This document shows positions 1 through 64,000 of a stretch of DNA of 64,000 nucleotides, piece by piece (positions within the stretch are counted from its first letter, which is position 1; each line of letters opens with the position of its first letter). The DNA is taken from sequence record PP355091.1. One strand, 5' to 3'. This DNA is from Escherichia phage 235Ecol030PP. Position numbers and translations under genes: made by a program. Under the pieces are notes generated by a model. The model made no database searches, had not been told where the DNA came from, and was given only the letters and a program-made list of their open reading frames with translations.

Positions 1-550
1 CGTAAGCGTACTGGACATTAGCGTCTTTAAACGTACCTTTAGAGGTATCTATTTCTGCCTTAAAGCCGCCTTTAGCCATAGCATCGGCAAATTCTTTACG
101 GAAAGCCATTGCATCAAGACCTTTCCATGATGATTTATGCTTGGCAAATTCAAGACCAGCGTAGTTGACAGCCTTAGCTAATTTATTATCAATAACCCAT
201 TTACCGGCTTTAGGCACAAACTTCGGGCCTTTTTGTTTAGAGAACAGTTTTAAATTCCAGCGACGAAGGTCACTGTCGGCTTTAACAAAAGCTGCGTCTA
301 AGTTACTAGCAACAACATCTTCAATATGAGCAAATTTAAGTCCGTCAACTTCAATATTTAGATCGTTACGCCAGCGAAGTCCTTCCCAAGCGAAGGCTTT
401 AAAGTCGGAAGCCTTTGTAGCTAAGTACCGTTCAATAGGAGCTGTTTTAGGGTCAAAGCCGTTTCCCGATCGGTAGGTCCACTCATCTTTATTAATGCCT
501 TTGGCCTTTACTATAGAAGCTTCGGCAATAAATTCTTGATAGGTTTTCAT
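1..550 (-). CDS. ipIII: internal head protein, IPIII-like, with capsid-targeting sequence; 3' end lies beyond window start
   Basis: ATG at 550-548; N-terminus reads MKTYQEFIAEA, the T4 internal-protein CTS with a gp21-type I-x-E site; ORF open to position 1. Confidence 0.6.
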   Translation of the reverse strand, partial: MKTYQEFIAEASIVKAKGINKDEWTYRSGNGFDPKTAPIERYLATKASDFKAFAWEGLRWRNDLNIEVDGLKFAHIEDVVASNLDAAFVKADSDLRRWNLKLFSKQKGPKFVPKAGKWVIDNKLAKAVNYAGLEFAKHKSSWKGLDAMAFRKEFADAMAKGGFKAEIDTSKGTFKDANVQYAY

Positions 551-611
551 GTGTTTCCTTGTTTGTTTTGATAGAGTAATTATACCATATTAATACTTAA
601 GCGTAAACCGT

Positions 612-872
612 TTAAGCTTTACCGCCAGAAATAATTCCGAAGTTGTTAAAATCATATCCAATATCGTCAACATCTACTTTAGGACTTGCTACAACATAAG
701 CAATTTCACTACATTTTGCACAGGTGTTGATTTCTTTACCATCGCCACCTAAGAAAGAATACCCATTACGTTTTAATGAGCCAAAGTCTTCCGCATCATC
801 AATGAAAGCTTTAACTTTAAATTTAGAACCTTTGGCATCTGCTTCAACGATAAATTCTTGATACATTTTCAT
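612..872 (-). CDS. internal protein, IPII-like, CTS-bearing
   Basis: 86 aa; N-terminus MKMYQEFIVEA; AAGGA RBS before ATG at 872. Confidence 0.6.
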   Translation of the reverse strand: MKMYQEFIVEADAKGSKFKVKAFIDDAEDFGSLKRNGYSFLGGDGKEINTCAKCSEIAYVVASPKVDVDDIGYDFNNFGIISGGKA

Positions 873-985
873 TTTTCCTTAGTAAATTGATTTACCAAAG
901 TATTTGTACCAAGTCGGACGTTGATCAATTTTTTCATCTAAGCGTGCTTGATTTATCGCAATGGACGCTTCGGACGGGTCATAAT

Positions 986-1040
986 TTCCTCCAAGTAGTT
1001 GATGAATGTATAGTATCAAAACCCTTGGAGGAAGTAAACA
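986..1040 (-). promoter_or_regulatory. early sigma70-type promoter with stem-loop (PeSL-like cassette), copy 1
   Basis: minus strand GTTTAC (fwd 1034-1039), 18-nt spacer, TACTAT (fwd 1010-1015); 10-bp inverted repeat TTCCTCCAAG/CTTGGAGGAA (fwd 986-995 and 1024-1033). Confidence 0.5.
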
Positions 1041-1041
1041 A

Positions 1042-2282
<1,241 letters not shown>

Positions 2283-2286
<4 letters not shown>

Positions 2287-2771
2287 TTTAATTTCCTGCA
2301 TTCAGTGATAAAGTTATTTAAATTTTGAGTATATTTCTTTTCATCAAAAATCTTTTGTTGTCTGCGTAAACGCCATGGCATTTCAATGAACACACACCAT
2401 ATTCCTGATAATATTGCTGTTGTCAAAATATTAACAAGTATGATTAAAAGAATCCAATCTCCCGTTCTGCCTACTGGACTTTCTCCAAAGAAGCAAAATA
2501 CAAATGATGTCACAGGAAGACTAATAATATACCACAGAATCATAATCTTATCTGTGAACCAATCAGCGTTCGTTAACTTAGCACGACCGTTTTGAATACA
2601 TACGAACTTATCATCTGTTATAATAGATGGCTTAGCTGCTTGATATCCCATTCTAAACTCCCTAATCAACAAATTTTTCATATCTTCGGAACAACCATTC
2701 CAGTCAACTCTATCAACTGGAATGCCATCATCCCCATCATCTAAATCATACCAGCGAGTTTTTAAAATCAT
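2283..2771 (-). CDS. small membrane protein, e.2-like, paralog family member
   Basis: hydrophobic segments; C-terminal motif NFITECRK; ATG at 2771 overlaps upstream stop (ATGA). Confidence 0.6.
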
Positions 2772-3130
2772 CTGATTTTCCTGCAATCACTCACAAACTC
2801 TTTCATTGCTTCATTTTCAATATAAGAAATGTAGCTATTATATTCCTTTAATTGTATTTTGTAATCTTTTTTTCTTTGCCAATTTATTTTAAAATTATCA
2901 TAATGAAAATATAACATGGTACCAAAGAATGAAAATAATGAAATAATTTTAGTATAGTGAAGTTCACTCCAAACTTCTATTATATTTACTGTGCCGTCAA
3001 TGTTTAAAATAAGACAGTCAATTAACAATCCAAAAAGACTACCCGCAAGAGCTGCAGCCAACGCCACAGCAAAAATTAAAAATGACTCAGGAAGCGAATA
3101 TTTGGCTTTATTTAGTTTTGGCTTTTGCAT
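2768..3130 (-). CDS. small membrane protein, e.3-like, paralog family member
   Basis: 120 aa; N-terminal TM helix; C-terminal motif EFVSDCRK. Confidence 0.6.
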   Translation of the reverse strand: MQKPKLNKAKYSLPESFLIFAVALAAALAGSLFGLLIDCLILNIDGTVNIIEVWSELHYTKIISLFSFFGTMLYFHYDNFKINWQRKKDYKIQLKEYNSYISYIENEAMKEFVSDCRKIR

Positions 3131-3504
3131 CGTGATTCCTTAACAAATTTCATAATTTCATTAAATTCATACTCAGCAAGTTTAAGCTGGTGTTCCTTTT
3201 TAATCTTTTTACACTGAGCTTTCCAATCGTGTACACGTTTACGATAATGTCTTCCTTGATACCAGTATCCTACCCAATTTACGGGTACTAATAAAAGTGG
3301 AACTACCAATGGAAGAATTAGCATTAACACAAGTATTTCGCCAGAATCAATATCAGTCATAACATCTAAAACACCTCCAATAATCAATAGAATTACAAAT
3401 GATATAAGTATAACAGGACCTATTAATACATCAGTAGAAATTATCTGGTGCTTTGATTCATACTTCAAAGGTTTACTTGGAAGGTATAGTGATGGTTTTG
3501 ACAT
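3112..3504 (-). CDS. small membrane protein, e.4-like, paralog family member
   Basis: ATG at 3504 (MSKPSLYLPSKPLKY); track ORF starts at TTG 3525; TM-rich; C-terminal motif KFVKESRCK. Confidence 0.6.
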   Translation of the reverse strand: MSKPSLYLPSKPLKYESKHQIISTDVLIGPVILISFVILLIIGGVLDVMTDIDSGEILVLMLILPLVVPLLLVPVNWVGYWYQGRHYRKRVHDWKAQCKKIKKEHQLKLAEYEFNEIMKFVKESRCKSQN

Positions 3505-4083
3505 ATTCTCTACATTCCTTAACAAATTTTTCTAATAATAAATCGCTTTCAAAATTGGGATTTTCCACGAATTTATCAAAAAGATCATCAACAATAGTTA
3601 AGATATTCTTTTTACTAAGAATACGCTTATTTTCATGCTTCGTTTCAGAATCAACTATAAGAGTAAAGAAATATTTCTTGCCCTGAAATTTTACAGTAGT
3701 ATCAATATAGAATAAATTTGACTTTTGTAAATTACGTTTAAACCATGCGTCGCTTAAACTATAAACGCCAAGATAATCATAATCGTCGTTTAAATAACAG
3801 ACCGTCCATTCAGGAGAAACAAAATCAGTAAATTCAACGTCAAAATCGCATATGTTAATAAATGAATTGATTCAATACTGTTAATAAGTATTCCAGGACG
3901 TATTAAAGACTTTTTACCTCTAGAAAATCTTCCAGAAAGACTTTCATCAGTTTCATATGAAGAACCCCAATAATAATTACGTCCTTCTGCCATACGTTTA
4001 AGAGCATTTAATAATTGGTCTGGAACATCAACCTGTCTTTGAAACTCTTCAAACATTGAATTGAAATCACTTTGCATTTTCAT
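3473..4083 (-). pseudogene. frameshift-interrupted ORF (e.5-like), 4th member of paralog family by C-terminal motif
   Basis: ATG 4083 frame open to 3790; a second frame with no ATG/GTG start runs 3871-3473 and ends EKFVKECREYVK; frames join with a 1-nt indel near 3855-3872. Confidence 0.45.
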
Positions 4084-4104
4084 TCCTATTTACTCCAAGT
4101 AATA

Positions 4105-4118
4105 GGGGCCGAAGCCCC
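4105..4118 (-). terminator. GC stem-loop with tetraloop downstream of 4125..4718 gene
   Basis: GGGGC-CGAA-GCCCC; same 20-nt hairpin recurs at 45073-45091. Confidence 0.4.
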
Positions 4119-4124
4119 TTATCA

Positions 4125-4718
4125 TTATTTCAGAGAATTAATGTATTCCTGAACATCGGCAGAGGTAGTTTCAACCCCAGAAATATTACCGTTAAAGGTT
4201 TCAACTCGAGCAAGAGTATCTTCAATATCAACCTTAGTCAGTGCTGCAATTTCAACTACATCATCAGCAGTACTAATTCCAAGGGCATTCGCGGCGCGAG
4301 TTTCACGGATATATTCCAATTTAACTGCAAGTTCTTGGCGAGCATCATCCAATTCAACTACTTTCTTAGCGATTTCAATTCGCATTTCAGCATAACCATC
4401 AGCTTTAGTAGTCAACTGCTCAGCTGTTCGACGATATAGTAAACCGAGTTTAGCATGCATTGTTACATCTTGACCTTCGGAAAGAAGCTTGCGAATTTCA
4501 CGCTCTTTTGATTCGGCTTGCTTATTCTTTTCGACAATAAGTTCACGAATACGCTTTTCTTCATTAATAGATTTAACGGAAGCAGTTTTTAGATCTTTAA
4601 TCTTATCAAGTAGTTTTGCTGCCGCAGCAGTATACTGTTCTTCAACAGATAGATTTTTAGCCATAGCAGAACCAAGTTTAGTGCGAATAAACTCAACAAT
4701 TTTCTTCAGTGTGTTCAT
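4125..4718 (-). CDS. coiled-coil protein (e.6-like), function unknown
   Basis: 197 aa, ATG start, K/E-rich heptad-like sequence. Confidence 0.7.
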
Positions 4719-4774
4719 AGTATTTCCTTAGGTTGGTATAATTAGATAATATCACGTTTTAATAGATTGTAAAC

Positions 4775-5110
4775 TTATTCTTCGTCTAGCTCGTCGATAA
4801 AGACGTTGATGGCCTCGATAACGGCATCATTGATAGCCAATAAAATAAAATCATCGTCAGTACCTTTAGAAGATTCTAAAGCATTGATATATGCTTGGTT
4901 GGCGAGTTCCCAAGCCTTTTTAAAATAAGGAGCTTCATCATCAGGACAAATATCCCGCACGCCTTCAAAGATACGTTTGGCATAATCTAACACCCATTGT
5001 ACAGGCATGTTTTGAGAACGTTCGTTAAACTCTTTAAAGTCCTTAGATTCAAAAAGCTCTTCAGGATAATTATTTCTATTACAAAAAGCTTTACTAAAGT
5101 TACGTTTCAT
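4775..5110 (-). CDS. hypothetical protein (e.7-like)
   Basis: 111 aa ORF with ATG start, acidic C-terminus. Confidence 0.65.
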   Translation of the reverse strand: MKRNFSKAFCNRNNYPEELFESKDFKEFNERSQNMPVQWVLDYAKRIFEGVRDICPDDEAPYFKKAWELANQAYINALESSKGTDDDFILLAINDAVIEAINVFIDELDEE

Positions 5111-5166
5111 AATGTTTTCCTCATTTGTATAGGCTCATAATATCTCAATCATGAGCCTATGTAAAC

Positions 5167-5430
5167 TTATTTCATATTATTGAAATATTCTTCTGCGATT
5201 TCGTCGTTATCATGGTAAACTTTAGAAGACAGTTTAACATAACTTTCAGCAGTGAACATGTTAATCACAACCTTTACAGTATACCACTGACCATCTTCAT
5301 TACCCATTACTGCGTAAGTTTCAAACATCGGATGATCAGGACCGATAACTTTAATATCATTCACTGTACGACCAAAATCTTCTGAAACACATTTCATAAA
5401 GAAGTTGAACAGTTCGCCGTAATTATCCAT
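5167..5430 (-). CDS. hypothetical protein (e.8-like)
   Basis: ATG at 5430 with GGAG RBS; track ORF begins at TTG 5442. Confidence 0.65.
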   Translation of the reverse strand: MDNYGELFNFFMKCVSEDFGRTVNDIKVIGPDHPMFETYAVMGNEDGQWYTVKVVINMFTAESYVKLSSKVYHDNDEIAEEYFNNMK

Positions 5431-5474
5431 TTCATTCTCCAAGTTGTTTTCTGTATCAGTAGTTGATAGTTGTA

Positions 5475-5502
5475 TAGTACCATAGAAGAACAGGGATGTA
5501 AA
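5475..5502 (-). promoter_or_regulatory. early sigma70-type promoter (PeSL-like family), copy 2
   Basis: minus strand GTTTAC (fwd 5497-5502) and TACTAT (fwd 5475-5480); shares a ~20-nt core with copies at 1010-1039, 9752-9781, 10115-10144. Confidence 0.5.
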
Positions 5503-5634
5503 CAGTTTTGTGAAAAATTTTTTAAAAAGTTTTGGGGAATTCTAGGGCAAGGAGGGGAAATTAAAGGATAGGATAATATATTATAAAGGGTAGAAACTAA
5601 ATGATGCCTAGAGAGGCCTGGAAAGGCCTAGATA

Positions 5635-5661
5635 CCAAAAAGCCCCAACCTTTTGGTCGGG
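5635..5661 (-). terminator. rho-independent terminator, minus strand
   Basis: minus RNA CCCGACC-AAAA-GGUUGGG stem-loop followed by UUUUU; near-copy at 6193-6221. Confidence 0.6.
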
Positions 5662-5671
5662 ACTAAGAATA

Positions 5672-6144
5672 TTATTTGATTTGTTTAGCAGACCAAATGC
5701 GGTCTTTAATAATTTTTTGGATGTCTTCAACATACTCAAGAGAATGAGCATGTGGGTTATCTTTAAAGCTATGAGCACGAGCTAGCTTTTGGCCTTCAGT
5801 TTTGATTACTAAAAGCTCTTTAAGGATAGCTTCATATTTGGAGATAATTCCTTTAACGATATTTTTTCTTGTGCGACTTTAGGATCTGCTTTAGGAGCAG
5901 GTTTACCCGAAGCCTTTGCAAAAGCAGCGCCAGTAGCAACTAAACTTTTCCAGGCCATACTAACTGCATTTCCCGTAAATCCTTCCGCTTTCATGTCGCG
6001 TGCGAACTGGAATCGTGATTCATCAGAAGCATCTTTGTAAGAATATTTACCCGCTGCAATGGCTGCTTTTGCGACAGCTTGAATTTCGGTGCTAGATGCT
6101 TCATTTAACACCGCTTCATTTAAAAATTGAGTATATGATTTCAT
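5672..6144 (-). pseudogene. CTS-bearing internal-protein-like gene interrupted by frameshift at A6 run
   Basis: ATG 6144, N-terminus MKSYTQFLNEAVLNEA; frame ends at 5809; a second frame continues plausibly to stop 5672 beside terminator; frames meet at fwd T6 run 5862-5867. Confidence 0.5.
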
Positions 6145-6184
6145 CTTATTTCCTGTTTTAATTCGTGGTTTTAATATACTACTA

Positions 6185-6192
6185 TATTTATA
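6185..6192 (-). promoter_or_regulatory. late promoter TATAAATA, minus strand
   Basis: fwd TATTTATA; about 40 nt upstream of ATG 6144. Confidence 0.5.
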
Positions 6193-6221
6193 CCAAAAAG
6201 CCCCAACCTTTCGGTCGGGGC
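6193..6221 (-). terminator. rho-independent terminator, minus strand
   Basis: minus RNA GCCCCGACC-GAAA-GGUUGGGGC with one G.U, followed by UUUUU. Confidence 0.65.
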
Positions 6222-6527
6222 TAAGCCTTGCGGCAACCTTGTCGGGGTTCCACCTGCTAAGGCAAGTGTTTGTACGAAACGCCGGGATTCGAACCCGGTT
6301 ATTAAGCAGTTGACGCTACTCAATATTTTTAAAAGGCCATATCTCGACCATATCCGAACGTTCCGTCAAAAACGCTACTCGGTTTACGGCAAAGATATTT
6401 CCTCGAATCGATAATTCGGTGCGCCGTTTCTGCTGTGATAGTAAAGAGCCAGAACACAGTAAAACTGTGGGAGGAAACTATACTCCAGGGAACATCAGTC
6501 CGACGACTTACCGGTAGCGACCCGGTT
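6222..6527 (-). ncRNA. probable stable small RNA(s) downstream of tRNA-Arg, T4 species 1 / species 2 type
   Basis: no ORF of 60 aa or more; tRNA-like T-arm CCGGGTTCGAATCCCGG (fwd ~6283-6299); ends at terminator 6193-6221; boundaries not determined. Confidence 0.3.
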
Positions 6528-6529
6528 TC

Positions 6530-6880
6530 TTAGTATTCTTTTAAAGCATCAACCTGTTCACGACGTTTACGCCATAAATCAATTACTTCATACGCAGATT
6601 CAGCATTTCGAATTGGACGGCATTTATATAAAGACTTGTGATTTTGATATTGTGTAGATAACGGAATTTTATCTAAAAGGTCTTTACGTTCAAAATATTC
6701 GTAACCATCTAAACCAAATGAACGATTTTTGAGAAATTGCCAATGACCATATTCGTTTTCGACATAAACATAATCTGCATGCTGATAAAGCAAATTAATT
6801 ACACGTTCAGAAATAACAGTATCATTATGATTAAAATAGAATGTTAAATCATGAACTACTAAATAAACATTACCTTTCAT
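6530..6880 (-). CDS. hypothetical protein between stable RNA region and tRNA-Arg
   Basis: 116 aa, ATG at 6880 with GAGGAAA RBS. Confidence 0.6.
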   Translation of the reverse strand: MKGNVYLVVHDLTFYFNHNDTVISERVINLLYQHADYVYVENEYGHWQFLKNRSFGLDGYEYFERKDLLDKIPLSTQYQNHKSLYKCRPIRNAESAYEVIDLWRKRREQVDALKEY

Positions 6881-6898
6881 ATTTTCCTCACTTATAAT

Positions 6899-6974
6899 TG
6901 GTCGAGGCAGTAGGGATCGAACCTACGACCCAGGACTTAGAAGGTCCTTGCTCTTCCTTCTGAGCTATGCCCCG
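6899..6974 (-). tRNA. tRNA-Arg (anticodon UCU), CCA encoded
   Basis: cloverleaf read by hand; T-arm GTAGG-TTCGATC-CCTAC; anticodon loop CUUCUAA. Confidence 0.85.
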
Positions 6975-6977
6975 TAA

Positions 6978-7643
6978 TTAAAATTTCATTTTTCGACCTT
7001 TAAACCATCCTTCTGGAATTGGGTCAGTTTTCTTAATACGTTTAGAAACTTTTTCATCTAATGAATGAATCCACATCATACCAAATTGGGAATTCTTTTC
7101 GCCCTGTTGATGTTTATTTCTGGCGTGAGATTCTTTCATTTTATTAATAGTTTCAGGAGTATGATGCTTATTTAAAAATCTGCTATTATTTAAAAATTTT
7201 TCCCTGTATTCAGGAGTTGACCACAAGCGTTTAAATACATTTGAACCATGTTTACGATATTTTTCTTGAAGTAAAATATCATTTTTAAAACGTGACTTAA
7301 ACGATTTAGCTCCTTTTAAGCTAGCATCTTTCTTCTGGTTTAGCATCCCAGGAATATTTACATGATCCCATCCACCTTCACCACCAAGTTTTAAATTATA
7401 CACATCTGGTCTATTTAAAAACTCTTCTGTGACAATATTTTTCTCGGCTTCAAGCATAGATTCTTTATCGTCAAAGAACTCTAATATTTCTTTAGAAAAA
7501 TTTTCTATACCATACTTATCTTGGGCTCTTTTTAATAATTTACCAGAACCCATATATCCATCATCTAAATTTTCGGTAGAATGAGCGCCTATATAGATTT
7601 TATTATTAATTTTATTTGTTATTTTATAAATGTAATGGAACAT
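6978..7643 (-). mobile_element. segB: GIY-YIG homing endonuclease SegB within the tRNA cluster
   Basis: 221 aa; N-terminal YIYKITNKINNKIYIGAHS GIY-YIG motif; located between tRNA-Arg and tRNA-Ile as in T4. Confidence 0.85.
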
Positions 7644-7684
7644 AAATATCTCCTATTTCTAAGAGTATTTATGTTCTCAAAATA

Positions 7685-7756
7685 TGGCCCTGGGTGGAAT
7701 TGAACCACCATCTGGCGATTATGAGTCGCTTGCTTGAACCTTCCAGCTACAGGGCC
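7685..7756 (-). tRNA. tRNA-Ile (anticodon CAU; Met by anticodon alone)
   Basis: acceptor GGCCCTG/CAGGGCC, T-arm GGTGG-TTCAATT-CCACC, anticodon loop CUCAUAA. Confidence 0.8.
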
Positions 7757-7762
7757 TTGATA

Positions 7763-7835
7763 TGCTGATTGACGGAATCGAACCGCCGACGTCCTCATTA
7801 CAAGTGAGGTGCTCTACCTACTGAGCTAAATCAGC
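7763..7835 (-). tRNA. tRNA-Thr (anticodon UGU)
   Basis: D-arm GCTC-AGTAGGTA-GAGC, anticodon loop CUUGUAA, T-loop TTCGATT. Confidence 0.85.
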
Positions 7836-7842
7836 GAAATTA

Positions 7843-7929
7843 CGGAGGCGATAGGATTTGAACCTATGAGTCGCCGGAGCGACTGCCGGTTTTCAAGACC
7901 GGTGCATTAAACCACTCTGCCACGCCTCC
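7843..7929 (-). tRNA. tRNA-Ser (anticodon UGA), long variable arm
   Basis: acceptor GGAGGCG/CGCCTCC, anticodon loop CUUGAAA, T-loop TTCAAAT. Confidence 0.85.
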
Positions 7930-7931
7930 AG

Positions 7932-8005
7932 TCTCCGTGGCAGGATTTGAACCTACGACATTCTGCTCCCAAAGCAGACGCTCTACCAAACTGAGCTACA
8001 CGGAG
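7932..8005 (-). tRNA. tRNA-Pro (anticodon UGG)
   Basis: D-arm GCTC-AGTTTGGTA-GAGC, anticodon loop UUUGGGA. Confidence 0.85.
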
Positions 8006-8017
8006 TAAATTAAATTT

Positions 8018-8089
<72 letters not shown>

Positions 8090-8095
8090 AAACTT

Positions 8096-8182
8096 TGGTA
8101 CGAGAAGTGGGACTCGAACCCACAAGGAAATCATTCCGCAGCATTTTAAGTGCTGTGTCTTTACCAATTTGACCATTCTCGC
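8096..8182 (-). tRNA. tRNA-Leu (anticodon UAA), long variable arm, CCA encoded
   Basis: anticodon loop CUUAAAA, T-arm GTGGG-TTCGAGT-CCCAC, 3' ACCA. Confidence 0.85.
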
Positions 8183-8183
8183 G

Positions 8184-8256
8184 CTGGGAATAAAGGACTC
8201 GAACCTTTGCATCCTGGAATCAAAATCCAGTGCCTTACCAACTTGGCTAATTCCCA
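8184..8256 (-). tRNA. tRNA-Gln (anticodon UUG)
   Basis: acceptor TGGGAAT/ATTCCCA, anticodon loop UUUUGAU, T-loop TTCGAGT. Confidence 0.85.
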
Positions 8257-8342
8257 ATTATTAACAAAGGCTCTTTAGCAAGAACCCTTGATGATAGAGG
8301 GTATTAATCAGTGCGGTATGAGTTAATAATAACAAATAATTC

Positions 8343-8858
8343 TTAAAGCAAATTAATCATTTTAACGGTCGGCAAAACAATTTCTTCTTCAATATAAGCG
8401 AATTCGACGCTTTCAACTACACGTAGGAAATCATAGTCATAGTATTCAGAAGCATGGCCAAGAATATCAATGAGTCCTTGGGATACCTCGTCACCACTAA
8501 TAAAGAACAAGTCGAATACACGCTCTTCATCTTCTTCAGATTTATTACCAAGGTCAACTTCAATATCAAAGACCTTTTTAATAAATTCCGGGGTGAGCTG
8601 ATCAGAGAACAGTCCTTCAACCAAGTATTCATAGATAATAGATGAGCAATCACTGAATGGTGTATTACCACAATAATGTTTAGCTTTGGTACTAGAATGA
8701 CGATTCTTAAATTTCTTCAAGAGATATTTAAACTGTTGAAGCTCATGCTCTTCTACGCCAAACAATGTTTTGGTTTTATAGTTGTCACCGTCATTTTCCC
8801 AAGTAGTGACATCAATTACATAGCCCTTAGGAATTGTACTGCCTAAACGAATATTCAT
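8343..8858 (-). CDS. hypothetical acidic protein
   Basis: ATG at 8858 (MNIRLGSTIPKG); track ORF starts at TTG 8894. Confidence 0.55.
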   Translation of the reverse strand: MNIRLGSTIPKGYVIDVTTWENDGDNYKTKTLFGVEEHELQQFKYLLKKFKNRHSSTKAKHYCGNTPFSDCSSIIYEYLVEGLFSDQLTPEFIKKVFDIEVDLGNKSEEDEERVFDLFFISGDEVSQGLIDILGHASEYYDYDFLRVVESVEFAYIEEEIVLPTVKMINLL

Positions 8859-8862
8859 TTGC

Positions 8863-9153
8863 TCACCGTACCATATTAATGTAAGTATATTCAATACAAC
8901 GTAATTTCAAATGATTCTTGAAAATATCATATTCAAGAGGACCTTTTTCTGTTTCAATAAAGAAATCAAAATTTACTGTATTAAATTTACGGTCTTCCTT
9001 CACTAATTTAACTTGAGAAGATGAACGGTCAACATAAACCTTTTCAACTTCAAAACATGTTAAAACGCCATAATCATCAATCAAGGCTTTAGCCGCGTCT
9101 TGATCATATTTATATCCATTTTCAACGGACGATACTTTAGCATAAAGAATCAT
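8863..9153 (-). CDS. hypothetical protein
   Basis: ATG at 9153; contiguous with flanking genes on the same strand. Confidence 0.5.
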   Translation of the reverse strand: MILYAKVSSVENGYKYDQDAAKALIDDYGVLTCFEVEKVYVDRSSSQVKLVKEDRKFNTVNFDFFIETEKGPLEYDIFKNHLKLRCIEYTYINMVR

Positions 9154-9155
9154 TA

Positions 9156-9536
9156 TCAACCTTCATCAACAATAGTATGAGTGTGGGCATTTACAATTTG
9201 CCACCAATCAAAGCGATTAGAACCATACATTGGTTTGTTCTCATTTTCTTTAATGATATCACGGAGTTCATCTTCAGTAGCGGCTTTCGCGATTAAATCA
9301 GCATACCCACCGCGAGGATAATAATTATCACCCGCAAAAAGTAAAAAGTTCGGTTTAATATTATTGAACTCTTCAAGAGTAATAACTTTTCCTGTCGGTT
9401 GAACAATCTCTACATATTTATATCCTAATTTTTGAGCAGCATCTACTGCTTCAAGCAGGGTATCATGAGCCCATCCAATTTGGCAATCTGGCTTTTCAGA
9501 TGGATTAGCCTGATAATCCGCGTACACTTTATACAT
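9156..9536 (-). CDS. hypothetical protein
   Basis: ATG at 9536 with AAAGGTGA RBS; track ORF begins at TTG 9575. Confidence 0.55.
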   Translation of the reverse strand: MYKVYADYQANPSEKPDCQIGWAHDTLLEAVDAAQKLGYKYVEIVQPTGKVITLEEFNNIKPNFLLFAGDNYYPRGGYADLIAKAATEDELRDIIKENENKPMYGSNRFDWWQIVNAHTHTIVDEG

Positions 9537-9537
9537 T

Positions 9538-9723
9538 CTATTCACCTTTAGAAATTTTATCCATAACGATAGCAATTAAACCAATTAAAAATGCTACTAC
9601 AAGTGAAAATACATTTTCTGCTGTAGTTAATAATCCGCATATAAATCCAACAAACATTGAAAAACTAAATGCAGAAGCAGAAATTGCAATAGCAACATTT
9701 CGAATTAATTCACAACGTTTCAT
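9538..9723 (-). CDS. small hydrophobic protein, two predicted TM helices
   Basis: 61 aa, ATG 9723 with GAGGAG RBS directly downstream of early promoter copy 3. Confidence 0.5.
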   Translation of the reverse strand: MKRCELIRNVAIAISASAFSFSMFVGFICGLLTTAENVFSLVVAFLIGLIAIVMDKISKGE

Positions 9724-9751
9724 TTTATTCTCCTCAGTAGTTGATAGGGTA

Positions 9752-9781
9752 ATAGTATCACAACTAAAACCCTATGTAAAC
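9752..9781 (-). promoter_or_regulatory. early promoter with stem-loop (PeSL-like cassette), copy 3
   Basis: GTTTAC (fwd 9776-9781), TACTAT (fwd 9752-9757); inverted repeat ATAGGGT/ACCCTAT brackets the -10. Confidence 0.5.
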
Positions 9782-9799
9782 AACTTTGTGAAAAATTTA

Positions 9800-10084
9800 T
9801 TACAAAAGATTTTTAGCAATAATTTTAAGCTGAGCTACTGAAATATGCTTGGCTTTAAACAAAGCAGTTTCTTCAGCAGGGGAGATAATGATTGTAGCAC
9901 CATCTTTCTTAGCGGACCATCCATCACCCAGGTAAACAGTACCTTTAACTTCTTCGCCATCAACCAGGCTAATCATCGGTTTACCTTCACGTCCTTTGTT
10001 TGCTTTAATAACTTCAGAAGTAAGGGTCGCTTCAGTCAAAGTAGAAGCGTTAGTGGTTGAAGTGAATTCTTGATAAGTTTTCAT
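9800..10084 (-). CDS. ipI: internal protein at the ipI position, CTS-bearing, divergent mature sequence
   Basis: 94 aa; N-terminus MKTYQEFTSTTNASTLTEA; sits immediately downstream of 57B as ipI does in T4. Confidence 0.6.
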   Translation of the reverse strand: MKTYQEFTSTTNASTLTEATLTSEVIKANKGREGKPMISLVDGEEVKGTVYLGDGWSAKKDGATIIISPAEETALFKAKHISVAQLKIIAKNLL

Positions 10085-10114
10085 TTTATTTTCCTAATTA
10101 ATTTTGATGAGGTA

Positions 10115-10144
10115 ATAGTATCACTACCTCATCAGCATGTAAAC
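10115..10144 (-). promoter_or_regulatory. early promoter with stem-loop (PeSL-like cassette), copy 4
   Basis: GTTTAC (fwd 10139-10144), TACTAT (fwd 10115-10120); inverted repeat TGATGAGGTA/TACCTCATCA brackets the -10. Confidence 0.5.
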
Positions 10145-10156
10145 AACTTTGTGAAA

Positions 10157-10841
<685 letters not shown>

Positions 10842-10842
<1 letters not shown>

Positions 10843-11567
10843 TATAGTACCTTTAGTGTATTTTTAATTTTAGAAAAAAGTTCTTCAAGAGAACCATCGT
10901 TTGTAATTACTAAATCGCCATCACGAATTGGCAATCCAGCTTCTGTAATATGTGTATCATTGGATTTTTGACCAGGACGAACTACATGAATTACTGTAGC
11001 ACCCATCGCCCTAGCCGCATCCATTTCATGATCTTGACGGGTATCAGGAACGATATAATAATCATAACCTGAGTTAAATTTATCAAGATAATCTAAAGCA
11101 AATAATTTTACCCAGTACATGCGGTCGAAGTTATTAACAATCAAATCCGTACCTAGGGCTTGCATCAGACGACGGACTGACCATTGATCTTCAATATTAT
11201 TTATAACGTCAATAATCTTGTTAAATGCTACGGAATTAACTGATTCTTGTCCTTCGTCATCAAAAACAAACACACCTTTAATTGGGCTTTTACCATTAAG
11301 ATAGCAAAATGCTTGTTCCATAATCGTGATTACTTCTAATTTAGTTAGATTTAAATTAGTCTCACGATCATAGTCAATTCCTTCAAACTCTTTACGAGTT
11401 AAGCAAGGATAGTCGGTATTTGCTGCAAATACTCCCCATGCATAAGCCAATGCATCCTTAATAGGACCAGCAAGTTGGTATTTAACTGCAGAATAATTGC
11501 TCATGATAAAATCAGCAGTAGTATCTTTTCCACTACGCTTTACACCGCTTAAAAAGATTAGTTTCAT
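10842..11567 (-). CDS. 1: deoxynucleoside monophosphate kinase, gene 1
   Basis: 241 aa with P-loop GVKRSGKDT. Confidence 0.9.
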
Positions 11568-11616
11568 ATGTTTCTCCTCAAATTTAGTTAAGATTATAAC
11601 ACATGAAACTGAAGCA

Positions 11617-12147
11617 TTAAACTTCCGCTATAATTTTTCCATCTTTTTCTACTTGAAAATACGTATAAGGAATCGTTGCTGTACATACTAAAGCCGGGTC
11701 TGAATCTTCTGTGTAGCTAAATTCTACTTCAGATAGGTCAGAAACCCAAGGCTTATAAAAATTTATTGACATCACGATTTCAGTTTTGCTATTATCTAAA
11801 ATGTAAAGCGTAATGTATTCAGGACCTGTTTTTTGGGCAGTATTTTCACCTGTAAGATAGTTGCTAGTTCCTAGCATCCATTCATACATTCCTATCCATG
11901 ACTTAAGTTCTTCATCAACTATAAATCTCACGATGAGTGGATCGTACTCAAATGTAGCACCTGGACGTTGTGCTCGGCCCAGTCCAAACGGCCCAGTCAC
12001 GGTATCAGTAACAGGTATTCTAATTCCTGGAATAGGAACTGACTGAGCATTTAAAGTAAAAGCAGATGTAGTATTACTATGTGGTATTGATACTACAAAG
12101 TTAGTTGTATTTGCTTGGTTAAAAATTTGTTGCAGTGCTTGCGACAT
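11617..12147 (-). CDS. 3: gp3 tail tube/sheath terminator
   Basis: 176 aa from ATG 12147 (MSQALQQ...); track ORF begins at TTG 12228; gene order 1-3-2-4. Confidence 0.8.
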   Translation of the reverse strand: MSQALQQIFNQANTTNFVVSIPHSNTTSAFTLNAQSVPIPGIRIPVTDTVTGPFGLGRAQRPGATFEYDPLIVRFIVDEELKSWIGMYEWMLGTSNYLTGENTAQKTGPEYITLYILDNSKTEIVMSINFYKPWVSDLSEVEFSYTEDSDPALVCTATIPYTYFQVEKDGKIIAEV

Positions 12148-12253
12148 ATATTCCTCATAATGCTTTATAACTGTTGGTGGTATAATGGGTCTAAGTCCCT
12201 TCCATTCAATTCCATTTAGAACAAACAACAGAAAAGAATGGAAGATAATAGAA

Positions 12254-13078
12254 TTAGATATTTGACCAGACTTTGTTTGCAGAGAAACGTTTTCCTTTTG
12301 AAACGAACTGCTGAAGTGGCATTAACACAACGTTCGCCCAGTCTTTCGGGGCGATTTCAACAAGGCTACCCATAATATTACCAGGTATATATGCCTTAAT
12401 CATTTGATCTGCACCCCTAAATCCTTTCACTTGACTCCAATCAATTTTTAATTTCGTTTTATTAGTAATAGTAGGTGTATTTGCATATTGCTTTAAAAGC
12501 TCTTCTAGGAATTGCTGACGAGCTTTAGGTGGAATATAGTGCAAGTTTAATCCGTACATTAAATTATGCTTACCTAAACCGAGGTAAATTATCAAAGGAA
12601 ATTTATCCCAGTAAGGAAGAGTTTCCTTGTGTTTAGCGTCATAAGCAAAAGCATATATTCGTCCCGGCTGCGGGCGAACAACTTTATGTCCTTTTACTTG
12701 CTTAATAGTTTCAGCAAACCACTTTCTGGTTTTATTATTAATTGCTGCGCCTTCATTACGAATTTTATCACGCAATGTTTGCCTGAATGAATTTATCATA
12801 AGCAGTTGTCTTTCTTGCTTATTGAGTTTATTCATTGGTTTTGATTCAAGCTTTTGAATCTTTTCAGCCGTTTTAATTCCTGAAGCATATTTTGACATTG
12901 CCGAAGTAAACGTGGAGTATTTAATTCCTCTTTCTTCAGCAAATTGCTTTCCTGTCATTCCTTTTGCTTTGGCCTTTTTATATTCAAGACCTATCTGAAT
13001 CCATTTCTTTTCGTTTAATGATTGCTTAACCTTTGGAACTTGGGGAGTGCTTTCATTAATTATTTGAAAAATAGCCAT
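12254..13078 (-). CDS. 2: gp2 DNA end protector
   Basis: 274 aa, length and position match T4 gp2. Confidence 0.85.
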
Positions 13079-13530
13079 TATGCCCCCTTAAAGCCAAGAG
13101 CTCGTAATCCATCTTCTGTTAGAATTCTAAATTTTATTCCACGCTTTTCAGCTAAAGCTTGCGCTGCTTTCCATTTGTCGGTATTAACAGAATATGTATA
13201 AATTTCATTCATAAATCTTTTCTTCGCTGCGGTTGTTAGATGTGCTGGTTTAACCGGTGGTTGTGTTTCTTTTTTAGGTTTTATTTCAATAAAAAATTCT
13301 TGTCCAGAAGAATCTTTCATCCAAATATCCATGAAGTATCTACGTTTTTTCCCTTCTGCATTACAAAAATAAGGAATTACTGCTGTTTCACTACCCCATG
13401 CAATAATTTCTGGATTTTTATCTAACCATTCAAAAAAGAATTTTTCCCAATTTGATCTATACGTAATTTTTTTAGGGTCACCTCTATACTTTGATATATT
13501 TTTAGGAACCCATTTTCCAGAATATGCCAT
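13078..13530 (-). CDS. 4: gp4 head completion protein
   Basis: 150 aa, position match. Confidence 0.85.
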
Positions 13531-13541
13531 TGGATTCTCCT

Positions 13542-13564
13542 TATAAATAGATAATATATTTATA
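13542..13564. promoter_or_regulatory. divergent late promoters TATAAATA for gene 53 (+) and gene 4 (-)
   Basis: TATAAATA at 13542-13549 on plus; TATTTATA at 13557-13564 is the minus-strand copy. Confidence 0.6.
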
Positions 13565-13577
13565 AACAGGAGGGCCC

Positions 13578-14168
13578 ATGCTCTTTACATTTTTTGATCC
13601 GATTGAATATGCGGCCAAAACGGTGAATAAAAACGCGCCGACTATTCCTATGACAGATATTTTTAGAAACTATAAAGACTATTTTAAACGCGCTCTTGCG
13701 GGATACCGCTTACGTACTTATTATATCAAAGGTTCACCACGCCCGGAAGAATTAGCAAATACTATATATGGAAATCCACAGTTGTATTGGGTTTTATTGA
13801 TGTGTAATGATAATTATGACCCGTATTATGGATGGATTACTTCACAAGAAGCAGCTTATCAAGCATCTATACAAAAATACAAAAATGTAGGTGGAGACCA
13901 AATAGTATATCATGTGAATGAGAACGGTGAAAAATTTTATAATTTAATATCATACGATGATAATCCATATGTTTGGTATGATAAAGGTGATAAAGCTAGA
14001 AAATATCCTCAATATGAAGGAGCACTTGCTGCTGTTAATACGTATGAAGATGCTGTTCTTGAAAATGAAAAACTTCGTCAAATAAAAATAATAGCAAAAT
14101 CAGACATTAATTCATTTATGAACGACCTTATACGTATAATGGAGAAATCTTATGGAAATGATAAGTAA
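13578..14168 (+). CDS. 53: gp53 baseplate wedge
   Basis: 196 aa, length and position match. Confidence 0.9.
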   Translation: MLFTFFDPIEYAAKTVNKNAPTIPMTDIFRNYKDYFKRALAGYRLRTYYIKGSPRPEELANTIYGNPQLYWVLLMCNDNYDPYYGWITSQEAAYQASIQKYKNVGGDQIVYHVNENGEKFYNLISYDDNPYVWYDKGDKARKYPQYEGALAAVNTYEDAVLENEKLRQIKIIAKSDINSFMNDLIRIMEKSYGNDK

Positions 14169-15879
14169 TAACCTTAATTGGTTTGTTGGTGTTGTTGAAG
14201 ATAGAATGGACCCATTAAAATTAGGTCGTGTTCGTGTTCGTGTGGTTGGTCTGCATCCACCTCAAAGAGCACAAGGCGATGTAATGGGTATTCCAACTGA
14301 AAAATTACCATGGATGTCAGTTATTCAACCTATAACTTCTGCAGCAATGTCTGGAATTGGAGGTTCTGTTACTGGACCGGTAGAAGGAACTAGAGTTTAT
14401 GGTCATTTTTTAGACAAATGGAAAACTAACGGAATTGTCCTTGGCACGTATGGTGGAATAGTTCGCGAAAAACCGAATAGACTTGAAGGATTTTCTGACC
14501 CAACTGGGCAATATCCTAGACGTTTAGGAAATGATACTAATGTATTAAACCAAGGCGGAGAAGTAGGATATGATTCGTCTTCTAACATTATCCAAGATAG
14601 TAACTTAGACACTGCAATAAATCCCGATGATAGACCACTATCAGAGATTCCAACCGATGATAATCCAAATATGTCAATGGCTGACATGCTTCGCCGTGAT
14701 GAAGGATTAAGACTAAAAGTTTATTGGGATACTGAAGGATATCCGACAATTGGTATTGGTCATCTTATCATGAAGCAGCCAGTTCGTGATATGGCTCAAA
14801 TTAATAAAGTTTTATCAAAACAAGTTGGTCGTGAAATTACTGGAAACCCAGGTTCTATTACGATGGAAGAGGCGACGACTTTATTTGAACGTGATTTGGC
14901 TGATATGCAACGGGACATTAAATCACATTCTAAAGTAGGACCAGTCTGGCAAGCTGTCAACCGTTCTCGTCAAATGGCGTTAGAAAATATGGCATTTCAA
15001 ATGGGTGTTGGCGGTGTAGCTAAATTTAACACAATGTTAACTGCTATGTTAGCCGGAGATTGGGAAAAAGCATATAAAGCCGGTCGTGATTCATTGTGGT
15101 ATCAACAAACAAAAGGCCGTGCATCCCGTGTTACCATGATTATTCTTACGGGGAATTTGGAATCATATGGTGTTGAAGTGAAAACCCCAGCTAGGTCTCT
15201 ATCAGCAATGGCTGCTACTGTAGCTAAATCTTCTGACCCGGCTGACCCTCCTATTCCAAATGACTCGAGAATTTTATTCAAAGAACCAGTTTCTTCATAT
15301 AAAGGTGAATATCCTTATGTGCATACAATGGAAACTGAAAGCGGACATATTCAGGAATTTGATGATACTCCTGGGCAAGAACGATACAGATTAGTTCATC
15401 CGACTGGAACTTATGAAGAAGTATCACCGTCAGGAAGAAGAACAAGAAAAACTGTCGATAATTTGTATGATATAACCAACGCTGATGGTAATTTTTTGGT
15501 AGCCGGTGATAAAAAGACTAACGTCGGTGGATCAGAAATTTATTACAACATGGATAATCGTCTTCACCAAATAGATGGAAGCAATACAATATTTGTACGT
15601 GGCGATGAAACTAAGACAGTTGAAGGCAATGGAACTATCCTAGTTAAAGGTAATGTTACTATTGTAGTTGAAGGTAATGCTGACATTACAGTTAAAGGAG
15701 ATGCTACCACTTTAGTTGAAGGAAATCAAACTAACACAGTAAATGGAAATCTTTCTTGGAAAGTTGCTGGGACAGTTGATTGGGACGTTGGTGGTGATTG
15801 GACAGAAAAAATGGCATCTATGAGTTCTATTTCATCTGGTCAATACACAATTGATGGATCGAGGATTGACATTGGCTAA
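14152..15879 (+). CDS. 5: gp5 baseplate hub with tail lysozyme domain
   Basis: 575 aa MEMISNNLNWFVGVVED...; internal lysozyme motif DEGLRLKVYWDTEGYPTIGIGHL; C-terminal VxGxxxxx beta-helix repeats. Confidence 0.97.
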   Translation: MEMISNNLNWFVGVVEDRMDPLKLGRVRVRVVGLHPPQRAQGDVMGIPTEKLPWMSVIQPITSAAMSGIGGSVTGPVEGTRVYGHFLDKWKTNGIVLGTYGGIVREKPNRLEGFSDPTGQYPRRLGNDTNVLNQGGEVGYDSSSNIIQDSNLDTAINPDDRPLSEIPTDDNPNMSMADMLRRDEGLRLKVYWDTEGYPTIGIGHLIMKQPVRDMAQINKVLSKQVGREITGNPGSITMEEATTLFERDLADMQRDIKSHSKVGPVWQAVNRSRQMALENMAFQMGVGGVAKFNTMLTAMLAGDWEKAYKAGRDSLWYQQTKGRASRVTMIILTGNLESYGVEVKTPARSLSAMAATVAKSSDPADPPIPNDSRILFKEPVSSYKGEYPYVHTMETESGHIQEFDDTPGQERYRLVHPTGTYEEVSPSGRRTRKTVDNLYDITNADGNFLVAGDKKTNVGGSEIYYNMDNRLHQIDGSNTIFVRGDETKTVEGNGTILVKGNVTIVVEGNADITVKGDATTLVEGNQTNTVNGNLSWKVAGTVDWDVGGDWTEKMASMSSISSGQYTIDGSRIDIG

Positions 15880-15913
15880 TATACTTCCAATGAGCGCTGA
15901 TTTAGGAGAATCC

Positions 15914-16408
15914 ATGGAAGGTTCTTCTATCGACGTCACCTTTACCGCTCAATTAGAAACAGGTGAAACGTTAGTATCTATAAATATAACTAGTTACGAA
16001 GAAACTCCTGGGGTTTTAGTAGAAGAAAATCGCTTATACGGAACATATGAATCTGTGTTTGGATTTGGAAATGACGCGTTGAAATATCGTTTAGGCGATG
16101 AATTTAAAACTGCTGCTTCATGGGAAGAACTTCCTACTGATTCTGATACTCAGTTGTATTTATGGAAAGCTCCTCAAAACCTCCAGAAGACATTCACTTA
16201 CGAAGTAACATTAATATATGACTACCAAGAACAAAGTGAATCTGGAGGTTCTGGCAGTAATTCTAGGTCATCTTCTGATACTACTGAACCGACAGATCCT
16301 CCTGCTCCAGTAAGAAAAACTCTCGTTAAAAATTATACTAAAACTATAGTTGGAAATTGGAGTCGTTGGGCTAATAAATTAAGAAGCTATGTGTATGAGA
16401 GGTCATAG
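15914..16408 (+). CDS. 5.1: gp5.1-like hypothetical protein
   Basis: ATG 15914 with AGGAG RBS; track ORF starts at TTG 15851. Confidence 0.6.
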
Positions 16409-16702
16409 ATGTCAGGATTAAGTTATGATAAATGTGTTACTGCTGGTCATGAAGCATGGCCTCCAACAGTTGTGAATGCTACACAAAGTAAAGTATTCAC
16501 TGGAGGAATTGCTGTTCTCGTAGCAGGTGATCCAATTACAGAACATACAGAAATTAAAAAGCCATATGAAACACATGGCGGAGTGACACAACCCAGAACT
16601 TCTAAGGTATATGTCACTGGAAAGAAAGCTGTTCAAATGGCTGATCCAATATCATGCGGTGATACTGTGGCTCAGGCATCATCTAAAGTATTCATTAAAT
16701 AG
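16409..16702 (+). CDS. 5.4: gp5.4 PAAR-repeat spike-tip protein
   Basis: 97 aa, length and position match T4 gp5.4. Confidence 0.85.
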
Positions 16703-16710
16703 GATTTAAA

Positions 16711-18693
16711 ATGGCAAATACCCCTGTAAATTATCAATTAACAAGAACAGCAAATGCTATTCCCGAGATATTCGTCGGGGGTACGTTTGCTGAAATAAAA
16801 CAAAACCTCATTGAATGGCTTAATGGCCAAAATGAATTTTTGGATTATGATTTTGAAGGCTCAAGATTAAACGTTCTGTGTGACCTTTTAGCTTATAATA
16901 CATTGTACATTCAACAGTTTGGTAATGCTGCTGTGTATGAAAGCTTTATGCGTACTGCTAACTTACGAAGTTCAGTTGTTCAAGCTGCACAAGATAACGG
17001 ATATTTACCTACTTCAAAATCCGCTGCGCAGACCGAAATTATGTTAACATGCACCGACGCATTGAATAGGAATTACATTACTATTCCTCGCGGAACTCGC
17101 TTTTTAGCATATGCAAAAGATACTTCTGTTAATCCATATAACTTCGTTTCTACCGAAGACGTTATTGCTATTCGTGATAAAAATAACCAATATTTTCCGC
17201 GTTTAAAATTGGCCCAGGGACGTATAGTAAGAACTGAAATCATTTATGATAAATTAACACCTATTATCATTTATGATAAAAATATTGATAGAAACCAGGT
17301 TAAATTATACGTTGATGGAGCAGAATGGATTAACTGGACAAGAAAGTCAATGGTTCATGCTGGTTCTACATCGACAATTTACTACATGCGTGAAACTATT
17401 GATGGAAATACTGAATTCTATTTTGGTGAAGGTGAAATTTCTGTTAATGCTTCTGAAGGAGCTTTGACCGCTAATTATATCGGAGGTCTTAAACCTACTC
17501 AGAACTCTACGATTGTTATTGAGTACATCAGTACTAATGGTGCTGACGCGAACGGAGCAGTCGGATTTTCATACGCAGATACATTAACAAATATAACTGT
17601 CATCAATATTAATGAAAATCCAAACGATGACCCAGATTTTGTTGGGGCAGATGGCGGCGGTGATCCAGAAGATATTGAGCGTATCCGCGAATTGGGTACT
17701 ATTAAACGCGAAACCCAGCAACGCTGCGTAACTGCGACTGACTATGATACATTCGTTTCAGAGAGATTTGGTTCTATTATTCAGGCAGTTCAGACTTTCA
17801 CTGATTCTACTAAACCTGGGTATGCATTTATTGCTGCTAAACCTAAATCAGGTCTGTATTTAACTACTGTACAGCGTGAAGATATTAAAAATTATCTCAA
17901 AGACTATAATTTAGCTCCTATTACGCCATCAATTATTTCTCCTAATTATCTTTTTATTAAGACTAATTTAAAAGTCACATATGCTTTAAATAAACTACAA
18001 GAATCCGAGCAGTGGCTTGAAGGTCAAATAATTGATAAAATTGATCGCTATTATACCGAAGATGTAGAAATTTTTAACTCGTCTTTCGCTAAATCTAAGA
18101 TGTTAACTTATGTAGATGATGCAGATCATTCTGTCATTGGTTCATCAGCGACTATTCAAATGGTTCGTGAAGTACAAAACTTCTATAAAACACCTGAAGC
18201 AGGTATTAAATACAATAATCAAATAAAAGATCGTTCTATGGAATCTAATACGTTTTCATTTAATTCTGGACGAAAGGTTGTAAATCCTGATACTGGTTTA
18301 GAAGAAGATGTATTATATGATGTTCGTATAGTATCAACAGACCGAGATTCTAAAGGAATTGGTAAAGTTATTATTGGTCCATTTGCTTCTGGCGATGTTA
18401 CAGAAAATGAAAACATTCAGCCATATACAGGCAATGATTTTAATAAATTAGCAAATTCTGATGGACGCGACAAATACTATGTTATCGGTGAAATAAATTA
18501 TCCGGCTGACATGATTTATTGGAATATCGCTAAAATTAATTTAACATCTGAAAAATTTGAGGTTCAGACTATTGAATTATATTCTGACCCAACCGATGAT
18601 GTTATCTTTACCCGTGATGGTTCACTGATTGTATTTGAAAATGATTTACGTCCGCAATACTTAACTATCGATTTGGAGCCTATATCACAATGA
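16711..18693 (+). CDS. 6: gp6 baseplate wedge
   Basis: 660 aa, position match. Confidence 0.93.
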   Translation: MANTPVNYQLTRTANAIPEIFVGGTFAEIKQNLIEWLNGQNEFLDYDFEGSRLNVLCDLLAYNTLYIQQFGNAAVYESFMRTANLRSSVVQAAQDNGYLPTSKSAAQTEIMLTCTDALNRNYITIPRGTRFLAYAKDTSVNPYNFVSTEDVIAIRDKNNQYFPRLKLAQGRIVRTEIIYDKLTPIIIYDKNIDRNQVKLYVDGAEWINWTRKSMVHAGSTSTIYYMRETIDGNTEFYFGEGEISVNASEGALTANYIGGLKPTQNSTIVIEYISTNGADANGAVGFSYADTLTNITVININENPNDDPDFVGADGGGDPEDIERIRELGTIKRETQQRCVTATDYDTFVSERFGSIIQAVQTFTDSTKPGYAFIAAKPKSGLYLTTVQREDIKNYLKDYNLAPITPSIISPNYLFIKTNLKVTYALNKLQESEQWLEGQIIDKIDRYYTEDVEIFNSSFAKSKMLTYVDDADHSVIGSSATIQMVREVQNFYKTPEAGIKYNNQIKDRSMESNTFSFNSGRKVVNPDTGLEEDVLYDVRIVSTDRDSKGIGKVIIGPFASGDVTENENIQPYTGNDFNKLANSDGRDKYYVIGEINYPADMIYWNIAKINLTSEKFEVQTIELYSDPTDDVIFTRDGSLIVFENDLRPQYLTIDLEPISQ

Positions 18694-21600
18694 CAGTAAA
18701 AGCACCTTCAGTCACTAGTCTCAGAATTTCCAAGTTATCCGCAAATCAGGTGCAAGTACGCTGGGATGACGTTGGTGCTAATTTCTACTATTTTGTAGAA
18801 ATCGCTGAGACAAAAACGAACTCGGGGGAAAATCTCCCGAGTAATCAATACAGATGGATTAACTTAGGATATACTGCAAATAACAGCTTCTTTTTTGATG
18901 ATGCTGACCCATTGACATCATACATTATCAGAGTAGCTACAGCTGCGCAAGATTTTGAGCAGTCTGATTGGATTTATACCGAAGAGTTTGAAACTTTTGC
19001 TACAAATGCTTATACATTTCAAAACATGATTGAAATGCAATTAGCCAATAAATTCATTCAGGAAAAATTTACTCTTAATAATTCTGATTATGTTAATTTT
19101 AACAATGACACTATAATGGCTGCATTGATGAATGAATCATTTCAATTCAGCCCATCGTATGTTGATGTTTCATCAATAAGTAATTTTATTATTGGTGAAA
19201 ATGAGTATCATGAAATACAAGGTTCCATTCAGCAAGTATGTAAGGATATTAACCGAGTTTATTTGATGGAATCAGAAGGGATTCTATATCTTTTTGAGCG
19301 CTATCAACCCGTAGTTAAAGTATCTAATGATAAAGGACAAACCTGGAAAGCTGTGAAGCTCTTCAATGACCGTGTAGGATATCCTTTATCTAAGACAGTA
19401 TATTACCAATCTGCGAACACAACATACGTTCTAGGATACGACAAGATCTTCTATGGCCGTAAATCAACTGATGTTAGATGGTCAGCTGATGATGTCAGAT
19501 TTAGTTCACAGGATATAACATTTGCTAAACTTGGCGACCAATTACATCTAGGATTTGATGTAGAAATTTTTGCCACTTACGCGACTTTGCCAGCGAATGT
19601 ATACCGCATTGCAGAAGCTATTACTTGCACCGATGATTACATTTACGTTGTCGCCAGAGACAAAGTTAGATACATAAAAACGAGTAATGCACCTATAGAT
19701 TCTGATCCATTATCTCCAACATATTCGGAAAGACTTTTTGAACCTGATACCATGACTATAACCGGAAATCCTAAAGCAGTATGCTATAAAATGGATTCTA
19801 TCGGTGATAAAGTTTTTGCTCTTATTATCGGTGAAGTTGAAACATTAAATGCTAATCCTAGAACATCAAAAATAATTGATTCTGCTGATAAAGGAATATA
19901 TGTTTTAAATCACGACACAAAAACATGGAAAAGAGTTTTTGGCAACACTGAAGAAGAAAGAAGACGTATTCAACCGGGGTATGCGAATATGTCAACTGAT
20001 GGTAAATTAGTTTCTCTATCATCGAGTAATTTTAAATTTTTAAGTGATAATGTTGTTAATGACCCTGAAACTGCAGCAAAATATCAGTTAATCGGTGCTG
20101 TTAAATACGAATTTCCTCGTGAATGGTTAGCTGATAAGCATTATCATATGATGGCATTTATAGCAGATGAAAAGTCTGATTGGGAAACTTTTACTCCTCA
20201 GCCGATGAAATACTACGCAGAACCGTTCTTTAACTGGTCTAAAAAATCTAACACACGTTGTTGGATAAACAACTCCGATAGGGTTGTAGTAGTTTATGCT
20301 GATTTAAAATACACCAAAGTTATAGAAAATATTCCGGAAACATCACCAGATAGATTAGTTCATGAATATTGGGATGATGGTGATTGTACTATAGTAATGC
20401 CAAATGTTAAATTCACGGGATTTAAAAAATATGCGTCTGGGATGCTTTTTTATAAATCTTCTGGTGAAATAATTTCTTACTATGATTTTAACTATCGTGT
20501 GAGAGATACAGTAGAAATTATTTGGAAGCCGACTGGAGTATTTTTAAAAGCATTTTTACAAAACCAAGAGCATGAGACTCCTTGGTCACCAGAAGAAGAG
20601 CATGGATTAGCTGATCCTGATTTAAGACCATTAATTGGCACAATGATGCCTGATTCTTATTTGTTGCAGGATTCGAATTTTGAGGCATTTTGCGAAGCAT
20701 ATATTCAGTATCTTTCTGATGGATATGGAACTCAGTATAACAATTTACGAAATTTAATTCGTAACCAATATCCACGAGAAGAGCATGCGTGGGAATATTT
20801 GTGGTCAGAGATATATAAAAGAAACATTTATTTAAATGCTGATAAACGTGATGCTGTTGCGAGATTCTTTGAATCACGTAGCTATGATTTTTATTCTACT
20901 AAAGGAATTGAAGCATCATACAAGTTTCTTTTTAAAGTTCTTTATAATGAAGAAGTTGAAATTGAAATTGAATCTGGGGCCGGTACTGAATATGACATAA
21001 TCGTTCAATCTGATTCTTTGACTGAAGATTTAGTAGGACAAACGATTTATACGGCAACAGGAAGATGTAATGTTACTTATATAGAAAGAAGTTATTCTAA
21101 TGGTAAATTGCAATGGACCGTAACTATTCATAATCTTTTGGGAAGATTAATTGCTGGTCAAGAAGTTAAAGCAGAAAGACTCCCTAGTTTTGAAGGCGAA
21201 ATTATTCGTGGAGTTAAAGGAAAGGATTTGCTTCAAAACAATATAGACTATATTAATAGAAGTAGATCATACTATGTAATGAAAATTAAATCCAATTTAC
21301 CTTCTTCTCGTTGGAAATCTGACGTTATTCGTTTTGTTCATCCAGTAGGATTTGGATTTATAGCAATCACGCTTTTAACTATGTTTATTAATGTCGGTTT
21401 AACTCTTAAACACACAGAGACAATAATTAATAAATATAAAAACTACAAATGGGATTCTGGATTGCCTACTGAATATGCTGATAGAGTAGCTAAATTAACT
21501 CCAACCGGTGAAATTGAGCATGATTCAGTAACAGGCGAAGCAATTTATGAGCCTGGCCCAATGGCTGGTGTAGAATATCCTCTTCCTGATGACTATAATG

Positions 21601-21788
21601 CTGAAAATAATAATTCAATATTTCAAGGTCAATTGCCGTCTGAACGACGTAAATTAATGAGTCCTTTATTTGATGCATCTGGAACAACATTTGCGCAATT
21701 TAGAGATTTAGTTAATAAACGTCTAAAAGATAATATAGGAAATCCAAGAGACCCTGAAAATCCAACACAGGTTAAAATAGATGAATGA
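18690..21788 (+). CDS. 7: gp7 baseplate wedge
   Basis: 1032 aa, position match. Confidence 0.93.
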   Translation: MTVKAPSVTSLRISKLSANQVQVRWDDVGANFYYFVEIAETKTNSGENLPSNQYRWINLGYTANNSFFFDDADPLTSYIIRVATAAQDFEQSDWIYTEEFETFATNAYTFQNMIEMQLANKFIQEKFTLNNSDYVNFNNDTIMAALMNESFQFSPSYVDVSSISNFIIGENEYHEIQGSIQQVCKDINRVYLMESEGILYLFERYQPVVKVSNDKGQTWKAVKLFNDRVGYPLSKTVYYQSANTTYVLGYDKIFYGRKSTDVRWSADDVRFSSQDITFAKLGDQLHLGFDVEIFATYATLPANVYRIAEAITCTDDYIYVVARDKVRYIKTSNAPIDSDPLSPTYSERLFEPDTMTITGNPKAVCYKMDSIGDKVFALIIGEVETLNANPRTSKIIDSADKGIYVLNHDTKTWKRVFGNTEEERRRIQPGYANMSTDGKLVSLSSSNFKFLSDNVVNDPETAAKYQLIGAVKYEFPREWLADKHYHMMAFIADEKSDWETFTPQPMKYYAEPFFNWSKKSNTRCWINNSDRVVVVYADLKYTKVIENIPETSPDRLVHEYWDDGDCTIVMPNVKFTGFKKYASGMLFYKSSGEIISYYDFNYRVRDTVEIIWKPTGVFLKAFLQNQEHETPWSPEEEHGLADPDLRPLIGTMMPDSYLLQDSNFEAFCEAYIQYLSDGYGTQYNNLRNLIRNQYPREEHAWEYLWSEIYKRNIYLNADKRDAVARFFESRSYDFYSTKGIEASYKFLFKVLYNEEVEIEIESGAGTEYDIIVQSDSLTEDLVGQTIYTATGRCNVTYIERSYSNGKLQWTVTIHNLLGRLIAGQEVKAERLPSFEGEIIRGVKGKDLLQNNIDYINRSRSYYVMKIKSNLPSSRWKSDVIRFVHPVGFGFIAITLLTMFINVGLTLKHTETIINKYKNYKWDSGLPTEYADRVAKLTPTGEIEHDSVTGEAIYEPGPMAGVEYPLPDDYNAENNNSIFQGQLPSERRKLMSPLFDASGTTFAQFRDLVNKRLKDNIGNPRDPENPTQVKIDE

Positions 21789-22785
21789 TTCAAGTGTTAT
21801 CTATCGTGCGATAGTTACTTCAAAATTTAGAACAGAAAAAATGTTGAATTTTTATAATTCAATTGGAAGTGGTCCGGATAAAAACACTATCTTTATCACA
21901 TTTGGAAGATCAGAACCGTGGTCATCAAATGAAAATGAGGTGGGCTTTGCCCCACCTTATCCAACCGATTCTGTATTAGGCGTAACTGACATGTGGACGC
22001 ATATGATGGGAACAGTAAAGGTTCTTCCATCAATGCTTGACGCAGTTATTCCTCGTCGAGATTGGGGAGATACTAGATATCCGGATCCATACACATTTAG
22101 AATTAACGATATTGTAGTGTGTAACTCAGCTCCTTACAACGCTACTGAATCAGGCGCAGGCTGGTTAGTATATCGTTGTTTAGATGTTCCTGATACTGGA
22201 ATGTGTTCAATTGCATCTTTAACTGATAAGGATGAATGCCTTAAATTAGGCGGAAAATGGACACCTTCTGTTAGGTCAATGACTCCTCCTGAAGGTCGAG
22301 GAGATGCTGAAGGAACAATTGAACCTGGGGACGGGTATGTATGGGAATATCTTTTTGAGATTCCACCCGATGTATCTATAAATAGATGCACGAATGAATA
22401 TATTGTGGTTCCTTGGCCTGAGGAATTAAAAGAAGACCCGACTAGATGGGGATATGAAGATAATCTCACTTGGCAACAAGATGATTTTGGATTAATTTAC
22501 CGGGTTAAGGCAAATACTATCCGTTTTAAAGCATATTTAGATTCAGTTTATTTTCCTGATGCTGCATTGCCAGGAAATAAAGGATTTAGACAAATATCAA
22601 TAATCACGAATCCTCTTGAAGCTAAAGCTCATCCAAATGACCCAAACGTTAAAGCTGAAAAGGATTATTATGATCCAGAAGATTTAATGAGGCATTCGGG
22701 CGAAATGATTTATATGGAAAATAGGCCACCTATTATCATGGCAATGGATCAGACAGAAGAAATCAATATTCTGTTTACATTTTAA
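21781..22785 (+). CDS. 8: gp8 baseplate wedge
   Basis: 334 aa, position match. Confidence 0.93.
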   Translation: MNDSSVIYRAIVTSKFRTEKMLNFYNSIGSGPDKNTIFITFGRSEPWSSNENEVGFAPPYPTDSVLGVTDMWTHMMGTVKVLPSMLDAVIPRRDWGDTRYPDPYTFRINDIVVCNSAPYNATESGAGWLVYRCLDVPDTGMCSIASLTDKDECLKLGGKWTPSVRSMTPPEGRGDAEGTIEPGDGYVWEYLFEIPPDVSINRCTNEYIVVPWPEELKEDPTRWGYEDNLTWQQDDFGLIYRVKANTIRFKAYLDSVYFPDAALPGNKGFRQISIITNPLEAKAHPNDPNVKAEKDYYDPEDLMRHSGEMIYMENRPPIIMAMDQTEEINILFTF

Positions 22786-22790
22786 ATTAA

Positions 22791-22814
22791 GGGAGCCCAT
22801 GGGCTCCCTTTTTC
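22791..22814 (+). terminator. rho-independent terminator after gene 8
   Basis: palindrome GGGAGCCCATGGGCTCCC followed by TTTTTC. Confidence 0.7.
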
Positions 22815-22816
22815 TT

Positions 22817-22824
22817 TATAAATA
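22817..22824 (+). promoter_or_regulatory. late promoter TATAAATA for gene 9
   Basis: exact TATAAATA about 25 nt upstream of ATG 22849. Confidence 0.65.
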
Positions 22825-22848
22825 CTATAAACTCATAAGGAAACCGCT

Positions 22849-23715
22849 ATGTTCATTCAAGAACCAAAGAAATTGATTGATACCGGCGAAATTGGTAACG
22901 CTTCTACTGGTGATATCTTATTCGACGGTGGTAATAAAATTAATAGTGATTTTAACGCAATTTATAATGCGTTTGGCGATCAGCGTAAAATGGCAGTAGC
23001 AAATGGCACTGGAGCAGATGGTCAAATTATCCATGCTACTGGATATTATCAAAAGCACTCTATCGCGGAGTACGCAACTCCAGTGAAAGTTGGCACTAGA
23101 CATGATATTGATACCTCTACTGTAGGTGTTAAAGTTATTATTGAAAGAGGAGAACTTGGCGATTGTGTTGAATTCATTAACTCTAATGGATCAATATCAG
23201 TTACTAATCCTTTAACGATTCAGGCTATTGATTCAATTAAAGGCGTTTCAGGTAATTTAGTAGTAACTAGCCCATATAGTAAAGTAACTTTACGCTGTAT
23301 TTCATCTGATAATTCTACATCGGTTTGGAATTATTCTATTGAAAGTATGTTTGGACAAAAGGAATCACCAGCTGAAGGTACATGGAATATTTCTACATCC
23401 GGATCAGTTGATATTCCACTATTTCATCGCACTGAATACAATATGGCTAAATTGCTAGTTACGTGCCAATCAGTAGATGGAAGAAAAATTAAAACAGCAG
23501 AAATAAATATTCTTGTGGATACTGTTAATTCAGAAGTTATTTCTTCTGAGTATGCTGTCATGAGAGTTGGAAATGAAACAGAAGAAGACGAGATTGCTAA
23601 TATTGCATTTAGTATTAAAACCAACTATGTAACGGCGACTATAAGTTCTTCTACCGTTGGCATGAGAGCAGCAGTTAAAGTTATCGCTACGCAGAAAATC
23701 GGGGTGGCTCAATAA
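22849..23715 (+). CDS. 9: gp9 baseplate wedge, long tail fiber socket
   Basis: 288 aa, position match. Confidence 0.92.
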   Translation: MFIQEPKKLIDTGEIGNASTGDILFDGGNKINSDFNAIYNAFGDQRKMAVANGTGADGQIIHATGYYQKHSIAEYATPVKVGTRHDIDTSTVGVKVIIERGELGDCVEFINSNGSISVTNPLTIQAIDSIKGVSGNLVVTSPYSKVTLRCISSDNSTSVWNYSIESMFGQKESPAEGTWNISTSGSVDIPLFHRTEYNMAKLLVTCQSVDGRKIKTAEINILVDTVNSEVISSEYAVMRVGNETEEDEIANIAFSIKTNYVTATISSSTVGMRAAVKVIATQKIGVAQ

Positions 23716-25520
23716 TGAAACAAAATATTAATATCGGTAATGTTGTTGATGATGGTACCGGTGACTACCTGCGTAAAGGTGGTATAAAAATAAATGAAAA
23801 CTTTGATGAACTTTATTATGAACTTGGCGATGGAGATGTTCCATATTCAGCCGGTGCCTGGAAAACTTATAATGCTTCATCTGGTCAAACATTAAAAGCT
23901 AAGTGGGGAAAATCATACGCTATTAATACCTCTTCTGGAAGAGTAACTTTACAACTTCCTAAAGGAACTGTTAATGATTATAATAAAGTAATTAGAGCTA
24001 GGGATGTATTTGCAACATGGAACATTAATCCAGTTACTTTAGTAGCTGCTTCTGGAGATACAATTAAAGGGTCGTCATCATCGGTTGAAATTAATACTCA
24101 ATTTAGTGATTTAGAGCTCGTTTATTGCGCTCCAGGACGTTGGGAGTATGTCAAAAACAAACAAATTGACAAAATTATTAGTTCAGATATTAGTAATGTA
24201 GCACGTAAAGAATTTTTAGTCGAAGTTCAAGGACAAACGGACTTTTTAGATGTTTTCCGCGGAACTAGCTATAATGTTAATAACATCCGAGTAAAACACC
24301 GTGGTAATGAATTATATTACGGCGATGTATTTAGTGAAAACAGTGACTTTGGCTCTCCTGGGGAAAATGAAGGAGAATTGATTCCTCTTGATGGATTTAA
24401 TATTAGGTTAAGACAGCCTTGTAATATTGGTGACACTGTTCAAATTGAAACATTTATGGATGGTATATCACAATGGAGAAGTTCATATACAAGACGCCAA
24501 ATAAAAGTATTAGATTCAAAATTAACGTCAAAAACTTCTTTAGAAGGAAGTATTTACGTTACTGATTTATCAACAATGAAATCAATTCCATTCTCTGCAT
24601 TTGGATTAATTCCTGGAGAACCTATTAATCCTAATTCTCTTGAAGTTCGTTTTAATGGAATTTTACAACAACAAGCTGGAACAGCAGGATATCCTCTGTT
24701 TTTGTGTGAAGGTGCTAACTCAGATACGCAAGCAGGATGTATATCTCTTGGTGGTGAATGGAAAGAATCGAACACAGATTATTCTATAGAATATGAAGAT
24801 GGAAAACCTGTCAGTCTTTTATTTGATAGAAAATTTGAATCAGGTGATATAATCGTTATAACATGGTTTAATAATGATTTAGGAACTCTTTTAGAAAAAG
24901 ATGACATTATTGAATTAACTGATGACCGTTATGTTAGTAAAGGATCATCTACCGAAGTTACTGGTGATGTAGCCTTAACAGATTTTGATAAAATCGGTTG
25001 GCCAAATGTTGAAAAAGTTGATTCTTATACTAGAACGTATAATTCAATATCATCTATTTTCGATAGCATTTATCCTGTAGGTTCAATTTATGAAAATGCT
25101 ATAAATCCAAATAATCCGGTGACTTATATGGGATTTGGTTCATGGAAATTATTTGGTAAAGGACAAGTTTTAGTAGGATGGAATGATGATGTTACGGATC
25201 CAAACTTTGCTTTAAACAATAATGATTTAGATTCTAGCGGAAATCCTTCACATACTGCCGGTGGAACAGTTGGAACAACATCGGTGACACTTGAGAACGC
25301 AAATCTTCCTGCGACTAAAACTGATGAAAAAGTTTTAATTGAAGATGAAAACGGATCAGTTATTATTGGAGGTTGTCAATATGACCCAGACGAAACTGGT
25401 CCTATATATACAAAATATCGTGAAGACTACGCAACAACAAACTCTTCACATACTCCTCCTACTAATATTAGTAATATTCAACCGTCTATTACTGTATACC
25501 GTTGGATAAGGATTGCATAA
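23715..25520 (+). CDS. 10: gp10 baseplate wedge
   Basis: 601 aa, position match. Confidence 0.92.
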
Positions 25521-26179
25521 TGAGTTTACTTAATAATAAAGCGGGAGTTATTTCCCGCTTAGCAGATTTTCTTGGTTTTAGAACTAAGAAAAATGATATT
25601 TCGGTTATGAATAATCAGCCAGTAGGCGCTGTAACAATTTCACAAATAGCAAAAGGTTTTTATGACCCGAATGTAGAATCTGCTATCAATGATGTTAGAA
25701 ATATGGCAGAGCAACCGGTTGGAGCTGTATTAGTTAATATAAGCGGCGTATCTCCTACTGGCGTGCAACAAACCGACTATTGGTCATTTGAAGGAACTGT
25801 TACTGATACTTCAGTCAAATCAGGTGACCCAGTTATTGTTAACATGTTTGGTATTCCAGTTAAAGCTACTAATGGAATGACTTCAATTGAATTTACTAGT
25901 GCCGTTAGAATAGCTCTACAGGAAATGGTTGTAAAATTTATTGCAATTGATTCATTTGAAGACCATCCTACCATAGGAAATAAAATACAAGTTAAGTATT
26001 TAGATAACCAAGAACATATCTTAGAACAATACTCTGATAAAGGAATTACTTTCAAACAGGAAATAATTTCTCCTTCTAAACCTGGGTATGGAACTTGGCA
26101 ATTATTAGGTGCGCAAACTGTTACGCTAGATAGTCACACACAACCTACAGTATTTTATTATTTTGAGAGAGTAGCATGA
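25520..26179 (+). CDS. 11: gp11 baseplate wedge, short tail fiber attachment
   Basis: 219 aa from ATG 25520 overlapping gene 10 stop (TAATG); track ORF begins at TTG 25502. Confidence 0.9.
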
Positions 26180-27726
26180 GTAACAATACATATCAGCACG
26201 TATCAAATGAATCAAAATATGTTAAATTCGATCCTACTGGATCGAATTTTCCTGGCACTGTTACGACAGTACAGTCTGCATTATCAAAAATAAGTAATAT
26301 CGGCGTAAATGGTATTCCTGATGCAACTATGGAAGTTAAAGGAATAGCAATGATTGCGTCAGAGCAAGAGGTTTTAGATGGAACTAATAATTCTAAAATC
26401 GTTACACCAGCTACATTAGCAACAAGATTATTGTATCCAAATGCTACTGAAACTAAATATGGTTTAACGCGTTATTCAACAAATGAAGAAACATTAAAAG
26501 GCTCAGATAATAATTCATCAATAACACCACAAAAACTGAAATACCACACTGACGATGTGTTCAAAAATAGATATTCGTCTGAGTCATCAAACGGGGTTAT
26601 TAAAATATCATCTACACCTGCAGCTTTGGCTGGAGTTGATGATACTACTGCGATGACTCCGCTAAAAACCCAAAAACTTGCAATAAAATTAATTTCGCAA
26701 ATAGCTCCTTCAGAAGACACTGCAACAGAATCGGTGAGAGGAGTAGTTCAATTATCTACTGTTGCACAAATTCGTCAAGGAACTCTCCGCGAAGGATATG
26801 CAATTTCCCCGTATACCTTTATGAATTCTGTTGCAACACATGAATATAAGGGTGTTATACGCCTAGGAACGCAGACTGAAATTAATAATAATTTGGGTGG
26901 TGTTGCAGTAACAGGTGAAACACTAAATGGTCGAGGAGCTACCGGTTCTATGCGTGGAGTAGTTAAATTAACGACGCAAGCCGGTATTGCCCCTGAAGGT
27001 GATAGCTCTGGAGCATTAGCATGGAACGCAGATGTAATTAATACTCGTGGTGGACAAACTATTAATGGTTCTTTAAATTTAGACCATCTTACAGCAAATG
27101 GAATTTGGTCACGCGGTGGAATGTGGAAAAATGGCGATCAACCTGTTGCCACTGAAAGATATGCGTCCGAACGAGTTCCGGTTGGAACTATTATGATGTT
27201 TGCGGGTGATTCAGCACCTCCAGGTTGGATTATGTGTCATGGTGGAACCGTGTCAGGTGACCAATTTCCTGATTATAGAAACGTAGTTGGAACAAGATTT
27301 GGTGGCGATTGGAATAATCCTGGCGTTCCTGATATGCGGGGTCTTTTCGTCAGAGGAGCCGGCACAGGCGGTCATATTTTAAATCAACGTGGACAAGATG
27401 GCTATGGAAAGGATAGACTGGGCGTAGGATGTGACGGAATGCATGTTGGTGGTGTTCAGGCACAACAAATGTCATACCATAAACATGCTGGTGGTTGGGG
27501 TGAATATAACAGAAGTGAAGGCCCATTTGGCGCGTCAGTTTATCAAGGATATCTTGGAACTAGAAAATATTCCGACTGGGATAATGCTTCATACTTCACT
27601 AATGATGGATTTGAATTAGGTGGACCGAGAGATGCTCATGGTACACTTAATCGTGAAGGATTAATTGGTTATGAAACTAGACCATGGAATATATCATTAA
27701 ACTATATTATTAAAGTTCATTACTAA
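26176..27726 (+). CDS. 12: gp12 short tail fiber
   Basis: 516 aa, position match. Confidence 0.9.
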
Positions 27727-27735
27727 GGATTACAA

Positions 27736-29193
27736 ATGATTGAATTAAAAGAGTTACCTTTTGTTGATAGCGTTCCTGACGAAGGTCAGGAACGTATTTC
27801 ATGGATTAAAAATGGTGAAGAAATATTAGGAGCTAGTACTAAGTATGGAAATGATGGATCAATGAATAGACCAATTGTTTCCGTGTTTAAAAACGTCGAA
27901 GTTCTTGATGAAAATGTGGGAATTCTTAAAACTGCCATTGAAACATCACAGAAAGATATTAAAACAATTCAAGGAGTTTTAGATGTATCAGGAGATATAG
28001 AAGCACTATCGCAGATCAGTGTTAATAAAAATGACATATCGAATTTAAAGACACTTACCAGTGAACACACTGATATATTAACTGGAACTAATAATACAGT
28101 TGACAAAATTATTGCTGATATAGGTCCATTTAATGATGAAGAAAACTCTGTTTATAGAACAATTAGAAATGATTTATTGTGGATTAAACAGGAATTAGGA
28201 CAATATTCTGGCCAAGACATTAACGGTCTTCCTGTTGTTGGTAATGCTAGCACAGGAATGAAACACAGAATAATAACAAATAGTACATTATTATCTTCAC
28301 AGGGCATTCGTTTAAGCGAATTAGAAAATAAATTTACTGAATCTGACGTAGGATCATTAACTGTTGAAGTTGGTAAATTACGTGATGAACTTGGTAATAA
28401 ACCAGTAGATTTTGGGCCAAATATTTATAATAGATTAAACACCATAGATGATAAACAAACTTTAATAATTTCTGATATAGCAGAAATTAAATCTTCTATT
28501 GGATACCCAGAAAATGTTTCTATAATAACAGAAATTAATAATAACAAAAGTAGCATTGAAGCTATTAATAATGAATTAAATCAGAGTGAAGGTGTTAAAC
28601 AGCGCTTAACGGCTATTGAAACTTCTATAGGTTCAGATGATATTCCTTCTAGTATTAAAGGAAAAATTAAAAATCACACAACTTCTATTGAGTCTTTAAA
28701 CGGAATTGTTGGTGAAAACACTTCGTCTGGTTTAAGAGCGAATGTTTCGTGGTTAAATCAAATTGTTGGAACTGACTCCAGCGGAGGACAACCGTCTCCT
28801 TCTGGATCTCTATTAAATAAAGTTTCAGTGCTTGAAGGAGAAGTTTCAGTTTTAAACAATAATGTTCAAAATATACAAGTTGAAATAGGAAATAATAGAA
28901 CAGGAATTAAAGGTCAAGTTATTGAACTTACTTCACTTATAAATGGAAATAATCCTGACGGATCAACTGTTGAAGAACGAGGATTAACTAATTCTATAAA
29001 AACGAATGAAACCAACATTGCGGCAGTCACACATGAAGTAAATACAGCTAAAGACAATATATCCTCTTTACAGAGCAGCGTTCAAGCTCTACAAGAAGCA
29101 GGTTATATTCCTGAAGCTCCAAAAGATGGCCAAGCTTACGTTCGTAAAGACGGCGAATGGGTACTACTTTCTACCTTTTTATCACCAGCATAA
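27736..29193 (+). CDS. wac: fibritin (whisker), wac
   Basis: 485 aa with long coiled-coil repeat region, position match. Confidence 0.9.
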
Positions 29194-29196
29194 CAT

Positions 29197-29212
29197 GGGG
29201 CCGCAAGGCCCC
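29197..29212 (+). terminator. stem-loop after wac
   Basis: GGGGCC-GCAA-GGCCCC; no clear U-tract. Confidence 0.4.
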
Positions 29213-29224
29213 AAAGGATTTTAA

Positions 29225-30926
<1,702 letters not shown>

Positions 30927-30967
30927 TAAATATTATAAACTAATTAAAGCCCAGATTAGGAGAAATC

Positions 30968-34105
<3,138 letters not shown>

Positions 34106-34136
34106 ATATATTAAAGCATATTAAAGAGGATTAAAA

Positions 34137-36116
34137 ATGACTTTATTATCTCCGGGCATTGAGCTCAAAGAAACTACGGTTCAAAGCACCGTGGTTAATA
34201 ACTCTACTGGTACAGCAGCTTTGGCCGGTAAATTCCAGTGGGGTCCTGCTTTTCAGATTAAACAGGTTACAAATGAAGTAGATTTAGTTAATACTTTTGG
34301 TCAACCAACCGCTGAAACTGCTGACTATTTTATGTCTGCGATGAATTTCTTGCAGTACGGAAATGACTTACGAGTAGTTCGTGCTGTTGATAGAGATACC
34401 GCTAAAAACTCATCTCCGATTGCCGGTAATATTGAATACACAATTTCTACCCCAGGTAGTAACTACGCAGTTGGAGATAAAATCACGGTCAAATATGTTT
34501 CAGATGCTATTGAAACTGAAGGTAAAATTACTGAAGTAGACGTAGATGGAAAAATTAAGAAAATTAATATTCCTACTGCAAAAATTATCGCTAAAGCTAA
34601 AGAAGTCGGTGAATATCCAGCACTAGGTTCTAACTGGACTGCGGAAATTTCTTCATCTTCCTCTGGTTTAGCTGCAGTAATAACTCTTGGAAAAATTATT
34701 ACTGATTCTGGTATTTTATTAGCTGAAATTGAAAATGCTGAAGCTGCTATGACAGAGGTTGGCTTTCAAGCAAATCTCGAAAAATACGGAATTCCAGGAG
34801 TAGTAGCGCTTTATCCAGGCGAATTAGGCGATAAAATTGAAATTGAAATAGTATCTAAAGCTGACTATGCAAAAGGAGCTTCTGCATTACTCCCAATTTA
34901 TCCAGGTGGTGGTACTCGTGCATCTACTGCCAAAGCAGTGTTTGGATATGGACCACAAACTGATTCACAGTACGCTATTATAGTTCGTCGCAATGATGCT
35001 ATTGTTCAAAGTGTTGTTCTTTCAACTAAGCGTGGTGAAAAAGATATTTACGATAGTAACATCTATATCGATGACTTTTTCGCAAAAGGTGGTTCAGAAT
35101 ATATTTTTGCAACCGCACAAAACTGGCCAGAAGGCTTCTCTGGAATTTTAACTCTGTCTGGTGGATTATCATCAAATGCTGAAGTAACAGCAGGAGATTT
35201 GATGGAAGCTTGGGACTTCTTTGCTGACCGTGAATCCGTTGATGTTCAACTGTTTATTGCGGGTTCTTGTGCCGGTGAATCTTTAGAAACAGCATCTACT
35301 GTCCAAAAACACGTCGTTTCAATTGGGGATGCTCGCCAAGATTGCTTAGTATTGTGCTCACCACCGCGTGAAACTGTAGTTGGAATTCCTGTAACCCGTG
35401 CTGTTGATAACTTAGTCAATTGGAGAACTGCGGCAGGTTCATACACTGATAATAACTTTAATATCAGTTCAACCTATGCAGCAATTGATGGTAACTACAA
35501 GTATCAGTATGACAAATATAATGATGTGAATCGTTGGGTTCCATTAGCAGCTGATATTGCTGGTTTATGCGCAAGAACTGATAACGTATCTCAGACTTGG
35601 ATGTCTCCAGCTGGTTATAATCGTGGTCAGATTCTTAACGTTATTAAACTTGCTATTGAAACTCGCCAGGCTCAGCGCGACCGTTTATACCAAGAAGCTA
35701 TCAACCCGGTAACCGGTACAGGTGGTGATGGTTACGTATTGTATGGTGATAAAACAGCTACTTCTGTTCCTTCTCCATTTGATCGTATTAACGTTCGTCG
35801 TCTGTTTAATATGTTGAAAACGAATATCGGACGTAGTTCAAAATATCGTTTGTTCGAATTAAACAACGCGTTTACTCGTTCATCATTCCGCACAGAAACT
35901 GCCCAGTACTTACAGGGAATTAAAGCTCTCGGTGGAATTTATGAATATCGTGTAGTTTGCGATACAACAAATAATACTCCGTCAGTAATTGATAGAAATG
36001 AGTTTGTTGCAACATTCTACATCCAACCGGCTCGCAGTATAAATTATATCCAACTTAATTTCGTCGCAACGGCTACTGGTGCAGATTTCGATGAGTTAAC
36101 TGGTCTTGCTGGTTAA
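34137..36116 (+). CDS. 18: gp18 tail sheath
   Basis: 659 aa, position match. Confidence 0.95.
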   Translation: MTLLSPGIELKETTVQSTVVNNSTGTAALAGKFQWGPAFQIKQVTNEVDLVNTFGQPTAETADYFMSAMNFLQYGNDLRVVRAVDRDTAKNSSPIAGNIEYTISTPGSNYAVGDKITVKYVSDAIETEGKITEVDVDGKIKKINIPTAKIIAKAKEVGEYPALGSNWTAEISSSSSGLAAVITLGKIITDSGILLAEIENAEAAMTEVGFQANLEKYGIPGVVALYPGELGDKIEIEIVSKADYAKGASALLPIYPGGGTRASTAKAVFGYGPQTDSQYAIIVRRNDAIVQSVVLSTKRGEKDIYDSNIYIDDFFAKGGSEYIFATAQNWPEGFSGILTLSGGLSSNAEVTAGDLMEAWDFFADRESVDVQLFIAGSCAGESLETASTVQKHVVSIGDARQDCLVLCSPPRETVVGIPVTRAVDNLVNWRTAAGSYTDNNFNISSTYAAIDGNYKYQYDKYNDVNRWVPLAADIAGLCARTDNVSQTWMSPAGYNRGQILNVIKLAIETRQAQRDRLYQEAINPVTGTGGDGYVLYGDKTATSVPSPFDRINVRRLFNMLKTNIGRSSKYRLFELNNAFTRSSFRTETAQYLQGIKALGGIYEYRVVCDTTNNTPSVIDRNEFVATFYIQPARSINYIQLNFVATATGADFDELTGLAG

Positions 36117-36132
36117 TACGGTGCATTCTAAA

Positions 36133-36150
36133 GGCCTGTTTCGGCAGGCC
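36133..36150 (+). terminator. stem-loop after gene 18
   Basis: GGCCTG-TTTCGG-CAGGCC. Confidence 0.45.
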
Positions 36151-36151
36151 A

Positions 36152-36218
36152 TATAAATACACTATATCCTTAATTCTTTAATTCTATATGCCCTAGGTTA
36201 AACATAGGGATATAAATA
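36152..36218 (+). promoter_or_regulatory. two late promoters TATAAATA upstream of gene 19
   Basis: TATAAATA at 36152-36159 and 36211-36218, with hairpin CCCTAG-N-TAGGG between. Confidence 0.6.
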
Positions 36219-36232
36219 CTACAGAGGCTAAT

Positions 36233-36724
36233 ATGTTTGTAGATGATGTAACACGAGCGTTTGAATCTGGTGATTTTGCTCGACCTAACTTATTCCAAGT
36301 AGAAATTTCTTATCTTGGACAAAATTTTACGTTTCAATGTAAAGCCACTGCTTTACCAGCTGGTATTGTAGAAAAAATTCCAGTCGGATTTATGAACCGT
36401 AAAATTAACGTAGCAGGCGATCGTACATTCGATGACTGGACTGTTACAGTAATGAACGATGAGGCACATGATGCTCGCCAGAAGTTCGTTGATTGGCAAA
36501 GCATTGCTGCGGGACAAGGAAACGAAATTACTGGTGGAAAACCTGCAGAGTATAAAAAGAGCGCTATCGTTCGTCAATATGCTCGTGACGCTAAAACAGT
36601 AACAAAAGAAATTGAAATTAAAGGTCTGTGGCCTACTAACGTGGGTGAACTTCAATTAGATTGGGATTCAAACAATGAAATCCAAACCTTTGAAGTAACT
36701 CTTGCTCTCGATTATTGGGAATAA
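36233..36724 (+). CDS. 19: gp19 tail tube
   Basis: 163 aa, position match. Confidence 0.95.
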   Translation: MFVDDVTRAFESGDFARPNLFQVEISYLGQNFTFQCKATALPAGIVEKIPVGFMNRKINVAGDRTFDDWTVTVMNDEAHDARQKFVDWQSIAAGQGNEITGGKPAEYKKSAIVRQYARDAKTVTKEIEIKGLWPTNVGELQLDWDSNNEIQTFEVTLALDYWE

Positions 36725-36729
36725 AATGA

Positions 36730-38381
<1,652 letters not shown>

Positions 38382-38382
<1 letters not shown>

Positions 38383-38627
38383 TGGAAGGTTTAATTGAAG
38401 CTATTAAATCAAACGACCTCGTAGCCGCTCGTAAATTATTTGCTGAAGCCATGGCTGCAAGAACGATTGATTTAATTAAAGAAGAAAAAATCGCTATCGC
38501 TCGTAATTTCTTAATCGAAGGTGAAGAACCTGAAGACGAGGATGAAGATGAAGATGATGACGAAGATAGCGATGATAAAGACGACAAAAAAGACAAAGAC
38601 TCTGACGAAGACGAGGATGATGAATAA
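38382..38627 (+). CDS. 67: gp67 prohead core protein
   Basis: 81 aa with acidic D/E-rich C-terminus. Confidence 0.9.
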
Positions 38628-39052
38628 TGCTTCTGATCCCTGAAACTCATGAATTAGTTCTCGAGAATGTCGAAGCACTTATTCCTGAAGCACAGGGTCG
38701 CTTTGACGAATTGTCTTCTGCTTTAAATAAAGACGATATAAATACAATTGTCGAGAATATGCTTGATGATGAATCTGATTTAGCAGTTGCATTAGCTTCT
38801 ATTAATGAAAACATGCCGTTAAATGAATTCATTGTTAAGCACGTTTCAGCTCGTGGTGAAATTACTCGCACTAAAGACCGCAAAACGCGTGAACGAAATG
38901 CATTTCAAACCACTGGGCTGTCTAAAGCAAAACGTAGACAAATTGCTCGTAAAGCTACCAAAACGAAGATTGCCAATCCAGCAGGTCAATCTCGTGCTCA
39001 GCGTAAGCGTAAAAAAGCTCTTAAACGCCGTAAAGCATTAGGATTAAGCTAA
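38627..39052 (+). CDS. 68: gp68 prohead core protein
   Basis: 141 aa with basic C-terminus, position match. Confidence 0.9.
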
Positions 39053-39690
39053 TGAATGAACCCCAATTACTAATTGAAACTTGGGGTCAACCTGGCGAAA
39101 TTATTGATGGCGTACCAATGCTTGAATCCCATGATGGAAAAGACTTAGGTTTAAAACCGGGTTTATACATCGAAGGAATATTCATGCAAGCGGAAGTTGT
39201 CAATAGAAATAAACGTCTTTATCCAAAACGTATATTAGAAAAAGCGGTAAAAGACTATATTAATGAGCAAGTTTTAACTAAACAAGCTCTCGGAGAATTA
39301 AATCATCCTCCACGCGCTAATGTTGACCCGATGCAAGCCGCTATCATTATAGAAGATATGTGGTGGAAAGGAAATGACGTATACGGACGAGCTCGTGTTA
39401 TTGAAGGTGACCATGGTCCTGGAGATAAATTAGCAGCTAATATTCGTGCCGGATGGATTCCAGGAGTTTCTTCTCGTGGATTAGGTTCATTGACTGACAC
39501 AAATAAAGGTTATCGTATCGTAAACGAAGGATTCAAATTAACTGTAGGTGTTGATGCAGTATGGGGTCCAAGTGCTCCAGATGCATGGGTAACTCCTAAG
39601 GAAATTACCGAATCACAGACGGCGGAAGCCGATACAAGTGCCGATGACGCCTATATGGCTCTCGCAGAGGCCATGAAAAAAGCGTTATAA
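39052..39690 (+). CDS. 21: gp21 prohead core protease
   Basis: 212 aa, position between 68 and 22. Confidence 0.93.
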   Translation: MNEPQLLIETWGQPGEIIDGVPMLESHDGKDLGLKPGLYIEGIFMQAEVVNRNKRLYPKRILEKAVKDYINEQVLTKQALGELNHPPRANVDPMQAAIIIEDMWWKGNDVYGRARVIEGDHGPGDKLAANIRAGWIPGVSSRGLGSLTDTNKGYRIVNEGFKLTVGVDAVWGPSAPDAWVTPKEITESQTAEADTSADDAYMALAEAMKKAL

Positions 39691-39720
39691 ATATTATTAT
39701 CTAAACAACAGGACTACAAA

Positions 39721-40530
39721 ATGCTTAAAGAACAACTGATTGCCGAAGCGCAGAAAATTGATGCTTCCGTTGCTCTTGATAGTATTTTCGAATCAGTTAA
39801 TATTTCTCCGGAAGCAAAAGAAACTTTCGGCACTGTATTCGAAGCTACCGTCAAGCAGCACGCCGTTAAATTAGCTGAATCTCATATCGCTAAAATTGCT
39901 GAAAAAGCAGAAGAAGAAGTAGAAAAAAATAAAGAAGAAGCCGAAGAAAAAGCTGAGAAGAAAATCGCTGAGCAAGCTTCTAAATTCCTTGACCATCTTG
40001 CAAAAGAATGGCTCACTGAAAATAAATTAGCAGTAGATAAAGGCATCAAAGCCGAACTGTTTGAATCCATGCTTGGTGGATTGAAAGAGCTCTTCGTTGA
40101 ACACAACGTTGTTGTTCCAGAAGAATCAGTTGATGTTGTAGCTGAAATGGAAGAAGAACTGCAAGAACACAAAGAAGAATCAGCTCGTCTGTTCGAAGAA
40201 CTCAATAAGCGTGACGCATATATCAATTATGTGCAGCGTGAAGTGGCATTGAGCGAAAGTACTAAAGATCTGACTGAGTCTCAAAAAGAAAAAGTCTCTG
40301 CTCTGGTCGAAGGTATGGATTATTCAGATGCATTCTCAAGTAAATTGAGTGCAATCGTAGAAATGGTGAAGAAATCTAATAAAGATGAAAGCACTATTAC
40401 TGAGAGTATAAATACTCCTGATACTGAAGCAGCCGGACTGAATTTCGTCACTGAAGCTGTAGAAGATAAATCTGCACAAGGTGCAGAAGATATTGTAAGT
40501 GTATATGCGAAAGTCGCATCTCGTTTCTAA
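39721..40530 (+). CDS. 22: gp22 prohead scaffold
   Basis: 269 aa acidic coiled-coil. Confidence 0.93.
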   Translation: MLKEQLIAEAQKIDASVALDSIFESVNISPEAKETFGTVFEATVKQHAVKLAESHIAKIAEKAEEEVEKNKEEAEEKAEKKIAEQASKFLDHLAKEWLTENKLAVDKGIKAELFESMLGGLKELFVEHNVVVPEESVDVVAEMEEELQEHKEESARLFEELNKRDAYINYVQREVALSESTKDLTESQKEKVSALVEGMDYSDAFSSKLSAIVEMVKKSNKDESTITESINTPDTEAAGLNFVTEAVEDKSAQGAEDIVSVYAKVASRF

Positions 40531-40548
40531 TTTTAAAGGTTAACACAA

Positions 40549-42114
40549 ATGACTATCAAAACTAAAGCTGAACTTTTGAACAAATGGAAGCCATTACTGG
40601 AAGGTGAAGGCCTGCCGGAAATCGCTAATAGCAAGCAGGCTATTATCGCTAAAATCTTCGAAAACCAGGAAAAAGATTTCGAAGTATCCCCTGAATATAA
40701 AGACGAGAAAATCGCTCAGGCATTTGGTTCTTTCTTGACCGAAGCTGAAATTGGTGGTGACCACGGTTATAATGCTACCAACATCGCTGCAGGTCAGACT
40801 TCTGGCGCAGTAACTCAGATTGGCCCAGCTGTTATGGGTATGGTACGTCGTGCTATTCCTAACCTGATTGCTTTCGATATTTGTGGTGTTCAGCCGATGA
40901 ACAGCCCGACTGGCCAGGTATTCGCGCTGCGCGCAGTATATGGTAAAGATCCAATCGCTTCCGGTGCTAAAGAAGCATTCCACCCAATGTATGGTCCAGA
41001 TGCAATGTTCTCTGGTCAGGGTGCTGCTAAGAAATTCGCTGCTTTGAAAGCAAGTGATACTCTTGAAGTCGGAACTATTTACACTCACTTCTTCCAAGAA
41101 ACTGGTACAGTATATCTGCAAGCTACAGCAGCTAAACAAATTGATTCAGGCGCATCTGACGCAGACAAATTAGATGCTGAAATTAAGAAACAAATGGAAG
41201 CTGGTGTACTGGTAGAAATCGCTGAAGGCATGGCTACTTCTATCGCTGAACTTCAGGAAGGTTTCAATGGTTCTACCGATAACCCATGGAATGAAATGGG
41301 CTTCCGTATCGATAAACAAGTTATCGAAGCTAAATCTCGCCAGCTGAAAGCTGCTTACTCTATCGAATTAGCACAAGACCTCCGCGCTGTTCACGGTATG
41401 GATGCTGATGCTGAACTGTCTGGTATTCTGGCTACCGAAATCATGCTGGAAATCAACCGCGAAGTTGTTGATTGGATTAACTACTCCGCACAGGTTGGTA
41501 AATCTGGTATGACCCTGACTCCGGGTTCTAAAGCTGGTGTATTCGACTTCCAGGATCCAATTGATATTCGTGGTGCTCGCTGGGCGGGTGAATCCTTTAA
41601 AGCTCTGTTGTTCCAGATTGACAAAGAAGCAGTTGAAATTGCTCGTCAGACCGGTCGTGGTGAAGGTAACTTCATTATCGCTTCCCGTAACGTAGTTAAC
41701 GTTCTGGCTTCAGTTGATACAGGCATTTCTTATGCTGCACAGGGTCTGGCTACCGGCTTCAACACTGATACTACCAAGTCAGTATTTGCTGGTGTTCTGG
41801 GTGGTAAATACCGTGTATATATCGACCAGTATGCTAAACAGGATTATTTCACTGTAGGTTATAAAGGTCCGAACGAAATGGATGCTGGTATTTACTATGC
41901 TCCATATGTAGCTCTGACTCCGCTGCGTGGTTCCGATCCGAAGAACTTCCAACCGGTAATGGGATTCAAAACTCGTTACGGTATCGGTATCAACCCATTT
42001 GCAGAATCCGCTGCTCAGGCTCCGGCTTCTCGCATCCAAAGCGGTATGCCTTCTATTCTGAATAGCCTTGGTAAAAACGCTTACTTCCGCCGTGTATATG
42101 TTAAAGGTATCTAA
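40549..42114 (+). CDS. 23: gp23 major capsid protein
   Basis: 521 aa MTIKTKAELLNKWKPLLEGEG... Confidence 0.97.
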   Translation: MTIKTKAELLNKWKPLLEGEGLPEIANSKQAIIAKIFENQEKDFEVSPEYKDEKIAQAFGSFLTEAEIGGDHGYNATNIAAGQTSGAVTQIGPAVMGMVRRAIPNLIAFDICGVQPMNSPTGQVFALRAVYGKDPIASGAKEAFHPMYGPDAMFSGQGAAKKFAALKASDTLEVGTIYTHFFQETGTVYLQATAAKQIDSGASDADKLDAEIKKQMEAGVLVEIAEGMATSIAELQEGFNGSTDNPWNEMGFRIDKQVIEAKSRQLKAAYSIELAQDLRAVHGMDADAELSGILATEIMLEINREVVDWINYSAQVGKSGMTLTPGSKAGVFDFQDPIDIRGARWAGESFKALLFQIDKEAVEIARQTGRGEGNFIIASRNVVNVLASVDTGISYAAQGLATGFNTDTTKSVFAGVLGGKYRVYIDQYAKQDYFTVGYKGPNEMDAGIYYAPYVALTPLRGSDPKNFQPVMGFKTRYGIGINPFAESAAQAPASRIQSGMPSILNSLGKNAYFRRVYVKGI

Positions 42115-42129
42115 TCTTTGACGATTTAA

Positions 42130-42145
42130 GGGACCTTCGGGTCCC
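42130..42145 (+). terminator. rho-independent terminator after gene 23
   Basis: GGGACC-TTCG-GGTCCC followed by T-rich tract. Confidence 0.7.
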
Positions 42146-42162
42146 TTTAGTTGTTTTTATGG

Positions 42163-42170
42163 TATAAATA
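42163..42170 (+). promoter_or_regulatory. late promoter TATAAATA for gene 24
   Basis: exact TATAAATA about 28 nt upstream of ATG 42198. Confidence 0.65.
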
Positions 42171-42197
42171 AATCATATAAACCAAAAGGAAAGCGCA

Positions 42198-43481
42198 ATG
42201 GCTAAAATCAACGAACTTCTGCGCGAATCAACCACAACGAATAGCAACTCAATCGGTCGCCCAAATCTCGTTGCTTTGACTCGCGCTACCACTAAATTAA
42301 TATATTCTGACATTGTAGCAACGCAAAGAACTAATCAACCTGTTGCTGCTTTTTATGGTATCAAATACCTTAACCCAGACAATGAATTTACATTTAAAAC
42401 TGGTGCTACTTATGCTGGCGAAGCTGGATATGTAGACCGAGAACAAATCACAGAATTAACAGAAGAGTCTAAATTAACTCTCAATAAAGGCGATTTATTC
42501 AAATATAATAATATCGTTTATAAAGTATTAGAAGATACACCATTTACTGATATTGAAGAAAGCGATTTAGAATTAGCTCTTCAGATTGCAATTGTTCTTT
42601 TAAAGGTTCGTCTATTTTCTGACGCAGCGTCAACAAGCAAATTTGAAAGCTCTGATAGCGAAATTGCGGATGCTAGATTCCAGATTAATAAATGGCAAAC
42701 CGCAGTTAAATCTCGTAAACTTAAAACTGGCATCACAGTTGAATTAGCGCAAGATTTAGAAGCAAATGGATTCGATGCTCCTAATTTCTTGGAAGATTTG
42801 CTTGCAACTGAAATGGCAGATGAAATCAATAAAGATATTCTGCAGTCTTTGATTACAGTATCAAAACGTTATAAAGTTACAGGAATTACTGATACTGGAT
42901 TCATTGATTTGAGTTATGCATCTGCACCTGAAGCTGGTCGTTCATTATATCGAATGGTATGTGAAATGGTTTCGCATATCCAAAAAGAATCAACTTATAC
43001 AGCAACGTTCTGTGTTGCTTCAGCTCGTGCTGCTGCGATTCTTGCTGCATCAGGTTGGTTAAAACATAAACCAGAAGATGATAAATATCTTTCACAAAAT
43101 GCCTACGGGTTCTTAGCTAATGGTTTACCTCTTTATTGCGATACTAACAGCCCATTAGATTATGTAATCGTCGGTGTGGTAGAAAATATTGGCGAAAAAG
43201 AAATTGTTGGATCAATTTTCTATGCTCCGTATACAGAAGGTCTTGACTTAGATGACCCTGAACATGTAGGCGCATTTAAAGTTGTTGTTGATCCAGAAAG
43301 CTTACAACCGTCTATCAGTTTATTAGTTAGATATGCTTTATCAGCAAATCCTTATACCGTAGCAAAAGATGAAAAAGAAGCAAGAGTAATTGATGGTGGA
43401 GACATGGATAAAATGGCGGGTCGTTCAGATTTGTCTGTTTTATTAGGTGTTAAGCTACCAAAAATTATTGTTGATGAATAA
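42198..43481 (+). CDS. 24: gp24 capsid vertex protein
   Basis: 427 aa, shares segments with gp23 (e.g. ELAQDL). Confidence 0.95.
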   Translation: MAKINELLRESTTTNSNSIGRPNLVALTRATTKLIYSDIVATQRTNQPVAAFYGIKYLNPDNEFTFKTGATYAGEAGYVDREQITELTEESKLTLNKGDLFKYNNIVYKVLEDTPFTDIEESDLELALQIAIVLLKVRLFSDAASTSKFESSDSEIADARFQINKWQTAVKSRKLKTGITVELAQDLEANGFDAPNFLEDLLATEMADEINKDILQSLITVSKRYKVTGITDTGFIDLSYASAPEAGRSLYRMVCEMVSHIQKESTYTATFCVASARAAAILAASGWLKHKPEDDKYLSQNAYGFLANGLPLYCDTNSPLDYVIVGVVENIGEKEIVGSIFYAPYTEGLDLDDPEHVGAFKVVVDPESLQPSISLLVRYALSANPYTVAKDEKEARVIDGGDMDKMAGRSDLSVLLGVKLPKIIVDE

Positions 43482-43486
43482 AACAA

Positions 43487-43502
43487 AGGGACCTTTCGGT
43501 CC
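43487..43502. terminator. bidirectional terminator between gene 24 (+) and rnlB (-)
   Basis: GGGACC-TTTC-GGTCCC flanked by A-run upstream and T-run downstream. Confidence 0.7.
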
Positions 43503-43510
43503 CTTTTTAT

Positions 43511-44515
43511 TTAACTTACCAATTCAATCCAAGCTGGACGAAGTACATCTTGCACCATTTTAACTAATTCCTTTTTAATCAAAGAAGGATTATCCGCTTG
43601 AGTTAGAGTAATACCTTCACGAGAAGTTTCTTCCAAAATATCTTGAACAGTTAGTCCCATCACCTTTCCAAAATCTTTTGGACCAATTTCGCCAATTTTA
43701 GAAATAACGTTATTTACCCGGTTCAGTGTAACGTAACAAGCTAAAATTCCTACCAATTTGTTATCAGCTTCTGATAGCTCAACTTTAGCTTTAATAGGCT
43801 TATCAGACTTTTTCTTTTCACTAAATTTAGAATTCTTGCATTTGATGGCTACACGATTGCGATTAGGCAGCCAAGAAGGATAACAAGGTTTCAATACATA
43901 TCCTTCAGCGGTAAATACTTCGCCTTTGGCTTCAGCTTTCCAAACACATTTGTTAGCGTCAATTAAACCTGCATTATCTACGGTAAAATTATAAGACGGA
44001 ACAACAGAATCCAAATCATTTGGAAGTTTAATAAGATCTTCAAATTTACCGCGACCTAAAAGTGGAGCCATTTTAAATTTAAATGTATTACAAAACGATT
44101 CCATCATGTAATCATCAACATAAGTTACATCACCACTTTCGGTAGTGACAATAATGTCAAATACATAAAAATCTTTATCGCCATAATCAACATTCTTCTG
44201 AATGCCAGGTCCAGCGAATTCGCCAAAGACTTGATAAGACACAATCGCTGAGGTTTCCATAATATCTTGTACTGCTTCGATAGAATCAGCGTAATTCTTT
44301 AGAATAATTTCATACCCAAAGAAATCTTCAGCAGGAAGAATAGGACCAGTACGTTTAGCGCAAGTTACTTTATCGCGCTCAATAATCAATGAGAAATTTG
44401 TGCCGTGAATCTTTTCACGAGCTACCCACTCCCCACCAGTCAATCCCAAGCTATAAAGTTTTTCAATAAATTTAGAGTTGTAATGATTTTCAAGACTGCT
44501 ATACTTTTTAAACAT
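43511..44515 (-). CDS. rnlB: RNA ligase 2
   Basis: 334 aa; nucleotidyltransferase motif I KIHGTN. Confidence 0.9.
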
Positions 44516-44524
44516 AATTAATCC

Positions 44525-44803
44525 TCAAAATGTAATTTCTAACCAATCACCATCACGCTGATCACTATTGACTTTAAAGCTGAATCCTTCTTTTCTCAGC
44601 CAATCACCAATTTCTTCAGTAATCAATTTATCACGAGCAATACAATAATAATTAAAATGTGTTTTACCTTGTTCAGCTGCTTTATTAGCAAGTTCCGAAA
44701 AATCTTTAATAAAACACTCTAGCTTAAACTGTTTACTTTTGAATGCTTTTTCGCGTAATTGATTAGCAAAAGATTCATTTTCATAAAGATCATACTGTTC
44801 CAT
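44525..44803 (-). CDS. hypothetical protein (24.2-like)
   Basis: 92 aa ORF with ATG start. Confidence 0.6.
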   Translation of the reverse strand: MEQYDLYENESFANQLREKAFKSKQFKLECFIKDFSELANKAAEQGKTHFNYYCIARDKLITEEIGDWLRKEGFSFKVNSDQRDGDWLEITF

Positions 44804-45005
44804 TTTTCACCTTTTTATTGATATGTCTTTTTCTATAGACAACTTTTTCTCGAGTTTCAAATTTATTTTTAGCAGTCATAGCTCGAGCCCATAATACAGC
44901 CACTTCTTTTGCCTGTAAGTTTAATTCACGAGCAATTTCAATGAATGACTTTCCAGACTCATGAAGAGTAAACACCACAACCTCAGTTCTCATAATCAAT
45001 CTCAT
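44790..45005 (-). CDS. small helix-turn-helix protein (24.3-like)
   Basis: 71 aa; HTH-like segment GKSFIEIARELNLQAKEVAVLWARA. Confidence 0.55.
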   Translation of the reverse strand: MRLIMRTEVVVFTLHESGKSFIEIARELNLQAKEVAVLWARAMTAKNKFETREKVVYRKRHINKKVKNGTV

Positions 45006-45074
45006 GTTATCGAGTTGGTGCCATTATATACATCATTTTCTGATTGTGTTTTGTGTGCTTTCAAAATGAAGAAA

Positions 45075-45088
45075 GGGGCCGAAGCCCC
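45075..45088 (-). terminator. rho-independent terminator after hoc
   Basis: minus RNA GGGGC-UUCG-GCCCC followed by U-rich tract. Confidence 0.65.
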
Positions 45089-45094
45089 TTATGA

Positions 45095-46513
45095 TTATGG
45101 ATAGGTATAGATGATACCAGTTTCTAAAGCAGTTTTATGAATGATGTATCCATTACGCGATTCTTGAACATCAACTTCTGGATAGTCTTTCATCATCTTC
45201 TGAAGAGTGTAACGATGCAGGTAGTATTTACTATCTGGATCTTCAGTTTTCCAATCTTTACCTTCTTCGGTCATTTTTTGGATTTCATCCATAACCCACC
45301 AACCGCACCAGATATAAGCTGAAGTACGGTGTGGAAGAGGATGAACATAAGGCAATTCACCTTTTGGTTCCGGAGCAACTTTATCAGTTACCTGAACTTG
45401 ACCTGTTGTTTTAACTGTTTTGCTATCATAGTCAGTTGCTGTAACGACAGCAGTAACTTCAATAGTTTGACTTCCAACAGATGAGGTATCGACAGTATAT
45501 ACGTTAGTTGACCCTTCTACAGGAGAAGAATCTTTCTTCCATGAGTAAGTAATTTGTGCTGCTTCAGGTGCGCCAGTAACATTAGCAGTAAATGTAGCCG
45601 AAGCATCTTTCTGAACGTTAATAGAAGGAGGAGTCAATGTAACCTGTGGATTCATTGTCTTCTTATTAACCGTTAATGATACTTCATTCGAAGTAACTTC
45701 CTTTTCATTGTAATTTTCTGCAGTTACTTGGGCTACGCATTTAATTCTTTTTACTCCACTTGTAGTTGGAGTATAGCTAAATGTAGAGTTAGTTTCTCCA
45801 CTAATTTGAGAATCATCTACATACCATTTATATGTAGCAGACGCTCCATCAGGTTGAGAAACTAAAGCAGCAGTAAATTGAACCGGGGTTCCAATTACTC
45901 CTGCTGGAGGACTATCAGGAGTTACTGCCAAAGTAGTTGTCTGCTCCTTTTTATTAACAGTCAGTGATACTTCATTAGAAGTAACGCTTAGTGCATCATA
46001 ATCTGTCGCGGTTACTTGAGCTACACACTTAATTTTTTTAACTCCGCTTGTGGCAGGAGTGTAATTGAATGTAGCGCTAGTTGCTTCGTCCACAGGAGAA
46101 CCGTCAACGTACCATTGATACGTAGCAGATGCACCTGATGGCTGTGAAGCTAAAGCAGCAGTAAATTCAATAGCTGTTCCGATTACTCCAGCGTCAGGGC
46201 TATTAGGAGTTACAGCTAAGGTAGTCGTTTGTGTCTTATTTTGAACTGTGATAGTTGTACTAATTTCAGCTGTTTCGGGACTACTATCGGCAACTTGATT
46301 TGTTGCAACTACTTTAATAGTCTTTTGACCGGCAGGTCCTTTTAATACATAATTAAAAGTTGCTGACGTTTCTTCCTGTTGAGCACCGTCTACAGTCCAA
46401 ACATATGTAATAGGTCCATCTCCAGTTTGACCACTGGGTGTAGCAGTAAACTGCTGAGTCTGATCTATAACTCCAGTAGGTGTTTTAGGAGTTATATCAA
46501 CTGTAAAAGCCAT
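45095..46513 (-). CDS. hoc: Hoc outer capsid decoration protein, four Ig-like domains
   Basis: 472 aa; N- and C-termini match T4 Hoc as recalled; two adjacent 96-aa Ig-like units are ~75% identical. Confidence 0.9.
   Translation of the reverse strand: MAFTVDITPKTPTGVIDQTQQFTATPSGQTGDGPITYVWTVDGAQQEETSATFNYVLKGPAGQKTIKVVATNQVADSSPETAEISTTITVQNKTQTTTLAVTPNSPDAGVIGTAIEFTAALASQPSGASATYQWYVDGSPVDEATSATFNYTPATSGVKKIKCVAQVTATDYDALSVTSNEVSLTVNKKEQTTTLAVTPDSPPAGVIGTPVQFTAALVSQPDGASATYKWYVDDSQISGETNSTFSYTPTTSGVKRIKCVAQVTAENYNEKEVTSNEVSLTVNKKTMNPQVTLTPPSINVQKDASATFTANVTGAPEAAQITYSWKKDSSPVEGSTNVYTVDTSSVGSQTIEVTAVVTATDYDSKTVKTTGQVQVTDKVAPEPKGELPYVHPLPHRTSAYIWCGWWVMDEIQKMTEEGKDWKTEDPDSKYYLHRYTLQKMMKDYPEVDVQESRNGYIIHKTALETGIIYTYP
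45653..46228 (-). repeat. tandem in-frame duplication (2 x 288 bp) encoding two Ig-like domains within hoc
   Basis: protein units aa 96-191 and 192-287 align throughout (TTTLAVTP...VKKIKCVAQVTA...EVSLTVNKK); DNA copies diverged. Confidence 0.75.
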
Positions 46514-46522
46514 AAGTTATCC

Positions 46523-47203
46523 TTATTTTAATGTTACGAAAGAAGAATTGCGTGTTTCACGAATTAGAACTGATCCGTCACGATTAATGTAGTAAATTAA
46601 GCTAAATAAAGTTTGGTGTGCTGACGCGTGTTCAAAACTAGTTGGATGAGATTTCCAATCAGGAGTTTCAGCGATCCATTGATAAATCCACCAAGGAACC
46701 GTACAGAATCCTGGATTTTTCCCCAATAATTGAAGATTCGGACTAAAGTTTTCCGGAAGAGTAAATACAGACGGCTTTTCAGATTCAATAATCTCAGCTA
46801 CAGCCTGTTCGAATTTTTCTTCAACAAAAGGAGTATCTTCAATCAAAACATCGGTATTTTCAGGAATTTTATCCGTTTCTACTACTTCAATTTTAATGTC
46901 AGATTTAACAGGAGAATCAATCAGAAGTGCTGCTTCTGGATTGACTTCTTCATCGTCATATTTTAACCCCTCTGCAGCATCAGCAGCATCAATTAAGTCT
47001 TTAATAGATAACCCATCAGTCTCTGGCATAGGTTCACTAGCGAGCTTCTGGAGGGCTTCTTCAATATCAGCAACGATATTATCAAAAGATTTATTCTTTT
47101 TGACCTTTATACCAAACTGTTCAGCGTATTCAGCTAATTTAGCTTTAGCTTCTTTGTTATCATCAAGAGCCTTCAGCTCTGCAATATAATCTTTATCTAT
47201 CAT
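46523..47203 (-). CDS. inh: Inh, inhibitor of prohead protease
   Basis: 226 aa, position between hoc and uvsW. Confidence 0.85.
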   Translation of the reverse strand: MIDKDYIAELKALDDNKEAKAKLAEYAEQFGIKVKKNKSFDNIVADIEEALQKLASEPMPETDGLSIKDLIDAADAAEGLKYDDEEVNPEAALLIDSPVKSDIKIEVVETDKIPENTDVLIEDTPFVEEKFEQAVAEIIESEKPSVFTLPENFSPNLQLLGKNPGFCTVPWWIYQWIAETPDWKSHPTSFEHASAHQTLFSLIYYINRDGSVLIRETRNSSFVTLK

Positions 47204-47216
47204 AATATTTCCTCAG

Positions 47217-47224
47217 TATAAATA
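47217..47224 (+). promoter_or_regulatory. late promoter TATAAATA upstream of uvsW
   Basis: exact TATAAATA about 30 nt upstream of ATG 47254. Confidence 0.55.
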
Positions 47225-47253
47225 TAGATATATTTATTACATGGTATTTAGAC

Positions 47254-48765
47254 ATGACTGACATTAAAGTACATTTTTATGATTTTAGTCACGTGAGAAT
47301 TGATTGTGAAGAAAGTACATTTCATGAACTCCGTGATTTCTTTAGCTTTGAAGCTGATGGGTATCGTTTTAATCCGAAGTACAGATATGGCCACTGGGAT
47401 GGACGAATCCGTCTTTTAGATTATAATCGTCTTCTTCCATTCGGCTTAGTCGGGCAAATTAAAAAGTTCTGTGATAACTTTGGCTATAAAGCCTGGATTG
47501 ACCCACAAATTAATGAAAAAGAAGAATTATCAAGAAAAGATTTTGATGAATGGCTTTCTAAATTAGAAATCTATTCAGGAAATAAAAGAATTGAACCACA
47601 CTGGTATCAAAAAGATGCAGTGTTCGAAGGATTAGTTAATCGTCGTAGAATTCTTAATCTTCCAACATCTGCAGGTAAATCTTTAATTCAAGCTTTGCTT
47701 GCGCGATATTATTTGGAAAATTATGAAGGTAAAATTCTTATCATTGTTCCAACAACTGCTCTGACAACTCAGATGGCTGATGACTTCGTCGACTATCGTC
47801 TATTCAGTCATGCAATGATAAAGAAAATTGGTGGCGGAGCATCAAAAGATGATAAATATAAAAATGATGCACCAGTCGTTGTTGGTACATGGCAAACTGT
47901 AGTTAAACAACCGAAAGAATGGTTCTCACAGTTTGGAATGATGATGAATGATGAATGCCATCTTGCTACAGGAAAAAGTATTTCATCCATCATATCAGGA
48001 TTAAATAACTGCATGTTTAAATTTGGTCTATCAGGTTCATTACGTGATGGCAAAGCCAATATCATGCAGTACGTTGGAATGTTTGGTGAAATATTTAAGC
48101 CAGTAACGACTTCTAAATTAATGGAAGATGGACAAGTAACTGAGTTAAAAATTAATAGTATTTTTCTTCGCTATCCCGATGAGTTCACTACTAAATTAAA
48201 GGGAAAAACTTATCAAGAAGAAATAAAAATTATTACTGGGCTCAGTAAAAGAAATAAATGGATCGCTAAATTAGCTATTAAGCTTGCACAAAAAGATGAA
48301 AACGCTTTTGTCATGTTTAAACATGTATCGCATGGTAAAGCTATTTTCGATTTAATTAAAAATGAATACGATAAAGTTTATTACGTATCAGGGGAAGTTG
48401 ATACCGAAACCCGCAACGTAATGAAAACCTTAGCTGAAAATGGTAAAGGAATAATTATAGTAGCTAGTTATGGTGTATTTTCTACTGGTATTTCAGTTAA
48501 AAATCTGCATCATGTTGTTTTAGCGCACGGCGTTAAATCAAAAATCATTGTATTACAAACAATCGGTCGTGTATTACGTAAGCATGGTTCTAAAACAGTC
48601 GCAACAGTCTGGGACCTCATAGATGACGCGGGCGTCAAGCCAAAATCTGCTAATACGAAAAAGAAATATGTTCATTTGAACTATCTTTTAAAACACGGCA
48701 TTGATCGTATTCAGCGTTACGCAGATGAAAAATTTAATTACGTAATGAAAACAGTCAATTTATAA
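47254..48765 (+). CDS. uvsW: UvsW DNA helicase
   Basis: 503 aa; Walker A PTSAGKS and DECH box. Confidence 0.93.
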   Translation: MTDIKVHFYDFSHVRIDCEESTFHELRDFFSFEADGYRFNPKYRYGHWDGRIRLLDYNRLLPFGLVGQIKKFCDNFGYKAWIDPQINEKEELSRKDFDEWLSKLEIYSGNKRIEPHWYQKDAVFEGLVNRRRILNLPTSAGKSLIQALLARYYLENYEGKILIIVPTTALTTQMADDFVDYRLFSHAMIKKIGGGASKDDKYKNDAPVVVGTWQTVVKQPKEWFSQFGMMMNDECHLATGKSISSIISGLNNCMFKFGLSGSLRDGKANIMQYVGMFGEIFKPVTTSKLMEDGQVTELKINSIFLRYPDEFTTKLKGKTYQEEIKIITGLSKRNKWIAKLAIKLAQKDENAFVMFKHVSHGKAIFDLIKNEYDKVYYVSGEVDTETRNVMKTLAENGKGIIIVASYGVFSTGISVKNLHHVVLAHGVKSKIIVLQTIGRVLRKHGSKTVATVWDLIDDAGVKPKSANTKKKYVHLNYLLKHGIDRIQRYADEKFNYVMKTVNL

Positions 48766-48777
48766 GGGCTTCGGCCC
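48766..48777 (+). terminator. stem-loop after uvsW
   Basis: GGGC-TTCG-GCCC followed by TTT. Confidence 0.45.
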
Positions 48778-48790
48778 TTTGGAGAAAAAG

Positions 48791-49021
48791 ATGTTACTAG
48801 GATTTAAACAATTTCTTTATGAAGCTTCTATTGATGAATTTATGGGTAAAATTGCCTCTTGTCAAACATTAGAAGGTTTAGAAGAACTTGAAGCTTATTA
48901 CAAGAAAAGAGTCAAAGAAACTGAATTAAAAGATACTGATGACATCTCAGTCAGAGATGCTTTGGCAGGAAAAAGAGCTGAATTAGAAGATTCAGACGAT
49001 GAAGTAGAAGAAAGCTTTTAA
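48791..49021 (+). CDS. uvsW.1: UvsW.1-like small protein
   Basis: 76 aa from ATG 48791 with GGAG RBS; track ORF starts at TTG 48779. Confidence 0.7.
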   Translation: MLLGFKQFLYEASIDEFMGKIASCQTLEGLEELEAYYKKRVKETELKDTDDISVRDALAGKRAELEDSDDEVEESF

Positions 49022-49076
49022 ATTAAAAAAGGCCCAACCAAAAAGGAAGGGCCAAAACTATAGACTAAAGGTCACA

Positions 49077-49245
49077 CTATAGCAAAAGTTGTGTTTCATT
49101 TAATTGTTCTTCAGAACTTTCTGAAACTGGTAGTTCTTTAATGTAATTATAGCAAGGCCCAGGATGTACAGGACCTTTGTCTGTTTCAACAACCAATGCA
49201 GAATCGATTGGAGTTTTACAGACAACACAAATCTTATCTGACATG
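49077..49245 (-). CDS. small Cys-rich protein (uvsY.-2-like)
   Basis: 55 aa from ATG 49245 (MSDKICVVCK...HPGPC) with GGAG RBS and late promoter; track ORF extends upstream from GTG. Confidence 0.6.
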
Positions 49246-49269
49246 ATTGTCTCCTTTTGAATATAGTAA

Positions 49270-49277
49270 TATTTATA
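49270..49277 (-). promoter_or_regulatory. late promoter TATAAATA, minus strand
   Basis: fwd TATTTATA, about 18 nt upstream of ATG 49245. Confidence 0.55.
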
Positions 49278-49367
49278 AACCCATTTTAATCCGCATTTCT
49301 TGTACACGGATTAAGCAAGCTTCCATCTCTGCTAATAGTCGAAATACTTCTTTACAATCTGTCATAT

Positions 49368-49595
49368 TTACCCCATATCTCTCATATGCATATCAATGCC
49401 CATATCTTTAGAATAAAAATATTCATCAAGATATCCGGCAAATTTTCCTTTAATATAAAGTACATCTTCACCGCACGGGTGGTCGGCCAGGATACGAATA
49501 TCCTGACGCTTAAGATTATGCTTTTTCATCAAGAATTGAATCTCAGTTTCAAATTCTTCTTCATAATTAAAAGCATCATCAATGCTATATCTCAT
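49368..49595 (-). CDS. hypothetical protein (uvsY.-1-like)
   Basis: 75 aa ORF directly downstream of uvsY. Confidence 0.65.
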   Translation of the reverse strand: MRYSIDDAFNYEEEFETEIQFLMKKHNLKRQDIRILADHPCGEDVLYIKGKFAGYLDEYFYSKDMGIDMHMRDMG

Positions 49596-50008
49596 TATTT
49601 TCCAGCCTCAAATGCTCGCATGTCTTGAATGTGCTTAATAGCAAATCCACGTGATTTAATAGCATCAAGAGCTCCGCTACAGAAATCTAATAAAATCCCC
49701 CAATATTGTAATGAAGTATCAACCTTTAAAACATCCTTATCGGCTGATAGAACTGTCTTCATTTCTGATTTCTCATAACGATCCATACTAAATTCATCAC
49801 CATCTCCTCGTCCCGAGTAGTAGTCTAATTTAGCTTTAAGAGCAACTTTTTTCTGCGCGTCAATTCTAAGCATTTCCTTTTTAATACTTGAATGCTTATT
49901 GAGCCATTTACTATATAACATCACATTATTAGCTGCTTCATACTGTAATTTAGTCGAATCTATAAACACATCTTTCTTCAATTCTTCTTGAAGATCTTCT
50001 AATCTCAT
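49595..50008 (-). CDS. uvsY: UvsY recombination mediator
   Basis: 137 aa, length and position match. Confidence 0.92.
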   Translation of the reverse strand: MRLEDLQEELKKDVFIDSTKLQYEAANNVMLYSKWLNKHSSIKKEMLRIDAQKKVALKAKLDYYSGRGDGDEFSMDRYEKSEMKTVLSADKDVLKVDTSLQYWGILLDFCSGALDAIKSRGFAIKHIQDMRAFEAGK

Positions 50009-50048
50009 ATTGTTCTCTATTCAATTGTTATTGGATGGACTTAGATTC

Positions 50049-50074
50049 ATTATACCACGTTTATACGTGAAGCA
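50049..50074 (-). promoter_or_regulatory. MotA-dependent middle promoter upstream of uvsY
   Basis: minus strand MotA box TGCTTCA (fwd 50068-50074), 13-nt spacer, TATAAT (fwd 50049-50054). Confidence 0.65.
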
Positions 50075-50473
50075 TTATACTCTATTACTGGAAGCCAGTT
50101 GCAGTTTTATCTGCTCAATATCATCAGGGTTATCGATGACCGAAAAGCGTATTTCTACTATCAGAGTATAATCATCATAAACTGGTATCACATTAACTGA
50201 TAATTTATCAATACGTGGCTCATAGTTTCTTACTGCGCTTTCAATATTGCGCTCAACTGTGTCAGCAGTAAGAGGAGTCATATTTTCAAAAAGCTGGTCT
50301 GATAAATCACATCCAAATTCAGGGTCAAACGGTCTTGAACCTTTTCTTGTTGTAATAATTCCCAAAAGACTGTTTTTAATTGACCTTAATCCAAGTGATC
50401 TTGAAACGTCTTTGTTCCAATCCATTTTCATTTCCGGGTCAATATCAGAATAAAGCTTATTAATATTTGCCAT
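50075..50473 (-). CDS. 25: gp25 baseplate wedge
   Basis: 132 aa, position match. Confidence 0.93.
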   Translation of the reverse strand: MANINKLYSDIDPEMKMDWNKDVSRSLGLRSIKNSLLGIITTRKGSRPFDPEFGCDLSDQLFENMTPLTADTVERNIESAVRNYEPRIDKLSVNVIPVYDDYTLIVEIRFSVIDNPDDIEQIKLQLASSNRV

Positions 50474-51099
50474 TATAGTAACTCAAAGAACTCTTTGAGA
50501 CCTCTTATTACGTGAGCATGGGTTTTTCCACACTCTGGACATTTAATTGGAACAGCCAAATAAACGGTAGGCTTTAAAAGCATATCTTTTATAGCTACAA
50601 TATCTGACTCTGTGATGATAGAATATAAATCTTCTAGTTCCTTTTCATTTAAGTCTTCAACTGGAATGCTTTCCCCGTTAGCATGAATCGTTTCTATGCA
50701 TGATACTATCATGTGGGCTATATTTTTATCATCAAAAATTTTAGGGTATCGGAATTTAATTTTAATGTCACCCAGTGTATACCAGAGGTCTTCTGGTGCA
50801 TCTATTTGTGTATGTAATAGATTTATATGGGTTGGTATTTCAGTTCCACAGGTGCACTTCCAGGAGTTTTCGTGATTAACTTCGCCGAGAGAATGTGCCC
50901 ATAAATGAATCAGCAGTAGTTCTGATTCTTGGCGGTTTAAATCTTTTGCATTTGTGCAGTCTTTGATTAGCTTTTTAACAATTACTTCTACAGAACCATT
51001 ATTTTTGGCAGTAATAAGTTCTAGATATTCTTTAAGCGTGAATGCGCGACAATTGATTATTTTAGAACCAACTCTCACATCAAATTTGTATTCATACAT
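50473..51099 (-). CDS. 26: gp26 baseplate hub
   Basis: 208 aa, position match. Confidence 0.9.
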
Positions 51100-51120
51100 A
51101 TTTAGCTCCTTTATTTATCA

Positions 51121-51132
51121 TATTTATAAATA
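51121..51132. promoter_or_regulatory. divergent overlapping late promoters for gene 26 (-) and gene 51 (+)
   Basis: TATTTATAAATA contains TATAAATA on both strands. Confidence 0.6.
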
Positions 51133-51149
51133 GAATAAAAGGAGCATCT

Positions 51150-51899
51150 ATGGCAAACATTATTCGTTGTAAATTACCAGATGGTGTTCATCGTTTTAAA
51201 CCATTTACGGTAGAAGATTATCGAGATTTTTTGTTAGTTCGAAACGATATAGAACATCGGTCACCACAAGAACAAAAAGAAATAATTACTGATTTAATTG
51301 ATGATTATTTTGGAGACTATCCGAAGACTTGGCAACCATTTATATTTTTGCAGGTATTTGTAGGGTCAATAGGTAAAACTAAAGTACCGGTCACATTTAT
51401 ATGTCCAAAATGTAAAAAAGAAAAGACAGTTCCATTTGAAATATATCAAAAAGAATTAAAGGAACCTGTTTTTGATGTAGCTAATGTTAAAATTAAATTA
51501 AAGTTTCCTTCTGAGTTTTATGAAAATAAAGCAAAGATGATTACTGAAAATATTCATTCTGTTCAAGTAGATGAAATTTGGTATGATTGGAAGGAAATTA
51601 GCGAATCAAGTCAAATAGAACTTGTTGATGCCATCGAGATAGAAACATTAGAAAAAATTCTCGATGCAATGAATCCTATTAATTTAACTCTACATATGTC
51701 ATGCTGTAATAAGTATGTAAAAAAATACACTGATATAGTAGATGTGTTTAAGCTATTAGTTAACCCAGATGAGATATTTACTTTTTATCAAATTAATCAC
51801 ACACTCGTAAAAAGTAATTATAGCTTAAATTCAATAATGAAAATGATTCCTGCTGAGCGCGGATTCGTATTAAAACTGATTGAGAAGGATAAACAATAA
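51150..51899 (+). CDS. 51: gp51 baseplate hub assembly catalyst
   Basis: 249 aa, position match. Confidence 0.9.
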
Positions 51900-53074
51900 T
51901 GAGTATGTTGCAACGCCCCGGATATCCAAATCTCAGCGTTAAATTATTTGATAGCTACGACGCTTGGAGTAATAATAGATTTGTTGAATTAGCTGCTACT
52001 ATTACCACATTAACTATGCGGGATTCTCTTTATGGCCGAAATGAAGGAATGCTGCAGTTTTATGATTCTAAAAACATCCATACAAAAATGGATGGAAATG
52101 AAATAATTCAGATTTCTGTAGCTAATGCAAATGATATTAATAATGTTAAAACACGAATTTATGGATGTAAGCATTTTTCCGTGTCAGTAGATTCAAAAGG
52201 TGATAACATCATTGCTATTGAATTGGGAACTATTCATTCTATAGAAAATCTTAAATTTGGTAGACCATTTTTCCCTGATGCAGGTGAATCTATAAAAGAA
52301 ATGCTTGGCGTCATTTATCAAGACCGCACATTATTAACTCCAGCAATAAATGCTATAAATGCTTATGTTCCTGATATTCCATGGACTAGTACATTTGAAA
52401 ATTATTTGTCCTATGTAAGAGAAGTTGCTCTAGCTGTAGGAAGTGACAAATTTGTATTTGTATGGCAAGACATCATGGGAGTTAACATGATGGACTATGA
52501 TATGATGATAAATCAAGAACCATATCCAATGATTGTCGGTGAGCCATCTTTAATAGGTCAATTTGTCCAAGAATTAAAATACCCATTAGCATATGATTTC
52601 GTTTGGTTGACTAAATCGAATCCTCACAAACGTGACCCAATGAAAAATGCTACTATCTATGCTCATTCATTTTTAGATTCTTCATTGCCAATGATTACTA
52701 CGGGAAAGGGCGAAAACTCTATTGTAGTGTCAAGGTCAGGTGCTTATTCTGAAATGACTTATAGGAATGGATATGAAGAAGCTATTCGTCTTCAAACTAT
52801 GGCACAATATGACGGTTATGCTAAATGTTCTACTGTCGGTAATTTTAACTTGACTCCTGGTGTTAAAATTATTTTTAATGATAGTAAAAACCAATTTAAA
52901 ACAGAATTTTACGTTGATGAAGTTATCCATGAATTATCCAATAATAATTCAGTAACTCATCTATATATGTTCACTAATGCAACGAAACTGGAAACAATAG
53001 ACCCAGTTAAGGTTAAAAATGAATTTAAATCTGATACTACCACTGAAGAAAGTAGTTCTTCCAATAAGCAATAA
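51899..53074 (+). CDS. 27: gp27 baseplate hub
   Basis: 391 aa, position match. Confidence 0.93.
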
Positions 53075-53552
53075 AGAAGTTTCTATTCCTAAAATGGGTC
53101 TTAAACATTATAACATTTTAAAGGATGTTAAAGGTCCTGATGAAAATTTAAAACTTCTTATTGATTCTATATGTCCGAATTTGTCACCAGCAGAAGTTGA
53201 TTTCGTTTCTATTCATTTATTGGAATTTAATGGAAAGATTAAATCTCGTAAAGAAATAGATGGCTATACTTATGACATTAATGATGTTTATGTATGCCAA
53301 AGATTGGAATTTCAATACCAAGGAAATACATTTTATTTTAGACCTCCTGGAAAATTTGAACAATTTTTAACGGTGAGCGATATGTTATCTAAATGCTTGC
53401 TTAAGGTCAACGATGAAGTTAAAGAAATTAATTTTCTTGAGATGCCAGCATTCGTTTTAAAATGGGCAAATGATATTTTTACAACTTTAGCAATTCCTGG
53501 CCCTAATGGTCCAATAACTGGAATTGGCAATATTATTGGATTATTTGAATGA
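53019..53552 (+). CDS. 28: gp28 baseplate hub distal subunit
   Basis: 177 aa, overlaps end of gene 27. Confidence 0.85.
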
Positions 53553-55321
53553 AAAAGCCACAAGAAATGCAAACGATGCGTAGAAAAGTTATTTCAGATA
53601 ATAAACCAACACAGGAAGCGGCTAAATCCGCTTCCAATACTTTATCTGGACTTAATGATATATCTACGAAATTGGATGATGCTCAAGCTGCTTCTGAATT
53701 AATAGCTCAAACTGTCGAAGAAAAATCGAATGAAATAGTTGGAGCAATTGGTAACGTAGAAAGCGCAGTGAGTGATACTACTGCCGGTTCTGAGTTAATT
53801 GCTGAAACTGTCGAAATTGGCAATAATATTAATAAAGAAATCGGTGAATCACTCGGAAGCAAATTAGATAAATTAACGAGTTTATTAGAACAAAAAATTC
53901 AGACAGCTGGAATTCAACAAACAGGAACCAGTTTAGCCACAGTTGAAAGCGCTATTCCTGTTAAAGTCGTTGAGGATGATACTGCTGAATCTGTGGGTCC
54001 TTTATTACCGGCTCCCGAAGCAGTTAATAATGATCCTGACGCTGATTTTTTCCCTACCCCTCAACCAGTTGAACCCAAACAAGAATCGCCAGAAGAAAAA
54101 CAGAAAAAAGAAGCATTTAACTTAAAATTATCTCAAGCTTTAGATAAATTAACAAAGACTGTTGATTTTGGATTTAAGAAATCCATTTCAATTAGTGATA
54201 AAATATCAAGCATGTTATTTAAGTACACCATAAGTGCTGCTATTGAAGCTGCTAAAATGACTGCAATGATATTGGCTGTTGTTGTTGGAATAGACCTTTT
54301 GATGGTTCATTTTAAATACTGGTCAGATAAATTTTCAAAAGCCTGGGATTTATTTAATACTGACTTTACTAAATTCTCTAGCGAAACCGGAACATGGGGT
54401 CCTTTATTACAGAGCATCTTTAGTTCTATTGATGAAATTAAAAAATTCTGGGAAGCGGGAGATTGGGGTGGATTGACAGTAGCTATTGTTGAAGGGCTTG
54501 GAAAGGTTCTTTATAATTTAGGAGAACTTATTCAATTAGGTATGGCTAAATTATCTGCTGCAATTCTTCGAGTCATTCCTGGCATGAAGGATACTGCTGA
54601 TGAAGTAGAAGGAAGAGCACTAGAAAATTTCCAAAATTCTACTGGAGCATCTCTCAATAAAGAAGACCAGGAAAAAGTTGCAAATTATCAAGATAAACGA
54701 ATGAACGGAGACCTTGGTCCGATAGCAAAAGGATTAGATAAAATTGCTAATTGGAAAACTCGTGCATCTAATTGGATTCGTGGTGTAGATAATAAAGAAG
54801 CACTAACTACCGACGAAGAGCGTGCAGCAGAAGAAGAAAAATTAAAGCAGCTTTCACCGGAAGAAAGAAAAAATGCTTTAATGAAGGCTAATGAAGCCCG
54901 TGCCGCAATGATTCGCTTTGAAAAATATGCTGATTCAGCTGATATGAGTAAAGACTCAACGGTTAAATCAGTTGAAACTGCCTATGAAGACCTTAAAAAA
55001 CGGATGGATGACCCGGATTTAAACAATTCACCGGCAGTTAAAAAAGAACTTGCTGCTAGATTTTCTAAAATTGATGCTACTTATCAAGAGCTCAAGAAAA
55101 ATCAGCCTAATGCCAAACCTGAAACTTCTGCTAAATCGCCAGAAGCGAAACAGGTCCAGGTTATTGAAAAGAACAAAGCACAGCAAGCTCCTGTTCAGCA
55201 AGCATCTCCTTCAATCAATAATACTAATAATGTTATTAAGAAAAATACTGTCGTTCATAATATGACACCCGTAACGAGCACAACTGCTCCTGGTGTATTT
55301 GGCGCGACTGGAGTTAATTAA
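53549..55321 (+). CDS. 29: gp29 tail tape measure
   Basis: 590 aa, position match. Confidence 0.9.
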   Translation: MKKPQEMQTMRRKVISDNKPTQEAAKSASNTLSGLNDISTKLDDAQAASELIAQTVEEKSNEIVGAIGNVESAVSDTTAGSELIAETVEIGNNINKEIGESLGSKLDKLTSLLEQKIQTAGIQQTGTSLATVESAIPVKVVEDDTAESVGPLLPAPEAVNNDPDADFFPTPQPVEPKQESPEEKQKKEAFNLKLSQALDKLTKTVDFGFKKSISISDKISSMLFKYTISAAIEAAKMTAMILAVVVGIDLLMVHFKYWSDKFSKAWDLFNTDFTKFSSETGTWGPLLQSIFSSIDEIKKFWEAGDWGGLTVAIVEGLGKVLYNLGELIQLGMAKLSAAILRVIPGMKDTADEVEGRALENFQNSTGASLNKEDQEKVANYQDKRMNGDLGPIAKGLDKIANWKTRASNWIRGVDNKEALTTDEERAAEEEKLKQLSPEERKNALMKANEARAAMIRFEKYADSADMSKDSTVKSVETAYEDLKKRMDDPDLNNSPAVKKELAARFSKIDATYQELKKNQPNAKPETSAKSPEAKQVQVIEKNKAQQAPVQQASPSINNTNNVIKKNTVVHNMTPVTSTTAPGVFGATGVN

Positions 55322-55329
55322 GGAATAAT

Positions 55330-56424
55330 ATGGCAATTGTTAAAGAAATAACTGCTGATTTAATTAAAAAGTCCGGTGAGAAAATTTCAGCTGGACAGAG
55401 TACTAAATCAGAAGTAGGAACTAAAACATACACAGCCCAGTTTCCAACTGGGCGTGCTAGTGGTAATGACACTACAGGGGACTTCCAGGTAACAGATCTA
55501 TATAAGAATGGATTATTATTTACTGCATACAATATGTCATCTAGGGATTCTGGAAGTCTTAGATCGATGAGATCTAACTACTCTTCTTCATCTTCGAGTA
55601 TTTTACGTACAGCCAAAAACACTATTAGTAGTACAGTATCAAAACTATCAAATGGATTAATATCAAATAATAATTCAGGAACAATAAGTAAAGCTCCTAT
55701 CGCAAACATTCTTTTACCGAGATCTAAATCTGATGTTGATACATCAACACATAGATTTAATGATGTTCAAGAAAGCCTTATCAGTAGAGGCGGAGGTACT
55801 GCTACTGGTGTGCTAAGTAATATTGCTTCAACCGCAGTATTTGGGGCACTGGAAAGTATAACACAAGGTATAATGGCTGATAATAATGAACAGATTTATA
55901 CGACAGCCAGAAGTATGTATGGTGGTGCTGAAAATAGAACTAAAGTGTTTACATGGGATTTAACTCCACGTTCAACAGAAGATTTAATGGCTATTATTAA
56001 TATCTATCAATATTTTAACTATTTTTCTTACGGTGAAACGGGTAAATCTCAATATGCTGCTGAAATAAAGGGGTATTTAGATGATTGGTATCGTTCTACG
56101 TTAATTGAACCTTTATCTCCGGAAGACGCAGCTAAAAATAAAACACTATTTGAGAAAATGACATCGAGTTTAACTAACGTTCTAGTAGTTTCAAACCCGA
56201 CAGTTTGGATGGTGAAAAACTTTGGCGCAACATCTAAGTTTGATGGAAAAACGGAAATATTTGGTCCATGCCAAATACAGAGCATCAGATTTGATAAAAC
56301 ACCTAATGGTAACTTTAACGGATTAGCTATTGCTCCAAACCTCCCTAGTACATTTACTCTCGAGATTACTATGAGAGAAATTATCACGTTAAACCGTGCT
56401 TCTTTATATGCGGGGACTTTTTAA
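55330..56424 (+). CDS. 48: gp48 baseplate tail-tube junction
   Basis: 364 aa, position match. Confidence 0.9.
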   Translation: MAIVKEITADLIKKSGEKISAGQSTKSEVGTKTYTAQFPTGRASGNDTTGDFQVTDLYKNGLLFTAYNMSSRDSGSLRSMRSNYSSSSSSILRTAKNTISSTVSKLSNGLISNNNSGTISKAPIANILLPRSKSDVDTSTHRFNDVQESLISRGGGTATGVLSNIASTAVFGALESITQGIMADNNEQIYTTARSMYGGAENRTKVFTWDLTPRSTEDLMAIINIYQYFNYFSYGETGKSQYAAEIKGYLDDWYRSTLIEPLSPEDAAKNKTLFEKMTSSLTNVLVVSNPTVWMVKNFGATSKFDGKTEIFGPCQIQSIRFDKTPNGNFNGLAIAPNLPSTFTLEITMREIITLNRASLYAGTF

Positions 56425-57389
56425 TGTATTCTTTAGAGGAATTTAATAATCAAGCAATAAACGCAGATTTCCAACGTAATAATATGTTTAGCTGCGTTTT
56501 TGCAACAACTCCATCAACTAAAAGCTCTTCGTTGATAAGTTCAATTAGCAACTTTTCTTATAATAACTTGGGCCTAAATTCAAATTGGTTAGGATTAACT
56601 CAAGGTGATATTAATCAGGGAATTACCACGCTAATTACAGCTGGCACACAAAAACTGATAAGAAAATCAAGGGTTAGTAAATATCTTATTGGTGCCATGA
56701 GTCAACGCACAGTTCAAAGTTTATTAGGCTCATTTACAGTTGGTACATATTTAATTGACTTCTTTAACATGGCATATAACTCATCTGGATTGATGATATA
56801 CTCTGTAAAAATGCCAGAGAATAGATTATCCTATGAAACTGACTGGAACTATAATTCTCCTAATATTCGTATAACTGGGAGAGAATTAGACCCTTTGGTT
56901 ATTTCATTTAGAATGGATTCAGAAGCTTGTAACTATCGTGCAATGCAAGACTGGGTTAACGCTGTTCAAGACCCAGTAACTGGACTGCGTGCTTTGCCAC
57001 AAGATGTCGAGGCAGATATTCAGGTTAATCTTCATTCTCGTAATGGATTGCCTCATACTGCGGTGATGTTCACCGGATGCATTCCAATATCAGTGAGCGC
57101 TCCTGAGCTATCATATGATGGAGATAACCAAATAACTACATTTGATGTTACTTTTGCGTACAGAGTGATGCAGGCTGGAGCAGTTGATAGGCAAGCTGCG
57201 CTTGAATGGCTTGAATCTGCTGCTATAAATGGTATTCAAAGCGTTCTCGGAAATAGTGGAGGTGTTACTGGACTATCTAATTCGCTTTCACGACTCAGTA
57301 GATTAGGTGGAACTGCAGGAAGCATTTCAAACATTAATACTATGACAGGAATTGTCAATTCGCAAAGTAAAATATTAGGAGCAATATAA
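56424..57389 (+). CDS. 54: gp54 baseplate tail-tube initiator
   Basis: 321 aa, position match. Confidence 0.9.
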   Translation: MYSLEEFNNQAINADFQRNNMFSCVFATTPSTKSSSLISSISNFSYNNLGLNSNWLGLTQGDINQGITTLITAGTQKLIRKSRVSKYLIGAMSQRTVQSLLGSFTVGTYLIDFFNMAYNSSGLMIYSVKMPENRLSYETDWNYNSPNIRITGRELDPLVISFRMDSEACNYRAMQDWVNAVQDPVTGLRALPQDVEADIQVNLHSRNGLPHTAVMFTGCIPISVSAPELSYDGDNQITTFDVTFAYRVMQAGAVDRQAALEWLESAAINGIQSVLGNSGGVTGLSNSLSRLSRLGGTAGSISNINTMTGIVNSQSKILGAI

Positions 57390-57393
57390 CAAT

Positions 57394-57411
57394 GGGGACC
57401 TTTCGGTCCCC
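57394..57411. terminator. bidirectional terminator between gene 54 (+) and the 57418..57708 gene (-)
   Basis: GGGGACC-TTTC-GGTCCCC followed by T-rich tract. Confidence 0.65.
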
Positions 57412-57417
57412 ATATTT

Positions 57418-57708
57418 TTATTTACGGAATGAAATGAAAGCAGCAACTGAAGCAACTAAACTGTCTTCAATATAAACTTCAATTTTTACCGGAGCTTCTG
57501 ACTCAAATTTACCTGTTACTACACCCTGAAAAATACTTTCAGTCTGTTCTGGCTTTGAAAAATTTTCAGAAGGAAAAATTCCAAACTTTTTATCTGTTCC
57601 GAAAATTTTGATAAATTCATCATAAACCGCTTCGTTAAAAGCATTATCAGCAGGAATAACGCCTTCAACTACAAGTTCTTGACCTAAAAAGCGTAAAGAA
57701 GATTTCAT
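57418..57708 (-). CDS. hypothetical protein (alt.-3-like)
   Basis: 96 aa, ATG 57708 with AGGAAC RBS. Confidence 0.6.
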   Translation of the reverse strand: MKSSLRFLGQELVVEGVIPADNAFNEAVYDEFIKIFGTDKKFGIFPSENFSKPEQTESIFQGVVTGKFESEAPVKIEVYIEDSLVASVAAFISFRK

Positions 57709-57739
57709 TTTGTGTTCCTCATGTTATGTCAGTAAGACT

Positions 57740-57769
57740 ACTATAACACAACACGAGGGACTTGTAAAC
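57740..57769 (-). promoter_or_regulatory. early sigma70-type promoter
   Basis: minus strand GTTTAC (fwd 57764-57769), 18-nt spacer, TATAGT (fwd 57740-57745). Confidence 0.4.
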
Positions 57770-57939
57770 TACATTTTGAACTTTTTAGTACGCGTAATAG
57801 GCATGCGTCGATTTTATACTGTTTCATTGTTTGAAGAGCAGTATCAAAACAGCATTAATGACACCAATTGGATTTCCACCCAAGTTTTTAAGCTTAACTA
57901 ATGATAGTTTCTCATTAACACCTATCATTACGATATGCA

Positions 57940-58125
57940 TCATTTTGTCGCCTGGTTTAACGTTTTATCTGTATCACCGCCAGAGGTGTATGTACAAAAT
58001 CTAAATCCAGGAAGCACGCTTTCTTCGCCGGCTTGAATAGCAAAAATTTGAGGTATTTTATGCTTAGGATTTAAGTTAACAACCGGCGCCGAAGCGCCGT
58101 CAAATAATTATGTAATAAGTTCCAT
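57940..58125 (-). pseudogene. decayed partial duplicate of the alt 5' end
   Basis: minus strand reads ATG GAA CTT ATT ACA TAA then in frame LFDGASAPVVNLNPKHKIPQIFAIQAGEESVLPGFRFCTYTSGGDTDKTLNQATK stop; alignable with alt codons 1-65. Confidence 0.6.
58084..58099 (-). terminator. GC stem-loop downstream of alt, inside the alt-remnant
   Basis: CGGCGC-CGAA-GCGCCG; no U-tract. Confidence 0.35.
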
Positions 58126-58128
58126 GAT

Positions 58129-60177
58129 TTATCCTTGAACGAACTTGTAAGGCATGTTTGCAATATCTATGCAAGACGCAATAATTCCAAGAGATGATTC
58201 TACTTTCTGTTTAACATTTGATGAAACAAATGATGCAAAGTCAACTCTATCTTCTATATCACCTGTCATTGTAACCAATTCACCAGTTTCCATTAAATGG
58301 TCTCCGTCATAGATTACCGATTCGGTGAGTTCTTCTGTGGTCATAACTTCAGCTTGAATAAGCTTGTTGTTAGTTCTAACTGTTCCATCGTTGTAAGATG
58401 CATCGGTTATTTTATTAACTTTGACCATTAATCCACGTGGCAAAATGACTTCCATTTCATTTGAAGGCGCTAAACTTCCACCGGGTAAAACAACATTGAC
58501 CTTATCAGCCCCAGTAATAACCCATCCAATTCCAACTAAATTATCGCTAGAATTTACTAGTCCTTCATCAGTTTTATCAATAGAAACACTTAGACGCTTT
58601 TCGTCTGGTAAAACACCTATAGATGAATCAGTCATCCAAGTACCAAAAATATTTGGATATAATGATGTTGACACAAAGTTTCTAAAATAAAAAACTCGAT
58701 TTTTTACCATTGCTTCATATATTGAAGGTAACATTCGTTGTGAACGATACAAAGTAATACCTTTTGGTAATCGTTCACCATTTTTAAAGGCTGAATCTAA
58801 ATTATCAATGGCTTGTTCTATTTCAGGTGCTGTTAAAATACTTGTACGCTCATCTGGATTATATAATCCCAAAAGAGCATTATTTATGTCTACATATCCT
58901 GAACCTACATATTCACGAATTCCGCGTTTTTGCGCTGGCGTGTATTTAGATGAATCTTTATTTTCGACTATAGGATGTAATGACCATCCAGCGGTAAGAG
59001 CATATCCACGTAATTCTCTTCGAATAATCTTTGTTTTTATTGCATTCCAAGAATTTTGTACTAACTCATTTGCAGCATCTTGGTTTAAATGCGAATGTCT
59101 GTTAATATTTCTTTCAAACCAGGCACCTTTATATTTTTCTAAAGTATCATCGACGATAGAAGCAATAGTTTCTAAAGTTTTTATTGAAGTAATAGATTCT
59201 TTTCGTAATTTTTCTAAAGCTTTATTTTTTATTTCTGCATTAATAATGGATTCTTTATCTTCAGGAATTATAGAAGCTTCTCTGAATGCCATCCCAGCTG
59301 TAACACTGCTAAGAGCATTCTCTAGTGCAAATCCTGAAGTAGAAATTACCGTTAATTCATTAGAATCAGAAATTAAAGGCGCGTCCGCTGGTTTATTTAA
59401 TTCTGCCGCTGAAGCCTCAAATTTTTGAAACATCGGTGTTTCAAATCTAGAAGATTCCAATGACTGACTTTGTGCAATTGCTCTACGGGAAATTTTAACT
59501 TTAACGATTACAGCTTGGTCAGAACGTTTATCATTTTCTTGCGCAATAGATGCTGCAATTGCCTCATTTTTAGTTACTTGGGCTCCAGTATCTTTATTGA
59601 TATAAACATCACCGACCTTCGATTCAACTTTAGTAAAGAGCTCGGTACTAATTTCCGGAACTCCTGGAATGTCTTCTAGTGATACATTTTTGCGATGTAT
59701 AAGAATATATGCATACTTTTTATCATAATCCCAGAGTTCCTTAAGAAGGACGTATCTGCCACCTGAACGACTACGGATAAGTCTATCAGCAATAACTTGA
59801 ATTTGTCGAGCTTGACCAGCGGTTTTAGACTTAAGAATACGAAGCATACAGGCATCAATTTTATACTGACGCATCGTTTGCATTGCAACAGTAAAAACTG
59901 AATTGATATAATTAATTGGGCTTGGACCAAGACCTTTCAATTTAGCAATTGAACCTTTAGCGGTTAATGTAAAAGGAACAATATGCATCATTTTATCGCC
60001 CATCTTTAAATCACGATTAGTATCACCTCCAGATGTATAGGTACATAAACGAAAGCCTGGTTGTTCAATTGCGTCATCAACATGAACTGAAAAAATTTGC
60101 GGTATTTTCTTCTTTGGATTTAAGTTTGTAATCGGAAGAGTAGTATCTTCGTCAAATAATTCTGTAATTAGTTCCAT
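58129..60177 (-). CDS. alt: Alt ADP-ribosyltransferase (packaged, injected)
   Basis: 682 aa from second Met (MELITELFDEDTTLPITNL...); track ORF starts one codon earlier at 60180. Confidence 0.93.
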   Translation of the reverse strand: MELITELFDEDTTLPITNLNPKKKIPQIFSVHVDDAIEQPGFRLCTYTSGGDTNRDLKMGDKMMHIVPFTLTAKGSIAKLKGLGPSPINYINSVFTVAMQTMRQYKIDACMLRILKSKTAGQARQIQVIADRLIRSRSGGRYVLLKELWDYDKKYAYILIHRKNVSLEDIPGVPEISTELFTKVESKVGDVYINKDTGAQVTKNEAIAASIAQENDKRSDQAVIVKVKISRRAIAQSQSLESSRFETPMFQKFEASAAELNKPADAPLISDSNELTVISTSGFALENALSSVTAGMAFREASIIPEDKESIINAEIKNKALEKLRKESITSIKTLETIASIVDDTLEKYKGAWFERNINRHSHLNQDAANELVQNSWNAIKTKIIRRELRGYALTAGWSLHPIVENKDSSKYTPAQKRGIREYVGSGYVDINNALLGLYNPDERTSILTAPEIEQAIDNLDSAFKNGERLPKGITLYRSQRMLPSIYEAMVKNRVFYFRNFVSTSLYPNIFGTWMTDSSIGVLPDEKRLSVSIDKTDEGLVNSSDNLVGIGWVITGADKVNVVLPGGSLAPSNEMEVILPRGLMVKVNKITDASYNDGTVRTNNKLIQAEVMTTEELTESVIYDGDHLMETGELVTMTGDIEDRVDFASFVSSNVKQKVESSLGIIASCIDIANMPYKFVQG

Positions 60178-60202
60178 CATATCCTCTCTAGTGTGTTTAT
60201 TC

Positions 60203-60210
60203 TATTTATA
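60203..60210 (-). promoter_or_regulatory. late promoter TATAAATA upstream of alt
   Basis: fwd TATTTATA, about 26 nt upstream of alt ATG. Confidence 0.6.
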
Positions 60211-60218
60211 AAATTAAA

Positions 60219-60230
60219 GGCCCGAAGGCC
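60219..60230 (-). terminator. rho-independent terminator after the 60232..60420 gene
   Basis: minus RNA GGCC-UUCG-GGCC followed by UUUAAUUUU. Confidence 0.6.
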
Positions 60231-60231
60231 T

Positions 60232-60420
60232 TTAGTAATCTAGCGGTAAGAGAGTACGATATATTTCAAACTTTGGTCCTTTTTCATAGGCATCAAATGT
60301 TTCTGTGAATTTATTATAAGCGTATGCATCTACAAATTCGAGAATGACTTGTGATACAGAAGTAGAAACATCTCCACCTTCTTTTTGAGCAATGACAATT
60401 GTTTCTAAGTAAGCTTTCAT
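60232..60420 (-). CDS. hypothetical 62-aa protein between ligase and alt
   Basis: ATG 60420 overlaps ligase stop (ATGA). Confidence 0.6.
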   Translation of the reverse strand: MKAYLETIVIAQKEGGDVSTSVSQVILEFVDAYAYNKFTETFDAYEKGPKFEIYRTLLPLDY

Positions 60421-61880
60421 AGACCAGTTACCTCATGAAAATCACCAAATACATCTTCGAATGTATTAGCTTTAGTTTTATCTTCGCGTAAACGAATCGC
60501 AATCGGAAGAAATAATTTAACGTAATCAGTGCGGCCATCAGATTTTAACCAACCGTTGCATTCGCACTCTAGAATTTTTCCAATATAATAATTTTGGTTT
60601 TCCATAATGCGAGTACGGTCAAGTTCATGCGATTTTACACCGGCTTTATCTTTTAAGCCTGAACCAGCATTTACCTTAATTTTTCCACACTCTGACTCAA
60701 GAATAAATCCACCTGCTTTAGTAGGGTCTTTACGGTGAGGATAAATTCCTACAATTTTTAAATCAACATCAATTACTTCTTTAAATTTATAGAGATTTTT
60801 TGAACGAGCATTTTCCCATAATCCATCGATATTTTTGAGAATAATACCTTCAAGACCTTGGTCAATATACTTTTTATAAATTACCTTAGCTTCATCTAGG
60901 TTATTTACTACCTGGTTTTCAATTAAAATTACTTTATCATAGCCTGATGTCATTTGTTCTAGTTTAGAAAAACGTACATCATACTTTAAACGAAATGCAG
61001 GAAGACCATATATTTCTACTAATGGAACATAATCCCAGACCTGAAACTTCATGCATTGTGCTTCTTTTTCAGAAATGGTTCCCTTTAAAGATTTATTAGC
61101 GATTCCATTAGAAGTAGTACGTGATTCAGCTACTTCGGCGAATTCTTTGGCTTTACTAATTTCAGGATAAGCATCAAAAAGAAAATCTAGGCCTTCTGGC
61201 TCCTTTTTAACTTGCTCATGGTATACCAATTCGCCATCAATTAACACGCCTTCTGGATGAATCTGGCGGGCTTCAGTGGTCATTTTGATTAATTCTTCCT
61301 TAAGAAGATCTAATCCTAGATATTCATTACCGGCTCGTGATAAAAGACGAACATCATCTAATTCATCACCTCTGACTTCGGCAAAGCACCGAGCCCCATC
61401 AGCTTTTAACTGAGCAAAGGCTGGAAATTTGATATTCTTATTAATGCCTTTTTCATCATAAGAACTTGCAAGCATTTGAGGTTGTTCAGGAATTAAACCT
61501 GGCCAAACTTTGTTTGCAATAGATACTGAAGCACCACATTCAAGGTCTCGCATCATCACTCGACGCAAAACTTCAACATCATCTTTTTTACCGTCAGTAA
61601 TATATCCAGTTAATTCCTCAATTGCCACATTTCCAGTCAATTTCCGAGTAGCTAATGTGAATTCAATGAAGTCAAGCATATCGGTAAGAGTCAACATTCC
61701 AAAACTCTGGGTAGCAATACCAGGTTTAGGCCATTTCTTGATATAATACTGCAACCCACGAGAATAAGTCAGACGATATACTCGTTTAAGCAATTCATTA
61801 TCTTTATTCTTTTCAAGAATTGCTTGCTTCTGCTTAGTTGAACCAATAGATGCTATTTCGTTCAGAATTTTAAGAATCAT
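60417..61880 (-). CDS. 30: ATP-dependent DNA ligase, gene 30
   Basis: 487 aa MILKILNEIASIGSTKQKQAILEKNKDNELLKRVY...; adenylation lysine motif KADGAR. Confidence 0.97.
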   Translation of the reverse strand: MILKILNEIASIGSTKQKQAILEKNKDNELLKRVYRLTYSRGLQYYIKKWPKPGIATQSFGMLTLTDMLDFIEFTLATRKLTGNVAIEELTGYITDGKKDDVEVLRRVMMRDLECGASVSIANKVWPGLIPEQPQMLASSYDEKGINKNIKFPAFAQLKADGARCFAEVRGDELDDVRLLSRAGNEYLGLDLLKEELIKMTTEARQIHPEGVLIDGELVYHEQVKKEPEGLDFLFDAYPEISKAKEFAEVAESRTTSNGIANKSLKGTISEKEAQCMKFQVWDYVPLVEIYGLPAFRLKYDVRFSKLEQMTSGYDKVILIENQVVNNLDEAKVIYKKYIDQGLEGIILKNIDGLWENARSKNLYKFKEVIDVDLKIVGIYPHRKDPTKAGGFILESECGKIKVNAGSGLKDKAGVKSHELDRTRIMENQNYYIGKILECECNGWLKSDGRTDYVKLFLPIAIRLREDKTKANTFEDVFGDFHEVTGL

Positions 61881-62146
61881 TATTCATCCTTCAGAGTTTG
61901 GTTTACAGCTCTATTATAAATCAATTCATCATTAAGCTCAGTCAAAGACTTATGATATGTGGTTCTAACTTTATTTCCTTGCATCCAGTGCTTGATATAA
62001 ATGAAACCTTGCTCTACGCATTTTTTAAAAATTCGTTCGTCTTTTTGAGATCGGAATTCTGGATTGCATCTAAAAAATTGATTTACGTGACCGTAATCAC
62101 GTGTAGTATTACCTTCATTTTCATAAATAGTGTGAACAACAAACAT
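61880..62146 (-). CDS. hypothetical protein (30.1-like)
   Basis: 88 aa, ATG overlaps upstream stop. Confidence 0.65.
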   Translation of the reverse strand: MFVVHTIYENEGNTTRDYGHVNQFFRCNPEFRSQKDERIFKKCVEQGFIYIKHWMQGNKVRTTYHKSLTELNDELIYNRAVNQTLKDE

Positions 62147-62985
62147 TAGAATGCTCCTTGGAAAATATTATCACCACAAGTAGGTCTATTATACAAATAC
62201 TCTATACCGCCGGGTTTAATATAGTTCCATGTCTGAAACGGATGTGTCTGATATGGATGATATAGATGATTATAAGGATTAAATCCAGGAGTTCTCCAGG
62301 TAGTGTTCCAAGGAAAAGAATCGTTTTTAATCATCTTTTCAATTACATCTTTTATAGCTTTTTCACTATCAAAACTTTCTTTATTTTCCTTTGGTGAAAA
62401 AAGCTTATTCTCTACATCGTTCCATGTATAAACTCGCTGAGCAGTTTTTGGAATACTGTCACGTTCCCCTCGAGCCATCCAATAAACAGGAACACTTAAT
62501 ATTTCACTCGCGTGATCGCAGTGGTGAGCGAGATCGTCAATATAACAAATTACGTTATATTTCTCTTTTGCCTTTTTGAACAACTCTTCTTTTGAAGAAT
62601 CATGACCACACATCAGTACTTCTGAGAAGGCACCAGGAAAAAGAGCATTCAAATTAAATTGACGATTCAGCAGAGCGTCAATAGAATCACCCAATGCTGT
62701 AACAGCTACAAAATTATAATCTTCTTTTAATTTGTTAATTACACACAGGGCATCTTTATATGGCGACAAGTAACGAATAAAATCTGAACGATTGTATTTT
62801 TCAATTAACTTGACGCCAAGTTCTTCATCACAATTAAAAAGTTTACCAGGAGAAATAAATTTTTCATCTTGGATCATTTTTAAAATATGTTCCAACGGAA
62901 GATTATATTTCTGAGCAAAATAAGGAAGGCCTGATTGCCAGCTTAAACATACTCCATCAATATCAGTTAAAATAGTAGGCTTCAT
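62146..62985 (-). CDS. HAD-superfamily hydrolase (nucleotidase-like) with aromatic-rich C-terminal extension (30.2-like)
   Basis: 279 aa; N-terminal HAD motif I LTDIDGVCLSW (DxDG). Confidence 0.6.
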   Translation of the reverse strand: MKPTILTDIDGVCLSWQSGLPYFAQKYNLPLEHILKMIQDEKFISPGKLFNCDEELGVKLIEKYNRSDFIRYLSPYKDALCVINKLKEDYNFVAVTALGDSIDALLNRQFNLNALFPGAFSEVLMCGHDSSKEELFKKAKEKYNVICYIDDLAHHCDHASEILSVPVYWMARGERDSIPKTAQRVYTWNDVENKLFSPKENKESFDSEKAIKDVIEKMIKNDSFPWNTTWRTPGFNPYNHLYHPYQTHPFQTWNYIKPGGIEYLYNRPTCGDNIFQGAF

Positions 62986-63440
62986 AGAGAGTCTCTTAAT
63001 AGGTTTAACACATCAATAAATTCAGCTTCGGTTAGTATTGTATCATCTTTTGTTAGACCACTAGCCATGCTGTGCTTCAAAACTTTTCCTTTCGAGGCTT
63101 GTAATGCATCACGAAAGCCCTTGTTTTGGATCGCTGCTTCAAAATATGCATTTGTGTATAATTCTTTCCACGCCGGGGAGTATCTTGAAAACGGAACTCC
63201 AAGCCAGAAGAGGGTCCCACGGTCCTGAGCTCTAGCATAAGACCTTCCAGCTTGTTGGGCGGCAAGCCCGGATAACCCAAATATACGACGTTGTTGTTCA
63301 ACATTTTTCACCTTGCACCCTTGGAGGAATCCTTCAAGACCTCCAAATTGAATACCATCCATAACGAAAGGCCATTGGGCGAAATTACTTAATGCACATG
63401 ATGGCCACCTAAAATTGCTTCTAATCTCTAACTCAGACAT
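62982..63440 (-). CDS. NADAR/YbiA-like (DUF1768) domain protein (30.3-like)
   Basis: ATG 63440; segment LSNFAQWPFVMDGIQFGGLEGFLQGCK resembles E. coli YbiA FSNFAAWPIKVDGKTWPTSEHYFQAQK as recalled. Confidence 0.55.
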   Translation of the reverse strand: MSELEIRSNFRWPSCALSNFAQWPFVMDGIQFGGLEGFLQGCKVKNVEQQRRIFGLSGLAAQQAGRSYARAQDRGTLFWLGVPFSRYSPAWKELYTNAYFEAAIQNKGFRDALQASKGKVLKHSMASGLTKDDTILTEAEFIDVLNLLRDSL

Positions 63441-63639
63441 TTTCAATGCTTATAATTTCAACATCAGCCCAATGACCATAGCAAGGAAGACAAAATTCAA
63501 CTGGCCAGTTAGGGTCCTTTTCTAATATAATAGACTCAACTCGTGGTTCTTCATGTTCATCAGTATATGGATTTTTATCTGTTACTTTATATGTGACCTT
63601 AATGTACTGAATTCCAAAAATCTTATTAATTATATTCAT
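63433..63639 (-). CDS. hypothetical protein (30.4-like)
   Basis: 68 aa, ATG start. Confidence 0.55.
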   Translation of the reverse strand: MNIINKIFGIQYIKVTYKVTDKNPYTDEHEEPRVESIILEKDPNWPVEFCLPCYGHWADVEIISIENV

Positions 63640-63833
63640 ACTAATTCCTTTAATCCGTAAATAGGAGATAATTCATCACCCATACGAAGGTCTTCATTTC
63701 CATCTACCCAGGAAACAATATAAGCCTCTTTTATTTGAATACCACTCCATTTAAATGGAGGTAGAACCTTAGAAATTAATCCAGGTATACCAACTCCCTT
63801 TAATTCAACAGTTTGACCTAAAAAGAATTTCAT
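63636..63833 (-). CDS. hypothetical protein (30.5-like)
   Basis: 65 aa, ATG start. Confidence 0.55.
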   Translation of the reverse strand: MKFFLGQTVELKGVGIPGLISKVLPPFKWSGIQIKEAYIVSWVDGNEDLRMGDELSPIYGLKELV

Positions 63834-64000
63834 TAGAACCTCATCTGAAAACCGTGCGATTTAACATTACCGCCATTAATATCAGAACTATTAATTTCAC
63901 GTGCAATTGAAGGGTCAATGTCAATTTCACGATTGAGTTTAGTGATAGCTAAAGTATCGCGCCCATTTACAGTACGAAACTCTAAAGGACAAACCACATC
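63833..64000 (-). CDS. hypothetical protein, C-terminal part only; 5' end beyond window
   Basis: open frame to window end terminating ...NGGNVKSHGFQMRF with TAA overlapping the next ATG (TAATG). Confidence 0.4.
   Translation of the reverse strand, partial: DVVCPLEFRTVNGRDTLAITKLNREIDIDPSIAREINSSDINGGNVKSHGFQMRF

What the first reader, a model, noticed from the sequence alone, without database searches (positions are those of the whole stretch)
2283..4083. Tandem family of four paralogous small membrane proteins with a conserved C-terminal F-x-x-x-C-R-K motif
Four consecutive minus-strand genes share one build: hydrophobic helices, a basic stretch, then a C-terminus of NFITECRK, EFVSDCRK, KFVKESRCK or KFVKECREYVK. 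Two also share an N-terminal KP-x-L-x-x-x-KY motif. They overlap each other T4-style. A tandem array of diverging small membrane proteins next to the lysis gene suggests a role at the membrane that is under diversifying pressure, such as superinfection exclusion or interference with a host membrane defence.
Basis: seen in the sequence. Interest (0 to 1): 0.6.

Follow-up and report, generated by a model that had tools for sequence, protein, structure and literature searches.

The report
T4 e.2–e.5 genes share tail motif
These are the long-annotated but uncharacterised early genes e.2, e.3, e.4 and e.5 of a T4-like phage; they do share a real, deeply conserved C-terminal motif, but only three are membrane proteins and the function is still unknown.

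Summary
The window is a Tequatrovirus (T4-like phage). The four genes are T4 e.2, e.3, e.4 and e.5, first sequenced as msp7 to msp4.

The C-terminal motif is real. Its consensus is Φ-x-x-[FW]-[IV]-x-x-C-[RK]. It is essentially absent from control ORFs. It recurs in 24 proteins from about nine T4-like genera, including Aeromonas phages.

It is not only a shadow of ribosome-binding sites. Motif positions 3-4 do encode the Shine-Dalgarno of the next, overlapping gene. But F, I/V, C and R are kept through synonymous codon changes. The motif also survives where no gene follows.

Corrections to the finding:
- Only e.2, e.3 and e.4 are N-in/C-in two-helix membrane proteins.
- e.5 is a roughly 200-aa soluble protein. 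Here it is broken by a private 2-bp insertion, and the "hydrophobic helix" of the 97-aa ORF is out-of-frame translation.
- Whole-body homology is supported only for e.3 and e.4. e.2 and e.5 share just the tail.
- Positive selection is not shown. The tails are under purifying selection and the membrane hairpins evolve fast.
- The genes are early-expressed, dispensable in the laboratory and often broken or deleted in nature. Some deletions run precisely between the repeated junctions.

Function is unknown. My best guess is a shared cytoplasmic docking helix.

The parts
2283..2771 (-). e.2 (T4 e.2/msp7 orthologue), 162 aa from the ATG. It has an acidic N-terminal domain of about 74 aa, two TM helices and a basic C-tail ending [10 protein letters not shown].
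   Evidence: phrog_2203 E = 1.5e-77. Homologues carry PF26896. TM segments at 75-96 and 103-131. The AF2 model shows H69-95 and H103-161 at low confidence.
2295..2312 (-). Codons for the e.2 motif F-I-T-E-C-R. The following AGG AAA (R-K) is the Shine-Dalgarno for nudE, and AAATGA is the stop/start overlap.
2768..3130 (-). e.3 (T4 e.3/msp6 orthologue), 120 aa. It has a basic N-tail, two TM helices and a basic C-tail ending EFVSDCRKIR*.
   Evidence: phrog_2330 E = 4e-59. Its homologues are 78-96% identical. A Mosigvirus orthologue ends NFIKECRK*.
2780..2797 (-). Codons for the e.3 motif F-V-S-D-C-R. TGCAGGAAA here repeats the e.2/nudE junction and is the site of natural precise e.2 deletions.
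3112..3504 (-). e.4 (T4 e.4/msp5 orthologue), 130 aa from ATG 3504. It has an N-tail MSKPSLYLPSKP, a TM hairpin and a long C-terminal helix ending KFVKESRCKSQN*.
   Evidence: phrog_2604 E = 3.6e-69. Homologues carry PF26873. AF2 pLDDT is 73 with H24-49 and H54-129.
3130..3147 (-). Codons for the e.4 motif F-V-K-E-S-R. AAGGAA (K-E) is the SD of e.3. The following Cys codon TGC contains the TG of the e.3 ATG.
3473..4083 (-). e.5 (T4 e.5/msp4 orthologue). It is a soluble protein of about 202 aa, interrupted here by a frameshift. This gives a 97-aa ORF at 3790-4083 plus a start-less remainder at 3473-3853.
   Evidence: phrog_2607 E = 1.5e-108 for the intact Lutter orthologue; the repaired window sequence is 100% identical over 202 aa to the e.5 coding region of phage L14.
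3852..3853 (-). 2-bp (AT) insertion that frameshifts e.5. It is private to this genome, or a sequencing error.
   Evidence: Alignment with Lutter. 0 of 266 phage records have it.
3509..3526 (-). Codons for the e.5 motif F-V-K-E-C-R. AAGGAA is the SD of e.4, whose ATG lies at 3504.
1846..2286 (-). nudE (Nudix hydrolase), the last gene of the translationally coupled run. Its ATG overlaps the e.2 stop.
4125..4718 (-). e.6, a highly conserved 197-aa protein that directly precedes an e.5-like gene in all T4-like genera examined.
   Evidence: dN/dS is 0.03.
4104..4119 (-). GGGGCTTCGGCCCC hairpin between e.6 and e.5. It is annotated as a stem-loop or terminator in T4, Lutter and D5505.

Best explanation
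SHOWN.
- The region is the e.5-e.4-e.3-e.2(-nudE) early-gene run of a T4-like phage, read as overlapping, translationally coupled genes.
- e.2, e.3 and e.4 are inner-membrane helical hairpins. By the positive-inside rule both ends are cytoplasmic. In the e.4 model (pLDDT 73), and in the low-confidence e.2 model, the second TM helix continues into a long basic cytoplasmic helix.
- e.5 is a soluble protein, frameshifted in this genome.
- All four end in the same amphipathic segment, Φ-x-x-[FW]-[IV]-x-x-C-[RK].
- The segment is dual-coding. Positions 3-4 (usually K-E) and the final K-stop also spell the Shine-Dalgarno and the ATGA start of the next gene. F, I/V, C and R are held at the protein level.
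- The repeated junction DNA is a recombination substrate that removes genes cleanly, and by inference adds them. e.3 and e.4 are true paralogues.

INFERRED (mechanism).
- The shared tail is a cytoplasmic protein-protein docking helix.
- Most likely it bundles the co-synthesised proteins into one membrane-anchored complex, tethering soluble e.5 to the hairpins.
- Less likely, each protein uses it to bind the same partner.
- The complex is an accessory, conditionally useful early function. Its fast-evolving membrane hairpins face the host envelope.
- What it does there (exclusion, counter-defence or membrane remodelling) is not known.
For: Identity of the genes:
- DNA is up to 96.1% identical to Tequatroviruses.
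- T4 and L13089 annotation matches. PHROG and Pfam hits agree.

Motif specificity.

Conservation:
- The motif was tabulated in 24 proteins of the e.5, e.4, e.3 and e.2 families across Tequatro-, Mosig-, Gapriver-, Dhaka-, Kanagawa-, Biquarta-, Ishiguro- and Pseudoteven-viruses and a Klebsiella phage.
- F/W, I/V and R/K are present in 24 of 24. C is present in 18 of 24.

Protein-level constraint:
- Arg is coded by AGG, AGA, CGT, CGC or CGG. Cys is coded by TGC or TGT. Phe is coded by TTT or TTC.
- The motif is retained with no overlapping downstream gene in SW69-9 (next start +70 nt) and in the ZPAH1 80-aa protein (+246 nt).
- Tail dN/dS is 0.11-0.14, against 0.13 for nudE.

Embedded SD and ATGA.

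Homology: e.3~e.4 E = 2.4e-8, with shuffles 0/150. Tail-only matches are e.2~e.3 at 1.2e-5, e.5~e.2 at 9e-5 and e.5~e.3 at 2.5e-4.

Junction-mediated deletions:
- In L018 and RB32, e.3 ends ...DCRKLK* and is fused at TGCAGGAAA.
- In dhabil, e.5 ends ...ECREYAKEVQNGTA* and e.4 is gone.
- P0143 is an e.4N::e.2C fusion.

Structure: a continuous TM2-to-tail helix is predicted, with the highest confidence in the tail.

Expression: RNA is early and all four proteins were detected (PMC9697503 supplement).
Against: - No direct evidence of any interaction exists.
- SW69-9 and CS701 carry only an e.5-like protein with the motif and no motif-bearing neighbour. The helix therefore cannot serve only to join neighbours.
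- e.4-type tails lack the Cys (S, I or V instead). The e.4 tail is not significantly similar to the e.2 or e.5 tails.
- The genes are often frameshifted or deleted. In 11 Tequatrovirus loci, e.2 is lost in 3, e.3 in 2 and e.5 in 2.
- Knock-down gives no phenotype. An obligatory four-part complex is therefore unlikely.
- CS701 is placed in the e.5 family by position and motif only.
Confidence: 0.5

Rival explanations
1. The motif has no protein function. It is only the upstream-frame reading of the ribosome-binding site and start codon of the next overlapping gene, copied along the array when junctions were duplicated.
For: - Motif positions 3-4 coincide with AAGGAA, GAGGAA or AGGAG, 5-10 nt upstream of the next ATG.
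- The terminal K-stop is AAATGA in most junctions.
- The e.4 'RCK' Cys codon contains the e.3 start.
- Positions 3-4 drift to D-Y in SW69-9, where nothing follows.
- The junctions are demonstrably duplicated and recombined DNA.
Against: - F, I/V, C and R are conserved through synonymous codon changes across genera.
- The motif persists where there is no downstream gene (SW69-9, ZPAH1 80-aa). In CS701 it lies 31 aa from the stop, about 25 codons upstream of the next gene's start.
- 0 of 29 other coupled genes in the window show it.
- The SD sits at different motif positions in e.2/e.3 (R-K) and in e.4/e.5 (K-E), yet the peptide aligns.
Confidence: 0.1
2. A family of paralogous small membrane proteins is under diversifying selection and acts in superinfection exclusion or against a host membrane-acting defence.
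For: - There are three hairpin membrane proteins, expressed early.
- The hairpin regions evolve 3-8 times faster at the protein level than the tails. They have indel variants and mosaic alleles.
- The genes are accessory and patchily present, as counter-defence or exclusion genes often are.
Against: - No dN/dS is significantly above 1. The e.4 hairpin gives 0.89 with CI 0.49-1.76.
- Periplasmic loops are only 4-19 residues. The conserved mass is cytoplasmic.
- No similarity to Imm, Sp or any PADLOC, Pfam or NCBIfam family was found.
- The T4 HIDEN-SEQ section read (section 5), covering RexAB, RnlAB, CBASS and DarTG, names other genes. e.2 to e.6 are not mentioned anywhere in the main text.
- e.5 does not fit the model.
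Confidence: 0.2
3. Each protein acts on its own. The common tail is a targeting peptide for one conserved host cytoplasmic or membrane-peripheral protein, with no phage-phage complex.
For: - The motif occurs on unrelated bodies: the soluble e.5 family, hairpins and an 80-aa soluble protein. It also occurs in phages that have only one carrier.
- The hosts (Escherichia, Klebsiella, Enterobacter, Aeromonas, Cronobacter) share conserved core proteins.
Against: - Tight translational coupling and conserved gene order favour co-assembly.
- There is no candidate target and no matching known short linear motif.
Confidence: 0.15
4. The cluster is decaying, functionless DNA. The similarity is a relic of old duplications.
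For: - Frameshifts are seen in T4 (e.2), this window (e.5), PhiZZ6 (e.3), RB32 (e.3) and L018 (e.5). Deletions are seen in several phages.
- CRISPRi knock-down is neutral.
Against: - Selection on the tails, on e.5 (dN/dS 0.07) and on e.4, which is intact in 11 of 11 loci, is purifying.
- Synteny and the motif are kept from Escherichia to Aeromonas phages.
- The proteins are detected in infection.
Confidence: 0.05

Closest known systems
Bacteriophage T4 genes e.2, e.3, e.4, e.5 (NP_049738-NP_049741; msp7-msp4 of GenBank L13089; Pfam PF26896 for e.2, PF26873 for e.4; PHROGs 2203, 2330, 2604, 2607)
   Same: The genes are orthologous, in the same order and with the same overlaps, between e.6 and nudE/e. 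T4 annotates e.2, e.3 and e.4 as 'predicted membrane protein'.
   Different: - Here e.2 is intact (162 aa), whereas T4's copy is truncated to 102 aa.
- Here e.5 is frameshifted, whereas T4's is intact.
- No function is recorded for any of them.
- None of the annotation or papers I could reach mentions the shared tail motif. The 2003 T4 genome review was not available.
Small T4 early inner-membrane proteins with known accessory roles (Imm, Sp, Ac, RI), from my own knowledge
   Same: They are small, early-expressed, non-essential and membrane-inserted.
   Different: No sequence or profile similarity was detected. The e.2 to e.4 proteins expose almost nothing to the periplasm, and their conserved part is a cytoplasmic helix.
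Translationally coupled overlapping genes (ATGA or SD-in-upstream-ORF junctions), common in T4 and other phages
   Same: SD and start of each gene lie inside the 3' end of the preceding gene. 32 such junctions are seen in this window.
   Different: Here the same peptide-coding junction is reused four times and conserved as a peptide across genera. The other 29 junctions share no peptide motif.

Membership tests
T4 e.2 family (PF26896 / phrog_2203) | Full-length profile match | tested here: met
   phrog_2203 E = 1.5e-77 over residues 1-160. All homologues carry PF26896.
T4 e.3 family (phrog_2330) | Full-length profile match | tested here: met
   E = 4.2e-59 over 1-118. The best hit is named e.3 in phage PP01.
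T4 e.4 family (PF26873 / phrog_2604) | Full-length profile match | tested here: met
   E = 3.6e-69 over 1-130. PF26873 is found on all homologues.
T4 e.5 family (phrog_2607) | Profile match and an intact ORF of about 200 aa | tested here: inconclusive
   The intact Lutter orthologue matches phrog_2607 at E = 1.5e-108, and the repaired window sequence is 100% identical to phage L14's e.5. The window's ORF is broken by a 2-bp insertion.
One paralogous family comprising all four genes (the finding's claim) | Significant similarity beyond the terminal motif between every pair | tested here: not met
   It is met only for e.3-e.4 (59 columns, E = 2.4e-8). e.2 and e.5 match the others over 17-24 terminal residues only. 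e.4 against e.2 or e.5 is not significant.
Small membrane proteins (all four) | Predicted TM helices in the authentic reading frame | tested here: not met
   e.2, e.3 and e.4 each have two TM segments. The only hydrophobic stretch in e.5 is out-of-frame.
Genes under diversifying (positive) selection | dN/dS significantly above 1 in some region | tested here: inconclusive
   The highest values are the e.4 hairpin at 0.89 (CI 0.49-1.76) and the e.2 loop at 1.36 on 9 codons. The tails are at 0.11-0.14. The sample is small (8-11 sequences).
Superinfection-exclusion proteins (T4 Imm/Sp type) | Sequence relationship to known exclusion proteins; exclusion phenotype | tested here: not met
   No PHROG or Pfam hit to such families was found. 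The phenotype is not testable here.
Known anti-phage defence or counter-defence families (PADLOC-DB) | Profile match | tested here: not met
   No hit was found for e.2 to e.6.
Sulfurtransferase (the name attached to e.3 and e.4 in some NCBI records) | Rhodanese-type domain or an NCBIfam/Pfam match | tested here: not met
   No Pfam or NCBIfam match was found. The name appears only as a database label.

The most novel reading that the evidence does not exclude
The Φxx[FW][IV]xxC[RK] tail is a portable docking module. Through it a soluble protein conserved across many T4-like genera (e.5) and a variable set of membrane hairpins (e.4, e.3, e.2) assemble into an early inner-membrane complex. The same about 25 nt also carries the coupling signals and serves as the crossover site. 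The phage can therefore add, drop or swap hairpin subunits in frame, which would be a modular system for adapting to host envelopes or defences.
Probability: 0.2. Interest if true: 0.65.

Novelty: new variant of a known kind. Interest (0 to 1): 0.4.

Why it matters
Most T4 genes still have no function, and e.2 to e.6 are among them. A motif kept from Escherichia to Aeromonas phages, and shared by four adjacent co-translated proteins, is a concrete handle. It nominates residues to mutate (F, C, R) and partners to test (each other, and e.6). It also offers an explanation for why gene content in this block changes cleanly between phages.

The result is also a caution. A conserved peptide motif at overlapping gene junctions can be partly dictated by embedded ribosome-binding sites. 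A single frameshift can also create a convincing fake "membrane protein".

Tried and rejected
- Pairwise BLASTP and low-diversity hhalign between e.2, e.3, e.4 and e.5 gave only marginal terminal matches. Multi-genus profiles were needed.
- The search for homologous proteins returned only Tequatrovirus relatives of 66% identity or more. tblastn on phage genomes found the divergent ones.
- The e.4 profile against 1.84 billion representatives gave 6 hits, all orthologues or fragments.
- Pfam, NCBIfam, PADLOC and PDB sequence searches gave nothing above threshold for e.2 to e.6 or for divergent e.5-like and e.2-like proteins.
- The AF2 model of e.2 was too poor (pLDDT 52) for a fold search of its N-domain.
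- A Foldseek search of the e.4 model against BFVD found only orthologues.
- Literature searches by gene name were swamped by unrelated 'e.3/e.4' strings. The T4 genome review was not held. The HIDEN-SEQ T4 paper does not mention these genes.
- The RBS-shadow-only idea was considered and rejected as the sole cause.
- Programmed frameshifting in e.5 was considered and rejected. The insertion is unique to this genome.
- Viral contigs yielded only 4 extra loci.
Full report
**What the region is.** Window bases 1300-4800 are up to 96.1% identical to Tequatroviruses, with about 500 near-full-length matches. Comparison with T4 (NC_000866) and phage Lutter names the genes, all on the minus strand:
- e (lysozyme), 1320-1808
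- nudE, 1846-2286
- e.2, 2283-2771
- e.3, 2768-3130
- e.4, 3112-3504
- e.5, 3473-4083
- e.6, 4125-4718

An old T4 GenBank entry (L13089) calls e.5, e.4, e.3, e.2 and nudE msp4 to msp8. It marks a stem-loop after e.6 and no promoter before e.5. PHROG profiles match full length: e.2 to 2203, e.3 to 2330, e.4 to 2604, e.5 to 2607 and e.6 to 1203, all of unknown function. Precomputed Pfam labels are PF26896 for e.2 and PF26873 for e.4. Both are newer than the local Pfam copy.

**Checking the observation.** The four quoted peptides are in the sequence, and the genes overlap by 32, 19, 4 and 4 nt.

Hydropathy gives two TM segments each for e.2 and e.4. For e.3 it flags one broad hydrophobic stretch, and I read a second, weaker segment at about 60-77 from the sequence. 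AlphaFold2 models of e.4 (pLDDT 73) and e.2 (pLDDT 52, low confidence) show a helical hairpin. In both, the second TM helix runs on without a break into the C-terminal tail. Charge distribution, read directly from the sequence, puts both ends in the cytoplasm and leaves loops of only 4-19 residues outside.

The fourth member does not fit.
- In T4, Lutter and many others e.5 is one ORF of about 202 aa with no TM segment.
- The window has an extra AT at about 3852-3853. This splits e.5 into a 97-aa ORF and a start-less remainder.
- The ORF's last roughly 20 residues, LLTYAILTLNLLILFLLNGRSVI, are out-of-frame.
- With the two bases removed, the protein is 100% identical to that of phage L14.
- None of 266 matching phage records has the insertion. 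It is therefore a private mutation or a sequencing error, not a programmed shift.

**Is the motif more than chance?**
- The pattern F[IV]..[DE]?[CS]R occurs four times in 23,420 aa of window ORFs. Three of these are the C-termini of e.2, e.3 and e.4.
- The stricter [FW][IV]..C[RK] occurs twice in 24,267 aa (e.2 and e.3). It occurs zero times in 19,808 aa from the first 50 kb of Mosigvirus mogra.
- Local alignments of the four tails exceed 5,000 shuffles at p = 0.0008-0.044.

**Is it just ribosome-binding sites read in another frame?** This was my first suspicion, because every motif overlaps the start region of the next gene. The junction table shows it is partly true.
- Motif positions 3-4 (K-E, E-E or R-S) are AAGGAA, GAGGAA or AGGAG, lying 5-10 nt before the next ATG.
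- The frequent terminal K-stop is AAATGA.
- In e.4 the Cys of 'RCK' is TGC because A-TG-C carries the e.3 start.

Four observations show a protein-level layer as well.
1. F, I/V, C and R are kept with synonymous codon changes across genera. Arg uses AGG, AGA, CGT, CGC or CGG. Cys uses TGC or TGT. Phe uses TTT or TTC.
2. The SD falls on R-K in e.2/e.3 but on K-E in e.4/e.5, yet the peptides align.
3. The motif persists where there is no coupled downstream gene. Examples are the Aeromonas phage SW69-9 e.5-like protein (next start +70 nt) and the ZPAH1 80-aa protein (+246 nt). In CS701 it lies 31 residues from the end.
4. None of the other 29 stop/start-coupled genes in the window shows even a relaxed motif.

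The segment is therefore dual-coding.

**Conservation elsewhere.** tblastn found divergent relatives, and I read their loci. In every genus examined an e.5-like gene directly follows e.6, usually followed by one to three small hairpin proteins.

| Phage (genus) | e.5-like | e.4-like | e.3-like | Other |
|---|---|---|---|---|
| mogra (Mosigvirus) | QFIMECREYVK | EFVKEIRCKS | NFIKECRK* | |
| VR20 (Gaprivervirus) | RFIAECREYAK | EFIKEVRNGTA* | TFIKECKS* | |
| Wolf_ER13 (Klebsiella phage) | EFIKYCRERVQK* | EFVKEVRRK* | AWIRSCRK* | SWIKEMK* |
| IME523 (Kanagawavirus) | DFVDQCRANIK | | | LFIKNVRRK* |
| SW69-9 (Biquartavirus) | LFVDYCRR | | | |
| ZPAH1 (Ishigurovirus) | two tandem e.5-like genes | | | soluble 80-aa protein SFIKECRKIVS* |
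| MX01 and SP18 (Dhaka- and Gaprivervirus) | | | | e.2: [ES]FIEECRK* |

Aligned on the aromatic residue, 24 proteins give the following counts:
- a hydrophobic residue at -3: 17 of 24
- F/W at 0: 24 of 24
- I/V at +1: 24 of 24
- K at +2: 12 of 24
- E at +3: 15 of 24
- C at +4: 18 of 24
- R/K at +5: 24 of 24

The spacing i, i+3, i+4, i+7 is that of one face of an amphipathic helix. PHROG cross-hits link most e.5-like proteins to one superfamily (2607, 13418, 8788, 16253, 10830). CS701 is placed there by position and motif only. In the e.5 family alignment the motif is the single best-conserved block.

**Are the four paralogues?**
- With Tequatrovirus-only alignments, profile comparison found nothing beyond short terminal matches.
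- With multi-genus alignments, e.3 and e.4 align over TM2 plus the whole tail (59 columns, Prob 95%, E = 2.4e-8). The score is 50.7, against 14.4 ± 1.9 for 150 column shuffles, with none reaching it.
- The membrane half of e.2 matches e.3 only over the last 18 residues (E = 1.2e-5).
- e.5 matches e.3 and e.2 over 17-24 residues (E = 2.5e-4 and 9e-5).
- e.4 against e.2 or e.5 is not significant.

So e.3 and e.4 are paralogues. e.2 and e.5 share a C-terminal module attached to different bodies.

**Array dynamics.** Natural variants show crossovers at the repeated junctions.
- In IMG/VR contig L018 and in RB32, e.2 is gone and e.3 ends ...DCRKLK*. This is e.3's motif joined to e.2's last two codons within the shared TGCAGGAAA. 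It keeps both the peptide and the coupling to nudE.
- In Dhakavirus dhabil, e.4 is gone and e.5 ends ...ECREYAKEVQNGTA*, carrying the e.4 tail end.
- UFV05 encodes an in-register e.4N::e.2C fusion.
- A 69-aa e.4 variant lacks the hairpin.

Frameshifts are frequent: e.2 in T4, e.5 here and in L018, and e.3 in PhiZZ6 and RB32. Among 11 Tequatrovirus loci, e.6, e.4 and nudE are intact in all. e.2 is intact in 8, e.3 in 9 and e.5 in 9.

**Selection.** Pooled pairwise Nei-Gojobori estimates from 8-11 sequences:

| Region | dN/dS |
|---|---|
| e.6 | 0.03 |
| e.5 | 0.07 |
| nudE | 0.13 |
| C-tails of e.2, e.3, e.4 | 0.11, 0.14, 0.13 |
| Hairpin regions of e.2, e.3, e.4 | 0.56, 0.37, 0.84 |

Sub-dividing the hairpins gives at most 0.89 for e.4 TM1 plus loop (bootstrap CI 0.49-1.76) and 1.36 on the nine codons of the e.2 loop. 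The tails are clearly constrained. The hairpins evolve fast, but positive selection is not shown, and relaxed constraint on a membrane anchor explains the numbers equally well.

**Expression and dispensability.** In T4 all of e.2 to e.6 have early RNA, and their proteins are detected by mass spectrometry (PMC9697503 supplement). In the CRISPRi-ART screen their prior essentiality was 'UNKNOWN', and knock-down scored 'Not Fit', meaning no fitness effect on laboratory E. coli (PMC11879866 supplement). The T4 section of the HIDEN-SEQ transposon study that I read names other genes for RexAB, RnlAB, CBASS and DarTG. e.2 to e.6 do not appear anywhere in its main text.

**Mechanism.** What is shown:
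- a co-transcribed, translationally coupled set of one soluble and three hairpin proteins
- a shared, purifying-selected, amphipathic C-terminal segment
- a location for that segment in the cytoplasm by topology

What I infer: the segment is a docking helix, most likely bundling the co-made proteins into a membrane-anchored complex. Alternatively, each protein binds one common partner. Single-carrier phages (SW69-9, CS701) and frequent loss of individual members argue against an obligatory four-part complex. For that reason I give the mechanism about 0.35-0.4, and the overall description 0.5. The physiological role is open. An accessory, host- or competitor-dependent function is the reasonable expectation.

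**Comparison with the known.** These are orthologues of annotated T4 ORFs, so the genes themselves are not new. I found no record of the shared tail module, of its dual coding, or of the junction-mediated gain and loss. My literature access was limited. Database names such as 'sulfurtransferase' (e.3, e.4) have no profile support.

**Verdict.** Interest is moderate: a real, testable motif in long-standing dark-matter genes, but no function yet.

Noticed in passing
window 612-872, 1042-1323 and 5809-6144 (all minus strand): Three small ORFs begin MK[MTS]Y[QST][EQ]F[IL].E. This resembles the capsid-targeting N-terminus of T4 internal proteins. The third lies between the e.8-like ORF (5167-5442) and the tRNA cluster, where T4 has no such gene.
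   Followed up: no
window 6899-8256 (minus strand): Eight tRNA genes (Arg, Met, Thr, Ser, Pro, Gly, Leu, Gln) are present. A GIY-YIG segB-like homing-endonuclease ORF (6978-7643) lies between tRNA-Arg and the rest, as in T4.
   Followed up: partly
L005 4790-5584; L006 3300-3881; L010 5210-6033; L011 4802-5328; L014 5022-5603: In Mosig-, Gapriver-, Dhaka-, Kanagawa- and Karam-viruses, a run of two to three tandem paralogues of 65-101 aa lies a little further downstream of e.6, directly after the hairpin genes where these are present. All end W[VIL]SSS..C* or W..SSC*. This is a second conserved C-terminal motif family, and it is absent from this window.
   Followed up: no
window 4125-4718 (minus strand): e.6 is extremely conserved: dN/dS 0.03, 98-100% identity within Tequatrovirus and 51-59% in Aeromonas phages. 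It directly precedes an e.5-like gene in all loci examined. By eye it looks like a helical coiled-coil (PspA-like), but no Pfam, NCBIfam or PDB match supports this.
   Followed up: partly
database records for relatives: Automated names attached to these genes look spurious. Examples are 'sulfurtransferase' for e.3 and e.4, 'host specificity protein' for e.6, and 'head outer capsid protein' or 'DNA primase' for e.3-like proteins. No profile found here supports any of them.
   Followed up: partly
L002 (T4) 1973-2461; L022 (RB32) about 2200-2280: T4's own e.2 is truncated to 102 aa, with the membrane half left as a separate 51-aa ORF. RB32's e.3 is frameshifted in an A-run (KKKK). The laboratory reference phages therefore carry damaged copies of this cluster.
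   Followed up: partly
window 3704-3731 (minus strand, inside e.5): There is a good sigma-70/T4-early-like promoter match (TTTACA-16-TATATT) inside e.5. It could drive e.4-e.3-e.2 independently. This is a consensus match only.
   Followed up: no

What the first reader, a model, noticed from the sequence alone, without database searches (positions are those of the whole stretch)
3473..4083. The fourth paralog (e.5-like) is split by a 1-nt frameshift
The frame from ATG 4083 becomes low-complexity hydrophobic before its stop at 3790. A second frame with no ATG or GTG start carries plausible sequence from 3871 to 3473 and ends with the family motif. A single-base indel near 3855-3872 (a TTT run) would restore one ~203-aa ORF. 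Together with the 5672-6144 case this is either assembly error at short runs or real decay of accessory genes.
Basis: seen in the sequence. Interest (0 to 1): 0.5.

Follow-up and report, generated by a model that had tools for sequence, protein, structure and literature searches.

The report
Frameshifted e.5 gene in T4-like phage
A small T4-type phage gene of unknown function (e.5) is broken here by a two-base duplication seen in no related phage, which is either an ordinary recent loss of a dispensable gene or a sequencing error.

Summary
Window 3473-4083 (- strand) is the ortholog of T4 gene e.5, lying between e.6 and e.4, and it is split between two reading frames.

The lesion is not a 1-nt indel in a T run. 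It is a 2-nt tandem duplication, ACATGC to ACATATGC, at 3850-3853, directly after codon 77. Translation from ATG 4083 then reads 20 hydrophobic out-of-frame residues and stops at 3790. The remaining 125 codons (3850-3473) have no usable start codon.

Removing the AT gives a 202-aa protein that is 100% identical to e.5 of phages L14 and JK38 and matches phrog_2607 end to end. In 640 of 643 phage records e.5 covers at least 80% of the query at one place, and every record inspected had it in one frame. None of the 114 records that match the lesion site carries the insertion. The 97-aa product is a singleton, WZX06382.1 of Escherichia phage 235Ecol030PP.

No essential gene in the window is frameshifted. 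The only other private frameshift is an A7-to-A6 deletion in a dispensable internal-protein-like gene. I favour a real, very recent mutation (about 0.6) over an assembly error (about 0.35). Only the reads can decide.

The "fourth paralog" claim is not supported. e.5 shares only a roughly 10-aa C-terminal motif with e.2-e.4. This is an ordinary finding of low interest.

The parts
3790..4083 (-). Truncated e.5 ORF as it stands (97 aa plus stop). It is deposited as hypothetical protein WZX06382.1 of Escherichia phage 235Ecol030PP.
3853..4083 (-). Native-frame part of e.5, codons 1-77 (MKMQ...IHLLT). It is 100% identical to the Phaginator and L14 orthologs.
3850..3853 (-). ATAT, the tandem AT duplication. 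Relatives have a single AT (ACATGC), so this is a +2 frameshift.
3790..3852 (-). Out-of-frame tail of 20 hydrophobic codons (YAILTLNLLILFLLNGRSVI) plus the TAA stop.
3473..3850 (-). Stranded 3' part of e.5: codons 78-202 plus stop, in the other frame. It has no ATG, GTG or TTG before a GTG at 3568. The sequence is still perfectly e.5-like.
3112..3504 (-). e.4 (130 aa, membrane protein-like). Its ATG lies 32 nt inside the 3' end of e.5. In this genome, ribosomes translating e.5 stop 286 nt upstream of it.
4104..4119 (-). GGGGCUUCGGCCCC hairpin between e.6 and e.5, annotated as a terminator in relatives. It sits just upstream of the e.5 Shine-Dalgarno sequence (GGAG).

Best explanation
The window comes from a Tequatrovirus (T4-like) phage, Escherichia phage 235Ecol030PP. 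Coordinates 3473-4083 (- strand) hold its ortholog of T4 gene e.5, a 202-aa soluble protein of unknown function found only in Tequatrovirus and Mosigvirus. A tandem duplication of the dinucleotide AT directly after codon 77 shifts the frame. The ribosome then adds 20 hydrophobic out-of-frame residues and terminates at 3790. The conserved C-terminal 125 residues are not made, because that frame has no start codon and no slippery site. The result is a loss-of-function allele. I consider it most likely a real and very recent mutation in a dispensable accessory gene, of the classical short-duplication or slippage frameshift type, and not a sequencing artefact. Shown here: the lesion, its uniqueness, and the intact state in relatives. 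Inferred: that it exists in the phage DNA and that the product is non-functional.
For: Nature of the lesion:
- The alignment with four orthologs shows a single 2-nt gap and nothing else structural.
- The restored ORF is 609 nt and 202 aa. It is 100% identical to e.5 of L14 and JK38 and matches phrog_2607 positions 2-203 of 203.

The lost part matters:
- Blocks such as FYIDT, KKYxFTLIVDSET and ECREYVK are invariant down to the 46%-identical Mosigvirus homolog.

The lesion is private and young:
- None of 114 records matching the 68-nt site has it; the best match is 66 of 68 bases.
- The 97-aa product is a singleton among about 15 billion proteins.
- Downstream of the lesion, differences from relatives are still mostly synonymous, and there are no amino-acid differences from L14.

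Assembly quality:
- 112 ORFs of the relative Phaginator map onto the 64-kb window. Beyond e.5, the only other private frame split is in a dispensable internal-protein-like gene (the shared alt remnant and spurious ORFs over tRNA genes also split), and no structural or replication gene is split.
- All 8 tRNAs are intact.
- Sibling phages of the same naming series were sequenced with Illumina Nextera and assembled with SPAdes (PMC11510089). A 2-nt insertion outside any homopolymer is atypical for that platform.

Dispensability and precedent:
- Shigella phage A2 carries an in-frame e.5-e.4 fusion that lacks the last roughly 80 aa of e.5.
- Other truncated e.5 products exist in public assemblies (P0030, P0032, P0033).
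- T4's own e.2 is interrupted.
Against: No reads are available, so an assembly or consensus error cannot be excluded. There are two private 'fresh' frameshifts in 64 kb (this one and A7 to A6 at about 5862-5867), each on an otherwise nearly unchanged background. That pattern is also what errors would look like. The sequencing platform of this particular phage is not documented: the paper covers sibling phages only, and the Pharokka-style locus tag hints at a different pipeline. About 40% of the window by my rough count is non-essential DNA, so both lesions falling in dispensable genes is only weak evidence (roughly P = 0.15 under random placement). No independent assembly carries the same allele.
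Confidence: 0.6

Rival explanations
1. Sequencing or assembly artefact. The phage has an intact 609-nt e.5, and the extra AT (like the missing A at about 5862-5867) was introduced by basecalling, consensus or polishing. Glucosyl-hydroxymethylcytosine DNA of T4-like phages is hard to sequence on some platforms.
For: The restored protein is 100% identical to a known e.5, and the allele is seen in one record only. The second private frameshift lies in an A7 homopolymer, a typical error context. Apart from that base and one substitution, the gene is identical to NiC89 over 531 nt. The platform used for this genome is unknown.
Against: No frameshift occurs in any of the long essential genes of the window, and the tRNAs are intact, so the assembly is not generally indel-prone. 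The e.5 lesion is a dinucleotide duplication outside any homopolymer, which is not a common error type for Illumina or homopolymer-limited platforms. Sibling phages were sequenced with Illumina and assembled with SPAdes.
Confidence: 0.35
2. Functional two-frame arrangement. Either programmed ribosomal frameshifting (-1 or +2) joins the two parts, or the downstream part is a separate gene with an unconventional start.
For: The two frames overlap by 82 nt (3871-3790), so a frameshift there could in principle give a full-length product.
Against: There is no X XXY YYZ slippery heptamer anywhere in the 97-codon ORF. The downstream frame has no ATG, GTG or TTG before codon 172 of the intact protein. 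The arrangement is not conserved: every ortholog examined is a single ORF. No relative carries the insertion.
Confidence: 0.03

Closest known systems
Bacteriophage T4 gene e.5 (NP_049741.1; phrog_2607; Pfam PF26876 as precomputed for its homologs)
   Same: Same position between e.6 and e.4, with the 32-nt overlap onto the e.4 start. After removal of 2 nt, the protein is 94.6% identical to e.5 of a T4 record (OL964735.1) and 100% identical to L14 and JK38 e.5. It matches the profile end to end.
   Different: The ORF is interrupted after codon 77 by an AT duplication, so only a 97-aa product with a foreign hydrophobic tail can be made.
Spontaneous frameshift mutations by short tandem duplication or slippage (Streisinger-type, classically described in T4 rII and the neighbouring lysozyme gene e; from my own knowledge)
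   Same: A 2-nt tandem duplication (AT to ATAT) here, and a 1-nt loss in an A7 run in the companion gene.
   Different: There is no experimental pedigree. Whether the change is in the phage or only in the assembly is untested.
Other natural disruptions in the T4 e-cluster: T4 e.2 (102 aa against 162 aa), Shigella phage A2 e.5-e.4 fusion, and PP01 lacking e.2
   Same: Accessory genes of the same cluster are lost, truncated or fused in viable, sequenced phages.
   Different: Those events are deletions, recombinations or multiple lesions. Here a single fresh 2-nt insertion sits in otherwise pristine sequence.

Membership tests
T4 e.5 family (phrog_2607 / PF26876) | Full-length sequence match to the family profile | tested here: met
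   The restored 202-aa protein matches phrog_2607 positions 2-203 of 203 with E=1.4e-109. Its homologs carry PF26876. The local Pfam copy lacks that model, so it returned no hit.
T4 e.5 family (phrog_2607 / PF26876) | Synteny: between e.6 and e.4, with the 3' end overlapping the e.4 start | tested here: met
   Same gene order as in T4, PP01, SH7, Phaginator, L14 and NiC89.
T4 e.5 family (phrog_2607 / PF26876) | One uninterrupted ORF of about 199-204 codons | tested here: not met
   The span is 611 nt and the frame is broken after codon 77. It is therefore a disrupted allele, a pseudogene candidate, of the family.
   BLASTP of e.5 against e.2, e.3 and e.4 gives best E values of 0.6-2.2 in a 5-protein database. 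hhalign probabilities are 0.5-2.5%, with 10-12 aligned columns. The genes fall in separate PHROGs.
   The maximum 19-aa Kyte-Doolittle mean is 1.12 for e.5, against 2.37-3.03 for e.2-e.4.
   The motif is present in all four genes. It coincides with the Shine-Dalgarno and start region of the next gene, so it does not prove common descent of the proteins.
Programmed -1 ribosomal frameshift | Slippery heptamer X XXY YYZ in the overlap of the two frames | tested here: not met
   No such heptamer occurs anywhere in the ORF.
Programmed -1 ribosomal frameshift | Two-frame arrangement conserved in relatives | tested here: not met
   640 of 643 records cover at least 80% of e.5 at one place, and all 60 sampled rows were a single HSP. 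None of 114 records has the insertion.

The most novel reading that the evidence does not exclude
The short C-terminal motif shared by e.2-e.5 (F-[VI]-x-E-C-R) is encoded by repeated DNA: AAATTTGTTAAGGAAT in e.5 and e.4, and TGCAGGAAA in e.3 and e.2. This DNA also forms the ribosome-binding region of the next gene. It could act as a built-in junction for homologous recombination, letting T4-like phages precisely add, delete or fuse e-cluster genes while keeping translational coupling. PP01 has lost e.2 exactly at TGCAGGAAA. The e.5 frameshift itself would then be only one symptom of fast turnover in this cassette array.
Probability: 0.12. Interest if true: 0.35.

Novelty: already known. Interest (0 to 1): 0.1.

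Why it matters
It matters little. The result flags a probable pseudogene, or a base-calling error, in a deposited phage genome intended for applied use. It corrects the annotation: WZX06382.1 is a truncated e.5, not a distinct 97-aa protein. It also adds one more case suggesting that e.5 is dispensable for growth of T4-like phages. It does not open a new question. e.5 remains of unknown function, and its family is extremely narrow.

Tried and rejected
- Independent copies of the frameshift allele. There was no exact hit in IMG/VR; the wild-type control pattern found only one contig, so this is a weak test. No encoding contig is on record.
- Literature on e.5. Three full-text searches returned nothing relevant (one failed on term length).
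- Coupling of e.4 translation to e.5. The RNA around the e.4 start has no stable structure (z = 0.54), so I do not claim a polar effect.
- The alt-like frame splits at 57780-58125 as evidence for genome-specific decay. I rejected this because that arrangement is shared by about 487 relatives.
- Frame 'splits' at 8011-8261. These lie in spurious ORFs over tRNA genes, and the tRNAs are intact.

Full report
**What the region is.** The window is part of a Tequatrovirus (T4-like) genome. On the minus strand, the first 5 kb carry lysozyme e (1320-1808), nudE (1846-2301), e.2 (2283-2771), e.3 (2768-3130), e.4 (3112-3504), the finding (3473-4083) and e.6 (4125-4718). A 1-kb query around the finding matches 502 phage records at 90-98% identity. 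The exact 97-aa product of ORF 3790-4083 is on record once, as WZX06382.1, a hypothetical protein of Escherichia phage 235Ecol030PP. It forms a singleton cluster among about 15 billion proteins.

**Checking the observation.** The ORF from ATG 4083 ends at 3790, and its last 20 residues are hydrophobic. A second frame is open from 3871 to 3473 and ends ...EKFVKECREYVKTITIPSK. That frame's only start codon is a GTG 31 codons before the stop.

**What the lesion is.**
- Orthologs in PP01, vB_Eco-B1.1, SH7, Phaginator, T4, L14 and NiC89 are single ORFs of 609 nt, or 615 nt in SH7.
- The DNA alignment shows one structural difference inside the gene. Relatives read TTAAC--ATGCGA, and the window reads TTAACATATGCGA.
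- The event is therefore a tandem duplication of AT at window 3850-3853, directly after codon 77. It is not a 1-nt indel in the T run at 3855-3872.
- Deleting the two bases gives a 202-aa protein that is 100% identical to e.5 of L14 and JK38 and matches phrog_2607 end to end (E=1.4e-109).

**Is the lost part important?** The C-terminal 125 residues contain the best-conserved blocks of the family. FYIDT, KKYxFTLIVDSET and ECREYVK are invariant even in the 46%-identical Mosigvirus homolog. The truncated product is therefore very probably inactive, though this is inference.

**How unusual is the allele?**
- In 640 of 643 phage records, e.5 covers at least 80% of the query at one place. All 60 evenly sampled rows were single HSPs.
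- Of 114 records matching the 68 nt around the lesion, none has the insertion; the best match is 66 of 68.
- IMG/VR has no copy. The wild-type control pattern found only one contig there, so that test is weak.
- Downstream of the lesion, differences from relatives are still mainly synonymous: 5-15 synonymous against 1-7 non-synonymous codons, and none against L14.
- The lesion is therefore either very young or not real.

**Real mutation or artefact?** I scanned the whole window for frame splits against the ORFs of phage Phaginator.
- 112 ORFs map onto the window. Apart from spurious ORFs over tRNA genes, the only coding splits are e.5, the gene at 5675-6144, and an alt-paralog remnant at 57780-58125.
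- The alt remnant is shared with about 487 relatives, so it is old.
- The 5675-6144 gene carries an internal-protein-type N-terminus, MKSYTQFLNEAVLNEA. Over 531 nt it differs from phage NiC89 only by a 1-nt deletion in an A run (A7 to A6, about 5862-5867) and one substitution. It is a second private frameshift.
- No structural or replication gene is frameshifted, and all 8 tRNAs are intact. The assembly is therefore not generally indel-prone.
- Sibling phages of the same naming series were sequenced with Illumina Nextera and assembled with SPAdes (PMC11510089). This particular phage is not mentioned in that paper.
- A dinucleotide duplication outside any homopolymer is not a typical platform error. 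An A7-to-A6 change could be either a mutation or an error.
- About 40% of the window is non-essential by my rough count. Both lesions falling in dispensable genes is therefore only weak support for reality.
- My estimates are about 0.6 for a real mutation, 0.35 for an artefact, and 0.03 for any functional two-frame reading. The last is disfavoured because there is no slippery heptamer and the arrangement is not conserved.

**Precedent for decay in this cluster.**
- T4's own e.2 contains two in-frame stops within a locally shifted stretch. It is annotated as 102 aa, against 162 aa in other phages.
- Shigella phage A2 has an in-frame fusion of e.5 (residues 1 to about 122) with e.4.
- PP01 lacks e.2 altogether. 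Its junction reads as e.3-type sequence on the left and e.2-type on the right of a shared TGCAGGAAA.
- Public assemblies hold other truncated e.5 products (P0030, P0032, P0033). They also hold a chimera with a foreign N-terminus joined at about residue 80 (P0028).
- e.5 is therefore dispensable and repeatedly remodelled.

**The paralog claim.** e.5 shows no significant similarity to e.2, e.3 or e.4.
- BLASTP E values are 0.6 or more.
- hhalign probabilities are 2.5% or less.
- The four genes belong to different PHROGs.
- e.5 has no transmembrane-like segment, unlike e.2-e.4.
- The shared C-terminal motif F-[VI]-x-[ED]-[CS]-R is real. At the DNA level it coincides with the Shine-Dalgarno and start region of the next, overlapping gene (AAATTTGTTAAGGAAT in e.5 and e.4; TGCAGGAAA in e.3 and e.2). 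It is not evidence that the proteins are paralogs.

**Function of e.5.** It remains unknown.
- The family is confined to Tequatrovirus and Mosigvirus, with 14 clusters in 5.8 billion proteins and one full-length representative among 1.84 billion.
- The structure model is of low confidence (pLDDT 61.7).

**Consequences for e.4.** The RNA around the e.4 start shows no stable structure, so I do not predict a polar effect.

**Verdict.** This is a genuine feature of the deposited sequence and was correctly spotted, but its molecular detail was mis-described. Biologically it is ordinary: a private, fresh loss-of-function frameshift, or a consensus error, in a dispensable ORFan gene.

Noticed in passing
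window 5675-6144 (- strand), lesion at about 5862-5867: An internal-protein-like gene (N-terminus MKSYTQFLNEAVLNEA, 157 aa in relatives) is split by a private 1-nt deletion in an A run (A7 to A6). Apart from this and one substitution, it is identical to phage NiC89 over 531 nt.
   Followed up: yes
L007 (T4 NC_000866) 1973-2461, corresponding to window e.2 at 2283-2771: T4's own e.2 is interrupted. The frame that aligns with the 162-aa e.2 of other phages has two stop codons within a locally divergent, double-frameshift-like stretch. T4 annotates only 102 aa.
   Followed up: partly
L009 (Shigella phage A2) 1207-1944: A natural in-frame fusion protein: e.5 residues 1 to about 122 joined to e.4 from about residue 6 (245 aa). 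This phage lacks the e.5 C-terminus and a separate e.4.
   Followed up: partly
window 2283-3525 gene junctions; L001 (PP01) 2960-3070: The 3' ends of e.5 and e.4 share an identical 16-mer, AAATTTGTTAAGGAAT. The 3' ends of e.3 and e.2 share TGCAGGAAA. Each lies just upstream of the next gene's ATG. PP01 lacks e.2, and its junction switches from e.3-type to e.2-type sequence exactly at TGCAGGAAA, as expected for deletion by recombination between these short repeats.
   Followed up: partly
window 57780-58125 (- strand): This is a degraded remnant, in three frames with an early stop, of a second Alt-like ADP-ribosyltransferase gene that is full length (685 aa) in phage Phaginator. The remnant is shared at up to 99.8% identity by about 487 Tequatrovirus records, so it is an old pseudogene remnant and not specific to this genome.
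   Followed up: partly
proteins P0028, P0030, P0032, P0033 (public assemblies): These are other broken or chimeric e.5 products. P0032 shifts frame after residue 42. P0030 (Mosigvirus type) shifts after about residue 131. P0028 has an unrelated 54-aa N-terminus joined to e.5 from about residue 80, close to the break point in this window, which hints at a two-module protein.
   Followed up: no
protein cluster of e.5: The 90%-identity cluster that holds e.5 (864 members) also contains 130-aa e.4 proteins, which are unrelated in sequence. This is probably a clustering artefact caused by fused or overlapping gene calls such as the A2-type e.5-e.4 fusion.
   Followed up: no
window 6978-7643 and 6899-8256: A GIY-YIG segB-like homing endonuclease gene sits inside the tRNA cluster (8 tRNAs: Arg, Met, Thr, Ser, Pro, Gly, Leu, Gln). 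The tRNA set and order differ from Phaginator, L14 and NiC89, which carry Tyr, Asn or His tRNAs.
   Followed up: no

What the first reader, a model, noticed from the sequence alone, without database searches (positions are those of the whole stretch)
5633..6226. Near-identical terminator repeats flank the CTS gene cassette
A ~33-bp unit (TACCAAAAAGCCCCAACCTTTYGGTCGGGRCTAAG) occurs at 5633-5665 and 6191-6225 in direct orientation. On the minus strand each is a GC stem with a tetraloop and a U5 tract. The upstream copy is fused to a late TATAAATA promoter. Direct repeats on both sides of a single accessory gene give a ready substrate for deleting or exchanging it by homologous recombination.
Basis: seen in the sequence. 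Interest (0 to 1): 0.4.

Follow-up and report, generated by a model that had tools for sequence, protein, structure and literature searches.

The report
Duplicated terminator brackets swappable phage gene
In this T4-like phage, two copies of one transcription terminator flank a small gene for a protein predicted to be injected with the DNA, and related phages carry, lack or swap that gene exactly at the terminator, a further example of the known way T4-type phages shuffle accessory genes.

Summary
A 36-nt direct repeat (34/36 identical) lies at 5632-5667 and 6190-6225. It has no third copy in the 64-kb window. On the minus strand each copy is a 10-bp GC-rich stem, a tetraloop and a U5 tract. 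The copy nearer rnaC overlaps a TATAAATA late promoter (6185-6192) by 3 nt.

The window is a Tequatrovirus. The repeat is the terminator that follows the tRNA/rnaD/rnaC cluster. It brackets a late-promoter cassette, here called gene A: 157 aa in relatives, with a capsid-targeting leader. In the window gene A is frameshifted at a poly-A run.

- T4, PST, RB3 and KIT06 carry one repeat copy and no gene, which is the exact collapse product.
- About 390 genomes carry gene A followed by the repeat.
- A second cassette, gene B, gives A-only, A+B, B-only and empty states, with every junction at a terminator.
- Genomes whose rnaC-side flanks are 98-99.7% identical carry different states.
- The two repeat copies co-vary by genus.
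- Gene B is 95% identical between genera whose neighbouring genes are 73-88% identical.

Recombination at the repeat is inferred, not observed. This is a late-promoter, GC-hairpin variant of the known regulatory-cassette shuffling (PeSLs, internal-protein loci). Interest is modest.

The parts
6190..6225 (-). R1, the rnaC-proximal copy of the 36-nt repeat. It is an intrinsic-terminator hairpin (stem-loop 6199-6222, U-tract 6194-6198) ending the tRNA/rnaD/rnaC transcription unit.
   Evidence: The equivalent site is annotated as a terminator in G4507, D5505, PhAPEC2 and fPS-65.
6185..6192 (-). T4-type late promoter box TATAAATA. It overlaps R1 by 3 nt and lies 40 nt upstream of the gene A ATG.
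   Evidence: Sequence. TATAAATA sits at the same position in G4507, D5505, L014, L021, L035 and BYEP02, and AATAAATA in Mosigvirus-type loci. fPS-65 annotates a 'predicted late promoter' here.
6145..6184 (-). Gene A 5' leader, with a Shine-Dalgarno AGGAAA at 6149-6154.
   Evidence: Sequence.
5672..6144 (-). Gene A, the cassette cargo. It is a 157-aa basic protein in relatives, with a capsid-targeting leader MKSYTQFLNE|A. In the window it is broken into an ORF at 5809-6144 (111 aa) plus the C-terminal coding part at 5672-5861 in another frame.
5862..5867 (-). Poly-A run inside gene A. It is A6 here, A7 in intact alleles and A9 in ECO4 and fPS-65. This is the site of the frameshift.
5632..5667 (-). 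R2, the distal copy of the repeat. It is an intrinsic-terminator hairpin (stem-loop 5641-5664, U-tract 5636-5640) starting 4 nt after the gene A stop codon. It differs from R1 at 2 positions, one in the loop and one giving a G-U pair in the stem.
6226..6270 (-). 45-nt trailer between the rnaC 3' end and R1. It is the conserved right-hand anchor of every configuration.
6271..6410 (-). rnaC (species I RNA), 139/140 identical to the annotated RB3 gene. The diverged rnaD follows at 6418-6531.
5167..5442 (-). e.8 homologue, the conserved left-hand anchor. Its early-promoter-like TTTACA-17-TACTAT lies at 5502-5474.

Best explanation
The two repeats are copies of one intrinsic terminator, the one that ends the tRNA/rnaD/rnaC cluster of T-even phages. 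Together they bracket a self-contained late-expression cassette: a TATAAATA promoter, a ribosome-binding site, an ORF with a capsid-targeting leader (a predicted packaged and injected internal protein of unknown target), and a terminator. R1 stops transcription coming from the RNA genes and abuts the cassette's promoter. R2 stops the cassette's own transcript before e.8.

Because the copies are in direct orientation, exchange between them removes the 558-bp unit and leaves one hybrid terminator. The exchange could be an intramolecular crossover, an unequal crossover between co-infecting or concatemeric genomes, or copy-choice slippage at the hairpin. The reverse event, or exchange with a phage carrying another cassette, inserts or swaps cargo without damaging either flanking transcription unit.

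Shown: the repeat, the hairpins, the promoter box, the leader motif, and natural genomes that have exactly the predicted products. Inferred: that the crossover lies within the repeat, that the hairpins terminate transcription, that the promoter fires late, and that the protein is packaged.
For: 1. Anatomy.
2. Empty alleles (T4, KIT06, RB3, PST) have one repeat copy with the e.8-type 3' flank GGTATCTA(A/G)GCC and the rnaC trailer on the other side, with no scar.
3. Shfl2 and RB69 (gene B only) differ from D5505 and PhAPEC2 (A+B) by exactly the R-to-R unit.
4. Census: gene A occurs once per genome in 511 records. It is followed by R2 in 393 of 397. Gene B occurs in 165 records, and the A+B junction in about 126.
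5. Genomes with near-identical rnaC-side flanks carry different states. Window/G4507 [A], D5505/L015 [A+B] and Shfl2 [B] are 98-99.7% identical there. KIT06 [empty] is closest to L035 [A] at 97.9%. RB69 [B] and PhAPEC2 [A+B] are 98.2% identical.
6. Concerted variation: both copies read CCCCTTCC in Mosigvirus-type loci and CCCCGACC in Tequatrovirus.
7. BYEP02 carries an 81-bp tandem duplication of trailer plus repeat whose second copy is L035-like, a footprint of misaligned exchange.
8. Cassette B is 95.4% identical between D5505 and PhAPEC2, while e.6, e.8, gene A and ORF116 are 73-88% identical.
9. Cassette D in L008 compared with L020 is inserted right after the repeat's U-tract and ends in its own terminator.
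10. T4 is documented to delete and amplify DNA by recombination at 6-10 bp homologies (PMC9391042). Terminator-promoter cassettes were shown to recombine and excise mini-circles in RB49 and phi1 (PMC2839356).
Against: - Thirty-six bp is short for T4 homologous recombination. Arbiol et al., citing Singer 1982, describe the T4 recombination system as needing only small (<50 bp) patches of homology (PMC2839356). The flanks offer hundreds of bp at 90-99% identity, so most spread of alleles between phages may use the flanks and not the repeat.
- No hybrid repeat that can only arise by an R1xR2 crossover was identified. T4's single copy carries the R1 variants at both sites that differ in the window.
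- Selection for intact transcription units could by itself place cassette boundaries at terminators.
- Covariation support for the hairpin is weak: one compensatory pair in 23 sequences.
- A near-identical hairpin occurs in unrelated ~38-kb phage contigs, so hairpin identity alone is not proof of common descent.
- Termination, late transcription and packaging are all untested.
Confidence: 0.7

Rival explanations
1. The repeats are only functional punctuation. Each transcription unit needs a strong terminator, and the copy after gene A was kept because it insulates e.8. The presence/absence pattern is produced by ordinary homologous recombination in the long conserved flanks (e.8-e.6 on one side, rnaC and the tRNA genes on the other). 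Double-strand breaks made by the adjacent SegB homing endonuclease may stimulate it. On this view old alleles are shuffled and the repeat is never the crossover site.
For: The flanks are 90-99% identical over hundreds of bp. segB lies about 750 bp away at 6978-7643, where the syntenic T4 and PST CDSs are annotated as homing endonucleases. Comeau et al. list homing-endonuclease-linked transfer as a parallel route (PMC4122927). The different states found on identical rnaC-side flanks can arise from one crossover anywhere between the markers.
Against: It does not explain how the alleles first arose with scarless junctions exactly at the repeat. It also does not explain why the two copies share genus-specific variants, or why cassettes B and D also begin at a terminator U-tract and end with GGGCTTTTT. 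It complements the repeat model more than it excludes it.
Confidence: 0.2
2. The similarity is convergent. Two independent strong terminators happen to look alike because efficient hairpins with a GNRA-type loop and a U-tract are sequence-constrained.
For: The same 22 specified bases (AAAAAGCCCCAACCTTT..G..GGG.C) occur in several unrelated viral contig families. One of them, about 37-38 kb long, encodes a portal protein (its only PHROG match is portal family phrog_7376) and its flanks share nothing with the T4-like loci. A second look-alike terminator pair exists in the window at 43485 and 57392.
Against: Identity extends beyond the hairpin into unpaired flanks (CTTAG 5' and GGTAT 3'), 34/36 overall, with 0 matches in shuffles. 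The copies co-vary between genera. The empty allele is the exact fusion of the two flanks.
Confidence: 0.03
3. A sequence- or structure-specific factor targets GCCC...GGGC terminator hairpins and captures cassettes at their U-tract, in an integron-like manner. Mosig (1998) and Arbiol (2010) speculated about such a factor for GGGC motifs and PeSL stems.
For: Cassettes A, B and D, and the start of C, all begin immediately after GGGGCTTTTT. A, B and D also end in GGGCTTTTT. The literature notes GGGC at T4 deletion endpoints (PMC2839356).
Against: No recombinase candidate was identified. Microhomology plus selection explains the same pattern. Only one locus was examined.
Confidence: 0.07

Closest known systems
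PeSL / PmSL regulatory cassettes of T4-like phages (Arbiol et al. 2010, PMC2839356; Comeau et al. 2014, PMC4122927)
   Same: Both are composite terminator stem-loop plus promoter elements in direct orientation around small accessory ORFs in hyperplastic regions. In both, related genomes show the intervening ORF present, absent or replaced, with a single element left at the empty site. The proposed mechanism is also the same: element-to-element recombination, with mini-circle excision and integration.
   Different: The promoter here is a late TATAAATA box, not a sigma-70-like early or MotA middle promoter. Only one of the two copies carries it, so the homology is the terminator alone (36 nt). 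There are two copies at one locus rather than dozens per genome. The T4/PST pair analysed in 2014 is empty at this locus, so that study could not have seen this polymorphism.
Conserved flanking blocks of the two T-even internal-protein loci (Repoila et al. 1994, as summarised in PMC2839356, PMC4122927 and PMC12373910)
   Same: The cargo is a small basic ORF with the conserved N-terminal capsid-targeting leader. The gene content is polymorphic and bounded by conserved regulatory sequence. The window holds a classic example: the ipI-like gene at 9800-10084 is flanked by an ~87-nt repeat made of early promoter, RBS and start codon (9709-9793 and 10070-10156).
   Different: Those elements are described as based on T4 early promoters with weak AT-rich stem-loops lacking G/C runs (PMC2839356). 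Here the element is a GC-rich intrinsic terminator. The locus (e.8 to rnaC) is neither the ipI nor the ipII/ipIII locus, and it is empty in T4. [quoted passage not shown]
Short-homology deletion and amplification in T4 (Srikant et al. 2022, PMC9391042; Mosig et al. 1998 GGGC endpoints, cited in PMC2839356)
   Same: Direct repeats define the endpoints and one copy remains. Accessory genes, including ipIII, are lost in this way.
   Different: Those events use 2-10 bp homologies scattered in the genome and were seen in laboratory evolution. Here the repeat is 36 nt, functional, conserved across hundreds of isolates and tied to one site.
Integron gene cassettes (analogy drawn by Arbiol et al. 2010)
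   Same: Single-ORF cassettes are bounded by a recurring structured element and stack in tandem at one site (A+B arrays).
   Different: No integrase or attI site was identified. Each cassette here carries its own promoter. Exchange is presumed to use general recombination.

Membership tests
Intrinsic (Rho-independent) terminator | GC-rich stem-loop followed directly by a U-tract | tested here: met
   Both copies have 10 pairs (6-7 G-C), a 4-nt loop and TTTTT. Folding energies are -21.6 and -17.8 kcal/mol, z about -3.
Intrinsic (Rho-independent) terminator | Located at the 3' end of a transcription unit | tested here: met
   R2's 36-nt unit starts 4 nt after the gene A stop codon (hairpin 7 nt after it). 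R1's hairpin starts 48 nt after the rnaC 3' end.
Intrinsic (Rho-independent) terminator | Pairing maintained in evolution | tested here: inconclusive
   90% of cells are paired, with one compensatory double change (L030 distal copy). Four of the 10 pairs never vary, and the Mosigvirus form has two U-U mismatches.
Intrinsic (Rho-independent) terminator | Transcripts end at the U-tract | not testable with these tools
   This needs Term-seq or 3' RACE.
T4 late (gp55-dependent) promoter | TATAAATA box a short distance upstream of the gene | tested here: met
   An exact TATAAATA lies at 6192-6185 (minus strand), 40 nt before the ATG, and is conserved in relatives.
T4 late (gp55-dependent) promoter | Late-phase transcription start | not testable with these tools
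   This needs 5' RACE or an RNA-seq time course.
PeSL (promoter-early stem-loop) elements | Stem-loop terminator within the repeated element | tested here: met
PeSL (promoter-early stem-loop) elements | Sigma-70-like or T4 early promoter (-35/-10) immediately after the stem-loop, as part of the repeat | tested here: not met
   R1 is followed by a late TATAAATA box and R2 by GGTATCTAGG. The nearest early-type promoter (TTTACA-17-TACTAT at 5502-5474) lies about 130 nt beyond R2, outside the repeat.
PeSL (promoter-early stem-loop) elements | Many dispersed copies in hyperplastic regions | tested here: not met
   There are only two copies in 64 kb at up to 8/28 substitutions. Complete T4-like UViGs match only at this locus.
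PeSL (promoter-early stem-loop) elements | Flanks ORFs that are present, absent or replaced between close relatives | tested here: met
PeSL (promoter-early stem-loop) elements | Excised mini-circles detectable | not testable with these tools
   This needs inverse PCR on infected cells.
T-even internal proteins (CTS-targeted, injected) | N-terminal ~10-aa capsid-targeting sequence, with key residues at positions 4 and 7 and an L/I-x-E cleavage motif at 8-10 (PMC9026906) | tested here: met
   MKSYTQFLNE|A has Y4, F7 and L8-N9-E10, with a second LNE at 13-15. The window's three ipII/ipIII-locus genes carry the same motif. The ipI-like gene shares only MKTYQEF (Y4, F7) and lacks the L/I-x-E at 8-10.
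T-even internal proteins (CTS-targeted, injected) | Small basic protein expressed late | tested here: met
   The protein is 157 aa with pI 9.5 and has the late promoter box noted above.
T-even internal proteins (CTS-targeted, injected) | Encoded in one of the two classical IP loci | tested here: not met
   The gene lies between e.8 and rnaC. The ipI-like locus is at 9800-10084 and the ipII/III-like genes lie below 1400.
T-even internal proteins (CTS-targeted, injected) | Present in virions, cleaved by gp21 and injected | not testable with these tools
   This needs virion proteomics.

The most novel reading that the evidence does not exclude
The GCCCC...GGGGC-U5 terminator downstream of the tRNA/rnaC cluster is a dedicated capture site, an integron-like 'att' element of T-even phages. 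A specific factor, rather than general homology, would insert and excise late-promoter cassettes there. This would define a third locus for injected proteins that phages use to trade anti-defence cargo across genera.
Probability: 0.07. Interest if true: 0.7.

Novelty: new variant of a known kind. Interest (0 to 1): 0.3.

Why it matters
Injected internal proteins of T-even phages are emerging as highly specific inhibitors of type IV restriction (GmrSD) systems: Ip1, Ip2 and Ip3 each block a different one (PMC12373910, PMC9391042). A third locus, empty in T4, carries leader-bearing genes in roughly 500 sequenced phages and gains or loses them cleanly at a duplicated terminator. That would help explain host-range differences among near-identical therapeutic phages. 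It also offers a natural, transcriptionally insulated site for engineering packaged cargo. Conceptually it extends the PeSL idea from early and middle promoters to terminator plus late-promoter cassettes. It does not overturn anything known.

Tried and rejected
- Junction-specific megablast census of the empty site. The tool joins the two half-matches across the 558-bp cassette, so the count of 198 full-coverage records mixes empty and A-only genomes. Only the proportion of single-piece hits (8 of the 20 sampled) could be used.
- Cargo function. There was no Pfam hit for gene A and only a sub-threshold Cytochrome b562 hit for gene B. PHROG 2280, which both proteins match, has no known function. 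There was no PDB sequence relative. The AlphaFold2 model is all-helical with pLDDT 71, and Foldseek against the PDB gave nothing below E=1.
- Gene A and gene B as recent paralogues. BLASTP aligns only the 11-aa leader, so their shared PHROG may reflect little more than the leader.
- Covariation as proof of the hairpin. It was too invariant, with one compensatory pair.
- Rfam. It found only tRNAs, and nothing for the repeat, rnaC or rnaD.
- Primary sources. Repoila 1994 (PMC395341) and Miller 2003 (PMC150520) are not held. What Repoila 1994 showed is cited second-hand. The statement that this terminator ends the T4 tRNA operon rests on my memory of Broida and Abelson 1985 and on position.
- Assembly artefact. 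Rejected, because the arrangement recurs in hundreds of independent genomes.

Full report
**Observation.** The window holds a 36-nt direct repeat at 5632-5667 and 6190-6225. The copies are 34/36 identical and lie 558 bp apart start to start. Relaxing to 8 substitutions in the 28-nt core finds no third copy anywhere in the 64 kb. On the minus strand both copies are the two strongest terminator-like sites in the first 20 kb: 10 pairs, a 4-nt loop (GAAA in R1, AAAA in R2), then TTTTT. They fold at -21.6 and -17.8 kcal/mol, z about -3. The copy at 6190-6225 (R1) runs straight into TATAAATA at 6192-6185 on the minus strand and shares 3 nt with it. The other copy (R2) continues GGTATCTAGG.

**What lies around it.** The window is a Tequatrovirus. 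The region 5400-6600 is 99.5% identical to phage ECP52 and matches 751 phage records. The truncated protein encoded between the repeats is 100% identical to a Shigella phage SfPhi01 protein. Reading the minus strand, the order is:
- eight tRNA genes (one, tRNA-Arg, lies downstream of segB) and segB;
- a 116-aa ORF at 6530-6880;
- rnaD (about 6418-6531) and rnaC (6271-6410, 139/140 identical to the annotated RB3 gene);
- a 45-nt trailer, then R1 fused to TATAAATA;
- a Shine-Dalgarno sequence and an ORF starting MKSYTQFLNE|A;
- R2, starting 4 nt after the stop codon of the full-length frame;
- e.8 (5167-5442) with its own early-type promoter.

The ORF ("gene A") is 157 aa in relatives. In the window a poly-A run is A6 instead of A7, which truncates the product to 111 aa. 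The leader has Y4, F7 and L-x-E at 8-10. These are the positions shown for IPIII to govern capsid targeting and gp21 cleavage (PMC9026906). The protein is basic, pI 9.5. The unit is therefore a complete late transcription unit for a predicted packaged internal protein, insulated on both sides by the same terminator.

**Comparative test.** I fetched representative loci and anchored them on the rnaC trailer and the e.8 start. Four main states exist.
- *Empty* (T4, PST, RB3, KIT06): trailer, one repeat copy, then GGTATCTA(A/G)GCC and e.8. This is precisely the fusion expected if R1 and R2 recombine.
- *A only* (window, G4507, ECP52, L035, L014, BYEP02): R1, promoter, gene A, R2.
- *B only* (RB69, Shfl2): the repeat, an AATAAATA box, a different 187-aa leader-bearing gene ("gene B"), then another terminator T' whose 3' part is GGGCTTTTTGGTATCTAGGCC.
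- *A+B* (D5505, PhAPEC2, L015, L021): R1, promoter, A, R2, promoter, B, T'.

B-only and A+B differ by exactly the R-to-R unit. The site also holds other cargo. ST0 and L033 have a 208-aa gene (126 aa in L033) starting MYTFNEFLAETE after the repeat and TATAAATA. L008 has a 184-aa hydrophobic protein that L020 lacks. That insert starts right after the repeat's U-tract and ends in its own terminator, with GGGCTTTTTTATA repeated at both junctions.

**Census.**
- Gene A occurs in 511 phage records, once each.
- The junction of the gene A 3' end with R2 is intact in 393 of 397 matching records.
- Gene B occurs in 165 records.
- The junction of the gene B leader, the repeat and the gene A 3' end occurs in about 126 records.
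- These numbers imply roughly 270 A-only, 120 A+B and 40 B-only genomes.
- Eight of the 20 sampled full-coverage matches to the T4 junction are single-piece. Of 198 such records, that suggests about 80 empty genomes, many of them T4 laboratory records.
- An even-step sample of 60 of the 751 records gives the same picture.

**Signs that exchange happens at the terminators.**
1. On the rnaC-side flank, window/G4507 [A], D5505/L015 [A+B] and Shfl2 [B] are 98-99.7% identical. KIT06 [empty] is closest to L035 [A] at 97.9%, against 92.9% to T4 [empty]. RB69 [B] and PhAPEC2 [A+B] are 98.2% identical. Cassette state has therefore changed repeatedly on closely related backgrounds.
2. The two copies share genus-specific variants: CCCCTTCC in both copies of PhAPEC2 and DCP548, and CCCCGACC in both copies of Tequatrovirus loci. 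This fits conversion between the copies, or repeated re-duplication.
3. BYEP02 has an 81-bp tandem duplication of trailer plus repeat. Its second unit and downstream promoter are L035-like, which looks like a misaligned inter-phage exchange.
4. Between D5505 (Tequatrovirus) and PhAPEC2 (Mosigvirus), nucleotide identity is 79% in e.6, 88% in e.8 and 82% in the e.8 upstream spacer. It jumps to 95.4% in gene B and 92% in its leader, then falls to 76% in gene A and 73% in the 116-aa ORF. Cassette B moved between genera as a unit bounded by terminators.

**Mechanism and rivals.** The best-supported reading is that a duplicated terminator gives both transcriptional insulation and a 36-bp direct homology. 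Exchange across that homology deletes, inserts or swaps the late cassette. T4 recombines at far shorter homologies (6-10 bp) to delete accessory genes, including ipIII (PMC9391042). Terminator-promoter cassettes in RB49 and phi1 were shown experimentally to excise as mini-circles (PMC2839356).

The main rival holds that the repeat is only punctuation, and that alleles spread through crossovers in the long conserved flanks, perhaps helped by SegB cleavage nearby. That rival explains spread but not the scarless junctions or the co-variation of the copies, so I treat the two as complementary.

Convergence is unlikely because identity extends into unpaired flanks. Even so, a near-identical hairpin in unrelated ~38-kb phage contigs shows that the design itself is generic. 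A dedicated hairpin-targeting factor cannot be excluded but has no positive evidence. Termination, late transcription, packaging and the crossover itself are all inferred.

**Relation to known systems.** Functionally this matches the regulatory-cassette shuffling described as PeSLs and PmSLs (PMC2839356, PMC4122927). It also matches the polymorphic internal-protein loci of Repoila et al. 1994, which I could cite only second-hand. It is not a PeSL by definition. The repeat holds no early promoter, only one copy abuts a promoter, that promoter is a late one, and there are two copies at one locus rather than many dispersed copies.

It also differs from the IP-locus elements as Arbiol et al. describe them: early-promoter based, with AT-rich weak stem-loops. 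The window shows that classical type around its ipI-like gene (9709-9793 and 10070-10156). T4 and PST, the pair analysed in 2014, are both empty here. No annotation I saw names gene A or gene B as internal proteins. One record (fPS-65) independently marks terminator, late promoter and terminator around the gene.

**Verdict.** This is a new variant of a known kind and of modest interest. Its main value is as a clean, well-populated natural example, and as a pointer to a third locus of predicted injected proteins that is absent from T4.

Noticed in passing
window 5862-5867 (minus-strand poly-A inside gene A): The run is A7 in intact alleles, A6 in the window (the same 111-aa product as a Shigella phage SfPhi01 protein, in a cluster of 10 member sequences) and A9 in ECO4 and fPS-65. 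A6 and A9 both shift into the same frame. Truncations at the same tract recur in divergent alleles (P0005, P0007). The tract sits in the linker between the conserved N-terminal domain and the variable C-terminal helices. It could be homopolymer sequencing error or a real slippage-prone switch.
   Followed up: partly
window 9709-9793 and 10070-10156, flanking the CTS-like gene at 9800-10084 (-): The ipI-like gene (MKTYQEFTST...) is bracketed by an ~87-nt direct repeat, 76-81% identical, made of an early-type promoter (GTTTACAT...TACTAT), a ribosome-binding site and ATGAAA. This is the classical IP-locus flanking element.
   Followed up: partly
window 1-1323 (-): Three more genes with capsid-targeting leaders lie here: 1323..1042 [10 protein letters not shown], 872..612 MKMYQEFIVE, and 550..<1 MKTYQEFIAE. 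Their first 32 nt form a direct-repeat family. This is the ipII/ipIII-type locus.
   Followed up: no
window 6530-6880 (-): A 116-aa ORF (phrog_3355, unknown function) sits between rnaD and tRNA-Arg. T4 and PST lack it, and there rnaD directly adjoins tRNA-Arg. It is only 73% identical between D5505 and PhAPEC2.
   Followed up: no
window 6978-7643 (-): A 221-aa CDS syntenic with the homing endonuclease annotated in T4 and with PST segB lies inside the tRNA cluster, about 750 bp from R1. Co-conversion during homing could drag the cassette locus along.
   Followed up: no
L039 (phage BYEP02), rnaC trailer region: An 81-bp tandem duplication of the rnaC 3' end, the trailer and the repeat gives three repeat copies. 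The two duplicated units differ in sequence, which suggests inter-phage unequal exchange.
   Followed up: partly
L006, L009-L013, L018, L019, L026-L029, L032, L034, L036 (IMG/VR contigs, up to ~38 kb): An unrelated phage family carries a hairpin that is nearly the same, AAAAAGCCCCAACCTTTCGG(CC/CA)GGGGC. In L006 an ORF's only PHROG match is portal family phrog_7376, and the flanks share nothing with the T4-like loci. Other single occurrences are in L016/L025, L017, L022, L023 and L024.
   Followed up: partly
window 43485-43506 and 57392-57412: Two other strong palindromic terminator-like hairpins resemble each other (GGGACCTTTCGGTCCC core) and read as terminators on both strands. This may be a second family of look-alike terminators.
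   Followed up: no
L004 (RB69) 1771-2333: RB69 annotates gene B as two overlapping ORFs (ORF148c and ORF149c). Only a 146-aa N-terminal ORF is open, against 187-188 aa in the intact homologues. This suggests a frameshift in that record, so cassette genes at this site are often found disrupted.
   Followed up: no

Follow-up and report, generated by a model that had tools for sequence, protein, structure and literature searches.

Is the small minus-strand gene at positions 5672-6144 of a 64-kb stretch of T4-like phage DNA (Tequatrovirus; this whole stretch is called the window hereafter) truly broken, and how did it come to be so? The gene opens with a capsid-targeting (CTS)-like propeptide and falls into two reading frames that meet at a run of six adenines. 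The original prediction offered three alternatives for this arrangement, namely a homopolymer sequencing error, a recent inactivation, or slippage-prone expression of an injected effector. Of these, recent inactivation, in the form of a truncation to the N-terminal domain, is best supported: the window allele is one substitution and one A away from an intact allele, its downstream frame is undecayed and ~70 other ORFs in the window are unbroken.

The broken gene and its terminator-flanked cassette

The features of the locus are as follows.

6190-6225 (-): upstream copy of a 36-nt repeat, with a terminator hairpin (6222-6199) and T tail, after the rnaC small-RNA region
6185-6192 (-): putative T4-type late promoter, a match to the motif TATAAATA, 41 nt upstream of the ATG
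6149-6154 (-): Shine-Dalgarno sequence AGGAAA, read directly from the sequence, 4 nt before the ATG
6100-6144 (-): CTS-like propeptide MKSYTQFLNE/AVLNE/A, with two L-x-E sites
5809-6144 (-): truncated ORF of 111 aa beginning MKSYTQFLNEAVLNEA, composed of the targeting peptide, N-terminal helical domain, linker and a 17-aa out-of-frame tail, ISLKELSPNMKLSLKSF
5862-5867 (-): A6 run (T6 on the forward strand), where the -1 deletion falls within a recurrent indel hotspot
5672-5863 (-): stranded coding sequence of the C-terminal domain, NIVKGIISKYEA...RIWSAKQIK and stop, 63 codons plus stop in the -1 frame
5632-5667 (-): downstream copy of the 36-nt terminator repeat, with a hairpin (5664-5641) and T tail

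This layout bears out the original prediction in its details. The CTS-like start with two LNE/A sites is read at 6144 (-), the TATAAATA motif behind the proposed late promoter lies at 6192-6185 (-), the annotated frame stops at 5809 while a second frame runs on to 5672, the two frames meet exactly at the forward T6 (5862-5867), and a terminator hairpin with a T tail (5664-5641) stands beside the 5672 stop. Read from 5875, the second frame encodes RTRKNIVKGIISKYEAILKELLVIKTEGQKLARAHSFKDNPHAHSLEYVEDIQKIIKDRIWSAKQIK and a stop, ending at 5672; the -1 frame reads NIVKGIISKYEAILKELLVIKTEGQKLARAHSFKDNPHAHSLEYVEDIQKIIKDRIWSAKQIK up to the same stop. This stranded frame contains no ATG, GTG or TTG start that would yield an ORF of at least 25 aa. 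By our own calculation, which considers base composition only, 63 stop-free codons have a probability of ~1% in AT-rich DNA, but the homology evidence presented below makes a chance origin of this frame irrelevant.

Calling the gene the fourth CTS-bearing gene is accurate, because three other minus-strand ORFs begin with MK.Y..F..E (an IPIII-like one reaching to 550, and those at 612-872 and 1042-1323). The 93-aa ORF at 1042-1323 (-) has a double cleavage-site layout (.../SILNE/A) like that of the gene studied here, and TATAAATA does not occur in the 90 nt upstream of it.

The region from 5300 to 6500 matched 715 phage records, with a top identity of 99.5%, and for longer stretches of the window no identical record was found among the matches. 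The gene lies downstream of a cluster of eight minus-strand tRNAs (6899-8256). A search of the window with Rfam returned tRNAs only, and the rnaC/rnaD region upstream of the gene had no family match. Within this neighborhood, tRNA-Arg and the rnaD/rnaC region are separated by a 116-aa ORF at 6530-6880 (-) that belongs to phrog_3355 (unknown function), a position without a gene in T4. In the record of phage G4507 (L001), a 94-nt 'tRNA-Lys(ttt)' is annotated at 3972-4065, which corresponds to about 6270-6365 of the window and aligns to the T4 rnaC region; neither ARAGORN nor Rfam calls a tRNA at that place in the window.

The two repeat copies are 94% identical, lie 558 nt apart and are the only copies in the 64-kb window. 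Both are predicted to fold into stable hairpins (-21.5 kcal/mol, z -4.4, for 6222-6199; -17.1 kcal/mol, z -4.1, for 5664-5641). In T4, rnaC and e.8 have no gene between them, only a single terminator copy, and the T4 sequence aligns on both sides of the gene with an overlap of 35 nt that corresponds to the repeat. The window can therefore be described as T4 plus a 558-bp unit comprising the putative late promoter, the gene and a terminator copy, and this unit is a true insertion/deletion cassette, as the proposal of a terminator-bounded cassette had implied. The TATAAATA motif is formed across the junction of repeat and cassette (...TTTTTGGTAT/AAATA..., that is, GGTAT/AAATA) and is kept in all carriers; in phage fPS-65 the same site is also annotated as a predicted late promoter. 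In SF2-1, F26 and fPS-65, an extra 187-aa ORF and another terminator lie between the CTS gene and e.8 (ORF at 1601-2164, 1867-2430 and 1871-2434 of loci L013, L023 and L024). Cassettes thus appear to stack between rnaC and e.8.

The intact gene and its predicted product

Insertion of one A joins the two frames into a protein of 157 aa that is 100% identical to proteins of phages G4507 and NiC89, whose records annotate one 474-nt CDS for it, so the two frames belong to one gene as had been supposed. The repaired protein matches phrog_2280 (unknown function) over residues 1-157 (E 3e-60), and a tblastn search with it matched 511 phage records, 467 of them near full length and in a single piece. 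The gene is an ortholog of this conserved 157-aa accessory protein. In an alignment of 13 alleles, all in-frame alleles read GAA AAA AAT with seven adenines (A7), encoding E92, K93 and N94 of the intact gene; A7 was found in every clade, including alleles with as little as 76% identity to the window. The window allele differs from those of G4507 and ECP52 by one substitution and one missing A. The occurrence of A7 in all in-frame alleles, together with this near-identity, identifies A7 as the ancestral in-frame state and the window allele as a -1 deletion from it. Many records list 'hypothetical proteins' of 97, 111 or 112 aa that are frameshift alleles of this one 157-aa gene. The product of Shigella phage SfPhi01 is identical to that of the window, but the flanks of the two are only 95-96% identical, which rules out that the window is SfPhi01.

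Searches for a function returned little beyond the family itself. Pfam gave only sub-threshold noise for the 157-aa protein and no family, Foldseek searches of BFVD and PDB recovered only its own family or non-significant helical bundles with no function, and a profile search of 1.84 billion representatives recovered 13 family members only. Our literature search found no paper naming the phrog_2280 protein and none reporting it in the mature head, as processed by gp21 or as ejected.

An AlphaFold model built from 7 sequences (pLDDT 73, moderate confidence) predicts an N-terminal domain of three helices (residues 18-30, 41-53 and 59-71), a Pro/Lys-rich linker of low confidence (~72-88) and a C-terminal helical hairpin (88-124 and 132-154). 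Codons 92-94 of the run sit at the border between linker and C-domain in this model, so all frameshift alleles are expected to yield the propeptide, the N-domain and a short tail. The N-domain recurs in 169-182-aa proteins of Klebsiella and Yersinia T4-like phages with other C-termini, which supports a modular two-domain build. A 161-aa in-frame variant on a Logan contig (P0008) has a linker lengthened by a 12-nt duplication (KADPKADPK) that immediately precedes the A run, indicating that the linker tolerates changes in length.

At its N-terminus, MKSYTQFLNE/AVLNE/A matches MKTYQEFIAE/A of T4 IPII/IPIII at Y4, F7, L/I8 and E10. Residues 4 and 7 matter for capsid targeting and residues 8 and 10 for processing (PMC9026906). 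The phrog_2280 protein is thus probably packed into the head and injected with the DNA, so that an uncharacterised gene in ~500 sequenced phages gains a probable role as a further injected protein. The 'injected effector' of the original prediction draws on two features, this N-terminal motif and the late promoter motif. Since ten N-terminal residues are enough for packaging, the truncation is expected to leave packaging and cleavage of the product intact, and the product may be stable or functional. T-even internal proteins are first-strike anti-defence and host-range factors; those known or suspected to counter defences include IPI, which acts against GmrSD, and IPIII, which is needed on ECOR17. 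To our knowledge, IPI alone among them has a known target.

Run length across relatives

Comparison of run length across related phages, which had been proposed as a check, gave A7 in the in-frame genes and recurrent alleles of three other lengths.

A6 alleles, product 111 aa (108 aa in a divergent clade): the window, SfPhi01, F26, an ENA contig (P0006), a Logan contig (P0009), a metagenome contig (L016, 84% identical) and P0037 in a divergent 154-aa clade
A8 alleles, product 97 aa (93 aa for P0031): PYps55T, EC128, SF2-1, teqhal, AUBRB02, ph0021, PsgM02F, P0018 (T4_ev240, G28), FJ1 and a divergent ENA contig (P0031 / L028)
A9 alleles, product 112 aa: ECO4 and fPS-65

Four of these A6 and A8 alleles are known as proteins (P0009, P0037, P0018 and P0031), and the census as a whole is a lower bound. 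PsgM02F (OR584013.1, hits H122 and H182) is named a Pseudomonas phage, an odd host label for a T4-like coliphage, and its A8 allele is of Tequatrovirus type.

In a gene tree computed with the run removed, the A6, A8 and A9 alleles were scattered over the branches. In this tree the window allele is separated by 1 nt from A7 alleles and by 6 nt from SfPhi01, SfPhi01 (A6) and ECO4 (A9) are identical apart from the run, and fPS-65 (A9) is identical to an A7 allele outside it. F26, EC128, PYps55T, SF2-1, a metagenome A6 allele and an ENA A8 allele each fall on separate branches. The 27 sequences, a sample enriched for variants by the choice of records, thus require at least nine independent changes of run length, both shorter (A6) and longer (A8, A9). 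Non-A7 alleles make up a few percent of records (3/60 in an evenly spaced sample), and 7 of the 88 records of one flank haplotype are non-A7. The poly-A run is therefore a recurrent indel hotspot on separate backgrounds, and since it has changed length many separate times in relatives, the deletion in the window is most likely a slippage mutation of an ordinary kind, at a hotspot that is unusually busy.

The C-domain frame of every non-A7 allele is free of stops and indels, so phages with the same A6 run keep the frame downstream of it; the outcome named beforehand as a refutation, an equally long run followed by a non-conserved frame, was not seen. This frame is under purifying selection in these alleles (pN/pS about 0.03-0.06), and its differences from A7 alleles are overwhelmingly synonymous; the ENA A8 allele, for instance, differs from the nearest A7 allele by 18 synonymous and 2 non-synonymous changes. 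The lack of stops and indels and the predominance of synonymous change indicate that the frameshifts are young relative to the divergence of the alleles. An intact, constrained downstream frame is compatible with mutations of recent origin that selection removes later, with reversible switching and with artefacts.

Origin of the deletion and comparison with known systems

If the window truly carried A7 and an intact 157-aa gene, and one A had been dropped from the homopolymer during sequencing or assembly, the result would be a single-base difference in a 7-nt run, nearest alleles with A7 (G4507 and ECP52, each one substitution away) and a perfectly intact downstream frame, all of which are observed. 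Nevertheless, such an error is unlikely. The window has 54 other A/T runs of at least 6, A7 runs in genes 22 and 51 among them, yet its ~70 other T4-homologous ORFs are unbroken, and of the 73 T4 ORF products matched in the window only e.5 is broken, by a dinucleotide duplication and not by a homopolymer error. The A6 allele of SfPhi01 was found again in an independent Logan contig (run DRR175055), and truncated 97-aa proteins encoded by A8 alleles occur on 19 NCBI, 15 ENA and 9 Logan contigs (43 in three sources, with independence judged by source and accession list). It would also be an atypical miscall for two adenines to be gained (A9) in a sequence that matches an A6 allele everywhere else. 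Other comparisons point in the same direction: when the A7 run of gene 51, an essential gene, was artificially shortened to A6, the query had no exact match in 361 records, fPS-65 has A9 in the phrog_2280 gene and a normal A7 in gene 51, another A6 run within the phrog_2280 gene never varies, and across ~25 fetched loci with 2-3 kb of flanks the only coding-region frameshift was that at the phrog_2280 run. Two further artificial queries also had no match, namely the frameshift peptide of an A6 version of gene 22 (G-A7-T, E-K-N context), where low-complexity masking is the probable cause, and an A8 version of gene 51, whose flanks were probably too short for a seed after masking; these two outcomes are uninformative, which leaves the set of controls weak. 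Taken together, the reproducible alleles, the clean window, the gene 51 control and the frameshift-free flanks favour real mutations.

Two other loci of the window bear on its integrity in their own right. The e.5 homolog (3476-4083, -) is split near 3851 by a 2-nt AT duplication (ACATATGCG, where T4, G4507 and SfPhi01 have ACATGCG), so that, besides the phrog_2280 gene, another accessory gene less than 2.5 kb away is broken. An apparent frameshift in uvsW relative to T4 was rejected as damage, because uvsW and uvsW.1 are distinct ORFs, set apart by a stop, a hairpin and a new start. At 48720-49020 (+) the uvsW stop is followed by a GC hairpin and then by the uvsW.1 ORF, and the current T4 record has both fused; uvsW.1 begins MLLGFKQFLYEASIDEF, which is loosely CTS-like (F-L-x-E-A).

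Taking A6 as real, expression of both a full-length and a short protein through -1 ribosomal frameshifting or transcriptional slippage on the run might be imagined, since a Lys-tRNA could re-pair on AAA after a -1 slip in G AAA AAA U, with AUA as the next zero-frame codon, and the C-domain frame is open to 5672. This is highly improbable for the A6 allele. The two-frame layout is not conserved, relatives carrying one continuous 157-aa frame with A7; the zero frame, CAA GAA AAA AUA, offers no in-register X XXY YYZ heptamer; there is no upstream Shine-Dalgarno-like stimulator; and the predicted downstream structure is weak (z -2.2) and begins more than 30 nt away rather than at the required 5-9 nt. 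The run is also too short for efficient polymerase slippage, which becomes productive at runs of 8-9 A (PMC1088944). Programmed frameshifting is therefore unsupported for this allele, as is the slippage-prone expression offered in the original prediction. In other phages, A8 alleles could be leaky, and A9 alleles even more so.

More credence, but still not much, is due to a contingency locus in which A7 is maintained by selection and reversible slippage switches the injected protein between two-domain and N-domain-only forms, with N-domain-only variants recurring in lytic T-even phages. Consistent with such a switch, at least nine independent changes in both directions were found in a small sample, all at the tips of the tree and with the C-domain still constrained; A7 is kept in clades with pS of 0.45-0.68; and the run lies exactly at the modelled domain border, so that 'off' alleles would still make a folded N-domain. 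The part that internal proteins play in host range and anti-defence (IPI against GmrSD, IPIII on ECOR17) and the ability of runs of 8-9 A to support productive transcriptional slippage (PMC1088944) point the same way. If the run were such a switch, polymerase slippage on A8 and A9 would give a mixture of both protein forms, and the population would hedge against hosts with defences that are triggered or blocked by the C-domain. However, an equal pattern results from a mutational hotspot in a dispensable gene if the variants are purged later, and retention of the run needs no selection, since GAA AAA AAT consists of codons that an AT-rich genome prefers. Reversion has not been observed, no phenotype is known and non-A7 alleles amount to just a few percent of records. 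We consider selection for switching rather unlikely.

The reading that we favour, and think probably correct as a whole, is a recent and genuine truncation by replication slippage at a poly-A hotspot in a cassette gene, leaving an N-domain-only product. A one-gene cassette of putative late promoter, gene and terminator copy has been inserted at the terminator after rnaC in a Tequatrovirus. Its gene is predicted to encode a capsid-targeting propeptide of the T4 type, followed by a helical N-domain, a disordered linker rich in Pro and Lys, and a hairpin of helices at the C-terminus. The change from A7 to A6 at the linker/C-domain border most likely arose by DNA polymerase slippage during replication, and with one A lost from the run translation would end after 111 aa, keeping the propeptide and N-domain and losing the C-domain. 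In other phages of the genus the run has changed to A6, A8 or A9 repeatedly and recently. The natural series of A6, A8 and A9 truncations against A7 could serve as isogenic-like material in the search for a host-dependent phenotype.

Slippage by one base in a dispensable phage gene is an ordinary event, of a kind that is classical for T4. More noteworthy here are the third IP-like genomic site, the two-domain build and the repeated independent changes in run length across the genus. Streisinger-type frameshift hotspots at A runs are familiar from the genetics of the T4 rII and lysozyme genes. The phrog_2280 run resembles them in that one base is gained or lost in an A run and the same site is hit repeatedly, but here the variation is natural, among sequenced isolates rather than selected laboratory mutants, and includes +2 (A9) alleles. 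Campylobacter phages carry hypermutable poly-G tracts in genes. These tracts are likewise intragenic homopolymers whose length differs between close phages and shifts the reading frame, whereas the run described here is a short poly-A (7) in the gene of a putative injected protein, not of a receptor-binding protein, and its reversibility and benefit are only postulated.

IPI, IPII and IPIII of T4 are CTS-targeted, cleaved by gp21 and injected with the DNA. Like their genes, the phrog_2280 gene encodes a small protein, is non-essential, is preceded by a late promoter motif and is present or absent between close relatives, and the mature sequence of its product is unrelated to other internal proteins. 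In contrast to them, it lies outside the classical loci (ipI, ipII/ipIII), between rnaC and e.8, and its predicted product has two L-x-E sites and a two-domain build and shows no similarity in sequence or fold to IPI, IPII or IPIII.

The closest parallels to the cassette are the PeSL mobile regulatory cassettes of T4-type phages and the repeat-flanked IP loci of Repoila 1994 (PMC2839356). As in PeSL cassettes, a regulatory stem-loop is directly repeated on either side of a single accessory gene, and one copy remains at the empty site, seen in T4, as expected of recombination between the repeats. Unlike in PeSL cassettes, the repeat is a rho-independent terminator only, and a late TATAAATA at the junction takes the place of a sigma-70-like early promoter inside the repeat. 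The cassette site also differs from the repeat-flanked IP loci in that it is neither of the two classical ones.

What the first reader, a model, noticed from the sequence alone, without database searches (positions are those of the whole stretch)
8343..9723. Four-gene early operon of uncharacterised proteins between ipI and the tRNA cluster
Early promoter copy 3 drives a 61-aa two-helix membrane peptide followed by three ORFs of 126, 96 and 171 aa with tightly abutting starts and stops. None has a recognisable motif. Position between two PeSL-bounded, CTS-rich loci and early expression fit host-takeover or anti-defence functions.
Basis: inference. Interest (0 to 1): 0.45.

Follow-up and report, generated by a model that had tools for sequence, protein, structure and literature searches.

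The report
T-even phage trna.4–trna.2 early gene cassette
The four small genes are real, tightly packed and probably early-expressed. They are the long-catalogued, still function-less "trna.4 / trna.3 / trna.2" genes of T4-like phages plus a fourth gene that T4 itself has lost, so the block is ordinary, although nobody yet knows what it does.

Summary
On the minus strand, a T4-type early promoter inside a stem-loop (9790..9740) precedes four abutting ORFs of 61, 126, 96 and 171 aa (9723..8343). The window is a Tequatrovirus.

- ORFs 1-3 are orthologues of T4 trna.4 (100% aa identity), trna.3 (57-63%) and trna.2 (about 87-91%).
- ORF 4 is a conserved Straboviridae gene (573 phage records, including T2). 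T4 lost it by a clean deletion.
- All four are under purifying selection (dN/dS 0-0.42).
- In T4, trna.2 and trna.3 are early at RNA and protein level, trna.4 is early at RNA level, and all three are dispensable on a lab host.

New details:
- The C-terminal half of trna.3 is a roughly 65-aa "YYPxGG…WWQIVD" domain. It occurs as a stand-alone small protein in at least 549 sequence clusters and is almost exclusively viral.
- The tRNA cluster has its own MotA-type promoter overlapping the ORF 4 stop codon.

An anti-defence or host-takeover role is plausible: the neighbours are ipI and 57B/Acb1, the proteins are acidic, and T4 Trna.2 was enriched in a DRT1 pulldown. It is not demonstrated. The block counts as known dark matter of modest interest.

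The parts
9740..9790 (-). PeSL-type early promoter. The UP/-35 element is CACAAAGTTGTTTAC, the extended -10 is GTGA-TACTAT (9781..9752), and a stem-loop (about 9785..9740) encloses the -10.
   Evidence: There are two exact copies in the window (0 expected by chance). The fold has dG -16.9 kcal/mol, z -3.7.
9538..9723 (-). trna.4 orthologue: a 61-aa peptide with two predicted transmembrane helices. A GAGGAG Shine-Dalgarno sequence lies 6 nt upstream.
   Evidence: PHROG 1692, E 6e-35. 100% aa identity to T4, AR1 and SA21RB with dN = 0 and dS 0.05-0.10. At least 99% identical in 428 phage records.
9156..9536 (-). trna.3 orthologue: 126 aa, acidic (net charge -8). It has a lineage-variable N-terminal alpha/beta domain (1-58) and a widespread C-terminal 'FLLFAGxxYYPxGG…DWWQIV' domain (63-126).
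   Evidence: PHROG 1411, E 9e-56. Homologues and invariant columns. AF2 pLDDT 87, pTM 0.67. C-domain family. dN/dS 0.02-0.30.
8863..9153 (-). trna.2 orthologue, 96 aa.
   Evidence: PHROG 2023, E 5e-47. 45 homologue clusters at 66% identity or more, PF27001. 800 phage records. dN/dS 0.32-0.42. T4 Trna.2 was enriched in a DRT1 pulldown (PMC13275509).
8343..8858 (-). 171-aa acidic protein (net charge -15, pI 4.6) with the invariant motif GY-x7-ENDGDNYKT (residues 12-29). It is absent from T4.
   Evidence: PHROG 2290, E 4e-67. Alignment A2. AF2 pLDDT 88, pTM 0.83. 573 phage records, including T2, Klebsiella, Proteus and Aeromonas phages and the jumbo phage K64-1. The T4 deletion is mapped. dN/dS about 0.11.
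8326..8352 (-). MotA-type middle promoter for the tRNA cluster. The MotA box TTTGCTTTA (8352..8344) overlaps the TAA stop of the 171-aa ORF; a 14-nt spacer follows, then the -10 TATTAT (8331..8326).
   Evidence: Read, where the sequence is invariant in the window, T4 and AR1. The equivalent site is annotated as a middle promoter in SA21RB. Broida & Abelson's middle promoter just upstream of the tRNA cluster is cited in PMC2330249.
9107..9114 (-). Late-promoter-like TATAAATA inside trna.2 (codons 14-16), conserved in T4, AR1 and SA21RB. A second copy at 9415-9422 inside trna.3 is shared only with SA21RB.
   Evidence: Annotated as late promoters in SA21RB.
9800..10153 (-). Upstream neighbour: ipI (10084..9800, carrying the capsid-targeting sequence MKTYQEF) with its own PeSL copy (10153..10115).
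   Evidence: 89% identity to T4 IPI.
6899..8256 (-). Downstream neighbour: eight tRNA genes (Gln, Leu, Gly, Pro, Ser, Thr, a CAU-anticodon tRNA, Arg) interrupted by a segB-like GIY-YIG gene (7643..6978). This is the probable read-through target of the early transcript.
   Evidence: No terminator-like site in 8200-10700.

Best explanation
What it is. This is the conserved T-even 'trna.4 - trna.3 - trna.2 - ORF171' early accessory cassette of a Tequatrovirus.

Shown here:
- Host sigma-70 RNA polymerase has a near-consensus T4 early promoter available, embedded in a PeSL stem-loop.
- The four cistrons are spaced 1-4 nt apart, each with its own Shine-Dalgarno sequence.
- All four are conserved under purifying selection.
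- There is no terminator before the tRNA cluster. That cluster also has a MotA middle promoter overlapping the ORF171 stop codon, and a late-promoter motif lies inside trna.2.

Taken from T4 literature on the orthologues: early RNA for all three, early protein for trna.2 and trna.3, and no fitness cost on knock-down in a lab host.

Inferred. The products are not enzymes of core metabolism. They are small stoichiometric binders that act in the first minutes of infection on host or host-defence components and pay off only on particular hosts.
- One is an extremely conserved 2-TM inner-membrane peptide.
- Three are acidic soluble proteins of novel or unrecognised fold.
- Each probably acts independently rather than as one complex, because the genes have different evolutionary histories and ORF171 can be deleted alone, as in T4.
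For: Identity:
- The region is about 92% identical to the closest listed GenBank phages over 1.6 kb.
- Orthology to the T4, AR1 and SA21RB annotations.
- PHROG hits with E from 1e-35 to 1e-67.

Expression:
- Promoter and PeSL.
- T4 omics classify trna.2 and trna.3 as 'early-RNA_early-Protein' and trna.4 as early RNA.

Real but dispensable genes:
- dN/dS 0-0.42.
- CRISPRi-ART labels all three T4 orthologues 'Not Fit', as it does ipI and 57B.

Accessory behaviour:
- ORF171 is deleted in T4.
- trna.3 exists as two allelic types: 99% identical to SA21RB but 57-63% to T4.
- dS jumps from 0.05 to 0.94 between adjacent genes.
- The ipI slot is a known swap site bounded by conserved flanks (bioRxiv 10.1101/2025.11.20.689424).

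Binder rather than enzyme:
- No Pfam-A, NCBIfam or PDB match.
- Net charges are -15, -8 and -2.4.

Defence link:
- The immediate neighbours are ipI (anti-GmrSD) and 57B/Acb1 (anti-CBASS).
- T4 Trna.2 was one of only two T4 proteins enriched with wild-type DRT1 over the RT-dead mutant.
Against: - No direct functional evidence exists for any of the four.
- The invariant polar motifs argue for a conserved target or ligand rather than a fast-evolving defence protein. These are ENDGDNYKT in ORF171, conserved from Aeromonas to Escherichia phages, and YYPxGG/WWQIVD in trna.3, conserved across hundreds of unrelated phage clusters. They could even be catalytic.
- trna.4 is at least 99% identical in 428 genomes, unlike a typical arms-race gene.
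- An acidic pI is common among T4 early proteins, so it is weak evidence.
- The DRT1 authors did not follow up Trna.2. They noted that it is conserved only in the four phages of their collection most closely related to T4.
- HIDEN-SEQ screens of T4 on several defence systems do not mention these genes in the main text.
Confidence: 0.5

Rival explanations
1. tRNA-linked function. The proteins serve the adjacent phage tRNA cluster. Because they lie on the same primary transcript, they could help process, modify, charge or protect the phage tRNAs, for example against host anticodon nucleases.
For: - No terminator lies between the ORFs and the tRNAs, so co-transcription is likely.
- The ORF171 homologue occupies the same 57B-to-tRNA interval in Aeromonas phage 25.
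- Several unrelated large-phage contigs carry a stand-alone trna.3 C-domain gene next to tRNA clusters: L080 (8 bp from a 10-tRNA cluster), L036, L069 and L077.
- tRNA clusters are themselves counter-defence loci (PMC13096335).
Against: - 95 of 117 C-domain loci have no tRNA in the roughly 1-15 kb of DNA held per locus.
- Their larger neighbours are heterogeneous: helicases, exonucleases, terminases.
- ORF171 homologues in K64-1, Proteus SJ_PmiM and Aeromonas AS-szw have no tRNA within 3-3.5 kb.
- T4 lost ORF171 yet still makes its eight tRNAs.
- The tRNA cluster has its own middle promoter.
- The proteins are acidic and have no RNA-binding or nucleotidyl-transfer motif.
Confidence: 0.12
2. 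Phage-versus-phage or envelope function. The 2-TM peptide, possibly together with its partners, would alter the inner membrane early in infection. It could give superinfection exclusion or immunity, or modulate lysis timing, like T4 Imm, Sp or RI.
For: - trna.4 is a 61-aa two-helix membrane peptide made from the first cistron of an early transcript.
- Its near-absolute conservation fits a conserved phage or envelope target better than a variable defence protein.
Against: - There is no sequence similarity to Imm, Sp, RI or any other family.
- The T4 trna.4 protein was not classified in the proteome time course.
- Knock-down has no fitness effect in single infection, although exclusion phenotypes would not show in that assay.
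- The idea says nothing about the three soluble proteins.
Confidence: 0.1
3. One or more of the soluble proteins is a small-molecule binder or enzyme that acts on a conserved metabolite or immune signal (a 'sponge' or hydrolase) rather than a protein-protein inhibitor.
For: - There are invariant polar and aromatic clusters. ORF171 has E21-N-D-G-D-N-Y-K-T29, G64-N65 and R146. The trna.3 C-domain has F-x-G-x-x-Y-Y-P-x-G-G-x-x-D and W-x-x-I-V.
- The C-domain is a roughly 65-aa stand-alone protein in at least 549 clusters, a size typical of oligomeric phage sponges.
- The neighbouring 57B/Acb1 degrades cyclic-nucleotide signals.
Against: - No sequence match to any solved structure.
- No oligomer or pocket analysis could be done with the tools available.
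Confidence: 0.15
4. The ORFs are evolutionary filler with no present function.
For: Dispensable in T4 on a lab host. ORF171 was lost from T4.
Against: - Purifying selection acts on all four.
- They are conserved in 573-800 phage genomes across genera.
- T4 Trna.2 and Trna.3 proteins are detected early in infection.
Confidence: 0.03

Closest known systems
Phage T4 ORFs trna.4 (NP_049748), trna.3 (NP_049747) and trna.2 (NP_049746), between ipI and tRNA-Gln
   Same: Same position, order, strand and tight spacing, with the same early promoter context. Protein identity to T4 is 100% (trna.4), 57-63% (trna.3) and about 87-91% (trna.2). They fall in the same PHROG families (PMC11879866 supplement).
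   Different: The window's trna.3 is the shorter 126-aa allele (T4 has 136 aa), with a divergent N-terminal domain. The window also carries a fourth cistron that T4 lacks.
T2/RB32/AR1-type 171-aa ORF (AR1_142; PHROG 2290)
   Same: Orthologous: 83-100% identity in Tequatroviruses and 30-46% in Klebsiella, Proteus and Aeromonas Straboviridae. It sits in the same slot downstream of 57B.
   Different: Nothing distinguishes the window's copy. It is 100% identical to a protein of Escherichia phage 235Ecol030PP.
PeSL (promoter-early stem-loop) cassettes of T4-type phages (Arbiol et al. 2010, PMC2839356; Comeau et al. 2014, PMC4122927)
   Same: An early promoter nested in a stem-loop, repeated at the borders of variable gene modules. 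Two exact copies flank ipI.
   Different: Only the upstream border of the four-gene block is a PeSL. The downstream border is a MotA middle promoter and the tRNA cluster.
Neighbouring T4 counter-defence genes ipI (anti-GmrSD type IV restriction) and 57B/Acb1 (anti-CBASS phosphodiesterase)
   Same: Same hyperplastic interval, early or injected timing, and dispensable on lab strains.
   Different: No homology. The four ORFs have no capsid-targeting sequence, no 2H-phosphoesterase motif, and no demonstrated target.
Small phage inhibitor proteins that appear among weak structural neighbours (phi29/VMY22 p56 Ung inhibitor, AcrIF9, T4 Dmd)
   Different: These scores are at noise level, cover only 50-55 residues, and give no functional transfer.

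Membership tests
T4 Trna.4 family (PHROG 1692) | A peptide of about 61 aa with two hydrophobic helices, encoded as the first cistron after ipI. | tested here: met
   PHROG E 6e-35 over 1-61/61. 100% aa identity to T4. Hydropathy. Position.
T4 Trna.3 family (PHROG 1411 / PF26894) | Full-length match, including the invariant NFLLFxG…P-GGY-DL…F-WWQI core. | tested here: met
   PHROG E 9e-56 over 1-126. 27 invariant columns in alignments A1 and A3. PF26894 is precomputed on all full-length homologues, but that model is not in the local Pfam copy.
T4 Trna.2 family (PHROG 2023 / PF27001) | Full-length sequence match of about 96 aa, located downstream of trna.3. | tested here: met
   PHROG E 5e-47. 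About 87-91% identity to T4. PF27001 is precomputed on the homologues.
PHROG 2290 (T2-type ORF downstream of trna.2) | Full-length match with the invariant GY…ENDGDNYKT, GN and RV motifs. | tested here: met
   PHROG E 4e-67. Alignment A2. tblastn finds it in 573 phage records.
PeSL regulatory cassette | A T4 early-promoter consensus embedded in a stable stem-loop, repeated at module borders. | tested here: met
   Transcription start and termination activity were not tested.
T-even internal proteins (IPI/IPII/IPIII class) | N-terminal capsid-targeting sequence (MKTYQEF…, cleaved at LxE). | tested here: not met
   A motif scan of all six frames finds the sequence only in ipI (10084) and in an IPIII-like ORF at 550.
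Known anti-defence protein families (Acb1/2H phosphoesterase, DNA mimics such as Ocr/ArdA/Arn, nucleotide sponges, Acr proteins, antitoxin-like Dmd) | Detectable sequence or fold homology to a characterised member. | tested here: not met
Known anti-defence protein families | Neutralises a defined defence system in vivo. | not testable with these tools
   The only lead is enrichment of T4 Trna.2 with DRT1 in a pulldown (PMC13275509).
Early (sigma-70, pre-MotA) transcription unit of T4-type phages | Transcript and protein appear within the first minutes of infection. | not testable with these tools
   The window has the promoter consensus. The T4 orthologues are classified as early. No expression data exist for this phage.

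The most novel reading that the evidence does not exclude
At least one of the four products is a new kind of phage counter-defence or host-control factor.
- The most novel candidate is the C-terminal 'YYPxGG…WWQIVD' module of trna.3. It could be a widespread small inhibitor or ligand sponge with a conserved target.
- In parallel, Trna.2 may be a direct binder (inhibitor or trigger) of the reverse-transcriptase defence DRT1.
- ORF171 may be an acidic protein of new fold with a conserved ENDGDNYKT binding loop.
Probability: 0.3. Interest if true: 0.65.

Novelty: already known. Interest (0 to 1): 0.28.

Why it matters
As a discovery it matters little. The genes have been catalogued since the T4 tRNA region was sequenced (Broida & Abelson 1985, cited in PMC2330249), and they sit in hundreds of annotated genomes as 'hypothetical protein'.

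Their value is as a well-defined target list:
- They are early-expressed, conserved and dispensable.
- They lie directly beside two proven counter-defence genes.
- They are cheap to test: four short ORFs, with existing T4 genetics, CRISPRi-ART and HIDEN-SEQ libraries.

If the trna.3 C-domain has a function, that function would annotate hundreds of small phage proteins at once.

Tried and rejected
1. Sequence-family assignment. Pfam-A, NCBIfam and PDB phmmer/hmmsearch with single sequences and profiles gave only noise. The GFP-sensor hit to ORF171 is just the GFP 'DDGNYKT' beta-hairpin.
3. Guilt by association for the trna.3 C-domain. 134 larger neighbours from 50 dereplicated viral loci show no recurrent partner; they are replication genes, nucleases and terminases.
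4. Domain fusions. One XRE-HTH fusion (P0116). A 2031-aa 'hit' (P0164) looks like a spurious repeat match: it is 12 short partial matches covering only the first 30 positions of the domain.
5. tRNA linkage. This is not general.
6. Paralogues in the window: none.
7. A capsid-targeting sequence on the four ORFs: none.
8. An Rfam RNA in the region: none.
It was replaced by a degenerate DNA pattern.
10. Literature. Nothing functional on trna.2, trna.3 or trna.4 beyond the DRT1 pulldown, the expression class and the knock-down fitness data. The T4 genome review (PMC150520) is not held.
11. trna.2 and trna.4 could not be modelled because of the structure-prediction cap.
Full report
**What is there**

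The window is a T4-like phage (Tequatrovirus). Positions 8200-9800 match 864 GenBank phage records, the best listed at about 92% identity. All genes in this part of the window lie on the minus strand.

The gene order, reading along the minus strand, is:
- gene 1 (dNMP kinase), 57A, 57B;
- ipI (10084..9800);
- the four ORFs of the finding;
- eight tRNA genes between 8256 and 6899, interrupted by a segB-like GIY-YIG gene (7643..6978).

- 61 aa (9723..9538);
- 126 aa (9536..9156);
- 96 aa (9153..8863);
- 171 aa (8858..8343).

Only 1, 2 and 4 nt separate each stop from the next ATG, and a purine-rich Shine-Dalgarno sequence precedes each start.

**Promoter and transcription unit**

A T4 early-promoter consensus, GTTTAC-N14-GTGA-TACTAT, lies at 9781..9752. 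Its extended form CACAAAGTTGTTTAC…TACTAT occurs exactly twice in the 64 kb, with none expected in shuffles. One copy precedes this block and the other precedes ipI (10153..10115).

Each copy is embedded in a stable hairpin (dG -16.9 and -20.5 kcal/mol; z -3.7 and -5.8). This is the 'promoter-early stem-loop' (PeSL) architecture described for T4-type phages (PMC2839356, PMC4122927).

No terminator-like site lies between 10700 and 8200. Three further signals are present:
- The last stop codon is overlapped by a MotA box, TTTGCTTTA (8352..8344), followed after 14 nt by TATTAT (8331..8326). This stretch is invariant in the window, T4 and AR1. It corresponds to the middle promoter that Broida & Abelson placed just upstream of the T4 tRNA cluster, as cited in PMC2330249.
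- A late-promoter motif, TATAAATA, inside the 96-aa ORF (9114..9107) is conserved in T4, AR1 and SA21RB.
- A second TATAAATA inside the 126-aa ORF (9422..9415) is shared only with SA21RB.

The 'operon' is therefore better described as the protein-coding 5' part of an early transcript that most likely runs on into the tRNA genes. Those genes also have their own middle and late promoters. This last step is inferred, not shown.

**Identity of the genes**

ORFs 1-3 are the orthologues of T4 trna.4, trna.3 and trna.2.
- Identity to T4 is 100% for trna.4, 57-63% for trna.3 and about 87-91% for trna.2, depending on alignment method.
- They fall in PHROG families 1692, 1411 and 2023.
- trna.3 comes as two alleles. 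The window's 126-aa form is 99% identical to SA21RB.

ORF 4 (PHROG 2290) is missing from T4. It is present in T2, AR1, RB32-like phages and 573 phage records in all. These include Klebsiella, Proteus and Aeromonas Straboviridae and the jumbo phage K64-1.

A three-way DNA alignment shows that T4 carries a clean deletion. It fuses the end of trna.2 to the last ~20 nt of ORF 4 and keeps the MotA box. T4 is therefore the derived state.

The 171-aa protein is 100% identical to a protein of Escherichia phage 235Ecol030PP.

**Are they real genes?**

Yes.
- Pairwise dN/dS against AR1, SA21RB and T4 is 0 for trna.4 (dS 0.05-0.10), 0.02-0.30 for trna.3, 0.32-0.42 for trna.2 and 0.11-0.12 for ORF 4.
- trna.4 is at least 99% identical at the protein level in 428 phage records.
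- dS jumps between neighbours: 0.05-0.10, then 0.17-0.22, 0.16, and 0.74-0.94, with ipI at 0.62 and 57B at 0.08-0.12. This is the signature of modular recombination in this hyperplastic interval.
- In T4, trna.2 and trna.3 are classed 'early-RNA_early-Protein' and trna.4 as early RNA (PMC9697503 supplements).
- dCas13d knock-down of each gives 'Not Fit', meaning no fitness effect on a lab host. ipI and 57B behave the same way (PMC11879866 supplement).

**What the proteins look like**

- trna.4 is a 61-aa peptide with two hydrophobic helices between charged termini.
- trna.3 has net charge -8 and pI 4.7. ORF 4 has net charge -15 and pI 4.6. trna.2 has net charge -2.4.
- The ORF 4 AF2 model is confident (pLDDT 88, pTM 0.83). 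It has a beta-hairpin (12-35) carrying the invariant E21-N-D-G-D-N-Y-K-T29 turn, five helices, and a closing strand (147-156).
- The trna.3 AF2 model (pLDDT 87, pTM 0.67) has two small alpha/beta domains, 1-58 and 63-126.
- BFVD returns only uncharacterised phage proteins for ORF 4.
- Pfam-A, NCBIfam, and PDB sequence and profile searches are empty.

**A widespread domain inside trna.3**

I ran an exhaustive HMM search with the trna.3 profile over 1.84 billion representative proteins. It found 549 clusters at E ≤ 1e-3.
- Nearly all of the 150 best hits listed are 55-110-aa proteins that match only the C-terminal domain.
- The consensus is [YF]-h-L-F-a-G-x-x-Y-Y-P-x-G-G-x-x-D … D-W-W-Q-I-V-D-x-x-T-x-x-I-V (A4).
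- The family maps only to function-less PHROGs (1411, 17649, 4811, 5638) and has no Pfam-A or PDB relative.
Essentially every locus (117 or more) carried a true domain ORF.
- The same pattern found only 41 loci in 596 Gb of bacterial and archaeal genomes. About 14 of these are real, and most lie on MAG contigs. The domain is therefore essentially viral.
- Its genes sit in arrays of small same-strand ORFs with no recurrent partner.
- One member is fused to an XRE-type HTH.
- Some other T4-like contigs carry an extra stand-alone paralogue just upstream of trna.3. This window does not.

**How it most likely works**

Shown here:
- the cassette is conserved and under purifying selection;
- it carries an early-promoter consensus.

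Known from the T4 orthologues:
- trna.4, trna.3 and trna.2 are transcribed early;
- they are dispensable on lab E. coli.

Inferred:
- It encodes small non-enzymatic binders that act on host or host-defence components very early in infection and matter only on certain hosts.

Supporting context:
- The flanking genes are proven counter-defence factors. IPI acts against GmrSD (PMC12373910). 57B/Acb1 acts against CBASS.
- The ipI slot is a known swap site for type IV restriction inhibitors.
- T4 Trna.2 was one of only two T4 proteins enriched with wild-type DRT1 over the RT-dead mutant, but this was not followed up (PMC13275509).

Against a classic arms-race reading:
- The invariant polar motifs of ORF 4 and the trna.3 C-domain, and the near-absolute conservation of trna.4, point to conserved targets or ligands.

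I put about 0.5 on the accessory host/defence-interaction explanation as a whole, and about 0.3 on at least one of the four being a bona fide new counter-defence factor.

**Rivals**

- A tRNA-linked role (0.12). Co-transcription and some tRNA-adjacent C-domain genes suggest it. It is weakened because 95 of 117 C-domain loci have no tRNA in the DNA held, three distant ORF 4 homologues are tRNA-free nearby, and T4 lost ORF 4.
- An envelope or superinfection-exclusion role for trna.4 (0.10).
- Ligand-binding or enzymatic activity at the invariant motifs (0.15). This overlaps with the main explanation.
- Non-functional filler (0.03). This is contradicted by dN/dS and by protein detection.

**Comparison and novelty**

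Every part of the finding is a member of an already catalogued, function-unknown family:
- T4 trna.2, trna.3 and trna.4;
- the T2-type ORF;
- the PeSL cassette.

The four ORFs fail the defining test for internal proteins, since none has a capsid-targeting sequence. They show no homology to any characterised anti-defence family.

The finding is therefore 'already known' as a feature, with unknown function.

New details from this work:
- the T4 deletion map;
- the two-domain anatomy of trna.3;
- the size and viral restriction of its C-domain family;
- the promoter layout around the ORF 4 stop codon.

Interest is modest (0.28). It would rise substantially if any of the proposed tests gave a host-specific phenotype.

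Noticed in passing
window 8343-8362 versus L003 (T4 NC_000866 72,530-72,640): T4 lacks the 171-aa ORF because of a clean deletion. The deletion fuses the 3' end of trna.2 to the last ~20 nt of the ORF and preserves the MotA box and -10 of the tRNA middle promoter.
   Followed up: yes
window 8343-10612: Synonymous divergence from AR1 and SA21RB changes abruptly between adjacent genes. dS is 0.05-0.10 for trna.4, 0.17-0.22 for trna.3, 0.16 for trna.2, 0.74-0.94 for ORF171, 0.62 for ipI and 0.08-0.12 for 57B. This indicates mosaic recombination with breakpoints at gene borders.
   Followed up: partly
L119:9604-9840, L041:3127-3336, L030:3537-3722, L037:14031-14216, L008:2388-2576: Other T4-like viral contigs carry an additional 61-78-aa stand-alone paralogue of the trna.3 C-domain (MYALFMWSRYYPxGG…) immediately upstream of trna.3. 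This window has no such paralogue.
   Followed up: partly
window 6978-7643 (minus strand): A 221-aa GIY-YIG (segB-like) homing-endonuclease ORF sits inside the tRNA cluster, between tRNA-Arg and the CAU-anticodon tRNA, as in T4. SegB was recently reported to drive segmental amplification of anti-defence loci, including tRNA-Tyr (PMC13096335). This window's cluster has no tRNA-Tyr, tRNA-Asn or tRNA-His, unlike AR1 and SA21RB.
   Followed up: no
window 6530-6880 (minus strand): A 116-aa ORF lies directly downstream of tRNA-Arg, where T4 has the small stable RNAs rnaD and rnaC. The syntenic, same-length AR1_139 is annotated as best matched to phage T2D. Rfam reports only tRNAs in 5500-10300.
   Followed up: no
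window 7685-7756 (minus strand): ARAGORN calls this tRNA-Met (anticodon CAT). The T4 gene at the equivalent position is annotated tRNA-Ile, so it is probably a lysidine-modified AUA reader rather than a Met tRNA.
   Followed up: no
window 2-550 (minus strand): An ORF of at least 183 aa starts with the capsid-targeting sequence MKTYQEFIAEA and is IPIII-like. It is the only other CTS-bearing ORF in the window besides ipI.
   Followed up: no
window 9107-9114 and 9415-9422 (minus strand): Late-promoter motifs TATAAATA are embedded in frame (Tyr-Lys-Tyr) in trna.2 and trna.3. The trna.2 copy is conserved in T4, AR1 and SA21RB and may drive late tRNA transcription. The motif is over-represented in the window as a whole (25 observed, 9.5 expected).
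   Followed up: partly
proteins P0001-P0024 and P0049-P0093: The homologue database lists precomputed Pfam families PF26894 (trna.3) and PF27001 (trna.2). Scans against the local Pfam-A copy returned nothing for these proteins, so the families appear to be newer than that copy. Their names and descriptions could not be read.
   Followed up: no
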